A DNA stretch of 63,997 nt, the filler included, from Stramenopiles sp. TOSAG23-3 (lineage: Eukaryota), in the NCBI GenBank assembly GCA_900128585.1. It is 14 parts of 14 records of this genome, joined end to end, with 100 filler letters (N's around TTAATTAATTAA, not from the genome) between each part and the next. Parts side by side here need not be neighbours in the genome. Positions count along the whole stretch, not along the records: positions 50,665 to 55,164 come from LT643811.1; 13 more parts are not named here. The stretch is one strand, 5' to 3'. Within the stretch, counting starts at the first letter, position 1. The number at the start of each line of letters is the position of its first letter. A program made the translations under genes and the position numbers. A model generated the notes under the pieces. That model was not told where the DNA came from. It saw nothing but the letters and a program-made list of their open reading frames with translations, and ran no database searches. Shown piece by piece: positions 1-63,997 of the stretch.

Positions 1-420
1 ACGCCTCACCTCAATGGCCCGGACCGCTAGTGATCGGCCTGACGTCGGGCCTCAGCATGAGGTCTCGGGGGACCTTCTGGAACCTTGCCGCTTCAGGGTT
101 AAACTCAGGGGTCTCAATAAAGCGCAAAAACATGTTGCTAAGACGCTTCCTTTTGATTAAATTGATAAAGTAAAAATAGGCTGTTATTTAAGTAATTTAG
201 TCTTGACTCTACCATTCTCGTGTGTACTCCATGCATTGATCCGAATCGGTATGGTCAATTTTCGTCGATGTCAAAAGACCCGTAGTCAACTTCCTCATCC
301 GATGTCTCACTCGTAAATCAGTCCTTGGCCGTGTGTGATTTTCCAAGCAGCGCCGAATTAAAGATAATATAAAACTTTTGTCAGTCCCGAAACTTGCCTC
401 CCTCAACACCGCCCTTCGTT

Positions 421-3400
421 CTACCGACTCAGCCCGAGGCTCAAGCTAACGTCCAACCCGTGGCCGTCGCCACTAAGGTTTAAATATTTGCTGTAAAAGC
501 CGTTGTAATCCATTCTAGTAATAAGGTTGGAGATATGGCTCTGGTACTCGCCATCGCTGCGCGCCAGGTCAATCATTCGTTTCATAAAAATGCCTAGGGT
601 TTCGTCAAAATTGGTCTCGAACCTTTGGATCATTCGGGCGTACTCTGGCTTCGCTACTATCCGGCGAATCTGCGTCGATTGGACGACCAACCGCGTGCGC
701 CGCGCCGTCAAGATATTCCGCTGGCCCTCGCCCTCTTTGCGGGAACGATCCTGGGAAGAAACGTGATGGCGCCGGTGGGTGTTCTCGGCGTCTTCCATGA
801 GCAGCTCGTCCAGGCGGTTAGCGTCGGAGAAATGCTCCATTTGCTCGCTGAACAAAAGGCAGACGGACATAATTTTCGTCACGCAGCGCAAAAGCTCGTG
901 GTGTGACAGCAAACACTCCTTCAAGCAGGTATCTAAAAACTCTGCGTGGTGCTCCAATAGTTCGTCCAGCGTGGTACACTTCAAAACGGCCAGCTCGAAC
1001 TGGTGGTGCCTTACCTCCAGCACCTCGACCATCATGTAGTACAAAAAGTTTTGCATAAAGTGGAGCATTCGCTGCCTCAGAATGTACGATTGGGTCAGGA
1101 CCCCGCGGAGATCCAGTTCCTTCAGGCTCTGGTGCCCAAGCCAGGTCTTTGAAAGCTGTCGCTGAACATGGTTGCAGAAAAACAAATGCCGAAACACTAG
1201 CTGGTACTTTGTCAGCTCCTTCCGAGATATAATCAGCGACAAAGGCCACTCCACGTCGTAGTCCAACGCGAACGCCTCCATGCCTTTCAGCCGCTGGTGC
1301 CGAACGCGCTGGAGCTTCGCGCGGGTCGCCTCCATCGCCGCCTCGTCCTCAAAATTATCCGCCGCGCTGCTCAGCTGCTGGACGAGCTCCAAGTGCTGAA
1401 TCAGGGTGTACGGGAGCAACGTGCACCGCAAACTGTCCCGGAACGCTTCGTCCCCAAGCACGGACATGGTGATGGAAGCGTCCAGGAGCGACTCCAACTT
1501 TCCCGTCGAGATCGAGGAGCACTCTTTGCGCAGCTCCTCTTCGGCGGTGTGCATGAAGTGGACGAAAAAGTCTCCCTGGTCGATCAGGAAGTAATGCTTC
1601 AGCGCGCGCAACCTTGGCATGAGGTTGTGCTTTACCATGACCAGGTCGAGCAACGCTTTTGCGGAGTAGGCGAACGCAGCGTCGATGATCGTGTTGTTCT
1701 CCCGCTCGTTGCCCGGGATGAGGTTTTGGGCGAGCGGCTGGGAAGCGCCCCTGCCGCTGCTGCGAGCGTTCTCGGTCGAGCCCTTTTGCCGGGGGCTTAT
1801 GTCGACGGAGCGGAGAACGTTCAAGTACTTTCCCGTCACCAGGATGCGCTGGGAGGCGCCCTTCAGCACCGCAGGTAACATTTCTTCGCAAATGGTGTAC
1901 CGCTCCTCCCAGTACTTTGTGTTGAAATCATCTAGTAAATTGTTTGCCCGTTGGGACTCGTTCACCGTTACCATAAACTCAGAGAACGGGTCGTTCAGCT
2001 CGCCCTTGTGGACCCAGTTCGTAAGCATCTCGTAAAAAGGTATGGCCGCCTTCTTTTGCAAGTAATCGTAGATCAACCGGGACTGGCGGTCCCCCCCAAC
2101 AGTCGTGACCCGGGCAAGGCGGTCCAAAAGGGCACCTCCACGCTCGTTGTCCACCTCTAGGACGAGCCGCTGGAGGGCCTGCATGGTGTGGAGGGAGGGC
2201 TGGACGTAAAAGAACAAGCGTTGAAGCGGGAGGCCCCGTGGGGAGTTCATCTGATGCTCCAGCTGTGCGACCAGGATGACGAACTCGTGCAGCAAGGACC
2301 GAATGGCTGCTGCCAGGGCGTGGCATGTCATCCCGTACTCGTACCGTGTGTGCGTGTGGACGTAGCGCCGCACCGTGGTGTACGCATTTACCATCGGGAG
2401 AACGCGTCGAAGCAGGTACGCCAGAGAGATGTCTATCCCTCGAGTCGTGACAGGGTTCAACGGCTCTTCCCCCTCCTTGACGTTCGCGATCACGTACTGG
2501 CCGTCGATTCCCAATAGAACGTACAGCAAGTCTTCTACTATCAATATTTCCTGGACCTGCACCGGGTAAGACCCAATCGGCAAGCTCACCTGCCCCCCCG
2601 AATCGCTGCCGTTGGGCGCGTACGTCCTGGACGGCACCATCGCCGACTTTATTGGGACTACGAACGGTGCGTTGTACTGCACGACGTACCACCGTTTCGG
2701 CATGTCGGCCAGCACCGGCAGTGTGTCGTCCTCGTTCGTCCCTAAGTACTGCCCGCTCTTGGCACGGATAATGATTTGGCCGCAGGACGCGACCGTTGCC
2801 AGCGAGGTGCCCAGACTCCCGTCCCTCGTCGCAGAGCACAGGGACCAGCGGTCGGTCCCGGCAAGGGCGCGTACCCGTAGGGAGACGCTCGCGGTAGAAT
2901 GGTCGGCGACCAACGCGACCGGCGCGGACGGGGTGGCGTTGGACGCGAGGGCCACAGGGTGCGAGTTACCGAGCTTTATGGTCAGCACGTCGCCGTACTT
3001 AACGACCCCGTTGTCCCCTCGAAAGCTGGCGTTGGAGAATTCCAGCGGCCCGGAGGGGCACGGGCCCAGGCACGGGGCCATGGTGGACGCATCCGCGTTC
3101 AGGAACACGCCGGACTCGGAGCGCAGCGTGAACGGCTGGTTGAACAGTATCGCCAGGGGCGTGCCTTCGACATCCTCCGCGGAATCGTCGGTCCTGGCGG
3201 AGTGGTCGGGGCGGACGGCCCCGTCGCGGGCCGACAGTTTCGCGCGGGGGACCCGCCCCAGGTTCACCCGTGCCAGTTCCGCCATCAACGACGACGGGGA
3301 CTCCACTGCAGTCTCCTGCGGGGCAAGGCCGGACGCTTGGACTTGCTGCATTTTCCCCCACGTCGAAGGGGACAGTATATTTTCTACTAAATTGGAGTTG

Positions 3401-3894
3401 GACTGTTGAACGCGTCCCAGCGCGCTCGGGGCCGGGGGCTGGGACGATCGGTCAGCGATGGAGACAGACAGGGGCTTGCGCCGCGAGGACGAGGTGGAGG
3501 GGAGGGCACTGGGTGACCCGGAGGACCCCGCCGTGCTGGCGGCCGCGGTGCTCGTCGACGGGGACACTAGCTTGCGCAGGGCGCTGTCTTCCGCGACCAT
3601 CGCGATCCCTTTCATGAGCTCGCCGAACCCCGGGATGTTCTTGTCCGCCAGTTTGTCGTAGTTCGTGGCAAACTCAATCGACGACGTAGCGCGACTCTGC
3701 AAGGTATGCACGGCCAAGTCGACGTCCGGGTCTTCGTCGACGTTGTTTGAAATGTCAGCGGAGATGTTCCGTGAAATAATCTCCATCACGTCGTTGACTT
3801 CGTTGGAACTCTGCGGAACGTGCAAGCCTGCAGCGAGTTTCTTGGCCGCCGAGCGAAGCTTGGCATCTTTCGCAGTGGAATCGAAAAGCGACAT
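421..3894 (-). CDS. TUBGCP2: Gamma-tubulin complex component 2 (Spc97/Spc98 GRIP domains)
   Basis: 1157-aa ORF with QEILIVEDLLYVLLGIDGQY, LQRLFFYVQP, DPFSEFMV, YWEERYT, LKHYFLIDQGDFFVHFM, YDVEWPLSLIISRKELTKYQLVFRHLF and RMDYNGFY, all typical of GCP2. Confidence 0.93.
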   Translation of the reverse strand: MSLFDSTAKDAKLRSAAKKLAAGLHVPQSSNEVNDVMEIISRNISADISNNVDEDPDVDLAVHTLQSRATSSIEFATNYDKLADKNIPGFGELMKGIAMVAEDSALRKLVSPSTSTAAASTAGSSGSPSALPSTSSSRRKPLSVSIADRSSQPPAPSALGRVQQSNSNLVENILSPSTWGKMQQVQASGLAPQETAVESPSSLMAELARVNLGRVPRAKLSARDGAVRPDHSARTDDSAEDVEGTPLAILFNQPFTLRSESGVFLNADASTMAPCLGPCPSGPLEFSNASFRGDNGVVKYGDVLTIKLGNSHPVALASNATPSAPVALVADHSTASVSLRVRALAGTDRWSLCSATRDGSLGTSLATVASCGQIIIRAKSGQYLGTNEDDTLPVLADMPKRWYVVQYNAPFVVPIKSAMVPSRTYAPNGSDSGGQVSLPIGSYPVQVQEILIVEDLLYVLLGIDGQYVIANVKEGEEPLNPVTTRGIDISLAYLLRRVLPMVNAYTTVRRYVHTHTRYEYGMTCHALAAAIRSLLHEFVILVAQLEHQMNSPRGLPLQRLFFYVQPSLHTMQALQRLVLEVDNERGGALLDRLARVTTVGGDRQSRLIYDYLQKKAAIPFYEMLTNWVHKGELNDPFSEFMVTVNESQRANNLLDDFNTKYWEERYTICEEMLPAVLKGASQRILVTGKYLNVLRSVDISPRQKGSTENARSSGRGASQPLAQNLIPGNERENNTIIDAAFAYSAKALLDLVMVKHNLMPRLRALKHYFLIDQGDFFVHFMHTAEEELRKECSSISTGKLESLLDASITMSVLGDEAFRDSLRCTLLPYTLIQHLELVQQLSSAADNFEDEAAMEATRAKLQRVRHQRLKGMEAFALDYDVEWPLSLIISRKELTKYQLVFRHLFFCNHVQRQLSKTWLGHQSLKELDLRGVLTQSYILRQRMLHFMQNFLYYMMVEVLEVRHHQFELAVLKCTTLDELLEHHAEFLDTCLKECLLSHHELLRCVTKIMSVCLLFSEQMEHFSDANRLDELLMEDAENTHRRHHVSSQDRSRKEGEGQRNILTARRTRLVVQSTQIRRIVAKPEYARMIQRFETNFDETLGIFMKRMIDLARSDGEYQSHISNLITRMDYNGFYSKYLNLSGDGHGLDVSLSLGLSR

Positions 3895-4430
3895 GCGCCC
3901 TTTCCCTTTTTATAACGTTTCGTACCCACCCACTTCTATATCTTCTTCCTCCACGGACGAGTTTCTCTCCAAGCACCAAACGAAGGGCGAGGGGCGGGAG
4001 GACAGGGGAAGCACCGTGAGCAACGAACTCACTCTCTCGACGGATATCAGGTAATAAGAAAATTTGTACCTCTATGTATAGAACTTAACAACCTCAAGTT
4101 GGAAAGACTCTCATTTAATAGGGCAGGAGTATAGTTTCTTCCTTTTCTTTCTTTCTTTTGAATTCAAATAAATTATTCGTTCAACTTCTTTCTTCTTCTT
4201 CATCATCATCAATCAATAATAAAAGTACGCACGACGACGAAGTCACATCATTCATCATCACATATCATCGAAATAATTAAAAAAAAAAAACCAAACTACA
4301 TACTATTTTACTATTTCATACTACCTTCTATTATACACTATAAATATTTCATTTATTCGTACTACTTTCTTGCTAGTTTTTATTTATTACCAAAGTATCT
4401 TTCTCTTTCATTCTTTTTCCCGCGTAGTTC

Positions 4431-4432
<2 letters not shown>

Positions 4433-4481
<49 letters not shown>

Positions 4482-4482
4482 T
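4433..4482. repeat. (TTTC)n microsatellite near contig end
   Basis: Direct reading of tandem TTTC units. Confidence 0.9.
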
Positions 4483-4512
4483 CGACTCTTTCGACTCTTT
4501 CTTTCTTTCGAC

Positions 4513-4612
4513 NNNNNNNNNNNNNNNNNNNNNNNNNNNNNNNNNNNNNNNNNNNNTTAATTAATTAANNNNNNNNNNNNNNNNNNNNNNNNNNNNNNNN
4601 NNNNNNNNNNNN
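4513..4612. other. Artificial contig linker N44-TTAATTAATTAA-N44; recurs at 9122, 13731, 18339, 22945, 27551, 32156, 36760, 41363, 45964, 50565, 55165 and 59764
   Basis: Identical 100-nt spacer carrying stops in all six frames; intervening contig lengths fall monotonically from 4509 to 4499. Confidence 0.99.
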
Positions 4613-5641
4613 AAGAAGAAGAAGAAGAAGAAGAAGAAGAAGAAAGAAGAAAAATTTCATCATCAAAATAGACTAAATATAAATAATCAATCAATCCAAT
4701 AATCTGCTGAGAGAGAAAAAATCTTACACGGTGTACCCTATACCGGTATTATACGTATTAATTAATACCGGTACCAGGTACCAGGTACCAGATAAGGGAA
4801 CCTGTAAATAGTAATTATAATACCAAATATAATACGAATCCAATTTCCTATCAAAAAAGTGTGTGTATTTTTATTTTCTTCCTTTTTTCTTTTTTTTATT
4901 ACTGTATTATTTCTTCTTTTTTCTTCTTTTTTTTCGACATCTTCTTCTTCTCATATTAATATTCTTCTTCAATCATCATCATGCATCATAGCATATATAA
5001 TAATGGTATAATAATATCATCATCATCATTCATCCCTAGAGGATGGCTAAATATATTTGCACTCGTATCATCCTGAAAATTAAAGTATGGCTTATTTGCC
5101 TGTTAATTTTGATAACCAATGCTGTGTAATGTATTTAAGAAAACGCCCTTAAAGGACTTCAAAGTCTATAGTTTGATAGGGATTCGGATTCGTATTATAT
5201 TATGCTATAACTATGTAGTGCTGTGTGCCTTATGAAAAAATCGACCTTAGAGATCAAAAGTGGCCCGATGCCAGAAAATTAATTTCAGACTATTAAAATC
5301 TAATTAAAAAATGATTACACGTACTAAGTAACCGCCATAAATACAGCCTTACATGGCATTAGCGAAGCATCATGATACATTTTGGGCACCATCAGCCAAA
5401 CAACTAAAACAGATCCGTAAAAATATGTAACGGGGAAGAACGGTTCTGGGTAAAAGTTGAAGGTCGTCAGAAAAAAATGTTCATCGGTCATATTCGCAAC
5501 AATCTTCTGTTCAGTACGTACACCTTTGGTGATATGATTGCATTTGAAGAGAAACATATTTATGATATTTCGTAACGATTAAAAGTTTATTGTGTAATGT
5601 TTCGTGTTATAGCCTAAAATTTCTAAACTAAAATATTTTTC

Positions 5642-7480
5642 TTATAGACCAAAACAAATTGACACCATCAACACTCCGCATAAGTACAGCTGTGGCCCGG
5701 AACGATTGGCAGCGCTCAATTCATTCGGCGCGGCAGTGGTCGAAGCGTTTTCTGCCGGCGATGGTGAGCTTCCCGGCGACGGTGAATCTGCCGGTGATGG
5801 CGAACTTCCCGCCGGTGACGGGCTATCACCAGATGGCGACGGGCTTTCCGCGGCCGCACAGACCCTATCCGCTGTCGTAGACCCTGCGCTGCTTTCCACT
5901 TCGGTGGTAGTGTTGCATATGGTCCAATTCGCGCAGGCGTTCTGGTTGGACGCAGTAGAGAATTTCCCAGTCGGACATGATACACAGGCACGGTCGGTGC
6001 TGCTTGTGCCGTTGGCGTCTATCTTTTGGCCCGCTACGCAACTGGACCACGCAGTGCAAGAGAAAGCGTTGGCGGAAGCGGAATATGTTCCGGCACCGCA
6101 AGGTGAGCATACACGGTCCGCGCTGCTTGTGCCGTTTGTAGAGATGTGCTGTCCGGTGGTGCAATTTGTCCACGGTGTACATGAATCTTTGTTGGCACTC
6201 GCAGAATATGCTCCGGCACCGCAAGGTGTGCATACCCGGTCTGCGGTGCTTGTGCCGTTCGTAGCGATGTACTGGCCGCTGGAGCAATTAGTCCAAGGGG
6301 TGCATGAATCTTCGTTGGCAGTCGCGGAATATTCTCCAGTACCGCAAGGTGCGCATACACGGTCGGTGATATTGCTTCCGTTCGAGGAAACATACTCTCC
6401 TGCTGTGCAAGATGACCACGTGGTGCACGTCGGGGCAGGTGGTAACGAATTTGCACTCACGGTGCCGTACGTGCCAGAACCACAGGAATAAGCACAAGTA
6501 ACACCGTAATCTGCAATATCAGTGCGGTCAGTGCAACTTCCAGTGAACGGGGCTACTGTGCAGGGTGAAGAGGAGCAAAGTTTGCGCGAATTAGAGCCAT
6601 AAGCGGCAGCACTACCTGTAGACGTGTCAGAATCGTAAAAGAAAAAATTCGTCCCAGTGCCGCACGTGTTGCATGCAACGAACTTTGTATTGACGATTGT
6701 GATTGACGGGGTGCCCCCATTGGAGTTTGACTTGGTAGCCAAGATCTGATGTCCTTTGTTTCCAGTAGATTTTGCTTCATTAGACTGAAATTGACATTCC
6801 CTTATAGTAACAATACAATCCCAATTTATATGCAATCCGCCGCCACCGCGCGAGTCCCCTCCTCCTGTGGTCTGTTCATTGTTCTTAACAATCGATCTAG
6901 TTAAAGCTAATGTTCCTTTGGTATGGGCTATACCTCCTCCCATATGCTCAGCAGTGTTCATTTCCACAAGGCAATTAGAAAGAAGTGAATCTCCATAAGA
7001 AGACAAACCTCCTCCGTAGTCCGCACTGTTGTCTGTGATATTTGTATAGTAGAGTTTAATCGAAGCACCAGCAACATCACCTCGAAAACTGCCCCCACTA
7101 ACAGTTGCATGGTTAGAGAAGAATACACAGTGAGAGGCATGAAGGGTACCGGCACCTTCGAGATAGGTGGACCCACCATAAGTCATTCCATCGCCACCTG
7201 TCAATTTTAACCATTTCAGCGTCAGCGTATGGCTGTCCCCTGACGCGACATGAAAGTGCCGCCTCGTTCCGCTTGTCTTCGCGGTGATAGTCGTCAGTTC
7301 TGGTCGTCCCGTGATGGAGAGATCCCCTGACAGCTGGACGCCGGTGCTCGTCATGGTACAGTCGTTGGTGCAATTATAGGTACCAGTTGTTTCTGGGTTA
7401 GCACTGGTGCAGCTCCACTCCCCCGCCAGTGCAACCCCGACGAAGCCAGCGACAAATAAAACACGGGAAATGATTTTCAT
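5642..7480 (-). CDS. Secreted, probably GPI-anchored surface protein: beta-helix/Pmp-like region plus Cys-rich 41-aa repeats plus Ser/Pro stalk
   Basis: Signal peptide MKIISRVLFVAGFVGVALA; NxA..GGG repeats; about 5 copies of CTPWTNC..GQY...NGTS..DRVC.PCG.G.YS; SPSP stalk; hydrophobic C-terminus. Confidence 0.8.
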   Translation of the reverse strand: MKIISRVLFVAGFVGVALAGEWSCTSANPETTGTYNCTNDCTMTSTGVQLSGDLSITGRPELTTITAKTSGTRRHFHVASGDSHTLTLKWLKLTGGDGMTYGGSTYLEGAGTLHASHCVFFSNHATVSGGSFRGDVAGASIKLYYTNITDNSADYGGGLSSYGDSLLSNCLVEMNTAEHMGGGIAHTKGTLALTRSIVKNNEQTTGGGDSRGGGGLHINWDCIVTIRECQFQSNEAKSTGNKGHQILATKSNSNGGTPSITIVNTKFVACNTCGTGTNFFFYDSDTSTGSAAAYGSNSRKLCSSSPCTVAPFTGSCTDRTDIADYGVTCAYSCGSGTYGTVSANSLPPAPTCTTWSSCTAGEYVSSNGSNITDRVCAPCGTGEYSATANEDSCTPWTNCSSGQYIATNGTSTADRVCTPCGAGAYSASANKDSCTPWTNCTTGQHISTNGTSSADRVCSPCGAGTYSASANAFSCTAWSSCVAGQKIDANGTSSTDRACVSCPTGKFSTASNQNACANWTICNTTTEVESSAGSTTADRVCAAAESPSPSGDSPSPAGSSPSPADSPSPGSSPSPAENASTTAAPNELSAANRSGPQLYLCGVLMVSICFGL

Positions 7481-7690
7481 TTTTGAAAGCGTACGGGTAT
7501 CCAACAGCAAAGTACGTCTTATCGCAGCCTTTGAACAGAACGTAAACTGTTTTTATGTGAATAAACTCTAAAACTGTCTGTAGCGGGTCGGGAATAGCTT
7601 CTAAAGGCTGTAGGTAACGAGACTTCTACAAAAGAATTGTAAGCGGCTGGTCTAAGAGCTGCGTGATACGAAGTCCGGTAAAGCGTTCTG

Positions 7691-7906
7691 TTGCAACGAA
7701 CTCGACTTGCGTAAACTTCACGGGCGCTTATGCGAAAGCTACTAACTTAAAGAACTGCCAGCGGCTTCGGTTGCAACGAACTCGAACAGCTACGCGAAAG
7801 TTTCTATAAAACTGGAACGGCGTTATGCGAAAGCTTCTATAAAACTGGAACGGCGTTCTGCGAAAGTTTCTATAAAACTGTAGGTAAACGGCGTTATGCG
7901 AAAGTT
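7691..7906. repeat. Imperfect 33-bp tandem repeat upstream of the surface-protein gene
   Basis: GCGAAAGYTTCTATAAAACTGGAACGGCGTTMT units start at 7794, 7827 and 7860, with a partial unit at 7898; TTGCAACGAACTCGA at 7691 and 7771. Confidence 0.9.
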
Positions 7907-8467
7907 CTGCGTTTCTCTTGTGAAGAAACTATTCTTTCATTGAAATGATAACGGGACTGCTAGCCCGAAATTAAAAATAATCTACAGGCCTACCTTTAAG
8001 AGCTGCTGTGTAAGCCTAGCTGATCTCAGAGACGGGGCCTCGTGGTTAATAAACATTTCTATGTGCATACTGTACTTCATCGTATTCTAAGGAAATAACC
8101 TCCTGCTCTAACATGGAATAGCATATAAATTTGGGAATAATTTTTCGTTTTCTAGTCGTCAGGTCCCTATAGATCCCACTTTACCTGCAATGGTACTACG
8201 TCTATGTATTTTTGGTTTTGCCATACCGCATCATTTTTTACTTTTTTTATTATTTTTATTATATCTTTTTAGTGTACTCTTCGCACATACTGAACAGAAC
8301 TAGAAAGTTTTTGTGTATTCTTTCCATTCTTTACACTTGTGCCCGAATTGCAAAGGATACACTTTATAAGCGGGTTTCTGCGGTAACGAAAATTGCATTG
8401 TGTGTTTGCGTATAATATATATTGAAAGAATTGTATCGAACGGTTCCACCTAGGTAGTACTGACAAA

Positions 8468-9031
8468 ATGTTCTTACGAACCGCTTTTTCTAAAGTCCGT
8501 GCGGGTTCCATTCGGCGAGGGGTTGTAGCCAACCGTCTATGTGCAGAAAGAAGCCCATTTTTGCCAGAACGCCATTATCACGCGTCAAAGCGGGTGTCTG
8601 CTCGCGTGACGGACGTTGACTTGTATAGTGATGTGGACCGTCCGAAGTTGGTCATAGAAGGCTACTCGAGCAACGGGTTTGAAGTAAACGGGGTCACTCA
8701 CCTCGGAGCACAGTTAATTTTTTCTGACCTTCTCACCATGTGGGATGTAGAAACTGTTGAGGATATAACTGTGGAGTCACTCTCTTTTGTTCTGTATGCA
8801 TCGCCCAAAATAGATATGCTCCTGATAGGGACCCCATCCAGCGAGTGCACGTTGGATCCCGCGTTAGTGTCGCATTTTAAAGAATGCGGCGTCATCATTG
8901 ACCACATGCGCACGACAAATGCATGCCAGACGTTCAATGTTCTGAACCAGGAAGACCGAAGGGTTGCAGCAGCACTCTTGCCCATGGAACTTACTGAGCG
9001 CGATGAATGCATTGTTTCAACTTTTGATTAA
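8468..9031 (+). CDS. NDUFAF3: Complex I assembly factor 3 (Mth938/DUF498 domain)
   Basis: Arg-rich mitochondrial presequence; IEGYSSNGFEVNG, DMLLIGT, TTNACQTFNVLNQEDRRVAAALLP. Confidence 0.9.
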   Translation: MFLRTAFSKVRAGSIRRGVVANRLCAERSPFLPERHYHASKRVSARVTDVDLYSDVDRPKLVIEGYSSNGFEVNGVTHLGAQLIFSDLLTMWDVETVEDITVESLSFVLYASPKIDMLLIGTPSSECTLDPALVSHFKECGVIIDHMRTTNACQTFNVLNQEDRRVAAALLPMELTERDECIVSTFD

Positions 9032-9221
9032 AATGTCCGGTACAACGGAATTTAGTTTTTTCATTGAAAAAGTACTTGTGGAGATATTATAACGTCCAGT
9101 ATCATAGAAGAAGAAGAAGAANNNNNNNNNNNNNNNNNNNNNNNNNNNNNNNNNNNNNNNNNNNNTTAATTAATTAANNNNNNNNNNNNNNNNNNNNNNN
9201 NNNNNNNNNNNNNNNNNNNNN

Positions 9222-9480
9222 TGTGCAAGTTACCACCGAATTGTACCGCAGTACCGTAGGCAGATAATTTGTTTGTTGGAATGTCCGCCGGTGACTTGAA
9301 TGTCGACCTCATAGCCCCCCGGAAAGCATTGCTGTTGGTACGGTGCACTTCAGGTCGCAGGTTATTCACCGAATGGCGAAAAGTACTACCAGCAAAGGAA
9401 GTTCTTCCAAAAGCTTCAATTTGCGCAGGTGTCCAGGACAACGCAGCCAAGCAGGCAACCAAAGCGGTAGAAAGCTTCAT
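9222..9480 (-). CDS. 5' fragment of a secreted protein, truncated at contig end
   Basis: ATG plus signal peptide MKLSTALVACLAALSWTPAQIEA; ORF runs into the linker. Confidence 0.6.
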
Positions 9481-9830
9481 TGAATATTATTATGCACGGC
9501 AAGGAAAATGTTTTGTGTTTAATTCTCTTTCGTTTTTTATCTTGATTTATTAAATTTATTAGTTTGGATTAGACCTAATGTTCTTTTCCAATATTTTATC
9601 TCCTACACTTTACAAGAAGTCGTACAGGTAATAACTAATAATTAAAAAGGCAACCTAACTAACAGCAGCATCATTTTCTTTTTATTAAAACAGAATATAT
9701 TAGCCTACGCGTAGATGATAAAAAATAGAAACAGAAGAAAAAAAGTGCTGAAATAATTAAAAATGTGCTGAAATATAATTTGAATTGAGCACAGTACATT
9801 ATTAACTATTTCCCATATTATATTCTTTAA

Positions 9831-10047
9831 GTACAATTATAGCCTATCACAATAGGACCCTTCGGGACGCCTGGTAGGGGACTATTTCTATAATTTACGT
9901 AATTATCATATGCTGTGTCAATACGAACCTTTAGCAGGAGCAACGAGCGGCTCCCATTCTATCGATAATTAGGTAAATTACAGCAATAGGCACATATCAG
10001 GCTTCCCGAAGGGTCATTACATTGTTTTGATAGGATATGTAATTGTA
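9831..10047. repeat. Long imperfect inverted repeat (MITE- or hairpin-like)
   Basis: 9856-9907 matches the reverse complement of 9964-10015 at 44 of 52 positions, with weaker pairing further out. Confidence 0.85.
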
Positions 10048-10755
10048 TTATAATGGTATACTATTACTACAAACTATGTAGTATACTTAGAATAGGACAT
10101 GATAATGTGGGGAGAATCCAAAAACTAGTCTAATAAATTGGTTGTGTGTGCGTGTGCGTGTGCGTGCGTGCGCGTGCGCCCCCCTCTTTTGGTTTTAGAT
10201 AATTAATAATTCGATCATTGAATGAGCTATTGTTAATAGAGTTAATTAGGGTTGTAATTGTGCCGTGGTAGTTAGTGGAGTTAGTAATATAATTGTTCAT
10301 CTTGGCCTTTTGCGAGACCACTTATTCCTCCTCAAAATATTTCGGGTATTGCGGACGCATACAAGTTTATTGCGATAAATATTAGAGGAAGTGTCCGTTA
10401 TTGGCATTGTATTTCCTCCTCCCCACTATCCTGTGCTAATCCCTCCTTATTTATATTTTATAGCAAAGCGCAACAAGCCAACATCCAACATTCATTTTCT
10501 TACTTCTCATCATCATATTTAATTATAAAATACGAAATATATTATAGTCGTCTATTAATGCTTCGTAGATAATTCTTGTCTGCAGGATTACCATTTCATT
10601 TAAAAACGACTTCTCGCATGTTTTCTTTCTTCCGGGATAAAGACTGTGGAAAATCAATTCAATTAGTCTATGTTTCGGACGGGTAAGAAGTGCTGCGAAG
10701 ATTGGTTGAATTTATACACATTAACCTTACGTCTTCAAACCTTGCATTGACGACC

Positions 10756-12543
10756 ATGGAAGAAGAAATGGCTTTCGAGTGGACGGACGGGGAACAGCGG
10801 TTCCTGCGGGTCTTCTTGGGTAAAATTTTGAAGCGGCCTTACGCCGCAGCATGGAACACGTGGGCCGAAGTGGTTGAGTCCCAGCGGCTGTACGAAGAAA
10901 TGCAGCGCAAAAAGAAGATAGTAAGGCGCATGACAAAAAATTTAGACAAGCAACCTCCTGGAGAACGAGACAGAAAAGGCCTGGATGCAATTTATGACTG
11001 GGCGTTAAATGTTCATGGGGATATATTTAAAAAGCTAAATGAGAGTGAACTGAAAGTGGCATGTATGAACATGGAACTGCAGCGGTTCAAAAAACACGAA
11101 GTTTTGTTTCTGCAAGGGAATCCTGGGGTGAAGTACCTGATCATAGTGAATGGTGCCGTATCGATCCGCATAGACAACGATTTAGAGAACACGCAAAGAA
11201 AACTGCAGATTCTGAAGGTAAAGGGCAAAGAGTACATTACCAGAATGGTGTCGGAAAACCCAGGGTTTTTGGGGGTGGAAGTGGCTGAGTTGCCGCAAGG
11301 GAAAGGTTTTGGGGAAGTTGCCCTGTTTGCTGGAGACGGCCTGCGCACTGCATCTGCGTCTGCTGCCGAGGACTGCCTGATCATATACATTCCGAAACAC
11401 ATTTACATGGACACTTTGAAGAGCTACCACATGACCGCATGGGAAATGAAAAATAAAATTGACTTTTTGTCATCGCTCGAGATATTTGCAGAGTGGCCCT
11501 CGAGGCGAGTAGCTGACTTGTCGTACCTGATCGAAAAAGTGTCTTATGCGAAAAATGCGTCTTTGTTGGAGCAAGGAAGGGCTCCCGAGGGAGTCTGGTT
11601 TTTGGTAAATGGCGAAGTCAAAGTGCTGTACCACTACTCGGCCGACAAGCTTCGGCAGTACATTGAGAACGACCAAGCCGGTGAAAGCCGGGCAAAAGCT
11701 ATACAAATACAATACAAACAGCGCAAGGCCTTGAGTCGCTCGCTTCGAAAGCGAACGTTGAGGATGCCGAAAAAGTATTTTTCACTGAAAAATTCAAAAG
11801 CGCCTTACCGGGAGCTTGCGATTCTGGGGGGGAAATCGATCGTCGGTTCGCAATTGTTTACTTCAAAGGCTGGCGCCTCAACGGATGCGGGCGACGGGAA
11901 AGACGGGGCAAAACGGGAAGGCGTGGGGTCGCCGTATACCGTGGTAGTAACGAAAGCCGTCGATGCGTACTTTTTGCCTCGATCCAACCTGAACGCTTTC
12001 AGAATGCGCTCGAAAGGGACGCGATCCGCCGCGGCCTTTGGGCAGCTATTTCGACGACGCTACGGGGAGTACCAGAGAAGGCTGGGAGGCGCGCTATCTA
12101 CTTCGATTTTCGCCCCGCGTGCGAGCGCGTTCAAAATTCCTTTCACTACAGACAATACAGATTCAACTGGGCCCAAGCAGAAACCAGGAAGTGGGATCAT
12201 TTACCAACCGCCAGATAGCAGCACGTCGGAAGACATATTCAAACCTCCAGACGAGCTTGCCGAGTGGCACATGACCCACGGAGATGGGAAGGCCAGGCTA
12301 AATTTGCAAGACGACAGGTACAAAGCGAGGACGTTCCAGTCCGCCGTGGACCCTCAATCTCGTCAGAAATGGGAGAAATCGAAAAACAATATCGCCCCGC
12401 TGAAAAGTAAGTACGTCGTCCGAAAACACCGCGGAAACTCACAAGCTAGCTTCTCCCGTCGCAGTTTGGCCCTGGACAGAGCGCTGGACAACGAGCTGGA
12501 GAGACACCTGGTGCAAGAACGGCAAAGGCTCGGGGTGGAGTAA
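10756..12543 (+). CDS. Protein with two cyclic-nucleotide-binding (cNMP) domains, CNBD2-like
   Basis: LFLQGNPG..YLIIVNGAVSI, GKGFGEVALF...LRTASA; second domain LLEQGRAPEGVWFLVNGEVKV. First ATG at 10756. Confidence 0.85.
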   Translation: MEEEMAFEWTDGEQRFLRVFLGKILKRPYAAAWNTWAEVVESQRLYEEMQRKKKIVRRMTKNLDKQPPGERDRKGLDAIYDWALNVHGDIFKKLNESELKVACMNMELQRFKKHEVLFLQGNPGVKYLIIVNGAVSIRIDNDLENTQRKLQILKVKGKEYITRMVSENPGFLGVEVAELPQGKGFGEVALFAGDGLRTASASAAEDCLIIYIPKHIYMDTLKSYHMTAWEMKNKIDFLSSLEIFAEWPSRRVADLSYLIEKVSYAKNASLLEQGRAPEGVWFLVNGEVKVLYHYSADKLRQYIENDQAGESRAKAIQIQYKQRKALSRSLRKRTLRMPKKYFSLKNSKAPYRELAILGGKSIVGSQLFTSKAGASTDAGDGKDGAKREGVGSPYTVVVTKAVDAYFLPRSNLNAFRMRSKGTRSAAAFGQLFRRRYGEYQRRLGGALSTSIFAPRASAFKIPFTTDNTDSTGPKQKPGSGIIYQPPDSSTSEDIFKPPDELAEWHMTHGDGKARLNLQDDRYKARTFQSAVDPQSRQKWEKSKNNIAPLKSKYVVRKHRGNSQASFSRRSLALDRALDNELERHLVQERQRLGVE

Positions 12544-12719
12544 GTATTTTCTCTGCTTTAAACTTAAATAACAGCCAATTTTTTGTTTTTTAAAATACTG
12601 CTAAATTTAATTATTTAAATAACAGCCAATTTTCTTGTTTTTAAAAATACATATCTAAAATAACAACAGCCATTATTTCGTTTTTAAGCCCTCCTCAGAT
12701 ATCTTATGATGAATTTAAG

Positions 12720-13637
12720 TTAAACACTCGGCATCCCGCCAAGTCGGTCACCTGTGCGCCACCGGATATGCTTATCTTGGTCCCACACTCCACTTCGCCA
12801 CTTTCCGTTAGCCCATCTAAAGTTTCCCTCTCCGTGCTTTTTATTGCGCTCCCAGTGACCAGAGTACTTCTCTCCTGCCTCGTTGACTTCGTTTCCTTTT
12901 CCGTGGCGTGTGCCTTTTAAAAAATTTCCAGTGTACATTGTGCCAGCTTTGGCAGAGGTATAAACCCCGTACCCATCCATAAAACCATTCCTCCAGTTTC
13001 CATCGTATGTGTCCCCTCGAAACCACGTGAATTTACCCCGTCCATTTTTTACCCCGTTTTCAAACAGTCCCTCATAGACCCCAGAGGAAGTATACAGCTT
13101 TCCGAAGCCATGAAACTTGTCCTTCGAAAACTTGCCCAAATACTTTGAGCCGTTTGGAAAGTGTTCTTTCCCTTCACCGTCCTTCAAACTTCGCTTCCAT
13201 TCCCCAACGTACGAGTACTTCCCATTTTGACAGCGTAACGTCCCCTTGCCGTGTCTAAACCCATCTAAAAAGTCCCCGTCGTACATGTCCCCGTTCACGT
13301 ACGTTAGTGTACCGGAGCCCTCCCTAACATTCTCGACAAAGGATCCTTCGTATTTTCCTTCGAAAATGTTTATTTTTTTCTCCTTTTTCTTCCTCAGCCT
13401 GGTCTTTCTTTTCTTCTTTTTCTTGTTCGATGATTTCGGTGATTTTGGGGAGTTTGGAGATGATTTGGGCGATTGAATGGGTGATGATGGTGCTGAACCA
13501 ACTTCATCTCCATCCGTACGTTCTTTTGTCTCTTCGACAGTAATCTCCTGTTTTGTTTCTACTCCCTTCGATCCTTCATCATCTTGGGAAAAAGAAACTT
13601 TTCGACCCTTTGCCGTGTCTTCTGGAACTGCTTCCAT
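12720..13637 (-). CDS. MORN-repeat protein
   Basis: About 8 repeats of Y.G.F/W..G.RHG.G.... Confidence 0.92.
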   Translation of the reverse strand: MEAVPEDTAKGRKVSFSQDDEGSKGVETKQEITVEETKERTDGDEVGSAPSSPIQSPKSSPNSPKSPKSSNKKKKKRKTRLRKKKEKKINIFEGKYEGSFVENVREGSGTLTYVNGDMYDGDFLDGFRHGKGTLRCQNGKYSYVGEWKRSLKDGEGKEHFPNGSKYLGKFSKDKFHGFGKLYTSSGVYEGLFENGVKNGRGKFTWFRGDTYDGNWRNGFMDGYGVYTSAKAGTMYTGNFLKGTRHGKGNEVNEAGEKYSGHWERNKKHGEGNFRWANGKWRSGVWDQDKHIRWRTGDRLGGMPSV

Positions 13638-14635
13638 AGTGCATTCAATTTTGGTGCTCCAATCGTCGTCAAATCAAATCGTCGTTTCACAATCTTGAAC
13701 GTTCAATTTTATATGTAACGAACGCATAAANNNNNNNNNNNNNNNNNNNNNNNNNNNNNNNNNNNNNNNNNNNNTTAATTAATTAANNNNNNNNNNNNNN
13801 NNNNNNNNNNNNNNNNNNNNNNNNNNNNNNAATCTGTAGCCTGAGTCCCCGCCAGAAATATTACTTGTACCCACTCTTATTTTATTACATTCTCTTCGGT
13901 ACATAATACTATACTGTGTTATATCCGATTTTGTGTCCAGAAATACTTGACAACTAGAGACGACTATATTACGAGTAGCACGATTACATAAGATAACATT
14001 CTCCAACTATTTGTAACGTAAGTGGAACTTCTGGAACGGATGACCCTGCTGCTTTAAGGGGGGGTCCCTGGTCGCTCGAAATATGCGGCGTTTGTGGTTT
14101 TAAGGAACATATTAGTAATATTATTTTATATACTAATGAATAGGAATATGTTGTACTTGTTGATTTGGTTAATGTAAACATCCCCATTAATCTCTAGTAA
14201 AGCGCTGTAATGAGAAGATTTGAGAAATGATTGTTGAGATTGCAATTTTAAGGAAATAAGGAGTTCTACCGACTACTAAATTAGTACCTCTCATTGTGTC
14301 TTGTTACTCCAATTACTCAATTTCACTTTCTATTACATCTAAAATAAGTAAAAAATAAATTTCCCACCAGGCCAGGGATTAACAACATCTTATTCTCATT
14401 TCTATTTTCTGTTGTTGTGTGACGAAATGATGTTAATTTTGATCTTTACAATATTTAATCTCCATATGTACATTGATATGGTTTTCTTTTATTATATAGA
14501 TCATCTAAATATGGACTGTACATTTTCTGTAATTTTACAGTATTTTTTATTTACAGATTTATCTTGTCTTCATTTTTTCTGTTGTTGGTATTCGTCCGTG
14601 ACTGTACATTTAATTGTTTTTTTTCTTCATTGAAA

Positions 14636-15441
14636 AAAGGTGGAGACCCCCTTATAAAATTGGGCGATAGTCTAAATACAATATTGACCTATATGATACG
14701 CCCTAAAAATATACTTAAATTTGTTTTGGTCGGGTGGACGACCCAAAATATTTGGGTCAATAACTCCAGCGTCAAAAATACCTTCCGATCCTCAACGATT
14801 GCTGTTGTATCATTTGTACCCGTACCCAAGAAGTCCTCGAAAGTGACCACCCAAAAATAGTATTTCTGCTATAAGGATATGGTACGGTTTTCGAAGCAAC
14901 TGTTTTAAAGCGCATCCTAATTGAAAATTCCAACGGGAACTTGTTTGTACCGTAGGGGAAAAGTTTGTGCATGCAGAACATTATTGGAAAACTAGAAGCG
15001 CCAGTAACGTTATCGATCTTGTTAAATTGCTAAAACGAGGGCTTAACACCGCCATTTTCAAAGATTTCGACGACACTTCGCCGTTTACCGTCCGTTAGTC
15101 GTCTCTACTCGCAAAGTTTTCCCCCACCATAGTACAACCAAGTTCCCGTTGGAATTTTTTAATTTGGATGCGATTTAAAAAAAAGAAAAACGATTGTACT
15201 ATTTATAGTTTTTTGTAACATATTTTACCCTTTTCAGCGTCCGTATATCCACTGCAGTCAGCCAATTAAATTATATATACATTTAGGGTTTTTCTGATAC
15301 TACGATATATGTATTATTTCCTCTATCAAGAAGTTTTCAGCATTTAGTGTCGTACTTAATTTATTAGTGGCATACTTAATTTTATTTTTTGTATATTAAA
15401 TTGATAGGCATTTTCTTGATATCTTTTTTGTCTCCACCTTT
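14636..15441. mobile_element. Degenerate foldback/MITE-like element
   Basis: About 65-bp inverted arms at 14903-14966 and 15112-15180; outer 12-bp inverted repeat AAAGGTGGAGAC at 14636 / GTCTCCACCTTT at 15430; no long ORF. Confidence 0.55.
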
Positions 15442-16166
15442 AAACCTTAATCTCTCTGTTCATTTTGTGTTGTAAATCTCCCTCGTCCGAATTTCTGTTA
15501 CAGCAGACCTTCCCCCTCTAAAGTTTATATATAATACCTTAATTCATGAAATCTTTTTATCTACTATAAAATACTAATTATTCCTTATTTCGAACTACAA
15601 ATCCCTTTTCTCTTTTTTCTTCTACAGGAGGAATTAGCAAATAAATCGGAATATATTAGTGACCTAAATATATGTACTAAACGAGTAGTTTGAAAAAACT
15701 TAAAAGTTTTTTCGTCATCAGTTTATTTTGCGTAAGACTAACTCCCTGTTAGTTTTTTAGCTACTTAAACAAAGCCACCTCCTATATAATAGAGTTGATA
15801 ATAGGTTAATTAAAAGTATTAATCACAACAACCGTAAAATCAGGAGGAATTCTCGTCCGAACTGGGAAGGCCGTACCGTACCGTACCGGTCGTCGAGTAT
15901 TAAAATCATTTAATGGCACGATAGGTCTTCTGCGGTATAATAGAAGACAATAACTGACAGAAAAAATAATTGCCAAAGAAGACGTGGCGTACCATTGGTA
16001 ACTTGTACCAAAGTGACGGAGATCCTGTAAACCGGACCCAGTCTATGGTTAATCCATCTGAGTGAACATAATTTTAAAATTGACATACTACAATTTTCGA
16101 AGTGCGACAAAGTTTTGCATAAAAACTAAATAGGAATAGCTGCCTCTAGGTTATTACTTTAACGTT

Positions 16167-17144
16167 ATGACCAGTTTCCCCCCGAAACCAAAACCTCCTC
16201 ATAATGCTTTTATGTTGTTTTGTGATCGGTACCGCGAGGACGTAAAAGCGCAGATAATTGCCTCAAACAGCACATCGAACAAAAGGTCTATCGCACCTCC
16301 AAAAGATGTTGCTCGTCGTTTGGGTGAACGATGGCGGAGTGCTGAGAAAGGAAACAAAAAAGAATTTGTTGACCGTTTTAATGACGCATACACCAAGTAC
16401 AAGACAGAACTTCAGAAGTGGAAAAATAATAGAGAAGAAGCTTTCCCCTCTATACAGCGCAACAGATTTGAAAAAAACGCCAACAAAAAAAACCGTAGAT
16501 CTATCGATCCCAACAAACCAAAGCCTCCGCAGAACCCTTTCATGAGGTTCTGTAACAAGTATAGGGACACCGTGAGGGACCAAATTTTGGCAGAGAGCAC
16601 CGAGTCTCGTAAGGTTGCTCCGCCGAAAGAGGTTGCGAGGAGGCTAGGAGAACGCTGGAGAAATGCTGAAACATCTGAAAAATTAATTTTTCAGAATTCG
16701 TTTTCAGAGGAATATCATGTGTACCGGAAAGCTCTTGACCAGTACAAAAAGAAGAATCGCAATAGTATGCCACAGCTGGGAGTGCGCAAGCGAAATGATG
16801 AGTCAGACGACAAAATAGGTCGAGGTCGCAAAAAGCGTCCATACCGAACAGACCCGAATAAGCCAAGACCTCCGCACAACGCATTCATGCTATTCTGCGA
16901 CCGGTTTCGGGAAGATGTTAAAAAAGAAGTTTTAGATGAACAAAAAGGGAAGAATTGCAATCAAAGTGCAGTAGCTCCACCCAAAGAAGTTGCTCGGAGG
17001 CTCGGGAAGCGTTGGAGAGAGGCTGATCCTGATAAAAAACAGGAATTTTTGAATGCTTTCAAGTGTGAATACGACCGCTACAGAAAACGACTCATGGACT
17101 ACACAAAGTCTACGAGAGTGGCAATAAGCTCTGCCGCTTTTTAA
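16167..17144 (+). CDS. Protein with three HMG boxes
   Basis: Three copies of PK.P.NAFMLFC..YR..V.....PPKEVARRLGERWR. Confidence 0.93.
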   Translation: MTSFPPKPKPPHNAFMLFCDRYREDVKAQIIASNSTSNKRSIAPPKDVARRLGERWRSAEKGNKKEFVDRFNDAYTKYKTELQKWKNNREEAFPSIQRNRFEKNANKKNRRSIDPNKPKPPQNPFMRFCNKYRDTVRDQILAESTESRKVAPPKEVARRLGERWRNAETSEKLIFQNSFSEEYHVYRKALDQYKKKNRNSMPQLGVRKRNDESDDKIGRGRKKRPYRTDPNKPRPPHNAFMLFCDRFREDVKKEVLDEQKGKNCNQSAVAPPKEVARRLGKRWREADPDKKQEFLNAFKCEYDRYRKRLMDYTKSTRVAISSAAF

Positions 17145-18264
17145 GTCTTCTTCTGTCTCTATTTTTGTAAAGAAGAAATGAATAAAAGAGTGGTGATAAA
17201 ATGCTACTAATGAATGCTTATCCTGTATTTCGTATTATTTGTCCAAGAGCTGGCATTTTATAAACGTACCAATCCTTAATGTGATGAAGCTTGGAGGCTT
17301 AAAATTCGCGAAGACGTAGGGATCGAAAGTTTGAGTATAGTAGTAAGCCAGCGAATCATACTACCACATCTCATTCCTTTTTGAAACTAGAATTTGAAAT
17401 CACGTCTCTCTCATTCGAGAAAATAAGGGATAGAATGGTAATAAATAATTACGAAGCAACAGGGAGGGAATTGAGTTTTGGAGTGGGTGGACGGGGGGGT
17501 ACGGTGGCTCACCCACGACAAGAATTGTTTTTTTATCAGAAGTCCCCAATCTTTGATTAATTCAGTGAAATCTTTGATTTATTTTTGATTCATTTAGCGG
17601 AGTAGGTGGGCCATTTGTCCACCCATTCGTAATTTATTCCTACCTTGCGAAGTAAGAAATTATGTTTAATTGGCGGCGACTGTATTTTAGATTGGAAATT
17701 GGTATGATAGTCATGTTTTCAATGATATAGTAGATTCGCAAATTAGTGAAAGTATGCGCTTTCTACCGATTACGAGGAAGTTGATTCCGGCGAGGGGGAT
17801 ATCAGGAGTAAAGTGCAGAACAGAACGGTCAAATGGGACGATTCGGATCCAGAGGCTGTGTCTAATTGTACGACCCGACAGGGTCAAAGGCCGGGAAAGG
17901 GTGGAGATCTTAGAATCTAGTTCATAATTCTTATTAAATTTTGTTTTGAGTAATTTGGTGAATTCCCATGTACATTGAATGAACGAAGTGAATTTTAACA
18001 GTATCAAGGAACACAAAGGAGTTGCTGTGTTCGAGTACTAGTACGACCAGGTACCGGTACCTGGTACCTGGTACCGGGTATAAATACCAGGTGTACCGAC
18101 CTGGTATAATATTAAATCCCTGGTACCCAGGTACGGTAGCAATTGCGCCTTTGCTGATAATACTACACTGTATTAAAGTACAATTACGCATTTCGTCTAT
18201 TCCAAAATGGAAATCTCAAAATCACTGCTCAATTGTAATTAAGCTTTTGTTCCTTAAAATATAT

Positions 18265-18338
18265 TAGAGAGCTGACAACGAACGTTTGCTGAACACGCAT
18301 TCATAGGAAATACCGAACCACTTTATAAGTATAAACTA
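18265..18338. repeat. Dispersed repeat at contig end; second copy in opposite orientation at 46064-46140
   Basis: TAGAGAGCTGACAACGAACGTTTGC...CTTTATAAGTATAAA, 7 mismatches over 71 nt. Confidence 0.85.
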
Positions 18339-19101
18339 NNNNNNNNNNNNNNNNNNNNNNNNNNNNNNNNNNNNNNNNNNNNTTAATTAATTAANNNNNN
18401 NNNNNNNNNNNNNNNNNNNNNNNNNNNNNNNNNNNNNNCCGGAGGGTCTTCCGTGTGGAGGGAGGCGTGGCGCCGGTGGCCATGGCGGCGGCGCTGGAGA
18501 GGTGCTTGGAGCTCAACTTCAACAACAGCTGGGCGGAAAAACCTTTGCTCAAAGGAGAACTTCGTTATCGTGTCTTTCCTTTCTTCTTTTTCCTGGACCC
18601 TTTTCTATTTCATTTCTTTTTTTTATATAGTGTAACTAAACTTTTGAATATAAAATTAAAATTTGTTCTTCTTCTTTTTCTTCTCAAATTCAACTTCTTC
18701 TCTTCTCTTCTTTTTTTTTTAGCGATTTATATGGTTTAAGGAATATCAAACATAATTAAAGTATTTTATATTAACAACAGGAAGATAGGGAGGCAATATA
18801 TTTCAAAAGAAGTTAGAGAGAAAAGTGAAGGAAGAAACAAAGCCAAAACCAAAGAACCAAAAAAATCAAAAAAACAAAGGAAACAAAGGAACCGTTTTGA
18901 TGAAAATGGAAAGGTTTTATTAATTTATGAATAGGAATTTTAACATGTTTTAAATATCAAATGTAAAAGTTGTATGTACGCTTATCTAGTGGATAATTTC
19001 TACATGCATTGGCTTCACCAGGGCAGGGCACTAACGACCCCTCCCGTGCCGTGCGTCTGTTACACCGAAACGAACCAAGCCGAGTGCGCACATTCCCCCC
19101 T

Positions 19102-19617
19102 TTACCGTCTGCTTGGCTTCTGGTACTTGGGGTCCAAGGGGCAGAAGGGTTCTCGGTCGTACAAGTTTTGCATCCAACTGCACACGGCGTGGGCTGGGCA
19201 TGGTTTGACCCATTCCCATTGGTCGTTTGCCCCCTTTCGTTGGCATCCGTAATTGACCCAGTAGACTTGATTTTCCAGCCACCACATCATGCTAATCAAC
19301 GCGCTGACGCACGTTTGTTGGTACGCCGGGTCCTTGAGGCCACGGCATAAAAACGGTTGGTGCATTTGCTTGTTTTCGACTACATATACACATACTTCGC
19401 ACCCACCCGCTGCTTTGACTCCAGCCTTCGAGGAAACTTCAAGGAAGGACGATGCACTAGTAATTCCACGCAACGCTGGCTCCGACTTTCCATACTTCGC
19501 CATCAACTCTTTGAAGGAAGGCGTCGCCACGGGAGTTGTCCCCTGCGTGTCGGCTAGTCCGAACGCGCAGGTCGCAATGCTCAAGAAAAGTGCCAAACCA
19601 ATGACCAAACGATTCAT
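19102..19617 (-). CDS. Secreted saposin-like (SapB-type Cys pattern) protein
   Basis: Signal peptide MNRLVIGLALFLSIATCAFG; CEVC...LC...TC...PAHAVC...FC. The upstream part of the track ORF is AT-rich repeat, probably non-coding. Confidence 0.65.
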   Translation of the reverse strand: MNRLVIGLALFLSIATCAFGLADTQGTTPVATPSFKELMAKYGKSEPALRGITSASSFLEVSSKAGVKAAGGCEVCVYVVENKQMHQPFLCRGLKDPAYQQTCVSALISMMWWLENQVYWVNYGCQRKGANDQWEWVKPCPAHAVCSWMQNLYDREPFCPLDPKYQKPSRR

Positions 19618-19910
19618 ATTTCTAACACGAACGTATTGATGACTATACACTTGTACTATTAAGAACACAAGCAGAACGAAAGGAACAAACTCTTTCAACC
19701 TGTCTTCGTTCCGTTTCGTTTTCTTTCCTTCCATTCTCTCTTTCCGTTGCGATTCCTTTCCTCGTTGACTCGAATGGTTTGTTTGATGAACTGTTGTTAA
19801 ATTGGTTAATTTAATTCTACTTTTTTTTTTAAACATACAGGTACATAGAAGGGAAGAAAGTCTAAAAAAAAAATAAAAAAGTCCATTAAACAAAATCCAA
19901 TGAACAATAA

Positions 19911-20022
19911 CATAGAAATACCATAGGATAATAATAAATACAATATAATGAACAACATAACATAGAAATACCATAGGATAATAATAAATACAATAGAAAT
20001 ACCATAGGATAATAATACAATA
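19911..20022. repeat. Three copies of ATAGAAATACCATAGGATAATAATA
   Basis: Direct reading. Confidence 0.85.
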
Positions 20023-20776
20023 CTATTCGTATGTAATCCACTGCTAGCTTTTCTTTTCTTCAAATACTTAAAACATCGCTAAGTCGCTAAGCTCTTAACT
20101 CCAAATCCCCCCCTTCTTTCTTCCAGTTTTTAAAATGAAAGAGAAGGAAAAGACACCTCATTTTTAAATAGGATAAATGGGGATATTAGAATACAAAAAG
20201 GGTGATATAAGTATACGATTTGTTGATTATAGTATTGAATAGGAAAGCATTGTATTGTTAATGGAACATATAAGTATAGTTTTGTATTAATTTTATGGTA
20301 TCATTTGTATACTGTGATTATGTTTCTATGTACAATGGTATATGGTTGTATATACAGTAGGACTTAAAATTACTTCTTCTTTAAATATTCATAAATATCA
20401 TTAAGTATCTTAGTTTTTTTACACAAGAGCCTATATGCATAGCTGTTAAAACAGATCATTCTCGTTAAAATGCGACACGAAACTTTACAAGAAAGAATTT
20501 TTAAATTAACAGCGCCATCATTAATGCATCATCCATATAAATCCTTTCTTTGTTTTTTATAAAAACCTTTTAATTTTTTCATTTTTTAGGAAGACGAGGT
20601 GGACGCCGCCGAAAGAAACATTCCAAGTGTCAGGGGTGGTTTTTTTTTTATCATTAACATACCTTTTTGCTTCTGTCAAAATGCTTTGTTGATTCAAACA
20701 AACGTTCGTACCAAGAATAAGTCAAACGATTTGAGATTAAATATTGTTTATGTAATTTATTGGTCACCGTGTATCA

Positions 20777-21784
20777 TCACAGCAAATCATCGATTTCCAG
20801 TTCCTGTTCCAACGCTTTGTAATCGTTGGAACCACCGGGAGTGGCCGCGTTCGCCTGTTCAGCACGGGCCGCGGGGTGGGGGGTGGGCGTGAGACGTGGT
20901 GGTGGTCCTTGCCCTACTGCTGGGCCGGCTCCCTCCCCCCGCCCCGGGTTCGTTGTCGACGCAATTTTTGCACTGGTGACGTCCACGTCGTCGTACTTGT
21001 GAAGCAGGCGCCGCCACACCTTTACAATTCCATCGAACGCTCGCTTGCTGTACTTCTTCTTTGGATCCGGGGTCCGTGGACAATCTTTCCCGCGATCCTT
21101 TCGCTTCACCGTGGCAGTATAATTCGCATACCCGACCGTATCCTTCCCAAAATTAATCTGCTTTTGACGTTGGGCAATTTTTTTCATGTCAATCTCCTCT
21201 TGTTGGTCCAAGAACTCACGGGTATCCCCTCGCTTTGACGTGACTTGAAATTTTTCGTATCCTCCAGGGAGGATGACCCGTTTCCGTTTCTTCTCTCCTA
21301 AACTGGGCCGTTTCCCGCCACGTTCCGTGGGACGGTTGCGGGTGCGATCCCCCAGGCGGCTGCGGGATTGATCCATGCGGTTGTGACCGTGATCTGGGCG
21401 ATTACGCCGGTCCGTGTGCTCTCCTGCCCTCTCCTGCCCAACCGTCTGCCCCTGGGGGCGCTTCCGCTCCCGCTGGGCGCTCCACGTGCTTGCTTGCCCC
21501 CCGTGGTAATGCCCGTACCCGTGCATGTTCGTCGACGCCGCGGGCCGGCCCCCCGGTGCGTTGTACGGCGCGAGGGAAGGGACGTTCGGGTGGTACTGCT
21601 GGCGGTACGAAAGTCCCTGATGCTTAATTTTTTGGTATTTACAATTTTTTTCGTTTCGTAGGAGCATTGGTTGTCTCGTCGCATGGCAAAACCGGCCGTT
21701 TGAGTGGTTCGAACGGTAACGCACTGAGTTGGATTCGGACGACGGAGGCGGGTACGCCGAAGTGTCGTAGTGCGCACGTTTCAT
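20777..21784 (-). CDS. SLBP: Histone mRNA stem-loop binding protein
   Basis: QRQKQINFGKDTVGYANY...PRTPD..KYSKRAFDGIVKVWRRLLHKYD is the SLBP RNA-binding domain; possible in-frame intron near 21620-21725. Confidence 0.9.
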   Translation of the reverse strand: MKRAHYDTSAYPPPSSESNSVRYRSNHSNGRFCHATRQPMLLRNEKNCKYQKIKHQGLSYRQQYHPNVPSLAPYNAPGGRPAASTNMHGYGHYHGGQASTWSAQRERKRPQGQTVGQERAGEHTDRRNRPDHGHNRMDQSRSRLGDRTRNRPTERGGKRPSLGEKKRKRVILPGGYEKFQVTSKRGDTREFLDQQEEIDMKKIAQRQKQINFGKDTVGYANYTATVKRKDRGKDCPRTPDPKKKYSKRAFDGIVKVWRRLLHKYDDVDVTSAKIASTTNPGRGEGAGPAVGQGPPPRLTPTPHPAARAEQANAATPGGSNDYKALEQELEIDDLL

Positions 21785-22668
21785 GGGGTGGGTCGGGATA
21801 TAATATCTTATACTGTAAAATCCACTTGAAGCAACCGCTCGTCGCTTGTTTCAAGAGGATGAGGAGGTAAGAAACGGTGTGAGTTTATGTTTAACTTTGA
21901 TTCTTTCCGTACTGCTCTTTATAAAAAACAAAATAGTGAATTATTATTGAAAGTTGAAAGTTGATAGCTCGTTCTTCAGAATGAAACAAAACAAAAAAAA
22001 AAAAAAAAAGGAAGGAAGGAAGGAAGGAGGTACAAGGAAGGAAGGAAGGAAATATTAATTATTATTATTATTTTGCCGCGCAAAAAAAAATAAGAAAAAA
22101 AAACACCAATATTTCCATCTTCACAATACATTGAAATAGCATGAAAAAGTATTCTTCTATTTATATTGATCGGCGATAAAGTATTAAAAGTACAAGTATT
22201 ATATTAAGGATATTATATTCATATCAACCAATGCATTCAATACAATATGGATACAATGTTGATCAGATAGATGATAAGAGTAGATATGTACAGAGTTCCT
22301 AACTTACAATATTTAAACCCTTACTATAACCATCTCTTTAACCCTAACCTTTTCCTCATCTCTAACACTTCTTCTTTTTTCACCACAAAACACAAAATAA
22401 TAATTCGAATTTTGTTTTTGTTGTTTATTATTTATTGAATTTCGAATTTTTTGCACCGAAGAAAGAGATTTTATATTATTACGTTGAATTTTGAATGAAA
22501 AAAGAAGAACAAACATAACAGACAAAAAGAGGAGACTGAACAAAATATTCTGTTTTATAATTTACATGAACAACGAGTTGACTTGGTTCTATTTGTGAAC
22601 AGTGCGGGTTTGTTTGTCTTTTGTATTCTTTGTTTTAGACGATAAAATATAGCAAGACTCTAGGTACT

Positions 22669-22944
22669 ATGCTCCTTTCGACGTTGAAATTTCAAAAACA
22701 GTCACGGTCCCTGAGGGAACGTTTGATCGTTTATTTAACCCTTCACGCCCCGGAAAAGGTCGCGACGGTTGACATTCTCCTCGAGAAACTCTCCGAGCAG
22801 CAGATCTCTGCAAAGTTGGCGGGAAAGTATAACGTCCCGTTCCAGGAGGCCCAGCCCGTGTCGCCGTTGAGCTCCAAGCACCTCTCCAGCGCCGCCGCCA
22901 TGGCCACCGGCGCCACGCCTCCCTCCACACGGAAGACCCTCCGG
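22669..22944 (+). CDS. 5' fragment of unknown protein, truncated at contig end
   Basis: ATG-initiated GC-rich ORF (RERLIVYLTLHAPEKVATVDILLEK) running into the linker. Confidence 0.55.
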
Positions 22945-23395
22945 NNNNNNNNNNNNNNNNNNNNNNNNNNNNNNNNNNNNNNNNNNNNTTAATTAATTAA
23001 NNNNNNNNNNNNNNNNNNNNNNNNNNNNNNNNNNNNNNNNNNNNAGGAGGGGTAGAGGAGATGCAAAATAATATTTTTAGTTAACAGCAGCAGAGCATTT
23101 AAAACAGGATGAATTTTGGACCATGTGGTTTACCGCCTTCCTGGATTCAATGCTATTGCTTTCGTATGCAACAACAATGCAATACAAATGCAACAACAGA
23201 AGAAGGAAGTCGTTCCGTGCGTGTTTTTAGTTTGGTATTATAGTTACGTCTAAAGTTGAGATGAAGGTTTGAAAGCATTCTCTCTCTATCCCACACAGGC
23301 AACTGTTAACACACATCACACTTTTATTACAGAGAAATTCATACTGCATATACCAACACCAATATTTCAAAAACATTCCTATACACATTCCCAGC

Positions 23396-24496
23396 ATGAC
23401 TTCTTACGCTTCCCCTGCTAAACAACAAGCGACTATGTCTGCAGACGCAGATACACCATCCACCGGGTTTAACATGAACGGCGTTGTCTCCGAGTTCAAA
23501 CGCCAAGAGATGTCCGGGGAACTGAAGCCGGAACCAATTCTGACGGAAAACCCGAAACGATTCGTTTTGTTCCCGATCCAGCACAACGATATTTGGCAAA
23601 TGTACAAAAAAGCTGAAGCCTCGTTCTGGACTGCGGAAGAGCTGGACTTGGCACAAGACAGTAAAGACTGGGATAAAATGACGGACAACGAACGGTTCTT
23701 CATCAGCAACGTCCTGGCCTTTTTCGCAGCCTCTGACGGCATTGTAAACGAGAACCTGTTGATGAACTTCTCGAACGAAGTCCAACTGCCGGAGGCAAGG
23801 TGCTTCTACGGGTTCCAGATAGCCATTGAAAACATCCACGCAGAAGTATACTCTCTTCTTATTGACACGTACATTAAAAATGGAAAAGAAAAGGATAGGT
23901 TGCTGAATGCCATCGATAACATTGACATGGTCCGCCAAAAGGCCGATTGGTGCCTTCGATGGACCAACGCCGAAAATGCGTCGTTTGCCGAAAGGGTTGT
24001 AGCTTTCGCCGCGTGCGAGGGCATCTTCTTTTCCGGGTCGTTTTGTGCCGTGTTCTGGTTAAAGAAGCGGGGTTTGATGCCCGGCTTGTGCTTCTCCAAC
24101 GAGCTCATCAGCCGCGACGAGGGCTTGCACTGTGATTTCGCGTGCTTGCTGTACAAGGACCACTTGATAAATAAACTCCCTCAACAACGCATTCACGATA
24201 TCATCGGGAACGCTGTGGACATCGAAAAAGTTTTCGTGTCCAAAGCATTGCCCGTGGAATTGATAGGGATGAATTCCACCTTGATGTGCGAATACATCGA
24301 GTACTGCGCAGACCGATTGTTGGTGGCCTTGGGGGTTGAAAAGATGTACAACGCAACCAATCCGTTTGATTGGATGGAAATGATATCGCTGCAAGGAAAG
24401 ACCAATTTTTTTGAGAAGCGGGTAGGTGAGTACTCCAAAGCCGGGGTCGGTGCTAACGAGGAGGAACAATGCTTCTCTCTTGACGTAGATTTTTGA
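23396..24496 (+). CDS. RRM2: Ribonucleotide reductase small subunit (class Ia R2)
   Basis: [68 protein letters not shown]-terminal FSLDVDF. Confidence 0.98.
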
Positions 24497-24763
24497 TTCT
24501 TTAAACGCGCGAAAGGATACCCCTTCTACTTTTTGGGGAATGGCCCCAGTAAAGACAGTTTTTTTGTTTAAATTGGCGGTTAAACTGATTTTAAACGGGA
24601 GAGATTATGCCCTTCTAAAATTGGTTGCACTTTTTAATAAAATATATGCATTTTCTTATTAAAACCTAAGACTTCTTATACATTCAGTTTTTTAACATTT
24701 TAATAATAATTTTAAAAACAAGAAAATTGGCTAATTTCACAATCCGCAGTATGAGATAACAAT

Positions 24764-27470
24764 TCACTCGCTGTTCCGTGTAAGAGAAGAGGACAGACTC
24801 CGCCGGTTCTTCCGTTTCTTCCTCTTCAACCTTGCAGCGAGTTCGAGAAGGGTGGAAATGGTTTCTTCGTCGTCTGAATCTGCGTCGTCTTCCGATTCCA
24901 CCAATGCCGTTTGCTGCTCTCGGGCTATGTCATGGCTATTTAATTTTAGTTCACGAAATTCATTCTGGAATTCTGCAAATAATTTTTCAACGCCTTCTCT
25001 GTCGGAAATAGAAGGCAAAGACTGCCTTACGCAGCTCTCAGATCAACGAGGGACTGGCGGTACTCTTCCGCTGGATGGGTTAGTTGTTGGGAAGATTGGA
25101 CGTCGACTGGTGGTTTTTGAGACACGGCGCTCCTCTTCGGGGAGGCAGAGCTCTGGGGAGGAGGCAACACCCTTCCATCAAACGCGACCTTCCCTGAAGC
25201 TTTTGCCGACTCGTACTTTGGAACTTTGGCTTCTGATGTTACAACCTCTAAAGATTCACTTGTTTCTGCCACGTTGCGTGAATTTTCGGCCCGCTTCTTG
25301 TTTTCTTCGGGGTCCGGTATTGGTACGCACTGCTCCGTTTCGTCTGGTAATTCTATTGTGAGTGGCGTCATCGAAGTTTGCGAGGAATTCAATTCTATCG
25401 TTTGGTTCGCAACATCAGCATGTTTCTCAAAGATGTCAGCACTGGGCGCTTCGCTGCTGGGTTCATTGTCTTGATTATTCGCACTTTCACTGTCTGGTTG
25501 TGGATCGATGTTGCTTGGTTCAGCTTCCGTTTTGGGCAAGATTCCGAGTTCTGCTAGCTTTGAACGCATATTTGCCACCGCTGCGTTCGCTTCTTTCCCC
25601 TGCTGACGCAGTGCCAGGGAGCGTCTCTCCTCCGCTAATGTTTTCGGTGCTATAAAACGTGGGGGCGAATCGCCTTTTGTAGGTACCCTCGCCGGAGAGC
25701 TAGTTGGACCATTAACCGTAGGGTCGGCGTCCTTGCTTAGTTCAACAGTTTCTTTGGTGGCAACATCCCGTTCCGTTTTTGCCCAAGCAGGCAGCCCATC
25801 CCCTATGTCCGAATCCAGTGTTGCAGAAATAGTCAATTCGTCCATGGGTTCGGGAAGCTTAAAGTCGTTTTCAGCATGCTGCTCATCCTTACGCAGTACC
25901 TTCGTGGGTGTGTCGACATTCTCCAATTCTGCACCAATCTTTTCTGTTGAGGTTTGAGGTTTCATATTATCGACAGGCTTTTGAGGTCCTAACTTCAGCT
26001 GTGCTCGCTGTCTCTTTGCAATGCACTCTTTCTTCCTTTCCCTGATTGCTCGACCAATGGGCGAAGGCAAGCGCCACACTAGTACGCATCCGTCACCACC
26101 GACAGTCACGAGCCGCTTACAATCGGCAGTGAAGCAGATACCAGAAACAATTTCGCTGTGGCCCGTAAATCGGGCGATGCAAGCACCGGACAAGAAATCA
26201 TAGATGCGGATGAATTTGTCAAAGGAGCACGTCGCAGCATAGGTCCCAGTTGGGTCCAACACGATTTTATAGACTTCTATGTCTTGAGAAACACTATCCG
26301 TAGGCTTCCAGCTTCGTAGCTTTTTTCCCGAGTTTAAACTCCAAACCTGAACTTTTCTGTCCTTCCCGGCAGTAATGAGCCAGCGATTATTTTCATGCAG
26401 GTTCATATCGTAAAATGTTCCATGGGGAGAGTTAATAACTTTCTCTTTCGTGATTTTCCATGAGGAAGAGCTTTCCCCTTTGTCAACAGCAGACAGAACA
26501 ATTGTTTTGTCGCCTCCACAACTTATGAAACGAGAACCATCAAGAGAAAATCTAACGCACATCACAGACTGTGAGTGGTACTGAACTGTCTGTAGTAGTT
26601 TAAACTTTGCATTGACATCAAATATGTTAATAGTCCCGTCGCGTCCACCCGAAGCTAGCAGGGAGACCGATATGCCGTTATGCTGTGGCTGCTCCGCGTG
26701 GAACGAAAACGATGCGCAGAGTACTTCCGCAGTATGAACATCGTGCAGGCTAGAAACGGGTGCCATGCCCTTGAGATCGTACACATGCAGGTTCCCGTGA
26801 TAATCCCCACAAGCAATCCAGCAGCCGTCGACAGAAATATCAAAACACCTAATACCGCTGGCAGTGTTTGGCAGCAGTGGCAGCTCGCGAGAGTTGTCCT
26901 CACTTTCCATTTGTTGATGTTCCTTTCGAGATTCACCAGCAACATTATCAAAGCCCTTGCTCACGACGCCTTTTATCGTACGCCGTAAAGCAGGTTTTCC
27001 CGATTGCTGATGCTGTTTGCTGAAATCCCAAAAACGCATAGTACCATCTGCCGAACATGTAATGACATTATCCAGGATGCTAATAGCGCTTCCGTTTGGG
27101 GGCTTTGCACTCTTTCGGTAGCTTTCCGTAAACAATGATGATGCTCTTGAGTTAGGAACGATAGCGTCCCATATGCAATCGCTGTGACAAGTAATGCTTT
27201 TCGTAAGCTCAGGAATTGGCTTTGCATTTTCTTCAGTGCTGTCTTCCAGTTTCCAAACGTTCATCAGTCTACTTGAGTAAACGACATTTATCGTGTTTTC
27301 TACTTCATTAATTTTGACACACTGGCAATCTGGTGCAGCTATTTCATCGGGGCTTTCCGCGCCATTTATGCTGCTAACGTCGCATTCATTAGTGTAGGAT
27401 AATGTACAGACGTAGCTCAACGATGTTTTTTTGAACACACGAACAACACCGCCCGCGCACCCGGCGGCGA
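24764..27470 (-). CDS. WDR62/MAPKBP1-like WD40 protein; 5' truncated, frame break at about 25030
   Basis: WD40 repeats (HSDCIWD, TCSADGTMRFWD, LLASGGRDGTINIFD, GHSEIVSGICFT..CKRLVTVGGDGCVLVW) and a C-terminal helical segment in ORF 24764-25018. Confidence 0.85.
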
Positions 27471-27714
27471 CGTAAGGCAGTCTTTGCCTTCTATTTCCGA
27501 CAGAGAAGGCGTTGAAAAATTATTTGCAGAATTCCAGAATGAATTTCGTGNNNNNNNNNNNNNNNNNNNNNNNNNNNNNNNNNNNNNNNNNNNNTTAATT
27601 AATTAANNNNNNNNNNNNNNNNNNNNNNNNNNNNNNNNNNNNNNNNNNNNCCTGCAACGACGCCGGATTGCGCTGTACAAAAATATTTACGAGCAAGTCA
27701 AATTTTTCCAAATT

Positions 27715-28017
27715 TTAGTCACTCTTCTCTTCCAATGCCTCTAGTCGCGCAGACAGTTCACTCAATTTATTCGAAAGCTCTTCAACTTCTGTGCTTCGCT
27801 GTCCAGAGGACTGTCTTCGCTGCCCGGCGCCTGGCACTACCACCGACAGCACCTTATCTATTGTATTGTTGAAAATACCACTATTTTTCACAGCCACGAA
27901 GTACGTGGCAGCTCCTAAAATCGTACCGGCCGACAAAGCAGCACCAATGAAAACACCACAACTAACAGCGGTGCCATACGCACTGATCTTATCGTTGAAG
28001 TAGTTCGTAATCGACAT
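27715..28017 (-). CDS. Small membrane protein with C-terminal coiled coil
   Basis: Hydrophobic Gly/Ala segment followed by VEELSNKLSELSARLEALE. Confidence 0.55.
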   Translation of the reverse strand: MSITNYFNDKISAYGTAVSCGVFIGAALSAGTILGAATYFVAVKNSGIFNNTIDKVLSVVVPGAGQRRQSSGQRSTEVEELSNKLSELSARLEALEEKSD

Positions 28018-28274
28018 GATCAAATTGGCAAGATGCAAGAAATCGATAAATGCGTTCGGTACTATAAATACTAACGATTAGAGCTTCACTTTTTAATTGC
28101 AATGTTTTCTCCTTTTTTTCTATTAAAAAGAAAGTACTGTCGCACTTACTCTAGAGATTTACTTCGTACTCCTCTAGAGATTTACTTCGTATTATAGAAA
28201 AAAAAACAACAACCGAAAAAAAGAAGAAGAAGTGGTGGTGGTGAAAATTATTATTATTAGAAAGATGATGATTT

Positions 28275-28461
28275 TCTTCTTTTTTTCTTCTTCTTCTTCT
28301 TCTTCTTCTTCTTTCTTCTTTCTTCTTTCTTCTTTCTTCTTTCTTCTTTCTTCTTCTTCTTCTTCTTCTTCTTCTTCTNNNNNTCTTCTTCTTCTTCTTC
28401 TTCTTCTTCTTCTTCTTCTTCTTCTTCTTCTTCTTCTTCTTCTTCTTCTTCTTCTTTCTTC
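28275..28461. repeat. (TTC)n microsatellite with internal N gap
   Basis: Direct reading. Confidence 0.95.
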
Positions 28462-28950
28462 TATAATAATGTAACATTACGCTCTCCTCCTCTTCTTCTT
28501 TCTTTCTTTCTTTCTTTACATTACTGCGAGCTAGTCAATTGAAAAAAATATTTGATTCATCATCTCATTTATTAATTTCTCTTAATACGTACGTATCACG
28601 AAATCATCATCACACAGCAGCAGCACAGGAAAAATATATTTATTTTAATAATATAAAATAGCTACTGTAATAATACAGTAATAATTATTTAATTTAAAAT
28701 AAAATTATTAGACGACTAGTCGTCTATTATTATTAGTCTATATATTATTAATAATAATAAATAATTTAAAAAAAAAAATATTTTTTTTGTGTGTGTTGTT
28801 TAGCAGAATAAAAACATTGTATTTAAATTTATAGAATAGATTGGACTATGCCTTTCAATAATATTTAATTCGTTACCAAAAGATCAGATGTGCGACACGG
28901 TCTCGTTAGTTTTTCCTAGAAGAAGCAAGTAGTTGGATTTTGCGCGGAAT

Positions 28951-30159
28951 ATGGCAGAAGAAAGTCCCATCAATCGTAAACGCTCGTATGTGGTTGATGT
29001 TGGTTCAGAACATGATGGTAGGGAATATGTTCAGTCTGACCGAAAACCTCCGCTTCCGTGGCAGGTAAACCTTATGTTGAACTTGCAATGTTATAAATCT
29101 GAATATGGACGTACGAAAGGAAAGAAGCGCACTCGATTTACCTCTGCAAAACAGTTTCTATTTTTTATCACAGATCACGTCCTGAGATCTCCTTTTTGGT
29201 TACTACTAAATTTTCGATATGAACTGCCACTGTGGTTTGCGGCTACTGCGTCCTTTTTGACATTAAACGTAGCGCTCGTAAGTATGTATTATCACTTAAG
29301 AGATTTCGTCGGCTCGACTGCATTTTCTGAAATAATGATGGACAAAGAGACCAGGGATTTGTTTTTATCAGGCATCAAGAGGTGGTTTGTGTTTCTATTT
29401 GCCATGTATTCCTTTCTTCTTCCCACCACATACTGGCAAACGTTTCGAAGCTACCAAGCTGGCGAGCTGGAAGGCCCCGTGTTGTTGCAGGGGTTATGGT
29501 TGATATCTTATCCGTATTTCCTTGTCGTAGGCTTTGCATGTCAGATACCCTTATCAATGGGGTGCGCGTTAAGCACAGCTCGTAAGAGTGGTAACATTAT
29601 TCGAACAACTTTGGCAAAAATGAAAGTAGTGCTTCTTCGCGTATCATTAAATGTACATTTGACTGAAGACGAAGAACAATTAGCGTTAGCCGAACTGTCG
29701 GAAATAAATCGCGCTGCTACAGCGCTTTTGCATCCTTATAGAAGAATTTCACCCCTTTTAAAAGTATTTACTCTCGCCGGACTTGCAACGATAATCGTTA
29801 TGGCCTTAGCCCTTTTGTTACCTGAACAAACGGAAACGACTAAAGTACTCGGCTTGTGCAATGGGGTGTTCATCGGCTTGATGACGTTTGTCGGGTGTCT
29901 ATACTGTGCATCACAACAATCTGTAATATTCCAAGAAGAGATGCAAAAATTTCACGACTGCCGTTTGATGAAAGCTTATATTCGTTTGTTTGGAAACAGA
30001 AAGGAATTTGTCACTTGGTTAGAAGAAACAGACATGTCAGCAACCAAAATTATGGGTACAAAAGTAACAACAGCACTTTTTGCCAAGCTGGCATCAATTA
30101 CTGTGTCTTTGAGTGGAACAATCATATATATTACGGGACGACGATCACTTGAGAGATGA
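28951..30159 (+). CDS. Multi-pass (about 7 TM) membrane protein, possibly gustatory-receptor-like
   Basis: About 402 aa, no signal peptide, about 7 hydrophobic segments, C-terminal KIMGTKVTTALFAKLASITVSLSGTIIYI. Confidence 0.7.
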   Translation: MAEESPINRKRSYVVDVGSEHDGREYVQSDRKPPLPWQVNLMLNLQCYKSEYGRTKGKKRTRFTSAKQFLFFITDHVLRSPFWLLLNFRYELPLWFAATASFLTLNVALVSMYYHLRDFVGSTAFSEIMMDKETRDLFLSGIKRWFVFLFAMYSFLLPTTYWQTFRSYQAGELEGPVLLQGLWLISYPYFLVVGFACQIPLSMGCALSTARKSGNIIRTTLAKMKVVLLRVSLNVHLTEDEEQLALAELSEINRAATALLHPYRRISPLLKVFTLAGLATIIVMALALLLPEQTETTKVLGLCNGVFIGLMTFVGCLYCASQQSVIFQEEMQKFHDCRLMKAYIRLFGNRKEFVTWLEETDMSATKIMGTKVTTALFAKLASITVSLSGTIIYITGRRSLER

Positions 30160-30982
30160 TCCTTTATCTTAAAGAGAAAGGTTTCTGGAAGAGACAATAT
30201 CAAGTAGGATAGAGACGAAAGAGAGAGACGCAGAAGGGAGCGCGAGGTTAATGAGTGGTGCATTTTGCAATTGTTTTAATCGAAAATTAAAGAATATAGA
30301 GAAGAGGTTTTAATTAGTTAGTATATTATTTTACGACCCACAGGTATATTTTTTAAGAATTACTCTTTTTAAAGTTCTTTCAGAGGTCCGGGCTGAAGTG
30401 GTGAAAATTAAATTATTATCTTCTATCTTCTTCTATCTTCTCCCATCTTCTTCTTCTTCTCTCTTCTTCTTCTTCTCTCTTCTTCTTTTGTGCATCTATC
30501 TTTGTGTGTGTGAACTTTTTTTAAAATAAAAAAATAGCAGGGAATTAGTATTATGAAAAATAACATTGAATAAGATGTAAATGACGAAAAACTTTTAGAT
30601 AGACAGACGACTAAATAATTATAATAACATTGAATACCATCCAATAAATTTTCACTGGCCACAAAAAAAATAAACAACAAACAAACTGATGATGACTGTA
30701 AGTATTAATAAAATATGAATGATGAGATGAACAAAATAATTGATGAACTGACTACGGTACGGTATTCTTTCGTAAGCAACGTGCAAGATGTCATTCAACA
30801 GAGTGATTTTACATGTGTTCACAAAATTTATTTTAAATGTAAAAGGCGGCCATCGATGGGTGTAAGTAATGAGTATTGGTTTGTAAATTGGCGAACTATT
30901 TTATTTTGTCAAAAAAGGAAAAGTATTTTTCTTATACGTATATAAATTACCACCACCAGTTGTTGCAACTAAAATAAGTAGG

Positions 30983-31255
30983 ATGGGAAAAGGAAGTAAC
31001 GCACAGAAAAACAAGCGCGCCCGTGAAAACGCGGAAAAGAGACGAAAAGAACAAGGTGTCGGTGGAGGTGGCGCTGCCGGGGTCGCCGCAAGAAAGGGAG
31101 GAGGTCATGCGGCAATGAGTGCTGCGGCCGAAGAGCGGGCAAAGCGCGATGCTTTAAAGGCAGAACGGAAAAAGAAGAAGGAAGCAGAAGCAGCGAAGGC
31201 AAAGAAAAAGCTCGACAAGCAGTTGAAGGACGCAAAGAAGGGAAAAAAGAAGTAA
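30983..31255 (+). CDS. Small basic SERF/4F5-like protein
   Basis: MGKGSNAQKNKRARENAEK N-terminus; Lys-rich helix. Confidence 0.6.
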   Translation: MGKGSNAQKNKRARENAEKRRKEQGVGGGGAAGVAARKGGGHAAMSAAAEERAKRDALKAERKKKKEAEAAKAKKKLDKQLKDAKKGKKK

Positions 31256-31688
31256 ACACCCTTGGTCTCGAACAGCAGTGAATATTGCGAGCGGCACTAA
31301 TATGGGGAATGTACTAACAGCGATGCACCCAGACAGGGGCGATGGCCTTGTGATTTGGAAAGGAAAAGATCCGTGGCGAATACACCAACGCTTTAAATGT
31401 GAAAAGCTTTTATTAGAACACCCGGACATACACATCTCGAACTCTCTTCGAGCTTTGAACGTAAATATTTACAACGACTGAAACATATTGAAAAAACAAA
31501 AATTATATGACATATTGATACACTTCAAACGCAATTGCTTCTGTATAAAAAAAATTATGCTTTTTAATTCTTATCTCTTTGTGTTTCTCGCACTTTCAGG
31601 TCTACTACGCAGGGTGCATTTCTACTATTAGGCTGCACCACTCCGCGCAAAAAAGTCAAGAGAGAGAGAGAGGTGCATCAAAATTGAC

Positions 31689-31757
31689 TCGCGCTTTGAT
31701 CAACGATAATCTAAATCCTTGGAAGCTTTAATTTAGTCGTTTCATTTCATAGCTCGA
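31689..31757 (-). promoter_or_regulatory. SECIS element in the 3' UTR of Sep15
   Basis: Minus strand AUGA-AACGACUAAAU-U-AAA-GCUUCCAAGG-AUUUAG(AUUA)UCGUU-GA: AUGA/GA core, 11-bp upper stem, unpaired AAA, lower stem UCGAGCU/AGCGCGA. Confidence 0.85.
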
Positions 31758-31788
31758 CATAGCCAATTGGTCGGGATACCCTATCCAT

Positions 31789-32155
31789 TTACTTCATGTG
31801 CTCTTTCAAATAGGCTACAATGTCGTCAACCGACCATTTACTGATGGTAATGATGGTGTCTTTCGAGGAGTCTTCCTCGTCCACCATTTTCAGTTGAGGG
31901 GATTGGCCCCGAATAAATTCCATTTCGACATTCGGTAACTTGTCAACCATATTCTCTTTGAAATCATTAACAGCCGGGTATGCTTTTAATTTTCAGTCAC
32001 ATACTGTTAAATTTTAAAAACGGTTAGACATCTTTCGTAGCGCGGAGAGAAGAAAGGGAACGACAGGCGTTATGAAAAGAGGAAACTTACCTTGCAAAAA
32101 TGCCTTTGTGTAAAAGTTCTTACCAACGGTTCCGTCCGAACCTGAGCTGGAGGAG
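31789..32155 (-). CDS. SELENOF: Selenoprotein F (Sep15), 3' part; exons 32155-32091 and 32003-31789; Sec UGA at 31995-31993
   Basis: Spliced translation ...YTKAFLQVCD(U)KLKAYPAVNDFKENMVDKLPNVEMEFIRGQSPQLKMVDE...ITISKWSVDDIVAYLKEHMK*; GTAAGT...TTTAACAG intron 32090-32004 (87 nt); CxU motif as in Sep15. Confidence 0.92.
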
Positions 32156-32255
32156 NNNNNNNNNNNNNNNNNNNNNNNNNNNNNNNNNNNNNNNNNNNNT
32201 TAATTAATTAANNNNNNNNNNNNNNNNNNNNNNNNNNNNNNNNNNNNNNNNNNNN

Positions 32256-32947
32256 CCCCCCCCTCGGTCATATCCACAAACCGCTCCCGCCGCGTCCGCC
32301 GCAAGATCCTCCAAAAGACTGCCTCGTTGCCGAGCCTGAGCCCTCCTAAAATGTTGGGCACGAGCGGTTTCGTTACGGGGGAAGGCCACAGCTCGATGTC
32401 CGATTTGAAACATTTAGAACACACCAAGACGTATCGGAAAAAAACGGAGAAAAAGGTGTGGCCGACGTGGAAGGAGAATTCGGGCCGACGTCGAAAAAGG
32501 TACCAAACAATGGACTTCAGCCAGACCGACCCTGAGGTTCTGAAAACCCTGAAGCAGTCCTTCAGTGGGCGGTGGACGGGGAAGAGGATGTACAGAGGCA
32601 AGGAAGATTTCAACTCCCACTTTAAAATAGAAGCCCCCGGGGCCCCATCGACAATGGACTCGTGGAAGCGCACGTCTACGCCGTCCTGGACAAAGCACGT
32701 GGAAAGCAAACGAAAGGGGGCCGAGGTCTTTATCCCCATTCTTGCGAAACGGTACGCAAAACGGGACGAAGTAGCATTTAGAAAGTACAACTGTCGGATC
32801 TCTGGCCGCGTGAAATCGAGGTACAACTACATGGTGGGATTTTTTGAGAACGAGATGGCGCTGGAGCGCACTCAGCAGCGTGGAAATAGAAAAGGAATGC
32901 TCATGTCGAACATTTCCGTGAAGCAAAGGCAGGGCCAAGGGTGGTAG
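32256..32947 (+). CDS. 3' fragment of unknown basic protein
   Basis: GC-rich frame open from contig start to TAG at 32947. Confidence 0.6.
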
Positions 32948-33184
32948 CGCGAGCTGGCCGCTGTTATTTTTAAAAGATATTACCGATATTCCACTCATAG
33001 ATGAGTGACAGTGTGTGGTTTTTCAAGCAACGGCGTAATTCTGTGTTGAAGGTGCTCGTTTTCTGTCTTGTAAATATCATTACTAAATATCCTCGTATGC
33101 AGTAAAAATTAATCAAAGAACTTAAAAGGAAATCGCTTAAATTGCGTTTTCTTCCTTTGTCCGTGTAGGGCGAAACGCTGCACT

Positions 33185-34399
33185 TTAATTGCAGGCAAAC
33201 GAATTCCACGCTGCAACGATGGCCTTCCCCACTGGCGTGGGCTTCCCGCCGTCGGCGAAAACGTAATACCCGCCCTTCTGCCCGATCCAGTCCAGCGTTG
33301 GCAAGTTTGCTGTTAATTCAAAAGCGTCAAAAATGGGTGGTGCTGCAGCTGTGCTGGATGTATTGAACAGCATCCTGCTTCTTTCGGACATGACGCAGTC
33401 CCTTGCCCGCCCTAGTTGGTCATTCTTGATGACCCGGTGCCACTTCACGTGGGGCGCCGTGAAATACAGGACGTCGTTCAGTTCGTGCGAACTTTCCTCC
33501 TTCTGCAGAATCTTGTAAGTGTTTGCGGCCGCTTTGCACGACACATCCCACAGCCCCGTCGACATGATCAACGTGTCTGGCTTGGTAATGCCGTAACTGG
33601 CTTCAAACCGCTTCCTTGCATGGATAAATTTGAGGTCGATGTTGGTGTTCGTCGTGCCATCGCCTTCCAAAAGTAGGTTCCAGTCCCTCCAGTGCTGGTC
33701 AAACGCCTCGGGGCTCTTAAAAAATCGAAACGACAAGCGAAACGATCCCCCGCCGGCAATGTTCGTGTCCTCAAAGATGGCATCCCTATCACTCCATAGA
33801 GAGTCCCCATGCTTGTCGCGCGAGTCCCCCGAAACGAACGAGTACTTGTAGTCTAACGCCTCCATTCGGGAAAGCACGGCTTGGAACGCCTCGCGGGTGT
33901 TGGCGTCGCCCGCAAACGTTACCCACCGCCGCCGGGCCCAGCAGCGGACAACTGCCTTCGCGGTATCTTTGTCTTCAAAAAAGTCCCAATAGTCGTTAAT
34001 GTCGCACACATTTTTCTTCTCGCTGGTCCACTCGCCCTTGCTCGTCCATTTTCCCCGCTGCCTCCTGCCGTAGCCAAAGCAAGAGGGTGGAGGGCGTTTC
34101 AGCGCCGTCGGGAGGGAGGCTTCTACTTGGTCCTCGTCCAGGCCAGCGGTGGGCACGTTGGAGGCCACCGCCGCCGCTGGGAGAAGAGGGACCGAGGCTC
34201 CCCTCGGTTGCTGCAAATTAACGCTACTCGCCGACGTACCGTTGCTCCCACGGACCACCCACTTCTGCTTCAACAATTCTTTGTAAACGTCGCGGGCATT
34301 CGCAGTCCCCCGAAGCGGTGACACGCACAGCGACGCAGGCAAGCAACACGCCAACACAACACAGCACAGAAGGCCCCCGAAGCGCCGGACGACCGCCAT
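33185..34399 (-). CDS. PC-esterase/TBL-like SGNH-fold protein with altered catalytic motifs
   Basis: Signal or anchor peptide; G.W...C; WVTFAGDANTREAF (GDS block); PDTLIMSTGLWD; terminal IFDAF...DGGKP. Confidence 0.7.
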   Translation of the reverse strand: MAVVRRFGGLLCCVVLACCLPASLCVSPLRGTANARDVYKELLKQKWVVRGSNGTSASSVNLQQPRGASVPLLPAAAVASNVPTAGLDEDQVEASLPTALKRPPPSCFGYGRRQRGKWTSKGEWTSEKKNVCDINDYWDFFEDKDTAKAVVRCWARRRWVTFAGDANTREAFQAVLSRMEALDYKYSFVSGDSRDKHGDSLWSDRDAIFEDTNIAGGGSFRLSFRFFKSPEAFDQHWRDWNLLLEGDGTTNTNIDLKFIHARKRFEASYGITKPDTLIMSTGLWDVSCKAAANTYKILQKEESSHELNDVLYFTAPHVKWHRVIKNDQLGRARDCVMSERSRMLFNTSSTAAAPPIFDAFELTANLPTLDWIGQKGGYYVFADGGKPTPVGKAIVAAWNSFACN

Positions 34400-35754
34400 T
34401 ATTGTTTATTATCTCTCTATTCTACCAACAGCAGGCCGGTCCTGCGGTAGGTACATAAACGTTTCAAATGTATACACCTCAATAGTATGTATGCATGCGC
34501 CTGTGTCTCTCAGTCTCGCACTATTATAATCTCCTCTGGACTTCTTATAATTGGATTAATCATTTTAGCAATTAATCTCGTACACAAAATCAATGTGCAT
34601 ACCCGCCTCGCCTCGTATGGAGGAGGTCGGTATAATATATAGGTATGATATGGAGGGTGCATCGCCTGATGAGAAGGACGTCAAGAAGTACGTGATATAA
34701 AAAAACGAGGACCAATTATTATACCAAGGTACCAAATTACCCCATTGGACCCATCATTGTTTTCTCTAGATATTTAATTAAGAAGACGACTATTATTTTT
34801 TATTAAATATAAATAGAAGGAATTAAATAATATAAAATAAGAGAAAAAGAAGAATGAAAATAAAAGGCATCATCCATCCCATCCTATTTGACCTTCTATT
34901 GCACGTCCTGTTTTCTTGTATAATATAGAACCTTGGGCAATGTAATATGCATCTCTACTTCGAAACACTCACAGCTCACAGTTGGATTACTACAGTACAG
35001 TAGGAGTTTTTATTTATCGAATAAAAATAATAAAGTTGACAACATAGTCTACGATATCTGTACTTATAAATATATTAGACTTGTATCTTTAAAATTCTTT
35101 TCTTCTTCTTGCCCATTGTGTCATACTATTATATAGCTTTCGTATTACATTATAAAGACGATTAGTAATAAAACGAATATAATAACTACCTGTACAGTGT
35201 CCGGAGTCAATAATATATTTTAGATCGAAATTATTTAACTAATAATCGTTACACCCGAACCATTCCAAGCTGCAGACCAGCAGAGAGAGAGAGAGAGAGA
35301 GAGAAAGAGAAAGAGAAAGGCCTTGATAATTTAAAATAGATACTGTAGATATAGTATTAAATTAAATAATTATATAGGACTAATAGTAATACAGTAGAAA
35401 ATAAAAAATTGACACAAACTAACGTTTCTTTTTTCATTCTTTTCTTCTTCTTCCTTGGTGGTCCACTTGGGTAATTATTATTATGAATGATGTACAACAG
35501 GCACAGAGTGTAATGATAATAATATAGTAGTATAAAAAATAATATGAAAAGAATGTAATCGTTTCACTCACGATTGAATAATATATATAAAAAAACAAAT
35601 TATATATAATATATAATATACACATTTGATTTTTATTTTAAAAGAAGAAACCAGCGACTCCGTTGAATTTCATCAATTCATTCGTCCTTACCGTTTTGTG
35701 CATTTTTTTTCTTTTTCCCGTTGCAACGATTGGGCGGGATTGCGTAAAGTCAAC

Positions 35755-36759
35755 ATGGTAAAGACGCTAGCTCCGTCGCCCTTGTCGCACAGCCAATTGG
35801 CACGGGCCCCGAAATTGCCACCGAGGATTTCGAGGCCGTGCGATGCGAAGAAGAAGAGGAAGAGTTATCGGAGAGGGAGGAAGTTCCAGGTTCCAACGGG
35901 TTCGAGGGATGGGGGCAGCGAGAAAGTCACAAAAACCATTATCGCTGGGAAAACTGCTTTTCCATCATTGGTCTCTCCGATGGAGTTTGTGCGTTTGCAA
36001 AACCAAGTAGGGAAGAAGGCCTACGTCAATCCACTCTGCCCTGCGGACTCCTCTCCCTGGGAGTCGGAAGACAAACCCAGCATGGGGGTCAATTTACCCC
36101 ATAGAAAGGTGGAGCAGCGGAAGAAGAAGGTCAAAAAGCCGGAAGAGGAGCCGCTGTCTCCCCTCCCTCCGTCCCCGCCCGTTCGGGAGAAGCCGAGGGT
36201 GGTTCGGTCAACGGCGGAGATGTTTCAGCGAGAGCAGAACAGGAACGTCTGGAAGCTTGGACGTTTGAAGAAGAAGCTGATCATCGTGTTTAAAAGGCTG
36301 TCAGAGCAAACTGAAAAACTAGACAAAACCCGAAAATTGCTGGGGACTGGTTGGAACCCGGAGCCTTTCACGATGCACCAAAAAGCGACCATTCTGAAGA
36401 GAGAAAAGTTGCTGACGACAGTGCGATCCCGGCTGCACGGTCGCATGGACAAGATTGAAACCGTAAAAGTGCAAGTAAACGGAATCAGAAAAGACCTTAT
36501 GCACTCAAAAAACATATTCCAGCGACATTTAGAAGATCTGCGCGGTTTGAAGAGGAAGACGGCAATGCTACGAAACGAAAACACCAATCGCGATATCGAT
36601 GGTATTCGGGAGGATATAAGAGAGATGAACATGGTGGACTCGGCAGAGGAAGCCAAATTTAGAGAAGAGCTCCTCGGGCTGCGCAGCGCGCTGCGAAAGA
36701 ACAAGCTGAAAGCCAACAAAAAGTCCTTTGAAGGTTCGAAACGAGGGTATGAGCCGACC
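35755..36759 (+). CDS. 5' fragment of a coiled-coil protein
   Basis: ATG at 35755; Pro-rich then charged heptad region; runs into the linker. Confidence 0.65.
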
Positions 36760-36859
36760 NNNNNNNNNNNNNNNNNNNNNNNNNNNNNNNNNNNNNNNNN
36801 NNNTTAATTAATTAANNNNNNNNNNNNNNNNNNNNNNNNNNNNNNNNNNNNNNNNNNNN

Positions 36860-38787
36860 TTATGCTCCATTTTTACCGTGCAACCAAAGTAGGAGTTTGT
36901 GCACATGACAATTCTGTTTTCGCAGTGTTTCTCTTCGTGATCTTTGACGTTTTTGAATTTTATCTTTTTGCCGCATTTTTTCTCACAGTAGACCAATCTT
37001 TCGACACAGTGCCTTTCCTCGTGATACTTGATTCGATCTGCGCGCCCGACATATCCACACTGCAACTTGCATGGAGTGGGAGCTGCCAGTTGCCGTTCTC
37101 GCTCTTCTTTCGCTAATTTGTTTGCAACGCGCTGCTCTGAATTTTTAAACAACTCTATTATGTCCCCCAAACCCATCCGTTTGGCATAGTCCATTGCTGA
37201 CCTGCCGTTTGCATCCTTAATGGAAACCGCCTCGTTGTAAAAATGTATCCATTTCTTCTTCAATTTCAATTCTCTCTCTTCCTCCGTCCGAGATTCATTG
37301 GCCTCTCGCTTAATGCGCTCCCTTTCTGAAAATGACCATGCCAGTATGCTTTCAAGAAGAAGAGATACTACCAATTTTCTGTTTTGCACCGTTGCCTTTA
37401 TCAATGCTGTTTCTGCCCATCGCCCAACACCACGATTAATGTCTGCCTTGTTAGCTATTAAAAGTTTCACCAAAGCAGGGTACCCAGATGCCGCAGCCCA
37501 GGACAATGGAGTGTGCCCTAGTTTTCGCACCTCTTTATCTACATCCGCACCCGCCATGAGCAGCTGCTCAACGTACGTCCCATCGTTGTTTGCAGTGGCG
37601 CGCACGAGTGCGGTCCAGCCCTCGTTTGTTTCCCCGTCCAAAAAGTAACCCTCGGTCCAATCCGGCATGTTCAATGTAACGACAGCGTTGTCATATGTAT
37701 CACGAGACAGTTGGTGGGCAGCAGCCGTTTTGCAGGCTTCCATAACACTCTCCAGGTGGTTTTTCATGATGGGGCCCATTATCTCTTTTTTCAATTTCTC
37801 ATTTAGTGTTATCAAATTGCGCTGCGCAAACAGATGTTGGGCATTGTACCGAATGCCGCGTTTCTTTTCGATCACTTTCAAGATGGCCTGCTCCAAACTT
37901 GCCGCAACGCCATGCTTCCCTGCCATTCGGGCCCAGTCTAACGCGGTTTTCCCCTTATAATCCGTTTCAAAATGGTCGATATCGTCTGACCAAGACAAAA
38001 ATAAGTCTACTATGTTTTTGTGCCCCCCGGCCGCAGCTTTCATTATTGGCGTGCGTTTGTCGTCGTTTTTCAGGCTTAAATCCGCGCCCATTTCCAACAG
38101 CATCGATACTGCACTGGTTTCCCCAATAGCGGCTGCTTGCATAAGCGCCGTGTTCCCGTTTTTAACTCTCATGTCAACCGGAATATCGCTGTTATTACGC
38201 AGCATGGTCAATACAAGTGCAAATTTGCTATTCTGAACACCAGCCGAATATTTTGCAACAAGCCTTGCTGGGAGATGCGCGCTATTGTCATCGTAGTGTT
38301 TCTCCACGTCAGGTTTCATCTTTAATATTTCTTTGGTAGAAGTGGGCTCAGTTGGCACTCGGTCCCACGCTTCGGTCACAATGGCCTTCCCTTCCAACAC
38401 CTGCTGTTTCAGTTTCATTCGTCGTTGCCTCTGCCTCTCATACCTCTCCTCGTCCGTTTCAGTTTGACGGGAGAGAGCCAATCTTAGCGCTCTCTTGGGG
38501 CCGCTGTTGGTGTCCTCCTCAAAAGTGCCGCTGCGTACACCTAACAGCTGTTCCTCCCAAGCCCGTTGGCTCTCTTTTACTGTTAACTTAATACGGGATA
38601 AAGTTTGCGGAACCCACGGCTTATCAGCCGGCGGCTGCGCGACTGTGCTTTCTAGGCTCTTAAAAAATGACTCGGCGTTGGGATCAGGATTTACATGTTC
38701 TGGAATTTGATGCACGGCGCCTAGTTCGTCCCGGTACAGGGCCGTGCTCCGGTACTTCTCCCCGTCACTAGACGGACGAAAGTCCAT
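36860..38787 (-). CDS. Ankyrin-repeat protein with TRAF-type zinc fingers, 3' truncated
   Basis: NGNTALMQAA, RTPIMKAA, GKTALDWA, GHTPLSWAA; C-terminal C..CG...HEERHCVERLVYCEKKCG...HEEKHC.NR.V.C.N..FGC. Confidence 0.88.
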
Positions 38788-39515
38788 GATAACGGTGGTC
38801 TCGCACGACGGTAATAGTGTTACCAGCCAACACAATTTTCGTTCAGAGACAAGCTACGCAAGGCGGTTGGGTAATTGGTTAGGAGGGAGTGGTGCTGTTC
38901 TGTTCTTTCTTATTGACGATTTGTCCACTGGGCATGACTGGACTAGTAATCGCAGGCCGATAGAAACAAACTGGGAAGCAATATTACTACGACGAGTGCC
39001 AAACACAACCGCTTCTTCCGCCCCCTATTATTTAGTATATGAAATAGTAGGAATTGAGAGTTTTTATCTATCATCAGCTAAAAGAAACATCCAATGCTGT
39101 GTCAATGTCAATTTCACTCTACCGTTATGGATTATTGTAAAAAAACACTTTAAATTCTGCAACATTTTACCCTAATCTTAACATGATAAAAAAGAAAAAA
39201 AAGAATAATTATATATATTTGTCTTTTTTTTTGGGTGGTGGTTGGTGCTGCCGAAGAATAAGACGAAAGTGAATGATGAGTGAGGAGCGCAGTACAAGTC
39301 CGCCAATAGCTAGAAGAAGATTTTGAAGGGATGAATTGAATGAAAAGAAAGTATACTTGTATTCAAATTGAAACGAAAAATTATTTACCATTTGTTGGAT
39401 GTGGTATTGAAAAGATTAATTACGAACTATTGTGCATTGATACAGTGGGGAAAGGAGTGATAGTTTGTTGAACAGGATTTTTTAAAGGTTCTTTATTTAC
39501 TCGTGGACGTAAACA

Positions 39516-41283
39516 ATGAGTTTTCCCAGGAAACGTCCTGCCCCGGGGAAGCGGCAAAAGGATCTTATGGAGATTATACCGCTCGGTTCGGGTGCAGAGG
39601 TGGGTCGGAGTTGCCACATTTTGCGTTACAAAGGGAAAACCGTGATGTTAGACTGTGGGATGCATCCGGGGTATACTGGGCAGGGCGCGCTGCCATTTTT
39701 CGATGAGATTGACCCGGAAGAGATCGACCTGTTGCTTATCACACACTTTCATTTGGACCACGCCGCGGGGCTGCCGTATTTTACCGAGAAGACTGCCTTT
39801 AAAGGTCGGATATTTATGACACATCCCACGAAGGCAGTGCTGAAGATGATGATAGCTGACTCGCTTCGCGTATCGTCCGAAAGCATGCTCTTTAACGCAG
39901 CGGATTTGGACAGATGCTTGAGCAAGGTGGAACTCATAGGCCTCCACCAAGTTATGGAAGTGGACGGGATTAAATTCTCGTGCTACAACGCAGGTCATGT
40001 CCTTGGGGCCGCCATGTTTATGATTGAAATCGCTGGTATCCGTACCCTTTACACGGGCGATTACACCCGGGAAGAAGACCGTCATTTGATGTCGGCGGAA
40101 ATACCGAACAAGTCCCCAGAAGTGTTGATCTGTGAAGCAACGCTCGGGAAAATGATACAGCCAGATCGCCAGTCTCGGGAAAAGCTGTTTCTAGACCATG
40201 TCGAAAAAGTGTTGAAGCGAGGTGGCCGCTGTTTGATTCCCATGTTTGCGCTGGGGCGCGCGCAAGAAATAATGCTGATATTAGAAGAGCACTGGGCCAA
40301 AAGCCCCCATCTGCAGCGCTACCCTATCTATTACGCTGCACAAATGGCCGACCGAGCCTTGCGGGTGTACCAAACGTTTGCGAATGTGATGAACCGGCAC
40401 ATAAAGGAAAAACTGAATGTTCGCAATCCCTTTAGATTTAAACACATTCACCAACTTCGCAGTATCGATTCGTTTGACGACGACGAGCCATGCGTGTTTT
40501 TAGCGAGCCCTGGAATGCTCCAGAGTGGCGTTTCCAGAAAATTGTTTGAGCGCTGGTGCCCCGATGAAAGAAACAGTTGTTTCATGCCAGGGTATGCCGT
40601 TGAGGGAACGTTAGCTAAAAAGTTGCAAGGCGGTTCCCCGGACGAAGTACTGGCGCTGAACGGCAAAATGCTGCCACGCCGCTGCAGTGTGGAGTATGTT
40701 CCCTTTATTGCCCATGCCGACTTTAAAGAAACGAGCGAATTTGTTCGTACTCTGCAGCCCGCAAAAATCGTCTTAGTACACGGCGAAGAGAACGGTATGC
40801 GCAATCTAGGCAAGGCCCTGGCAAACATGATGAAGCCAACGCACGACAAAATCGAAGTCCTGACTCCCCGGAACACCGAGGTCGTTAAATTTCAATTTAA
40901 GCGAGACAAGATTGCCCGTATTGTTGGGCACCTGGCGGACCAGAAACCATCTGCTGATCAAGTCGTCAATGGCATTTTTGTTACGGAAAATTTTGTCCAC
41001 CACATAGTAGCTGCCGAGGACGTTTCGACGTACACGCGCTTGAGTTTGAATAAAATCAGTCAGCGGATTCACGTTCCCTACCCCGGAAAGTATGACATGT
41101 TGAAGCTTTATTTAGGGGATGTTTTCGATTTGGACTTCGTAAAGGACGCCCCTCCTGGGTCTGAACTTTACAATAAAACAGACAAATCGGAGAAAACCCC
41201 ATCGATTATTGTCAGCAAAGTGATAACTGTGACCCACTGTCCGCCGGAAAGGGTATTGCTCGAGTGGGACGCTTCGCCAGTGA
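39516..41283 (+). CDS. CPSF3: CPSF73/Ysh1 beta-CASP endonuclease, 3' end replaced by a chimeric join
   Basis: PLGSGAEVGRSC, THFHLDH, AGHVLGAAMF, YTGDYTREEDRHL, FALGRAQE, ASPGMLQSG, AHAD, LVHGE, LEW.ASPVN. Confidence 0.97.
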
Positions 41284-41844
41284 ACGAAGAGAAACACTGC
41301 GAAAACAGAATTGTCATGTGCACAAACTCCTACTTTGGTTGCACGGTAAAAATGGAGCATAANNNNNNNNNNNNNNNNNNNNNNNNNNNNNNNNNNNNNN
41401 NNNNNNTTAATTAATTAANNNNNNNNNNNNNNNNNNNNNNNNNNNNNNNNNNNNNNNNNNNNTTGATCGAAGTGATTATGATTGTTTACGAAAACTCTAC
41501 GAATACAAGTACACGATGTACCAGCGATGGATAGGATCCTGCCCGATAAAGTACACCTGGAGTACACGAACCCTACTTTTAACACTACTTTGATCGAAGT
41601 TATCATAATAATAATTAATTTAATAATGTATAATAATAATAATAATAAAATAATAAAAAAAGAAAGAGAGATAGAAAGAAGAAAATAGACAGAAGATTGG
41701 ATCCCCCAGGAAATATAGATTTGTCATCATGAAAAGAAAAAGGTTTAATAAATATTGAAAAGAAATACCAGATATACATCCCAAACAGTCGACGTTAGCT
41801 TTAAACATTTTCATACAGTTTGCAGCGTAATTAACAAGAACAAC

Positions 41845-43521
41845 ATGGCAAGCGAACGTGAAGCGGAGTTGGAAAAGATACGACGGAGAATGGCCAAGCC
41901 GTCCCCGACCGCGCAACCGGAGTCCCGGAGCGACCCAACGAAACGAAAGTTTGCGGGCGATTTTCTTGACGAAGTGTTTCAGCATATCGATCGAAGCCAA
42001 GAAAAGTACGTTTCGATACTTGCTGAGGGCGTGGCCATACCAGGTGTGTCGGCTGATCCAGCACGCCGCAACGACGTTATTCGTATGGTGAAACATACGG
42101 AGTCGCTTTGCAAAGCGCTGGGGGGCTCCACCAGGCTATGCCAACTTGGAACGCAAAACATTGGGGGCACTGTGGTCCCATTGCCGCCCGTATTGCTCGC
42201 TCAGTTTGGAGACGACCCGTCCAAGAAAACCGTGATGATTTATGGCCATTTGGATGTTCAACCGGCCAAAAAAAGCGACGGCTGGTCCACCGACCCGTTT
42301 ACCCTCACGGAAATTGACGGGAAGTTGTTCGGTCGAGGCTCAACTGATGACAAGGGCCCTTGTCTTGGGTGGCTTTGCTGCATCGAGAGCTACCAAAAAA
42401 TAGGGCAGCCCCTGCCGGTAAACATCAGGTTCGTCTTTGAAGGAATGGAAGAGTCGGGGTCGGTGGGTCTCCCAGAGCTAGTAAAATCATTGGCCGTGCC
42501 AAACGGTTACTTGGACCCGAAAAAGATCGATTTTTGCTGCATCAGTGACAACTATTTTTTGGGGAAGACGAAGCCTTGCGTTACCCACGGCCTTCGAGGC
42601 AATTGCTACTTTCATTTAACCATTGAAAGTAGCTCAAAGGACCTTCATAGTGGCGTCATCGGTGGTTCGGTTCACGAAGGCATGATTGATCTGGTACATT
42701 TGATGGCGAAGCTGGTGGATAGCCACGGGAACATCCTGATCCCGGGCATTAACAACAGCGTGCGCAAGGTTACCCCAGAAGAAATGGAGGTCTACGAAAA
42801 GATGGATTTCAACTTGGCAGCGTACCAGGAAGATGCTGGGGTCAACGGCATCTCCGATAAACTTCTGTACAAAACGAAAGCTGAAATCTTGATGCACCGC
42901 TGGCGTTTCCCGACTTGCACGATCCATGGTGTGGAAGGCGCCTTTGACGGGGTTGGCAGTAAAACCGTTATCCCAAGAAAGGTCATTGGAAAGTTTTCAC
43001 TTCGCATTGTTCCGGACCAAACCCCGGATGAGATTGAAGGACTGGTGCGTGCTTATCTTGACCAAGAGTGGAAGAAGCTCAATTCCCCAAACAGATACCA
43101 TTTGAAAATGGCAAAGGGTTCTTTGCCATGGATCTGTGAGCCCACCAGCCCGAATTTTGTTGCGGCCAAGAACGCCGTCGTGCGGGTACACGGTATTGAA
43201 CCAGACCTCACCCGTGAAGGTGGCTCCATTCCTATCACATTAACCTTCCAAGAGTGCACAGAGAGCGACGTTGTCCTCCTCCCAATCGGCGCCTGCGATG
43301 ACATGGCCCACAGTCAGAACGAAAAAATTGATAGAAGGAACTATTTGAATGGCATGAAACTGTTCGCCGCGTATTTGGTCGAATTGTCGAAGCTAGGGCA
43401 GAAGGACCTTTCTGTCGCTCAGGCAGCAACAAACAGCACGGCCAAAAGAATCAAAAGCTGGAGACGCCGATGTCGAAAGGATCAAACAAGGTTTGGCTGC
43501 GAATGCTTGGAGTGCCAGTAA
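41845..43521 (+). CDS. CNDP2: Cytosolic non-specific dipeptidase (M20A; CNDP2/Dug1)
   Basis: YGHLDVQPA, GRGSTDDKGP, EGMEESGS, ISDNY, DLHSG, REGGSIPIT, DDMAHSQNEK. Confidence 0.95.
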   Translation: MASEREAELEKIRRRMAKPSPTAQPESRSDPTKRKFAGDFLDEVFQHIDRSQEKYVSILAEGVAIPGVSADPARRNDVIRMVKHTESLCKALGGSTRLCQLGTQNIGGTVVPLPPVLLAQFGDDPSKKTVMIYGHLDVQPAKKSDGWSTDPFTLTEIDGKLFGRGSTDDKGPCLGWLCCIESYQKIGQPLPVNIRFVFEGMEESGSVGLPELVKSLAVPNGYLDPKKIDFCCISDNYFLGKTKPCVTHGLRGNCYFHLTIESSSKDLHSGVIGGSVHEGMIDLVHLMAKLVDSHGNILIPGINNSVRKVTPEEMEVYEKMDFNLAAYQEDAGVNGISDKLLYKTKAEILMHRWRFPTCTIHGVEGAFDGVGSKTVIPRKVIGKFSLRIVPDQTPDEIEGLVRAYLDQEWKKLNSPNRYHLKMAKGSLPWICEPTSPNFVAAKNAVVRVHGIEPDLTREGGSIPITLTFQECTESDVVLLPIGACDDMAHSQNEKIDRRNYLNGMKLFAAYLVELSKLGQKDLSVAQAATNSTAKRIKSWRRRCRKDQTRFGCECLECQ

Positions 43522-44084
43522 TATATTTCTTTCTTCTTTCTTTATTCTCGATCCTCGTACCCTATCAATACCACTACTTTTAAAAATATTACCGTAATTC
43601 TCGGTTTAAGCTCTGATAAATGCTATCTCCCTATAATATACATCACATTCTAGAAGGGGAAAACAATACATCTACACAGCATTGTAGAAGAGTTGTTTTT
43701 TGCAACAGCTGCTGCTGAAAATCTAAGCTTGTTTTTTCTGCCTATCCTACAAGGTACACATCATTACCAATCAAACTCGAAAATTCTGCCGTGCGTCACA
43801 AAAAAAAAAGAAGGAGAACAACAAGCCTTCATTTACTACTACGACGTATTACCGTAGTATTACCAGGTGAATTATGTACTTTTTTATAGTGAAAAACATA
43901 AGAATGTACATCAAGTAATCATCCATGCATACGATATAATGAACGGTAACGAAATTTAAAACTGAAATGGAGCACTTGATGAGAATGAGAACAAATGAAT
44001 ACTATTCTGAAACAAACGGAATAGCCGAGAGTTGGTAAACGTTAAGATTCTGATACTGAACAGTAGCCAAGCACACGCTGTGGA

Positions 44085-45803
44085 ATGAAGACGAAGCGTG
44101 CAAGGAGCTCCGTCAGGAGCAGAAAGCTGCGCGCGCCTTGTGGCGAAAAGCAGGAACCGGTGAAACATACTGAGAACAGTGGCTATTTTCTGTGGAATTT
44201 GGTGACAGACTTTATTACGAATCATCGCTGGGTGTTTGTCATATGCTTTGTGCTGCCCATGTCCTTGCTTTTTGATTTGTTCTACTACTTTCGTGAAAGA
44301 TACATAAGGCTTTTTTTTTCAGCTCCAAAACTGCACGACGAAAGGGTACGAAAGATTCAGCGTGAAATTCAAGAATGGAAAGACCGTAATGACGGCACAA
44401 CATTGTGCACTGCGCGCGGTGGATGGCAAAGCATCAGTCCCCAATATAGATTGTACAAAAATAAGTCGACCCGCATCAATGTTGACTTGCACGATATACT
44501 CGAACTTGACACCGACGGCTTGACGGTCCGCACGGAGCCGTGTGTAAACATGGGCCAATTAAGCCACTTCCTGATCCGGCATGGGTTTACGTGTCCCATC
44601 CTTCCGGAAATGGATGACCTAACGGTGGGTGGTATGATCATGGGAGTCGGCATAGAGACCTCGTCTCACAAATATGGTCTTTTCAACGACCATGTAAATG
44701 TGGTCGACATGGAGCTCGTCATGGCCGACGGGAGCGTGGTCACTTGCGACAAAAAGAACAACAGGGACCTTTACGATGCAGTATTCTGGTCTTATGGCAC
44801 GTTGGGTTTCTTGGTGTCTGTAAAGCTGAGGATTGTCCCTTGTGAGCCCTACGTCAAGCTAAGGTACATACCATGTCACACGCCAGATGATGGCGTGAGC
44901 GTGTTCCGTGGACTTAGTGAGAGCGAGGATCCACCTGACTTCGTGGAGGCACTTGCCTACAGCAAAGACAAGATGGTCGTTATGGCAGGCACTTTTGCGA
45001 CAAGAGAAGAGGCTTCCACCAACAGTCATTTGCAAAACCCAATAGGACGATGGTATAAACCCTGGTTCTACAAGCATGTAGAAAGTTTCTTGGGGGTTAA
45101 GGAAGTGGGCGAAGAACCGTCCTACGAATATATCCCACTACGGGATTACTACCATCGCCACACGAGGAGCATATTTTGGGAACTCAGAGAAATTATACCG
45201 ATTGGGAACCATCCCGTCTTTCGATTCTTGTTGGGCTGGGCGGTCCCACCAAAAGTCAGTTTTTTAAAGCTGACACAAACCAAGGCGTTGGCCGAACTCT
45301 ACGAAAAAAAGCACGTGATTCAAGACATGCTGGTTCCAACTTCAAAAATGGCCGAGGCGCTGACAGTCTTTCACAGGCACTACGAAATTTACCCTTTGTG
45401 GATATGCCCGTACCGGGCGTACGATAACGGTTTGGTCTCTGGTGACGGCACGCCGCATCGTGGGTTTCTCCGTGCTCCAAAGAATATTGCCGGCGGGAAA
45501 GATTATGAAATGTACGTAGACCTTGGTGCGTACGGTATCCCGAAAGCAGTTCAAGAAAAGAAACCGTTTGATATTGTTACTGTTAGTCATGCTGTGGAAA
45601 AGTACGTTCTGAAAGTAAAGGGGTACCAAATGCTGTATGCTGACAGCTACTTGAGCAGAACAGACTTTCGTAAGATGTTTGATCATTCTCATTACGACCA
45701 AGTCAAGCGAAGGTATGACCCTGAAAACGCATTTCCGCAAATATATGAAAAGGTCTGCAAGAACGCAAAGGTGTATTGGGAAAAGAAGGCTGACTCACAA
45801 TAA
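44085..45803 (+). CDS. DHCR24: Delta(24)-sterol reductase (DHCR24/DWF1)
   Basis: LCTARGGW, LPEMDDLTVGG..MGVGIETSSHKYGLF, WSYGTLGFLV, YIPLRDYYHRHTRSIFWE, HVIQDMLVP, YPLWICP, GYQMLYAD. Confidence 0.96.
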   Translation: MKTKRARSSVRSRKLRAPCGEKQEPVKHTENSGYFLWNLVTDFITNHRWVFVICFVLPMSLLFDLFYYFRERYIRLFFSAPKLHDERVRKIQREIQEWKDRNDGTTLCTARGGWQSISPQYRLYKNKSTRINVDLHDILELDTDGLTVRTEPCVNMGQLSHFLIRHGFTCPILPEMDDLTVGGMIMGVGIETSSHKYGLFNDHVNVVDMELVMADGSVVTCDKKNNRDLYDAVFWSYGTLGFLVSVKLRIVPCEPYVKLRYIPCHTPDDGVSVFRGLSESEDPPDFVEALAYSKDKMVVMAGTFATREEASTNSHLQNPIGRWYKPWFYKHVESFLGVKEVGEEPSYEYIPLRDYYHRHTRSIFWELREIIPIGNHPVFRFLLGWAVPPKVSFLKLTQTKALAELYEKKHVIQDMLVPTSKMAEALTVFHRHYEIYPLWICPYRAYDNGLVSGDGTPHRGFLRAPKNIAGGKDYEMYVDLGAYGIPKAVQEKKPFDIVTVSHAVEKYVLKVKGYQMLYADSYLSRTDFRKMFDHSHYDQVKRRYDPENAFPQIYEKVCKNAKVYWEKKADSQ

Positions 45804-46633
45804 AATAAAAATAAAAAATGCGTAGTACGTCGGCTGACTCATAAAATGCCGAGGCGATTCTCCGATTAGTGAAGCTGCGCACCCTTGCCAAATGAAAAAA
45901 TGCCCTCTTGCCAAGACTTCATTTTAATAAAATATATAGCCAATTTTCTTGTTTTTATAAATCNNNNNNNNNNNNNNNNNNNNNNNNNNNNNNNNNNNNN
46001 NNNNNNNTTAATTAATTAANNNNNNNNNNNNNNNNNNNNNNNNNNNNNNNNNNNNNNNNNNNNACAACTTTTATACTTATAAAGCGTTTCGGTGTTTCCT
46101 ATGACTGTGTTTTCGGCAAACGTTCGTTGTCAGCTCTCTATTGTTGTGAGCGAGCGAGTTTGAGTTTAAATAGTTGTGTGATTATATAACTAAAATGTTA
46201 AATGTTGGGATATTTGGTCAAGTGTTGAAAAATAAAAAAAAATGTTGTTGTGTGAATGTGGATGAAAACCAGAAACCATCCAAAAAAATCCTCCTACTCT
46301 CTCCCATCTAAAAAAAAGAAGACATACCTATTATTTCACAAATATTCTATACATCATTTGGAATGTATTATATTATCGATCTGGTTTTACTTTGGTCTAT
46401 ATCGTACTACGGTATAATAAAATAATAGTAGTATATAGTCCAGAGTGTGGTACACTTGCATTCATCATCAGCACAAGGCGCGCAAGTAAAAAGATAATAG
46501 TTGTGATTATTAGACTATTAGTGCCTCCAATTCCATAAAACGCATAATTAAACAAGTATTCAACAAAAGTATCACCAAAACAAAACTTCTAAAAAGAAAC
46601 AAAAAAAAGCATTCCCACAACAGCAACACAACA

Positions 46634-48997
46634 ATGGGAACGAATTTGACACAGAATGCCACAGAACCAGAGGAAATTTGCGAGCGTGGAGTTGAGGATT
46701 GTCAATGGGAGTTATTTGTGGAACGATTAGTTGATACAGAGTTTATTGGGGAAATATTCACTCAGTATATTAATTTAATTTTACTAGTTTATGTAGTAAT
46801 TGTTGTATATGCTGCCAGTCAATATTATTCAATCCCATATCATCTGTATGAGTGGCGTACTGCAAGCAAGAGAAAAACAATGCAGAAAGAAATGGTTGAA
46901 CTGAAGAAAGCTAGACGTGCTCGCCGTAATCTAAAACGGTTACAAAAGAATACGTCGTTACGTCTTAGACGAAGAAGAGAACGACCAAAGCGCTCTAAGG
47001 GAGGCGAGGAATATGTTTCTCTCGAACAGGACGAGGTTAAGGTAAGGGAAGACGACGAAAAACAACTTACTGTAACCGGAGACAATGTATTACTTGATGA
47101 AAATAACAAAGAGATATATCCACAATTTAAAGGTGTAAAGGAAGAATTGATTCAAGATGATAACAAAGCATTTGCCTTAAGCTATTCTGCATACGTGCTT
47201 TCTTTATTTATCGTTATGAGCGGTAGCCGAATTCCTAATGATCCAAATACCGACGATGAATTTGAAGTGTTAATAGATACATTTCTGTGGGGATTTTTTG
47301 GCGTTGCAATGTTAACAATCAACTGGTTGATACAAAGTAAAATTATGTTTCCTTCCGTTGATCATGTAAAAGAAACATTAAATGATAATTATTATGTTGC
47401 CATTGTAGAAAGTAGTTGTTTCATTGGAACTGCGTTGAATATTCGGGCAATACTAAGTGATTCACCCGCACGTAGCGCCGGAGAAGAAATTGGTGCAACA
47501 TTATTATTTTTCTCTTTAGGACAAATTTTAATGACGATCTTTGTAAAATGTTTTCTTAGAATAATACCGTACGATGAAAATGCAGAGGCAAAAAAAGGCA
47601 ACCCAGCTGCTGGCATCAGGATGGGTTCAAACATTGTTGCTTTAAGCTTTCTAGTGAGTAGCCCATTGAAAAAAACAGAGGAATTGGGGAGTTTGGTCAT
47701 GTATGTCCTTGGTTCATCTCTCTTTCTTCTTGGATTCACGACGTTATTAGATAAATTAATATTGCCAGGTGACACGAATGACGAAATTAGTAGAGATCAA
47801 AATTGGGGATTGGCATTTGTAAGTGGTGGTATAACCATGTCCGTTGCTGCCATGTTGGATACAATGCTGTTGGAACTACCATGCCCAGATACTGCTCAAT
47901 ATAGTCTTCTAGTTGAGACAATGGCAACAAAAGATACGTCGGATACTTCGTGTTATAAATGCACATTCAGGAGTCGATTACTAGCGAATGATTATTTGTG
48001 GACAATGTTTCACTGGTGGAACGTTGTGTATTTAATATTAATCGTGCTCTTTATGGTTTTGGCTCGATTTAATTTCGAGCTTAAATTCAATTTACTTTTC
48101 AAAGGGAAAAAAATTGAAGGATTAAAAAATCACAGAGAATGCCCAGGTACCCCGCATTTCCGAGAATACGACTATACGTTTGAAAAAGCTCTATCAGAAG
48201 ACGAGAATAAAGCACTGAGTATTTCTTTTGCGGGGTATATGGTTGGTACGGGTTTAATAACGTGGAGCTCGTTTTCAGATCTAAACCCATATGATGCAGG
48301 AATGAATATATTATATGTTATTTTGTGGCAAGTTTTCGGCGTTATCTTTTTAGAAACCGCGCGGGTAGCAAATGATAAAATTGCGTTGCACGAACTGAAT
48401 AACCGCGAAGAAATTATATTAAGAAGAAACATAGCCGTGGGGATCAGTGAATTTGGTGGATATGTTGGTGCCGGACAAATTGTGATGGGTGCAACTAGTG
48501 GGACGATGTCTTCATTTGGTGTTGATGTTGCTTGTGCCGTTTTATTCTTTGTCTTTGGCCACATCGGTTTTTTAATTCTTGATTACATTATGGTTACAAT
48601 TGACGATTTCGATTTCAATCATGAAATAAAAAAAGGAAATATAGCTATTGGGGTGTATTATGCATTGAATCATATTACCTTGGGCCAATTAATCGCAACT
48701 TGTATAACGAGAACAGACTCACTTTTAGCTTTCGTTTCATGGGTTGCATTTGGTGCATTGACAATAATTATTTTGCATATCGTCGTACAGAAAGTGTTAG
48801 TGCCAGGATTGAATATAAAAGAGGAAATTTTGGAACAACAAAATTGGGGCGCAGCTATGGTGTATGGTATGATACCATTAAGCGTCACTATATTCATTAA
48901 CACCTTTCTACCTTTCACATGTGAAAACGCTGTCTGGTATGAAGCTTCAGATTTCTATACATCAGCGAATTTTGATTTCGAATCTTGGGATGATTGA
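46634..48997 (+). CDS. Polytopic membrane protein with about 8 DUF350-like repeats in two duplicated halves
   Basis: Recurrent EE(I)..D/GN.A/W..... units between TM pairs: DDNKAFALSYSAY, NDNYYVAIVESS, KGNPAAGI, DQNWGLAF; then DENKALSISFAGY, RNIAVGISEFG, KGNIAIGV, QQNWGAAM. Confidence 0.75.
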   Translation: MGTNLTQNATEPEEICERGVEDCQWELFVERLVDTEFIGEIFTQYINLILLVYVVIVVYAASQYYSIPYHLYEWRTASKRKTMQKEMVELKKARRARRNLKRLQKNTSLRLRRRRERPKRSKGGEEYVSLEQDEVKVREDDEKQLTVTGDNVLLDENNKEIYPQFKGVKEELIQDDNKAFALSYSAYVLSLFIVMSGSRIPNDPNTDDEFEVLIDTFLWGFFGVAMLTINWLIQSKIMFPSVDHVKETLNDNYYVAIVESSCFIGTALNIRAILSDSPARSAGEEIGATLLFFSLGQILMTIFVKCFLRIIPYDENAEAKKGNPAAGIRMGSNIVALSFLVSSPLKKTEELGSLVMYVLGSSLFLLGFTTLLDKLILPGDTNDEISRDQNWGLAFVSGGITMSVAAMLDTMLLELPCPDTAQYSLLVETMATKDTSDTSCYKCTFRSRLLANDYLWTMFHWWNVVYLILIVLFMVLARFNFELKFNLLFKGKKIEGLKNHRECPGTPHFREYDYTFEKALSEDENKALSISFAGYMVGTGLITWSSFSDLNPYDAGMNILYVILWQVFGVIFLETARVANDKIALHELNNREEIILRRNIAVGISEFGGYVGAGQIVMGATSGTMSSFGVDVACAVLFFVFGHIGFLILDYIMVTIDDFDFNHEIKKGNIAIGVYYALNHITLGQLIATCITRTDSLLAFVSWVAFGALTIIILHIVVQKVLVPGLNIKEEILEQQNWGAAMVYGMIPLSVTIFINTFLPFTCENAVWYEASDFYTSANFDFESWDD

Positions 48998-49271
48998 ATA
49001 CGTTGAAATGTCAAGCCACAAAACTGATACTCGTACCTAACTCGCGAGGTTTATTACAAATATGATAAACATGGACTGCCGAGGTTTGTGCGTAGACATC
49101 TCGTGCATCCAAAGGTATTTGCAAAACTGGTGGGGGAGACAACAGATAATTAGCGTTTTGATGGCGATGGCTGCTGATGTTCGCCAAATCGTTTAATGTA
49201 TTTTTATTGCATGTGAGGTTTTTGTAGCAGGTTTGTGGGTAGAGAGTGTTTTATATAATTTATGTTAGATA

Positions 49272-49572
49272 TAGTAGTTTTACAACTTTTGTAGTCTTAT
49301 TCTCGTTTTTTTACCCTGCACCGGTAGTGCAGTTGGTCGTTTAATTATAACGTACTATATAATTTATTTTTGGTGTTATGGTTTATTAATCTCTTACTTT
49401 TGTTTTTTTATGATTTACCCGCACTGGCGATGCACCCCCTTCTCCTTGAGTCGTGGAACGTAGGCGCTGTAGTAGTTTTATCATTCTCTTACTTTTTATT
49501 TTAGGGTTTACCCGCACTGGCAGTGTACCCCGTCTCTTATAAGTAGGTGGACCACAGGTGGGCTATTGTTTT
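49272..49572. repeat. Three degenerate ~95-100 bp units, each with TTTACCC(T)GCACYGG
   Basis: Motif near 49310, 49414 and 49507; shared TCTCTTACTTTT and TAGTAGTTTTA. Confidence 0.7.
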
Positions 49573-49633
49573 TGATGGCCTTGTGATCGATGACAATGCC
49601 TCGTGAAACTTTCAAACAATGCTATTGATCCCA

Positions 49634-49873
49634 AGGGATATTAGGGATTCTCAAGGGACTTTGAGGGAGTCGGTGTAGCACATCCACAGCATGCCTTAGG
49701 GAGTCCAGGGACTCTAGGGTTGGATTATTGAAGAAGAGAAAAAAGAAGTATCTTGAAAATTTTATCTTCATAAATAAAAATATTGCCTCCCTAGACTCCC
49801 TAGACTCCCTGACCCATACTATCTCTATGCTAAAACAATCCTTACAAATCCCTGAATTTTCCCTAGACTCCCT
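49634..49873. repeat. Mirror-symmetric AGGG/CCCT iteron-like array around an AT-rich core
   Basis: AGGG at 49634, 49643, 49654, 49664, 49698, 49707, 49716; CCCT at 49789, 49798, 49807, about 49850, 49861, 49870. Confidence 0.8.
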
Positions 49874-50405
49874 GAATAGACAAAGGATCGTTTAAAATTG
49901 CTTCTACATTTCCATTCTCTTTCAGTTCATTCAACATAGATAGTATGTTGAACCGCCATGCTGGGTATCCATTTGACTTCCGTAGATTTTCCATGCAGGA
50001 CAAACCCATGTTGACAATGGCTACATTAAAATTCGATTTTTGCTTTGCATGTAACCCATCCTTATGCATTCTTCCCACGTAATATTCATACAGTGCATTT
50101 TTATCAATGGTAATGGTTTGATTGACATTGTAACCGCCTGATTCCAAACGAGGCATCCATGGTAGTTTAAATCCTTTCTTCAAATTTAGAGGTACGTGAC
50201 CTACCTCTTGTAACCGGTGGCAAAAAGTGGCGAGAAACTTAGAGACAATGCATTGATTTTGTCCGATCCACTCGTAATAACGAGGAGTTAATACCTTTTT
50301 TCGTTCTAATTTGAAATCGTATCCGGAAACATCAATTGTGTTCAAGTAATCGTACAAAGCAGCTATGGCCTGTGGTTTTGACATATGTTTCACCATATTG
50401 TCCAT
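49863..50405 (-). pseudogene. C-terminal fragment resembling viral/Polinton-like D5-type primase-helicase tails
   Basis: ALYDYLNTIDVSGYDF..ER...TPRYYE......IVSKFL followed by a winged-helix-like LYEYY...KSNF; no P-loop present; AT-richer than host housekeeping genes. Confidence 0.5.
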
Positions 50406-50664
50406 ATAGTAGAAATTAGACGAAAATTCGATGTTTGGTATTATTATCCGTGACAGATGGACACTGACAAAATCCGAAAAAGCACAGTTTAAAAGAAATG
50501 AAAGTATTTTAACACAACGGGAGCATAGCTATAACCGGCATTAATGTATTGCAAGTTACATTAANNNNNNNNNNNNNNNNNNNNNNNNNNNNNNNNNNNN
50601 NNNNNNNNTTAATTAATTAANNNNNNNNNNNNNNNNNNNNNNNNNNNNNNNNNNNNNNNNNNNN

Positions 50665-53021
50665 GTCGTGATTGTATACGTTCCGTCTTTGAACGTTACA
50701 TTTTCGATTGGCACATTAAACCCAAGGACATCACACAACCAGTTCCATTGCGTTTGGTCTATCATCTTTCTCTGTTTGGCTAACCTTTGCACTTCTGTTG
50801 TCTTCACTTTCTTCCATGCTGCAAACGTTTGGGCCCATTGCGAACCACCAAGCTGTACTTTAATCACTGCCTGGCCCTTGAATTCAATGGTATACCGTTC
50901 GAGAACCGTGAAACCGTTTTCTTCAGTCACCTTGGTGTCTGACCGTTCCGTTCCTGATTGCAACGATGCTGACAATTTTACAATACCGAGCGCACCAACA
51001 TGGTTACCAACACCTTTGGCATTCCGAAGAACCATCTGACCGTTCTTGTCACGGTAATAAACATTTTCTTTCTCGTAATGGGAACCAGCAGTTATATTCT
51101 TATAGGTTAAGTCAACGTTGATGGACTTAGAATTCCCTGCTTGAGTTTGTTGGCCATTGAATCTGCCCCTTGTTGTACTGGTACGCTCACGAGAAACTTG
51201 GACTCCAACAGTCGCATTACCGTTGATGGACTTAGAATTCCCTGCTTGGGTTTGTTGGCCGTTGAATCTGCCACGAGAAACTTGGACTCCACGTTTGAGA
51301 CCTTCGTTGATCGCTGCCAAACCGAAGCATTGCATTGCTTCTTTTGGGTGACCATCTACCCAATTTTTCACGCCCGCAACTACGTTAGCGGAACTGGCAC
51401 TACCCATGCCTGTTGCTTTCTGGACTAAGCCTCCTAATTTTGCCGTAACATAAGATTTGGCCGCGTTCTTGACCACTACGTTTAGGTTCGTCTTGCCTTT
51501 ATGTGTAACATTGTCGACAAATGAAATTGCAAGCATCTGTGCAAATTCTAACGATTCATTAATTGCAAATTCTAACAATTCATTAATTGCGGGACTCTGT
51601 GCTAATTCTGGATCGAGATCAACACCCTCGATATTGTGACGTTCCCCGCCCCCATTATCACGCAGAAGTTGGCCCGCACGTATAATTTCGTCGAAAGCAT
51701 TCCCAATGATTGCAAGAAGACGAACATCCCGGGCAGCATCGGTTGGATTATACTCGTTCTCGGCAGCTTGGCGAGGGGGCACACTCGTTCTGCCCGGTGA
51801 AGGGGGTGCTCCCATTGCTTTCTTCGCTGTTGCTCCTGGCGGCGGAGGCGGCCCACTCGTTCTTCCCGGTGGAGGGGGTGCTCCCCTTGCCCTCTTCGCT
51901 GCTGCTCCTGGCGGCGGGGGCGGCCCACTCGTTCTTCCGCCTACACTGTGAGGGTGTGGTGGGGGCTGACCTTCATCCATACGTGATTCTACGTTTCCAA
52001 TAGCAGGGTAAGCACCGGCATCGTTGACGACGTCGTACTGCGACCCGAGAAAATTGTCCTTGGCATGTACAAGAAATGAACCCACATTTTGCAGTGCGTC
52101 CTGGACAAATGGGACGGAAGCGTCGAATCCTGCTTGGGCAAGTGAACCGGATCCCGCCCCCAAAACCCAGCATCGTCTACCACCAGTCCCGTCGGTATAG
52201 ATTAAGCAAAAGGCAGTGACACCAACCTGGGTTGCAGAGTTGAGCGCAGATCCTATCATCTCAGAAAGTTCCATGCTCTTGAAATCATCCTTGAAATGAT
52301 AAACCGCAGTAGCAAAATTTGCGTGCGCTCCGGTGAGCCGGGTCATTGCCTTGTGCCCAAGGAGCCGGATCGTTGCCTTTGGCCTCGGGAGCCAGGTCGA
52401 TTTTGCTTTTGGGAGACTTTGGAAAACGGTTAGTCTTCCGTTTGTCTGCTTCTTCCAATTATTTCCGTGGGTTTCTAGGTAAATCCGCTCCATTATGCGC
52501 CTGGAAAAGTCTTCACCTTTACGTCGTACGAGCTCTTCCTTGAACATTTGGATTGTCTTTGGGTCAAACTTGGATAGAGATTTTCCCACTTCCTTTAATG
52601 CTTGTTGTCGCGCCCGTATCATATCGTCGCGTAAAAATAGTCTTCCGTTTGTCTGCTTCCTCCAATTATTTCCGTGGGCTTCTAGGTGTTTCTTTGGAGT
52701 TAGAAACCTGATATTCCTCGCATCTCCCGCCTTTTCGGGGTTTTTGGCTTTGCTGTTGGTGTGATGTCCATGAAAAGTTCCTTTCACTTCACTGAATTTT
52801 CCCTCACGAAGCTTTTCCAGCTGCGACGTGGACCAATGCCTCGTTCCAGAGTCAGTTTCTCTAACTAGCTTACTTTCGGCTTCCCACGCACGGCGTATTC
52901 CTGTTGTAGCGACGCCTCTCTTATATGTGTGAATCTTCTCGGGTCGCGCTGTGATAGGCCTTTCTGCATCGACGATTTGCTGGACCAAACGTCTTGCAAT
53001 ATTTTGTCTTGCGTCAGTCAT
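50665..53021 (-). CDS. Large protein with N-terminal Tox-GHH (HNH/EndoVII) nuclease domain, Pro-rich repeats and beta-rich C-terminal part; 3' truncated
   Basis: IRRAWEAESKLVRE..SGTRHWS..QLEKL...FHGHHTNS...PEKAGDARNIRFLT.KKHLEAHGNNWRKQTNG; first ATG at 53021. Confidence 0.8.
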
Positions 53022-53960
53022 ATTATTATTGGTTTTGTATGTTGTAATGTTTTTGAATAGTTTTGGTTCGACAATTTTCGCTTTGTCTTCATTTCTATGA
53101 GTCGTTTCTTTAGTTTTAGCGAAAGACAAAGTAGACGAAAACTAGGTGTCCGTGTGTGCGAAGCGTCAAGGGTTAATACAATTACACCACAAGAATGTTT
53201 TTCCTTCTCTTCTCTTCTTCCATTCATCATCATCATCATCTTCTTTTTCTATACTATTCTCCTGTTGTTGTACTAGGGATTCAATAAATAAATTATTTCT
53301 GCCCGCCCATTATTATCTTATTAAGGCATTTTTAATCGACTAAGAATCTCAATTTATCCCCCTCCTCCACTTTATATTATAGGATTTATTTTATAGAAAC
53401 GCTCCTCATTTTATCCTTAATAATGTTGTCAGGTGACAAAATTCTACTACTTTGAATTCTTTGTTGTATCCCTGTAATAAACGTTTGTGCTGGCTCTGTT
53501 CACAAGCCGAATAATAATAGACTAGTCTAGTAATATCCGAGGCCCAATTGTTGAGCGCATTATATTACTGTAAGGCATTGTAATAGACTAAGAAATTACT
53601 ATTTCTTCCACCAACTACCTCCTCCTACCTACCCCCCCCACTTTAATTTAATAATATATACAATTTTTACAATACCTTCCTCATTTTTACATTGTTTCCT
53701 TAATAATTTTGTCATGTGACAAAATTCTTTTTCTACTATTTCCCTGTAAAAGGTAAAAGCCTTACAATTCATTTCTACATTTTTTTAGTAATGCTGTTTT
53801 GCTGCAAATAAATTAATCATCTTCGCTGTTTTAGTGTTGTTATTATTAGACTATAATAATTATTTTAGCAAAACGACGACGACGACGGACAACAAGAAGT
53901 GTGGTGCGTGGAAATCTACAAGTTCGAAGTATAACTAAAAACAACAAATACGAGGACGAA

Positions 53961-55164
53961 ATGGTAAACAGAAAAGTATTGTAGTATTAGCGAATCGAGT
54001 TCTAATAGCCACGCGCTTTAAAGAATAACTGCCGCTCCTTATAATAAAAACAGAATACTCTGATTCTTCGACGACTCATTCAAACGATTGCTTCTGCGAC
54101 TTGTTCGATGGCCAAGACACATGAGTACTTGACTGAGGTCTCGGCCGCAATTAATAGGGTTTGTCCTACCGAGACGTACCGGTATGTTGAAATAAAAGGC
54201 GCTTTTGATGATAAAAAGAAATTTGGCCAACATGTTAAGAGCTTGAAAAAGCATTTCAACGAGCGTTATACAACACTTAAAATATGGTATGAAAAGATTG
54301 TCAACGATTATATCAAAAATATGGAAGAAAACAAAAAAAAGAAAATAATAAAGCCGGAATATAATCCGAGCGAAGCACAAGGACCCAAACCAAAGAAACT
54401 TAAGGCCGCGTTTCAAGCCTTAAAAAAAGCTGAAGGAATTACACCCGAAAACGCAAAAGTTTGTATGGTATTGCCGGTAAATCCACACATACCAGATGAA
54501 AACGGGTACCAAGCTCGACAACCTTTCGGTGGGTTTGTTGTACTAACCGGGAAGGAATGCAAAGAAGAATCACTGAGTGAAAAGGAGGATTTTTTCTTTC
54601 TTCCACTGGGCGAATCTACACTCAAAGAAGAAGAGTACAAATTTGTCTCGGTAAAAGAGTTATTGGGTACATTCACTGGAAACTTTGTGAACTCTAACCA
54701 TATTCGTCTAGCCGAGAACAACCGGGGCACGAAAAAGATAAAACAAGCGGTGAAGATCTTTCTTGACAGAAATCTTGTAAAGATATGGCGAGACAATATC
54801 ACAGAGACTATCAGAGAAGATTTTCGGGTTTCTGTGGATATAGGCCAACTTCCAGACCCAAAGTGTAGCATTTGCATTTTTTGCGGAAAAACTTACGCCG
54901 ATAAAAAAGGGGGAAATGAAGTTTCTCAGGCTTTAAAGACCCACGTGGCAAAGCACTGTGGTCTTTCCCTTCATGGAAAACTACCATTTCGAACTTCAGG
55001 AAACACTCAAATCGACTCAAGTCGAAATAAGCAACGTATGATCTTCAATTCAATAGCTGCGATTGCTCCTGCTGTTGGTGAAAATAAAGCGGCGAGGCAA
55101 GACACGGTCGCACCAAAAACTCCACTCCATGTAACAGAAACGTTACCAAATCAAAAGCCGTGTG
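53961..55164 (+). CDS. Orphan protein with a C2H2-like motif; predicted ATG exon plus 90-nt intron 53964-54053; 3' truncated
   Basis: ATG|GTAAAC...AACAG| joins in frame with ORF 54108; CIFCGKTY...LKTHVAKHC. Confidence 0.65.
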
Positions 55165-55513
55165 NNNNNNNNNNNNNNNNNNNNNNNNNNNNNNNNNNNN
55201 NNNNNNNNTTAATTAATTAANNNNNNNNNNNNNNNNNNNNNNNNNNNNNNNNNNNNNNNNNNNNAGTGGGGAGGATATTACATTGAGTAAGAATTTGTTT
55301 TACTCAAATAAAAATATACTGAAGGCAAATGCCGTGCAAAGAGAACCTAGTGTGTGTTTTCTGGTAGTTTATTTTGAACGTGCGCACAATCTTGTTACTT
55401 TAAAGGTGACAGCGAAAGGTAGAACCGGTGCCGTCGTAGGAGAGCTTTACCGCGGTTTTCGTGTGTACAGCCAAGAACCTAAAGTAAGACCTCAGCCGAC
55501 GAAGAAAAGAAAA

Positions 55514-57883
55514 ATGTATGAAGCGAATGGGGAAGAATTGGTGGGATGGGTGGGGGGTGGATTTGTCAATAATAATCCTCCGGTAGACGTTGATTTTTTT
55601 GATTTTGATTTTAAAGACGCGGCTGGCACGGATGGTGTGAACTTCCCCGCCCCTTCCTCCCCGTCTCCCGTCCCCGTCTCCTCGGACAAAGCAGATAGGT
55701 TTATTGGGGTACCTTCGTTGCCAAACTGTTTCGTCGAGGAATTGCATGACAAAATTACTAATGTTGCGATTTCACAACTTCTGGGCAAAGATCGCCAATT
55801 CATTGGTTTGGTGGGGATGATAGGAGTTGGCAAAACTGCCGTGCTATCGCGCATAGCCAGGAACGAAACCATACTCAAAAACTTTTCTGGTGGAATTTAT
55901 TGGATGCGTGCTGGCTTTGATACATTAGATTCCTACCAGCGCGTGGTCGGGATAGGCAACATTTTGAAACAAGATATCAGCAACGAAATGAAAGACCCCA
56001 GGCGGGCCATGGAATCGCTGTTAACCTTGACGGGGAACAATGCCCTTGTGATTGTTGATGACGTATATTCCGCAGAGCAGGTACGTGCGATTGAAGTCGA
56101 AGTGGAACGGTTTCCCGGGACCAAATTGGTCTTTGGGACATGTTGCCCTGGGATCGTGAAAGAATTGGGAGCCTGCTCGCTTACTATTCCCCTGCCATCT
56201 ATGCAACATTCTGTCCAATTAATGTCTCGGCTCACAAAATCCACTCCAAACAAAGAGGAATCTGAACATATGAAGGCCCTGGTCACCTGCTTAGGCAACC
56301 TACCTCTGGCAATAGTGATCGCGTCACGAAGCTTTACTAGATTAATTGGCTACCAAGAAATATTGAGTGAATTCAAAAACCGGAGTTTGTTCGGTGTGGG
56401 AGCAAAATTAGAATATTTTTCGCGCGGGGTACAGAAAAAAATAAAACTGATCGATGCACCCTCTCGCATGTGCCTCTTTCTTTTGTCGGTGATTCCTCAC
56501 AGTCATAATCGTGCACTGGTGAATTCGAGGAAAGCTCTCGTGGATGAACATGGCAGTGTTATGGCTCTGATTACTTTTCAGCCGCCTTTTTTTGTTGTTC
56601 CATTGCCTTTGCTGGAGCGCATTTGGAATGTCGATCAAACAGAAATGAAACTTTCTGCTCAAGGGTTGATTGACGCTGGATTTTTGCTCTTAGGCGATGG
56701 CAATGAAGCCGTAACGTCCGTTCGAGTGCATTCTTTACTATTACGATATTTGGATGTTGCAGCGGGGGGGCATGAAGAAATTTACGACCGATTAGCGCCG
56801 TCTATTAACTCGCATGTACAAATTTCAACAAACAGTGTGGAAGAACCGCAAATGCTATTTAGCATGTGTGACTTGTATTTTAACGCACCGAAAGAACATC
56901 TAGTCCAACTGTACAATGTAATAATGCAATCTGCGGCTTCTCCAAATTTTTTAGTGGAATTCAAAGCTCGCAAGAAAGATTTGCCAGACCTGATGCTGTC
57001 TGCAACCAGGTCGCTTCAGCCTGCGGCAGCGCATGTTACTGGCGTTGCCAATGCCATTCGGGAAATGAAAGCAAAAGTTGCACTGAAGCATTTGATGGCA
57101 CGCGAAGCAAAACAAACAGACGCTCCGAAATGGCTGTTTCACACAGAACTGTTGGCTGCGATGGAAAAAACTGTAGATGATTACTACAACGCAATACTCC
57201 ATGCCACGATTGATTGCAACGAGTTTAAGAAAAAGGACCTCAACGAACGAGTATACAATACTGAGAAGGCGTTCACTTATCTCACTGACCTTGTCAACTT
57301 TGGGTGGCAAGCTACTGCGTACAGCATGGCTCCGGTGCAGGTGCTGGTGCGCGTTGATGAAATGTTAGGGTATGTCCGCTCACGAAAGTATGATCATAAC
57401 GGTAGGTTGGTACTTGGATTTATGCCTGTCGACCCCGAGGTCCGAACTGGATCGAACTGTAAAACAGAAGACATGATGCAGTGGTGGTGGATGTTGCAAC
57501 ATGCATACCTATTTGACCAAAACTGCAGGGAAAATGGGATGTGCTTTCTTAGTAGCGTTAGCGCAATGAAACAGACGCTTCAACACCCTCTCGTTTTATC
57601 CAACCCGATGGAAATCCGTATTGTAATGGATCGTTTGCAAGGGATGCTGTTTCTGCGGGAACAGTCTGCTTCTAAATTCTACTTGTGCGCAGAGGGATCA
57701 CCGGATGGCATATTTTATGAATCCGTCAGTATTCTATTTGATCGTCTGTTTAACGATATAAACTTTTGTTTCATCCGCAATGAATCGGTCTTTCAAAACA
57801 TGTGTCAAACCTATTTTTCGGAAGATGATGTTGCTCGCGATGAGTTTTGGAGAAGTGCTTACGTAAACTTGAAAAAGACATGA
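55514..57883 (+). CDS. NB-ARC (APAF-1/NLR-type STAND NTPase) protein
   Basis: Walker A GMIGVGKT, F.GGIYW, Walker B LVIVDDV, GNLPLAI, LERIW, MHD-equivalent VHSLL. Confidence 0.85.
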   Translation: MYEANGEELVGWVGGGFVNNNPPVDVDFFDFDFKDAAGTDGVNFPAPSSPSPVPVSSDKADRFIGVPSLPNCFVEELHDKITNVAISQLLGKDRQFIGLVGMIGVGKTAVLSRIARNETILKNFSGGIYWMRAGFDTLDSYQRVVGIGNILKQDISNEMKDPRRAMESLLTLTGNNALVIVDDVYSAEQVRAIEVEVERFPGTKLVFGTCCPGIVKELGACSLTIPLPSMQHSVQLMSRLTKSTPNKEESEHMKALVTCLGNLPLAIVIASRSFTRLIGYQEILSEFKNRSLFGVGAKLEYFSRGVQKKIKLIDAPSRMCLFLLSVIPHSHNRALVNSRKALVDEHGSVMALITFQPPFFVVPLPLLERIWNVDQTEMKLSAQGLIDAGFLLLGDGNEAVTSVRVHSLLLRYLDVAAGGHEEIYDRLAPSINSHVQISTNSVEEPQMLFSMCDLYFNAPKEHLVQLYNVIMQSAASPNFLVEFKARKKDLPDLMLSATRSLQPAAAHVTGVANAIREMKAKVALKHLMAREAKQTDAPKWLFHTELLAAMEKTVDDYYNAILHATIDCNEFKKKDLNERVYNTEKAFTYLTDLVNFGWQATAYSMAPVQVLVRVDEMLGYVRSRKYDHNGRLVLGFMPVDPEVRTGSNCKTEDMMQWWWMLQHAYLFDQNCRENGMCFLSSVSAMKQTLQHPLVLSNPMEIRIVMDRLQGMLFLREQSASKFYLCAEGSPDGIFYESVSILFDRLFNDINFCFIRNESVFQNMCQTYFSEDDVARDEFWRSAYVNLKKT

Positions 57884-57951
57884 CGCAAACTTACTGTGAT
57901 GATGAACCATTCAAACGTAAATATTGTGTAACTCTCTTGCTAAATACAATT

Positions 57952-59259
57952 TTACAAAACTTTATCTCGGCTATATCGGTTTTTATCTCTCCAAGCTTGT
58001 TGAAACTCGGAATCAAGCTGAAACTGCTCCAAGGATTTCGCTGCCTCGTCGTTCTTATCGCTGGTATTGGCATGCAGAGGTTTCTGCGGCAATGTCGTGC
58101 ACGAAGAAAACCCAACTTTCTCCATGTATTCCCGCACGGAAACAGAGCCTTCTTTTAACTCCTCATGAAGTATTTTCAAACGGTTGTCGCCATTTGGGTA
58201 TACAATCACCATTGCATTTCTTGGACATCGAAGCTGCCTCCGGATTTTAGGAACAAAATAGAAGTCTCCCAAACGCTCATGTTCTTTCGCGAGAAGATTG
58301 ATAATCCTTGGCCACAACCTGTGCGTCGAGTCCATGAAGATTGAGGAAAGCGCGCAATTTTTTCTTCCCTTCAGCCCTTGCACAAATAAGTCTGTGACAA
58401 ACTTAAAGTGATTCTCTTGAAGCGCCAGCTCGTTTTCCACTAAAACAAAGCTAAACACGAACATGTCAGACAGCGCAGAAATATCCCGCACTTCCCTATT
58501 CAAAAATTTCAGGTCGCTTGCTGCCTTCACATCCTCCGCTGCGACAGGCTGGCGGACATCGCATGTGGAAAACTTGATTTCAATCGATGGCAAATCGCAA
58601 AATTCTCCAAGAAGTTCGCGAAATTCGTTCAAACTTTTTGCAACCACATCTACTTGCTCTTTCCACGCTGGTTCGTAATCTAAAATGTGCCAGACGACGC
58701 GCTTGTCGCGAAGCCCTACATCGTACAAACAGTAGGCAAAGAACCCCACAGCGGAGAAGCCTGGCCCACCACCGTAGCTAGAAACTACTATAGGTTTCCC
58801 CGCCTGGTCGGCATCGTGACGATGAAGCAGATTTAAAATTGCAGGGGTTCCCTTTTCGACCGTGGCCATCATGTTTGCCATGTACGCACTCCGCTTGTCG
58901 AAAAAATTGAGCAAGTAGGCGAACCTTTCTTCTGACGTCGAAAACGATACGCACTGTCCCAGCTTCGTCGAGTCACAGAGTCTCCCATACAAGTCCTGCC
59001 ACACGTCGCCAGCGTCTTCAGACGGCGAACCAGATCTTTCCGTGTCTAACTTTAAGTTTTTAACCACGATGGCCCTAATACAAATGAGATAATGCTCAAA
59101 AAATTGACGCCACTTATCTTTAGATTTTTTAATCTTGTTTTTTCCCCCGAACTGAAGCTGCCACCAGGGCTCGTCACTAGCGACATGCCGAAGCAGTTTC
59201 AAGCACGCTGCCAAACTATCTTCCATCGTATCCTCCTCTTTCAAAGTAAAGGAAGACAT
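57952..59259 (-). CDS. Class I SAM-dependent methyltransferase-like protein
   Basis: VSSYGGGPG (motif I), ILDYE (motif II), TCDV, DMFVFSFVLVEN, IFMD. Confidence 0.65.
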   Translation of the reverse strand: MSSFTLKEEDTMEDSLAACLKLLRHVASDEPWWQLQFGGKNKIKKSKDKWRQFFEHYLICIRAIVVKNLKLDTERSGSPSEDAGDVWQDLYGRLCDSTKLGQCVSFSTSEERFAYLLNFFDKRSAYMANMMATVEKGTPAILNLLHRHDADQAGKPIVVSSYGGGPGFSAVGFFAYCLYDVGLRDKRVVWHILDYEPAWKEQVDVVAKSLNEFRELLGEFCDLPSIEIKFSTCDVRQPVAAEDVKAASDLKFLNREVRDISALSDMFVFSFVLVENELALQENHFKFVTDLFVQGLKGRKNCALSSIFMDSTHRLWPRIINLLAKEHERLGDFYFVPKIRRQLRCPRNAMVIVYPNGDNRLKILHEELKEGSVSVREYMEKVGFSSCTTLPQKPLHANTSDKNDEAAKSLEQFQLDSEFQQAWRDKNRYSRDKVL

Positions 59260-60039
59260 AAGGAAGGTGGGTACCAGTTCATGAATTTCTATTTTTTTGT
59301 GGGTATATACATATGCCTGGGTGTGTGTTTATTAAACTGCCTGTAAACGTCCTATTTTTTTCTTCTTCAATTTAATGGGGTCGGTGGGTGGTTGTTTTTC
59401 TTCTTCTACCTCCTTGGTTCTTCTTCTTCTACTTTTTTTTTCCCTCTTCTTCTTCCTTTTTTTCGTTCTTCTTCTTCTCGCGCATTTTTTTTTTAAAGCA
59501 TGTATTATTTGTACTGTGTTGATAGAGTATAAATGTACTGAAAATTCAGTTATTTTAGATTTTGCGTTGCTGTGTAATGTAATAAAAACACAAGAATAAG
59601 CCCAAAAAATCATTTTGCAACATACTTGTAACGACCGAAATAGTATTCTAAGAACATTTAATTATTAGTCTAGTTTCCGAACATTTTTCCCCCTTCGTGT
59701 TCACGTACGACTACTAATAAATCACTAAAAGGAGCAACTTCTGGTGTGATTGATTAAAATAATNNNNNNNNNNNNNNNNNNNNNNNNNNNNNNNNNNNNN
59801 NNNNNNNTTAATTAATTAANNNNNNNNNNNNNNNNNNNNNNNNNNNNNNNNNNNNNNNNNNNNCGTTTTATTTTCCAAAACCTGATGGACGCGCAGTCTT
59901 CTATTGTTTCCTAAAATACATAAACACAGCATAGAATACCCAGTCTGCGTAACAATCGTTTCTTTCAAAATGCCACCCGTTCCGTTATAACGGTACAAAA
60001 CGTCACGAACTACCCGTTTACACAAACAGATATACAAGA

Positions 60040-61260
60040 ATGCGCCCTGTTTTGCACCTTCTACTGTTGCTCTCGGCAACCAGCTTGTTGAAAACCGGCT
60101 CGGCCGCCGATGCGACCCTAATGTACGAGTGGACGAACGTGGAGTACGACTGGCCAAGCGAGGCCACTAAGTTCAACTACACCAACTCTGGATGGTACAT
60201 TCCCGACAACAATGCTCTGGCAGGAGTTAAGTATTGGAAAGGGGAGGCCTATGTCACCGTCCCGCGATGGCGCCCAGGGGTTCCCGTCACCCTGGCGAAA
60301 GTCGTCGGGACGCCCGAGAAGCCACTCCTTCAAGCCTGGCCGTCGTGGGAGGCGCAAAGTTACCCACTTGGCAACGCGTCCAAATTGCAGTTCATCCAAT
60401 CGATGGAAATCGACTCTCGCGGGTGGATGTGGATTCTCGACGTCGGGCGGTTGAATCTTTTGAGCGACCCGGCTACGCAGACGGCCGGCGTACCGAAATT
60501 GTGGATCTGGGACATTGACACGAATTGTCTTGTGAAAGAGTTCGTATTTCCAGACGATGTCATGCCCTACCATTCCTCTTGGGCAAATGACATCGTCGTC
60601 GATGAAACACGGGGGTTTGCGTACATATCGGATACATGGGCAGAAGGTGGCATTGTCGTCTACGATTTTAACAACAACCGCGCGCGCCGGTTTGATGACA
60701 AGTCCCTTCAACCAGATCCAGGTATGAAAGTGTCCATCAATGGCCGAACGTACAACTTTCCTTTGCCATCGGACGGGATCGCGTTGTCCCACGACGGGGA
60801 GACGGTGTACTACTGCGAAATATCTCGCCAAATACTATGGTCCGTTCCCACGAACGCGTTAAGAAACTGGACCATGAGTAGTGCTGAAATTTCCCCGTTT
60901 GTCAAGAACCATGGGACGAAAGGGTTCTCCGACGGAATGACTTCCGATGATCAAGGAAATTTGTATTTTGGCAACCAAGCAACGAGCTCCGTAATGGTCT
61001 GGAAAATGGGAACACCGATTGAATCTGCAAAAGTGCTGGTCGGAAACGTTACGACTATGCAATGGCCAGACACGTTCGCGTGGGACAGTGCCAGTGGAAG
61101 TTTGATATTTGTCAGCAACAAACTTCAATTGTTCGCATTTGATGGAATGAAATTTGACGGAAGCGACGGGGCAAACTTTCGCTTGTGGAAGGTCAACGCG
61201 AACGCCCAATCCTACTTGAGCGGGTACCCTGTGCCGGCCGAGGCTCCATGCTTGGTTTGA
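60040..61260 (+). CDS. Secreted yellow/major royal jelly protein family beta-propeller
   Basis: Signal peptide; YVTVPRWRPGVPVTL, LQAWPSWE, MWILDVG, NDIVVD, FAYISD, DGIALS.DGETVYY, MQWPDTF. Confidence 0.92.
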   Translation: MRPVLHLLLLLSATSLLKTGSAADATLMYEWTNVEYDWPSEATKFNYTNSGWYIPDNNALAGVKYWKGEAYVTVPRWRPGVPVTLAKVVGTPEKPLLQAWPSWEAQSYPLGNASKLQFIQSMEIDSRGWMWILDVGRLNLLSDPATQTAGVPKLWIWDIDTNCLVKEFVFPDDVMPYHSSWANDIVVDETRGFAYISDTWAEGGIVVYDFNNNRARRFDDKSLQPDPGMKVSINGRTYNFPLPSDGIALSHDGETVYYCEISRQILWSVPTNALRNWTMSSAEISPFVKNHGTKGFSDGMTSDDQGNLYFGNQATSSVMVWKMGTPIESAKVLVGNVTTMQWPDTFAWDSASGSLIFVSNKLQLFAFDGMKFDGSDGANFRLWKVNANAQSYLSGYPVPAEAPCLV

Positions 61261-61368
61261 ACAAGAAATAGCACAAGATGAAACCGGAACGGTGACGAAA
61301 ACGGAAAGAAGAAGATTAAAAAAAACCAAATTGCATTATTAATAAAATTTGCTTAAAGTGATGAAATA

Positions 61369-63312
61369 TTACATAAACCCCAAGCTTGGGGAACCCTGCA
61401 CCTTGCTGACATTGTACAACTGGCTGACCGCGCCGCCCACGTCCTTCCCGCTATCCTCTACCGACCTGTCGTTGTTGCTGGACGCGGAGCCCTCGGACAC
61501 GGACGAAGACGACAGGGACGAGGACCTGCTGAACGACGAGCAGGACGACGAGTCGCTGAGCAAGGTGGCTTCCCCTTCTTTTCCAGAGAACGCGTCGTCC
61601 GAATGTCCGCCACCCTCGGGGTCTTCTTTCGTGCTGTCAAAGCTGGTTTCGACGCTGCTGCTCTGCTGGCGCGATTCAAGTTCCCTCTTCAGCAGCTCGT
61701 TCTCCTCCCTCAAGTGCTGCTCTATCTGGCTGTGCGTGCTGAGCATTTTCAACGCAATGTCAATGTCCTCGTTGGTCATCATGGACAGGTTCAGGCCGTT
61801 CGTAGACCCGTTGACTTGCACCCGCATGGAATCCGGGATTTTCCCCTTCTTGGTCGAACGGCGCTTCCGTGTCGACCGGCGGTGGCGCTCGCCTTTCTCT
61901 CCCCGGCTGGACCGACGGCTTCCGCGGCGGCGGCTGGGTTGCTCCTCGTCCTCTATAAAGTAGCTTCTGTGGGACAGCGAGTCTATCATGAGTTGGCATT
62001 TGGCTATTTTCGCGCGAAGCTCGGCCTGTTCCTGCTCCTTCGATTTCGGCCCGTCGGACCCTAGCGGGCTTGTCAGCAGCCGCACCCTGGAAAATTCACT
62101 ATCGTCCGCTGCGAAAGACGCCGCGGCGCCCGGGGCAATGCTCCCGGGAGGGGGGATGCCTTGCAAAAAACTGTTTTCGTCCCCGTACACCACCCTCCCT
62201 TTGTTTCCAACGGCGGATTTAGACGGGGACGGGACGATGGGGGTGGACGTTTGGGCCAAGATAGCGTTCGCTACGGACGCCAACTGCTCCCGCTGCATCA
62301 TTTCAAACACGCCCTTCTCCAGCGCTTCTGTCCGGCGCCTGGACTCTGCCAGCTGCTCCTCCGCGACCTCCATGGTGACTGGGACATTGTTCAGCATCAT
62401 CAACGGCTTGCCCGGGGACGCGTTCGCAGCGGCAAAAACGGACGCGCGAGCGTTGTCGCGGGGTTGAATCGGGGAAATGCCGGCTCCAACGGTCGCACGA
62501 GGCGGCGTGCTGTGGACGACGGACGAGTTCGTCGGCGGGAGAGGGGGTGTCGCGTTTCGGGCGGGCAACGGGGTCGCCGCAGCGTCCTGGCACTCGCCCG
62601 CTGCCGCTGCAGACTTCTTCAGGGAGTTTATCTCCGCCTCCTGGTCGTCCACTTGAATTTCCAACAAATTGATCTGTTTCACAAGCTCTTTGCTGTCTTC
62701 TAAATACTTGTCCAACGCGGCCTGGTGCCGATCCCTAACTTCGCGCTCGCGCTCGCCCACGGTTTCTGCATCCTTCGCGAGCCTGTCGCGCTCGAGGCAG
62801 ATGCGACGAAGGTCGGCACCGAGCTGGGTCTTTTCTGAACTCAACGTTAGCACCATGTTTTCCGATGTTTCTAGTTGGTGCGTTAGCAAAGGGATCTGCT
62901 TCAACTCTTCCGCCGCCTCCTCTGCGCGCTCCTCTGCCTTCTCGGTCCGTTCTCGGAGAGCCTCTTTTTCCTTGACAAGTTCGGCTACGTTCTGTGTTAA
63001 AGTGTCAAAGTCAGCTCTCATTTTGGCACTTTCCGCCTCCAACTCCGCGTTCCTAACAGCGAGCTCTTCCCGAGTCGACTTCTTGCTCCGGCCCCGCCCC
63101 CGCCCCCGTCGCTTCTGCGATTCGACCAAGATCTCAGACCCTTTCAGGCCGTCGCCCTCGTCCTCACTCCCTGCGTCTATCATGCGGTGCAACAAACGGC
63201 TCGCAGTCACTGCGCTGATCCGACCATGCTGTTTTCCGCTCGGGTTGAAAAATGCCATCGTGGTTGGTAGGAAAGACTTTGGGGTATTTTGTTTGACGGA
63301 CAATGTCGTCAT
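61369..63312 (-). CDS. Coiled-coil, low-complexity protein of unknown function
   Basis: 647-aa GC-rich ORF with a long heptad region. Confidence 0.75.
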   Translation of the reverse strand: MTTLSVKQNTPKSFLPTTMAFFNPSGKQHGRISAVTASRLLHRMIDAGSEDEGDGLKGSEILVESQKRRGRGRGRSKKSTREELAVRNAELEAESAKMRADFDTLTQNVAELVKEKEALRERTEKAEERAEEAAEELKQIPLLTHQLETSENMVLTLSSEKTQLGADLRRICLERDRLAKDAETVGEREREVRDRHQAALDKYLEDSKELVKQINLLEIQVDDQEAEINSLKKSAAAAGECQDAAATPLPARNATPPLPPTNSSVVHSTPPRATVGAGISPIQPRDNARASVFAAANASPGKPLMMLNNVPVTMEVAEEQLAESRRRTEALEKGVFEMMQREQLASVANAILAQTSTPIVPSPSKSAVGNKGRVVYGDENSFLQGIPPPGSIAPGAAASFAADDSEFSRVRLLTSPLGSDGPKSKEQEQAELRAKIAKCQLMIDSLSHRSYFIEDEEQPSRRRGSRRSSRGEKGERHRRSTRKRRSTKKGKIPDSMRVQVNGSTNGLNLSMMTNEDIDIALKMLSTHSQIEQHLREENELLKRELESRQQSSSVETSFDSTKEDPEGGGHSDDAFSGKEGEATLLSDSSSCSSFSRSSSLSSSSVSEGSASSNNDRSVEDSGKDVGGAVSQLYNVSKVQGSPSLGFM

Positions 63313-63997
63313 TTTTCGTTTGGTAATTTAAATTTCATTTAATCGTTTATTGATACAATAAAGATGTTTGAATAATTCAATTCTTCGATTTATTTAAAAA
63401 ATCAAATAATTTTAATAAATAAAATAAGTTAATAACAAACAAAAAGATTATAATAAATTGAAATTATCCTATGCTATTTATATGTTATTACAGACTAAAT
63501 CCTCCTTATTTGATGATCTTTTCTTTTTGCTGGCCTTCTCTCTCTCTCTCTCTCTCTCCTTTTTCACTCAGAGACTCAGACTGCTTCTTTCAATCTGGAA
63601 TCTGGAAAAAGAAAAGAAGAAAAGAAGAAAGAAAAAAATGAAGAAGAAACCAAGTTTTTAATTTCCATTATTTTCAATTTCTTCTTCTTCTTTCTTCTTC
63701 CAAAGTGTCAATCATCATCCTTGAGGAACCATTCCTATCTTCTATCTTCTTCTTCTATCTGATATTCTCATTCATTTCTTCTTTCATAAAAAATAATAAA
63801 TGGATTTCTTACTAAAATTTATTAATCATAATTAACAGACTTTATTTTATTATTACCAATGCTGTCTTTATATAAACTTCATCGATTCTATATACAGACT
63901 TCTACTTCCTGAAAGAAATGGGTATTCTATGCTGTGTTTATGTATTTTAGGAAACAATAGAAGACTGCGCGTCCATCAGGTTTTGGAAAATAAAACG

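Follow-up and report, generated by a model that had tools for sequence, protein, structure and literature searches.

We describe here a gene of a likely eukaryotic contig whose N-terminal domain is genuinely a Tox-GHH nuclease domain of the HNH/EndoVII (His-Me finger) type, with a beta-beta-alpha fold and its catalytic histidines in place. The explanation that we favour, and to which we give somewhat better than an even chance, is that the gene is specific to the lineage of an uncultured marine eukaryote. The first ~130 residues of its product would be a bacterial-type Tox-GHH domain that entered by horizontal transfer, in an event separate from the teneurin lineage, and was joined upstream of a fast-evolving, repeat-rich region without relatives.

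The GHH gene and its contig

The window, that is the whole stretch of DNA that was analysed (63,997 nt), is made of 14 length-sorted, unrelated contigs of about 4.5 kb joined by artificial linkers. Since such linkers flank positions 50665-55164, the genomic context of the GHH ORF is restricted to this interval, and since the first of them ends at 50664, the point at which the ORF stops, 50665, is the contig end. The features used below are the following:

50565..50664, no strand: artificial linker N44-TTAATTAATTAA-N44, dividing the GHH contig from the previous, unrelated contig; its counterpart lies at 55165-55264
50665..53021, minus strand: GHH ORF, 785 aa when read from the ATG at 53021, the first in frame; it runs off the contig end at 50665, C-terminus missing
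52629..52910, minus strand: Tox-GHH HNH/EndoVII nuclease domain, aa ~38-131 (Pfam, phmmer, AlphaFold, Foldseek)
52761..52769, minus strand: G85-H86-H87 motif (column tally over 149 relatives)
52431..52480, minus strand: second copy of the stretch encoding ..HGNNW(R/K)KQTNGRL, 96% identical at the DNA level to 52638-52687
51987..52271, minus strand: Gly/Ala/Val-rich, moderately hydrophobic segment, aa ~251-345 (composition and hydropathy)
51762..51986, minus strand: Pro-rich segment (25% Pro), aa ~346-420, with a repeated 72-nt in-frame unit
51297..51761, minus strand: predicted helical region, aa ~421-575 (model of very low confidence)
50665..51296, minus strand: Gly/Gln/Asn/Ser-rich imperfect 35-aa repeat, then a strand-containing tail (repeats and very-low-confidence model)
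53022..54107, no strand: AT-rich spacer (GC 0.33) of 1.1 kb between the two divergent ORFs (composition and repeat scan)
54108..55164, plus strand: neighbouring ORF in divergent orientation, of which 352 aa are seen before the contig end truncates it

In the whole window, we found no tRNA gene, no Rfam family and no paralogue of the GHH gene, and sigma-70-like sites were not in excess (6 found versus 7.0 expected from shuffles). Likewise, neither an immunity gene nor a delivery signal for the GHH protein was found on the 4.5-kb contig.

The Tox-GHH domain and its active site

The motif string from which the preliminary description recognized the domain, with GHH at 52769-52761, is present as given and corresponds to aa 85-87 of the minus-strand translation. 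The assignment was borne out by the Pfam profile PF15636 (Tox-GHH), which matched at 36.1 bits (cutoff 25; E 6.1e-9) over profile positions 13-77 of 78. Using aa 1-350 as a phmmer query against 1.84e9 proteins, we obtained 906 matches at E<=1e-3, of which 161 reach E<=1e-10. The best non-self matches were 44-51% identical over ~90 aa and covered the domain only. All 30 matches that were scanned contain Tox-GHH, seven of them together with RHS repeats or a PT-HINT domain; among these 30, Pfam scores ranged from 38 to 89 bits, so that the 36.1 bits of the query are low for the family.

The HNH/EndoVII fold that had been proposed was also recovered in the AlphaFold model, where aa 40-160 have a pLDDT above 90 and form a beta-beta-alpha core (strands 84-87 and 104-107, helix 109-115). 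In a Foldseek search with this model, ranks 1 to 12 were all teneurin Tox-GHH domains (probability 1.00, rmsd 1.9-2.8 A, 83-91 columns), followed by the HNH domains of colicin E7/E2, pyocin S2 and Cap5; E-values were weak (0.03-0.14) despite the probability of 1.00.

The published Tox-GHH signature, as given in the available text of Zhang et al. (2012), consists of WxxE, W, G[HQ]H, NIxF and [DE]H. In the query it reads W46-x-x-E49, W63, G85-H86-H87, N103-I-x-F106, H112 and H116, with K111 as the sole departure. A comparison with 149 relatives showed that the commonest residue of the family is present at 18 of the 19 tallied columns, namely A45, W46, E49, G59, R61, W63, G85, H86, H87, N103, I104, F106, H112, H116, G117, W120, T124 and G126. 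H87 is invariant (149/149), and position 86 is occupied by H in 133 relatives and by Q in 16. Position 111, just before H112 in the [DE]H element, is a lysine in the query versus E or D in 135 of the 149 relatives; Q occurs there in 9 relatives, and N, G and K in one each. The preliminary description had noticed an intact GHH and distal His, and we find both the catalytic histidines and the HxxxH helix at the C-terminal end of the domain to be kept.

Finally, we built a tree of the domain, from which the teneurins were left out. The query branch is very long (1.87 versus a median of 0.56) and has no supported sister. Together with K111 and the low Pfam score, this long branch would also fit a relaxed or changed function.

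Bacterial relatives and their SUKH modules

The preliminary description regarded an N-terminal Tox-GHH domain as a new architecture, and this could not be maintained. Among the best 149 non-self relatives (of 906), the domain forms the C-terminal tip in 87, but 39 have it at the N-terminus and 12 in an internal position. One bacterial family, widespread and ~300 aa in length, has its GHH domain from residue 7 on, and in gut Bacillota an N-terminal GHH gene is found with a SUKH immunity gene directly upstream. In all 20 loci scanned, out of 41 with such an upstream ORF, a SUKH-1 gene of ~141 aa directly precedes the GHH gene. The N-terminal position is therefore already known, and it is the fusion partner that is new.

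No SUKH-like gene was detected when the six frames of the window were searched with a profile made from the 41 SUKH ORFs (best E 3.6, no match on the GHH contig), nor did the neighbouring ORF give any SUKH match at E<=1. As the contig measures only 4.5 kb, such a gene may lie at another place in the genome.

A C-terminal part without relatives

Behind the domain, the succession of a Gly/Ala hydrophobic segment, a Pro-rich linker, a helical region and a beta-rich region was found as first described, with the reservation that the helical and strand-containing parts come from an AlphaFold model of aa 421-785 (single sequence, without alignment) that is uninformative at a pLDDT of 35. The lack of a signal peptide was judged by inspection, the N-terminus being a charged helix.

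The copy at 52431..52480 is a partial duplicate of the last helix of the domain and does not include the GHH strands. In the Gly/Ala/Val-rich segment, the top Kyte-Doolittle mean over 19 residues is 1.31, which argues that this segment is not a clear membrane helix. Kinship of this segment with the membrane tail, rich in Gly, of the P0003/P0023 family was rejected, as only the duplicated HGNNW stretch aligns. The Pro-rich segment contains 2.3 copies of the 72-nt in-frame unit (51773-51938), which codes for GRTSGPPPPPGA.AK.A.GAPP.P. A 24-nt tandem duplication lies at 51540-51590, inside the predicted helical region, and the 35-aa repeat region includes 52-nt copies at 51116 and 51221 that are 96% identical. 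The internal duplications of the ORF measure 72, 24, 105 and 207 nt; each is a multiple of 3, so that the frame of 785 codons is preserved.

The Pfam scan of the GHH protein returned no second family above threshold, including RHS/YD, EGF and NHL. We discarded as chance a Gp10_C match of 14.7 bits (E 0.059; cutoff 27). The NCBIfam and PADLOC scans gave rows at chance level only, and the PHROGs scan two weak entries of generic HNH type (E 0.005 and 0.076). In a word-based search of 5.8e9 clusters (proteins of 431-1374 aa), no relative was detected for the whole protein or for its C-terminal part (aa 440-785). The only trace of the GHH protein in a collection of 15 billion proteins was one 97-aa fragment, so that it has probably never been examined before. 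Among the papers searched, the only one to name both Tox-GHH and protists is a teneurin review, and PF15636 is mentioned in one.

The neighbouring ORF and the spacer

The divergent neighbour displays a zinc-finger-like C-x2-C...H-x3-H motif, for which Pfam zf-C2H2_4 scored below threshold (E 0.04). It has no detectable relatives and no family above threshold in Pfam, NCBIfam, PADLOC or PHROGs, and in the ESM Atlas no score reached 0.9; the zf-BED leads at 0.79-0.80 are below the level that counts. A spliceosomal intron had been predicted in this neighbour. This prediction was not upheld, the ORF being uninterrupted over 54108..55164 and no splice joint being seen in the four sequencing runs that were compared.

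The microsatellites reported for the AT-rich spacer are real. The spacer also holds a 58-nt direct repeat, each copy of which (53426, 53709) contains the palindrome TTGTCA(G/T)GTGACAA. No Shine-Dalgarno-like sequence was found before the ATG of either ORF.

Origin of the contig

The preliminary description took the contig for eukaryotic. We consider a eukaryotic origin likely, on the indirect grounds that the other contigs are eukaryotic, that layout and composition fit, that identical contigs occur in poly-A-selected RNA and that searches with near-identical peptide patterns found no prokaryotic or viral counterpart. No physical link ties the 4.5-kb contig to a eukaryotic chromosome, and it carries no gene of a known eukaryotic family.

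Concerning the 13 other contigs, 13 of the 21 long ORFs scanned code for Pfam domains typical of eukaryotes (5 of the 21 have no match), including a gamma-tubulin complex protein, CPSF73, SLBP, an HMG box and TNFR repeats. Seven of ten proteins from these contigs are in the public collection, and eukprot is among the sources of three of the seven clusters. The best named matches of CPSF73 are from stramenopiles (50-52% identity), and the affinity of the source eukaryote to stramenopiles, judged by this one housekeeping protein, would be weak. The GHH contig has a GC content of 0.46 in its coding part and of 0.33 outside ORFs, both inside the range of the other 13 contigs (0.37-0.59 and 0.29-0.40, respectively). 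The RSCU correlation of the contigs of the window with the GHH ORF, from 0.0 to 0.56, is too varied to assign the contig, and GC3 among the contigs of the assembly extends from 0.32 to 0.78.

We searched near-identical peptide patterns of the GHH protein in 185,579 prokaryotic species genomes and in IMG/VR and found none. With peptide patterns that capture close relatives only, neither the GHH protein nor the neighbouring ORF was found in JGI metagenome contigs, where housekeeping genes of the organism are present on contigs of up to 33 kb.

Identical stretches were also found in marine DNA and RNA runs and, like the preserved frame, they speak for a live gene. Two 151-nt contigs from an oligo-dT RNA run, at 52661-52811 and 52862-53012, agree with the GHH region without a single difference; at 51497-51688, an identical 192-nt contig comes from a metatranscriptome run, and an independent seawater DNA run provided one of 568 nt, also identical, over 52552-53119. 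RNA libraries may carry DNA, and the matching RNA contigs are small, with a depth of about 2. Three runs contain 87-98% of the words of the contig and may be its own source, and marine DNA runs show partial presence, with 20-58% of the words. In each of the four runs compared, positions 50665-51264, 52015-52464 and 53965-54264 are uncovered, which is no sign of absence; among the pieces listed from these runs, none bridges the GHH domain and the C-terminal part.

Discussion

The closest known proteins are the bacterial polymorphic Tox-GHH toxins, carried by RHS/YD, LXG and PT-HINT proteins (PF15636; Zhang et al. 2012). The query has in common with them the family, the predicted fold, the signature and the HxxxH element, at 44-51% identity. 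In these toxins, however, a long delivery protein usually ends in the domain (87/149) and is accompanied by an immunity gene, whereas in the query it is N-terminal (aa 38-131 of at least 785), no known delivery or repeat module (RHS, LXG, PAAR, filamentous haemagglutinin) was detected and the contig holds no immunity gene. K111 at the [DE]H position and an apparently eukaryotic setting also distinguish it. The SUKH-GHH modules of gut Bacillota and Actinomycetota resemble the query in their layout: GHH starts within ~10-40 residues of the N-terminus, the C-terminal part behind it is variable and of low complexity, and neither a signal peptide nor a known carrier domain is present. On the other hand, they are ~300 aa long and have a SUKH-1 gene upstream, the C-terminal part of the query is unrelated to theirs, and the domain tree does not group the query with this family with any support.

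In eukaryotes, the teneurins are the only Tox-GHH proteins described in the available text of Zhang et al. (2012) and of the teneurin literature, where they are catalytically dead and extracellular. The teneurin/Odz domains of metazoa and choanoflagellates are the best structural matches to our model, and the teneurin sequence aligns over aa 40-109. According to the same sources, the teneurin domain, which lies at the C-terminus of a YD-shell receptor, no longer has the histidines or the C-terminal helix, whereas the query is N-terminal, has kept its active-site residues and shows no match to YD repeats or EGF. Moreover, the query reaches only ~14 bits (E 0.07-0.1) with teneurin chains versus 60-78 bits with bacterial forms. 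These far higher scores and the conserved GHH histidines and HxxxH helix argue that the query is not a teneurin derivative. Of the independent acquisition proposed in the preliminary description, this part stands; the domain tree, built without teneurin sequences, gives no supported placement for the query.

A parallel in concept can be drawn with DFF40/CAD (HNH-CIDE) and with Crinkler/CR HNH effectors such as AeCRN13, which the descriptions available to us present as HNH nucleases of bacterial-toxin ancestry serving as eukaryotic cell-death or attack effectors. By the same descriptions, they belong to other HNH clades and carry the toxin C-terminally, behind a CIDE-N or Crinkler header. No such header was detected in the query with Pfam.

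One would also wonder whether the gene is eukaryotic but its GHH domain no longer cuts DNA, having been reused, as in teneurins, as a nucleic-acid- or protein-binding module of a structural or signalling protein. We hold this to be unlikely, if the least so of the alternatives. It would agree with K111 in place of E/D, with the low Pfam score and very long branch, and with the lack of an immunity gene, which a harmless domain would not need; the inactive teneurin, sole known eukaryotic Tox-GHH in the sources available, would be its precedent. However, the query has kept what the teneurins lost, namely the GHH and HxxxH histidines, the NIxF asparagine and the WxxE/W scaffold, and position 111 is not strictly required, as its other residues among the relatives indicate. 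Slightly less probable is that both divergent genes lie in a variable or mobile eukaryotic region, where the nuclease would serve a selfish element of the addiction or homing type and the zinc-finger-like neighbour would be a DNA-binding or transposase-derived partner. Both genes are orphans, and neither was found in the JGI contigs, which do contain other genes of the organism; the partial presence in marine DNA runs and the zinc-finger-like motif with its weak zf-BED leads point the same way. Toxin-derived genes acting as selfish elements have been reported in free-living eukaryotes, as far as the available part of PMC12957317 goes. Against this reading, neither a transposase nor an integrase was seen, nor were terminal repeats or a further copy; the contig is cut at both ends, which hides any element boundaries, and partial presence is expected anyway for a low-coverage, repeat-rich locus.

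The contig could also come from some co-occurring entity, such as a prey bacterium, symbiont or giant virus, that was co-assembled or co-binned with the eukaryote; we would then be dealing with a common GHH toxin of microbes. The Tox-GHH family is indeed overwhelmingly bacterial, the assembly is fragmentary with a wide range of GC3, no gene of a known eukaryotic family is present on the contig, and both genes are missing from JGI contigs that do contain the organism's housekeeping genes. We nevertheless judge this origin improbable, below the selfish element in likelihood. The searches of prokaryotic and viral genomes for near-identical peptide patterns were negative, and the best relatives are at most 51% identical in the domain only. 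The 1.1-kb AT-rich microsatellite spacer and the lack of Shine-Dalgarno-like sequences also speak against it, the composition matches that of the eukaryotic contigs, no SUKH gene is adjacent, unlike in 20/20 bacterial modules, and the oligo-dT-selected RNA library contains identical contigs.

Returning to the explanation that we favour, a horizontally acquired nuclease domain in a eukaryotic fusion protein, the GHH and HxxxH histidines are predicted to still hold a divalent metal and the domain to cut DNA non-specifically, as is thought for its bacterial relatives. Since no signal peptide was seen, the site of action would be the cell that makes the protein, or a compartment that the protein reaches after translation, and its putative role that of a conflict or cell-death effector. 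The C-terminal part, with its Gly/Ala stretch, proline repeats and Q/N/G-rich repeats, could control, tether or target the nuclease, and so replace the SUKH immunity protein of bacteria. The prey killing, antiviral suicide or conflict evoked in the preliminary description are conjecture. A bolder proposal, and the least probable of those considered here, is that the protein would be the protist's own cell-autonomous executioner: a putative active GHH DNase, present in the cytoplasm without immunity protein, would be restrained by the C-terminal part and freed upon infection or stress to destroy DNA. The hydrophobic stretch might then be a tether, the proline-rich repeats might bind adaptors and the Q/N/G-rich repeats might allow regulated assembly. 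If so, the protist would possess an analogue of CAD/DFF40, or of the fungal and bacterial effectors that combine a killing domain with an assembly motif, arisen independently of animals.

The value of these observations would be limited by a gene cut at the contig end, by the provenance of a 4.5-kb contig and by a function that is predicted. If the favoured explanation is true, this would be a second, independent acquisition of Tox-GHH by eukaryotes, this time with the active site kept, and a further clear case of an interbacterial weapon taken up by a eukaryote. The host would belong to an abundant, uncultured group of marine plankton and the fusion partner would be wholly unfamiliar. One would then have to ask how a cell tolerates a non-specific DNase in its cytoplasm without the usual immunity protein.

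The Tox-GHH domain and its contig

The window is made of 14 joined contigs of about 4.5 kb each (4512 down to 4499 bases), ordered by size, the last of which is clipped at the window end. The GHH ORF sits on the contig at 50665-55164, and its apparent end at 50665 is set by the contig, which stops there. Its genomic neighbours are confined to 50665-55164, and neighbour reasoning across the linkers is invalid.

50665-53021, minus strand: GHH ORF, 785 codons, opening at the first in-frame ATG (53021) and cut off where the contig stops
54108-55164, plus strand: divergent ORF, clipped by the contig end
Between these two ORFs: spacer of 1.1 kb, GC 0.33, with microsatellites
53407-53464 and 53690-53747: 58-nt direct repeat in the spacer, 78% identity
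4513-4612, 9122-9221, ... 59764-59863: artificial linkers, N44-TTAATTAATTAA-N44 (n = 13)
28379-28383: gap of 5 N, separate from the linkers

The motif string on which the preliminary description was based is present in the translated minus-strand ORF, at residues 38-131, with GHH at residues 85-87 (52769-52761). The proposed profile check against PF15636 gave a Tox-GHH match with an E-value of 6.1e-9 (36.1 bits for a Pfam cutoff of 25). When residues 1-350 were compared by phmmer with 1.84 billion representative proteins, 906 matches were obtained at E<=1e-3, of which 161 reach E<=1e-10; Tox-GHH was found in all 30 matches scanned, seven of which additionally carry RHS repeats or PT-HINT. The sole near-identical match, P0001, is a 97-residue fragment from a 570-nt ENA contig that equals residues 1-93 exactly but departs from the ORF in its four final residues; since an independent seawater DNA contig backs the window version through residue 157, the end of P0001 may stem from misassembly or represent a variant. 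After P0001, the top matches share 44-51% identity across some 90 residues.

An AlphaFold model built from a 75-row alignment predicts residues 40-160 with pLDDT >90, with putative strands at 84-87 and 104-107 and a helix at 109-115. Searching the PDB with Foldseek returned teneurin Tox-GHH domains at ranks 1-12 (probability 1.00, rmsd 1.9-2.8 Å over 83-91 columns, E 0.03-0.14), then the HNH domains of colicins E7 and E2, pyocin S2 and Cap5. The presence of a Tox-GHH domain in this ORF is thus confirmed.

The spacer is AT-rich and contains microsatellites, as initially reported. At the centre of each copy of its 58-nt repeat lies the palindrome TTGTCA(G/T)GTGACAA, for which a scan gave four matches (two sites, both strands) where 0.06 were expected; the repeat with its palindrome may be a shared regulatory site. 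The divergent ORF has no assignable family. It contains a zinc-finger-like C-x2-C...H-x3-H motif (Pfam zf-C2H2_4, E 0.04, below threshold) and gave weak feature-based leads to zf-BED clusters (scores 0.79-0.80); the spliceosomal intron formerly predicted in this neighbour was not seen.

Other contigs of the window hold a protein that oddly pairs two HMG boxes with a C-terminal match to the bacterial MlaC family (16167-17144, E 3.5e-9), a 787-residue ORF with four copies of the mainly bacterial membrane domain DUF350 (46634-48997, whose GC3 of 0.32 is the lowest in the window) and, on the next contig and unlinked to the GHH ORF, an 866-residue ORF with an NB-ARC domain (55283-57883).

Architecture and bacterial relatives

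Downstream of the GHH domain, the order of segments given in the preliminary description (Gly/Ala hydrophobic, Pro-rich, helical, beta) was recovered:

helices, in which the stretch encoding HGNNW(R/K)KQTNGRL recurs as a 50-nt copy (96% identity)
Gly/Ala/Val-rich segment, only moderately hydrophobic (maximum 1.31)
proline segment (25% proline) made of 2.3 copies of a 72-nt unit
helical part, in which 24 nt are duplicated in tandem
imperfect 35-residue Q/N/G/S-rich repeat, then a strand-containing tail

No relative or family was detected for this region in Pfam, NCBIfam, PADLOC, PHROGs and protein-cluster searches, and a single-sequence model of the C-terminal part was useless (pLDDT 35).

Among the best 149 matches, part of which are metagenome fragments, the domain lies at the C-terminus in 87, at the N-terminus in 39 and inside the protein in 12, and makes up a whole short protein in 11. 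The architecture had been called new: this holds for the fusion partner, but not for the N-terminal position, and the novelty of the ORF is its fusion partner. The N-terminal group forms one coherent family, whose members are about 300 residues long and begin with MSRRT..., with Tox-GHH from residue ~7. It was confirmed in 83 of 129 candidate stretches of the species-genome collection, mostly from gut Clostridia with some Adlercreutzia and Schaalia. A same-strand ORF ends just ahead of the GHH gene in all 41 loci checked, and encodes SUKH-1 (SMI1_KNR4, about 141 residues) in each of the 20 scanned out of these 41. SUKH is the immunity family tied to Tox-GHH by Zhang et al. 2012. The two-gene module of SUKH-1 and N-terminal Tox-GHH is distributed widely among gut Clostridia and some Actinomycetota (bacterial loci L001-L080); at L048:5550-6924 the pair is flanked by housekeeping genes.

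A second group of about 360 residues (the matched proteins P0003, P0023, from Natroniella acetigena, P0024 and P0050) has an N-terminal leader, Tox-GHH and a Gly-rich, multi-helix hydrophobic tail, and looks like a membrane-anchored nuclease. A kinship of this tail with the Gly-rich segment of the query was rejected, as they share no similarity. In a domain tree that leaves teneurins aside, the branch of the query is very long (1.87, the median being 0.56) and no sister grouping gains support.

Catalytic signature and origin of the contig

In an alignment with the best 149 non-self matches, the query agrees with the most frequent residue in 18 of the 19 columns counted (A45, W46, E49, G59, R61, W63, G85, H86, H87, N103, I104, F106, H112, H116, G117, W120, T124 and G126). 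By analogy with colicin-type HNH enzymes, we take H87 to be the general base and H86, H112 and H116 the metal ligands. The one exception is position 111, a lysine in the query and among these matches E in 130, Q in 9, D in 5 and N, G or K in one each. The query therefore fits the signature published by Zhang et al. 2012 (WxxE, W, G[HQ]H, NIxF, [DE]H) except for the acidic residue of [DE]H. One could wonder whether the domain is catalytically retired, as in teneurins, whose dead C-terminal domain is the only eukaryotic Tox-GHH described in the accessible literature. Both features behind the teneurin loss, the histidines and the C-terminal helix, are nevertheless kept in the query, whose score with teneurin chains is about 14 bits (E 0.07-0.1), compared with 60-78 bits for active-type relatives; it is thus not a teneurin offshoot, and we consider retirement unlikely.

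It could also be argued that the contig does not come from the host. When 21 long ORFs of the remaining 13 contigs were scanned with Pfam, 13 had domains typical of eukaryotic proteins and five gave no match, and 7 of 10 proteins from these contigs are in the public collection, eukprot being a source for three of the seven clusters. The top named relatives of CPSF73 are stramenopiles (50-52% identity), barely above animals (49-50%), and marine sequences without a name are 57-72% identical. No named species is thus closely related to the organism. The GHH contig has a GC of 0.46 in coding and 0.33 in non-ORF DNA, inside the range of the other contigs, no Shine-Dalgarno-like sequence precedes either of its start codons, and pattern scans of 185,579 prokaryotic species genomes and IMG/VR gave no close relative. 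Three small "organism A" runs hold 87-98% of its words and may be its own source; in eleven marine DNA runs, drawn from six studies, the share is 20-58%, and a seawater DNA run contains an identical 568-nt contig across 52552-53119. On the other side, codon usage is too mixed to assign the contig, both its genes are absent from JGI metagenome contigs where the organism's housekeeping genes are present, and no piece bridging the GHH domain and the C-terminal part is among those listed from four runs. On this evidence, which is of kinds other than physical linkage to a eukaryotic chromosome, the contig is quite probably of eukaryotic origin, and a non-host source is unlikely. A gene belonging to a selfish or variable locus is likewise considered unlikely. 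The duplications within the GHH ORF all have lengths divisible by three, and recent slippage has therefore left its reading frame intact.

Two 151-nt contigs of an oligo-dT RNA run, which match the window exactly within the GHH region, and an exactly matching 192-nt metatranscriptome contig at 51497-51688 also speak for a eukaryotic source, with the caveat that DNA can be present in RNA libraries, and the GHH gene is probably transcribed. Two RNA-labelled runs cover the neighbouring gene.

Proposed function

An intact-looking GHH His-Me-finger domain heads an open, rapidly changing gene. The most economical explanation is that a toxin nuclease was gained by horizontal transfer and retained as a conflict effector, in defence, regulated cell death or attack. 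By analogy with its bacterial relatives, the domain would be a metal-dependent, non-specific DNase, and the protein would be made in the cytoplasm because it has no signal peptide. Since a SUKH profile search in six frames of the window found no such partner, some other restraint on the nuclease would be needed, which could come from the C-terminal part of the protein itself, from an immunity gene located elsewhere or from strict control of expression. The orphan C-terminal part might serve in the control or targeting of the nuclease.

The recruitment of bacterial toxin domains by eukaryotes is a known theme, illustrated in the accessible literature by teneurin, DFF40/CAD and the Crinkler HNH effectors. 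Among 50 papers of the accessible literature that mention Tox-GHH, a single one, a teneurin review, also mentions protists. If our reading of the sequence is true, this gene would be a second eukaryotic Tox-GHH, gained independently and apparently active, in a eukaryote other than an animal and with a new fusion partner.
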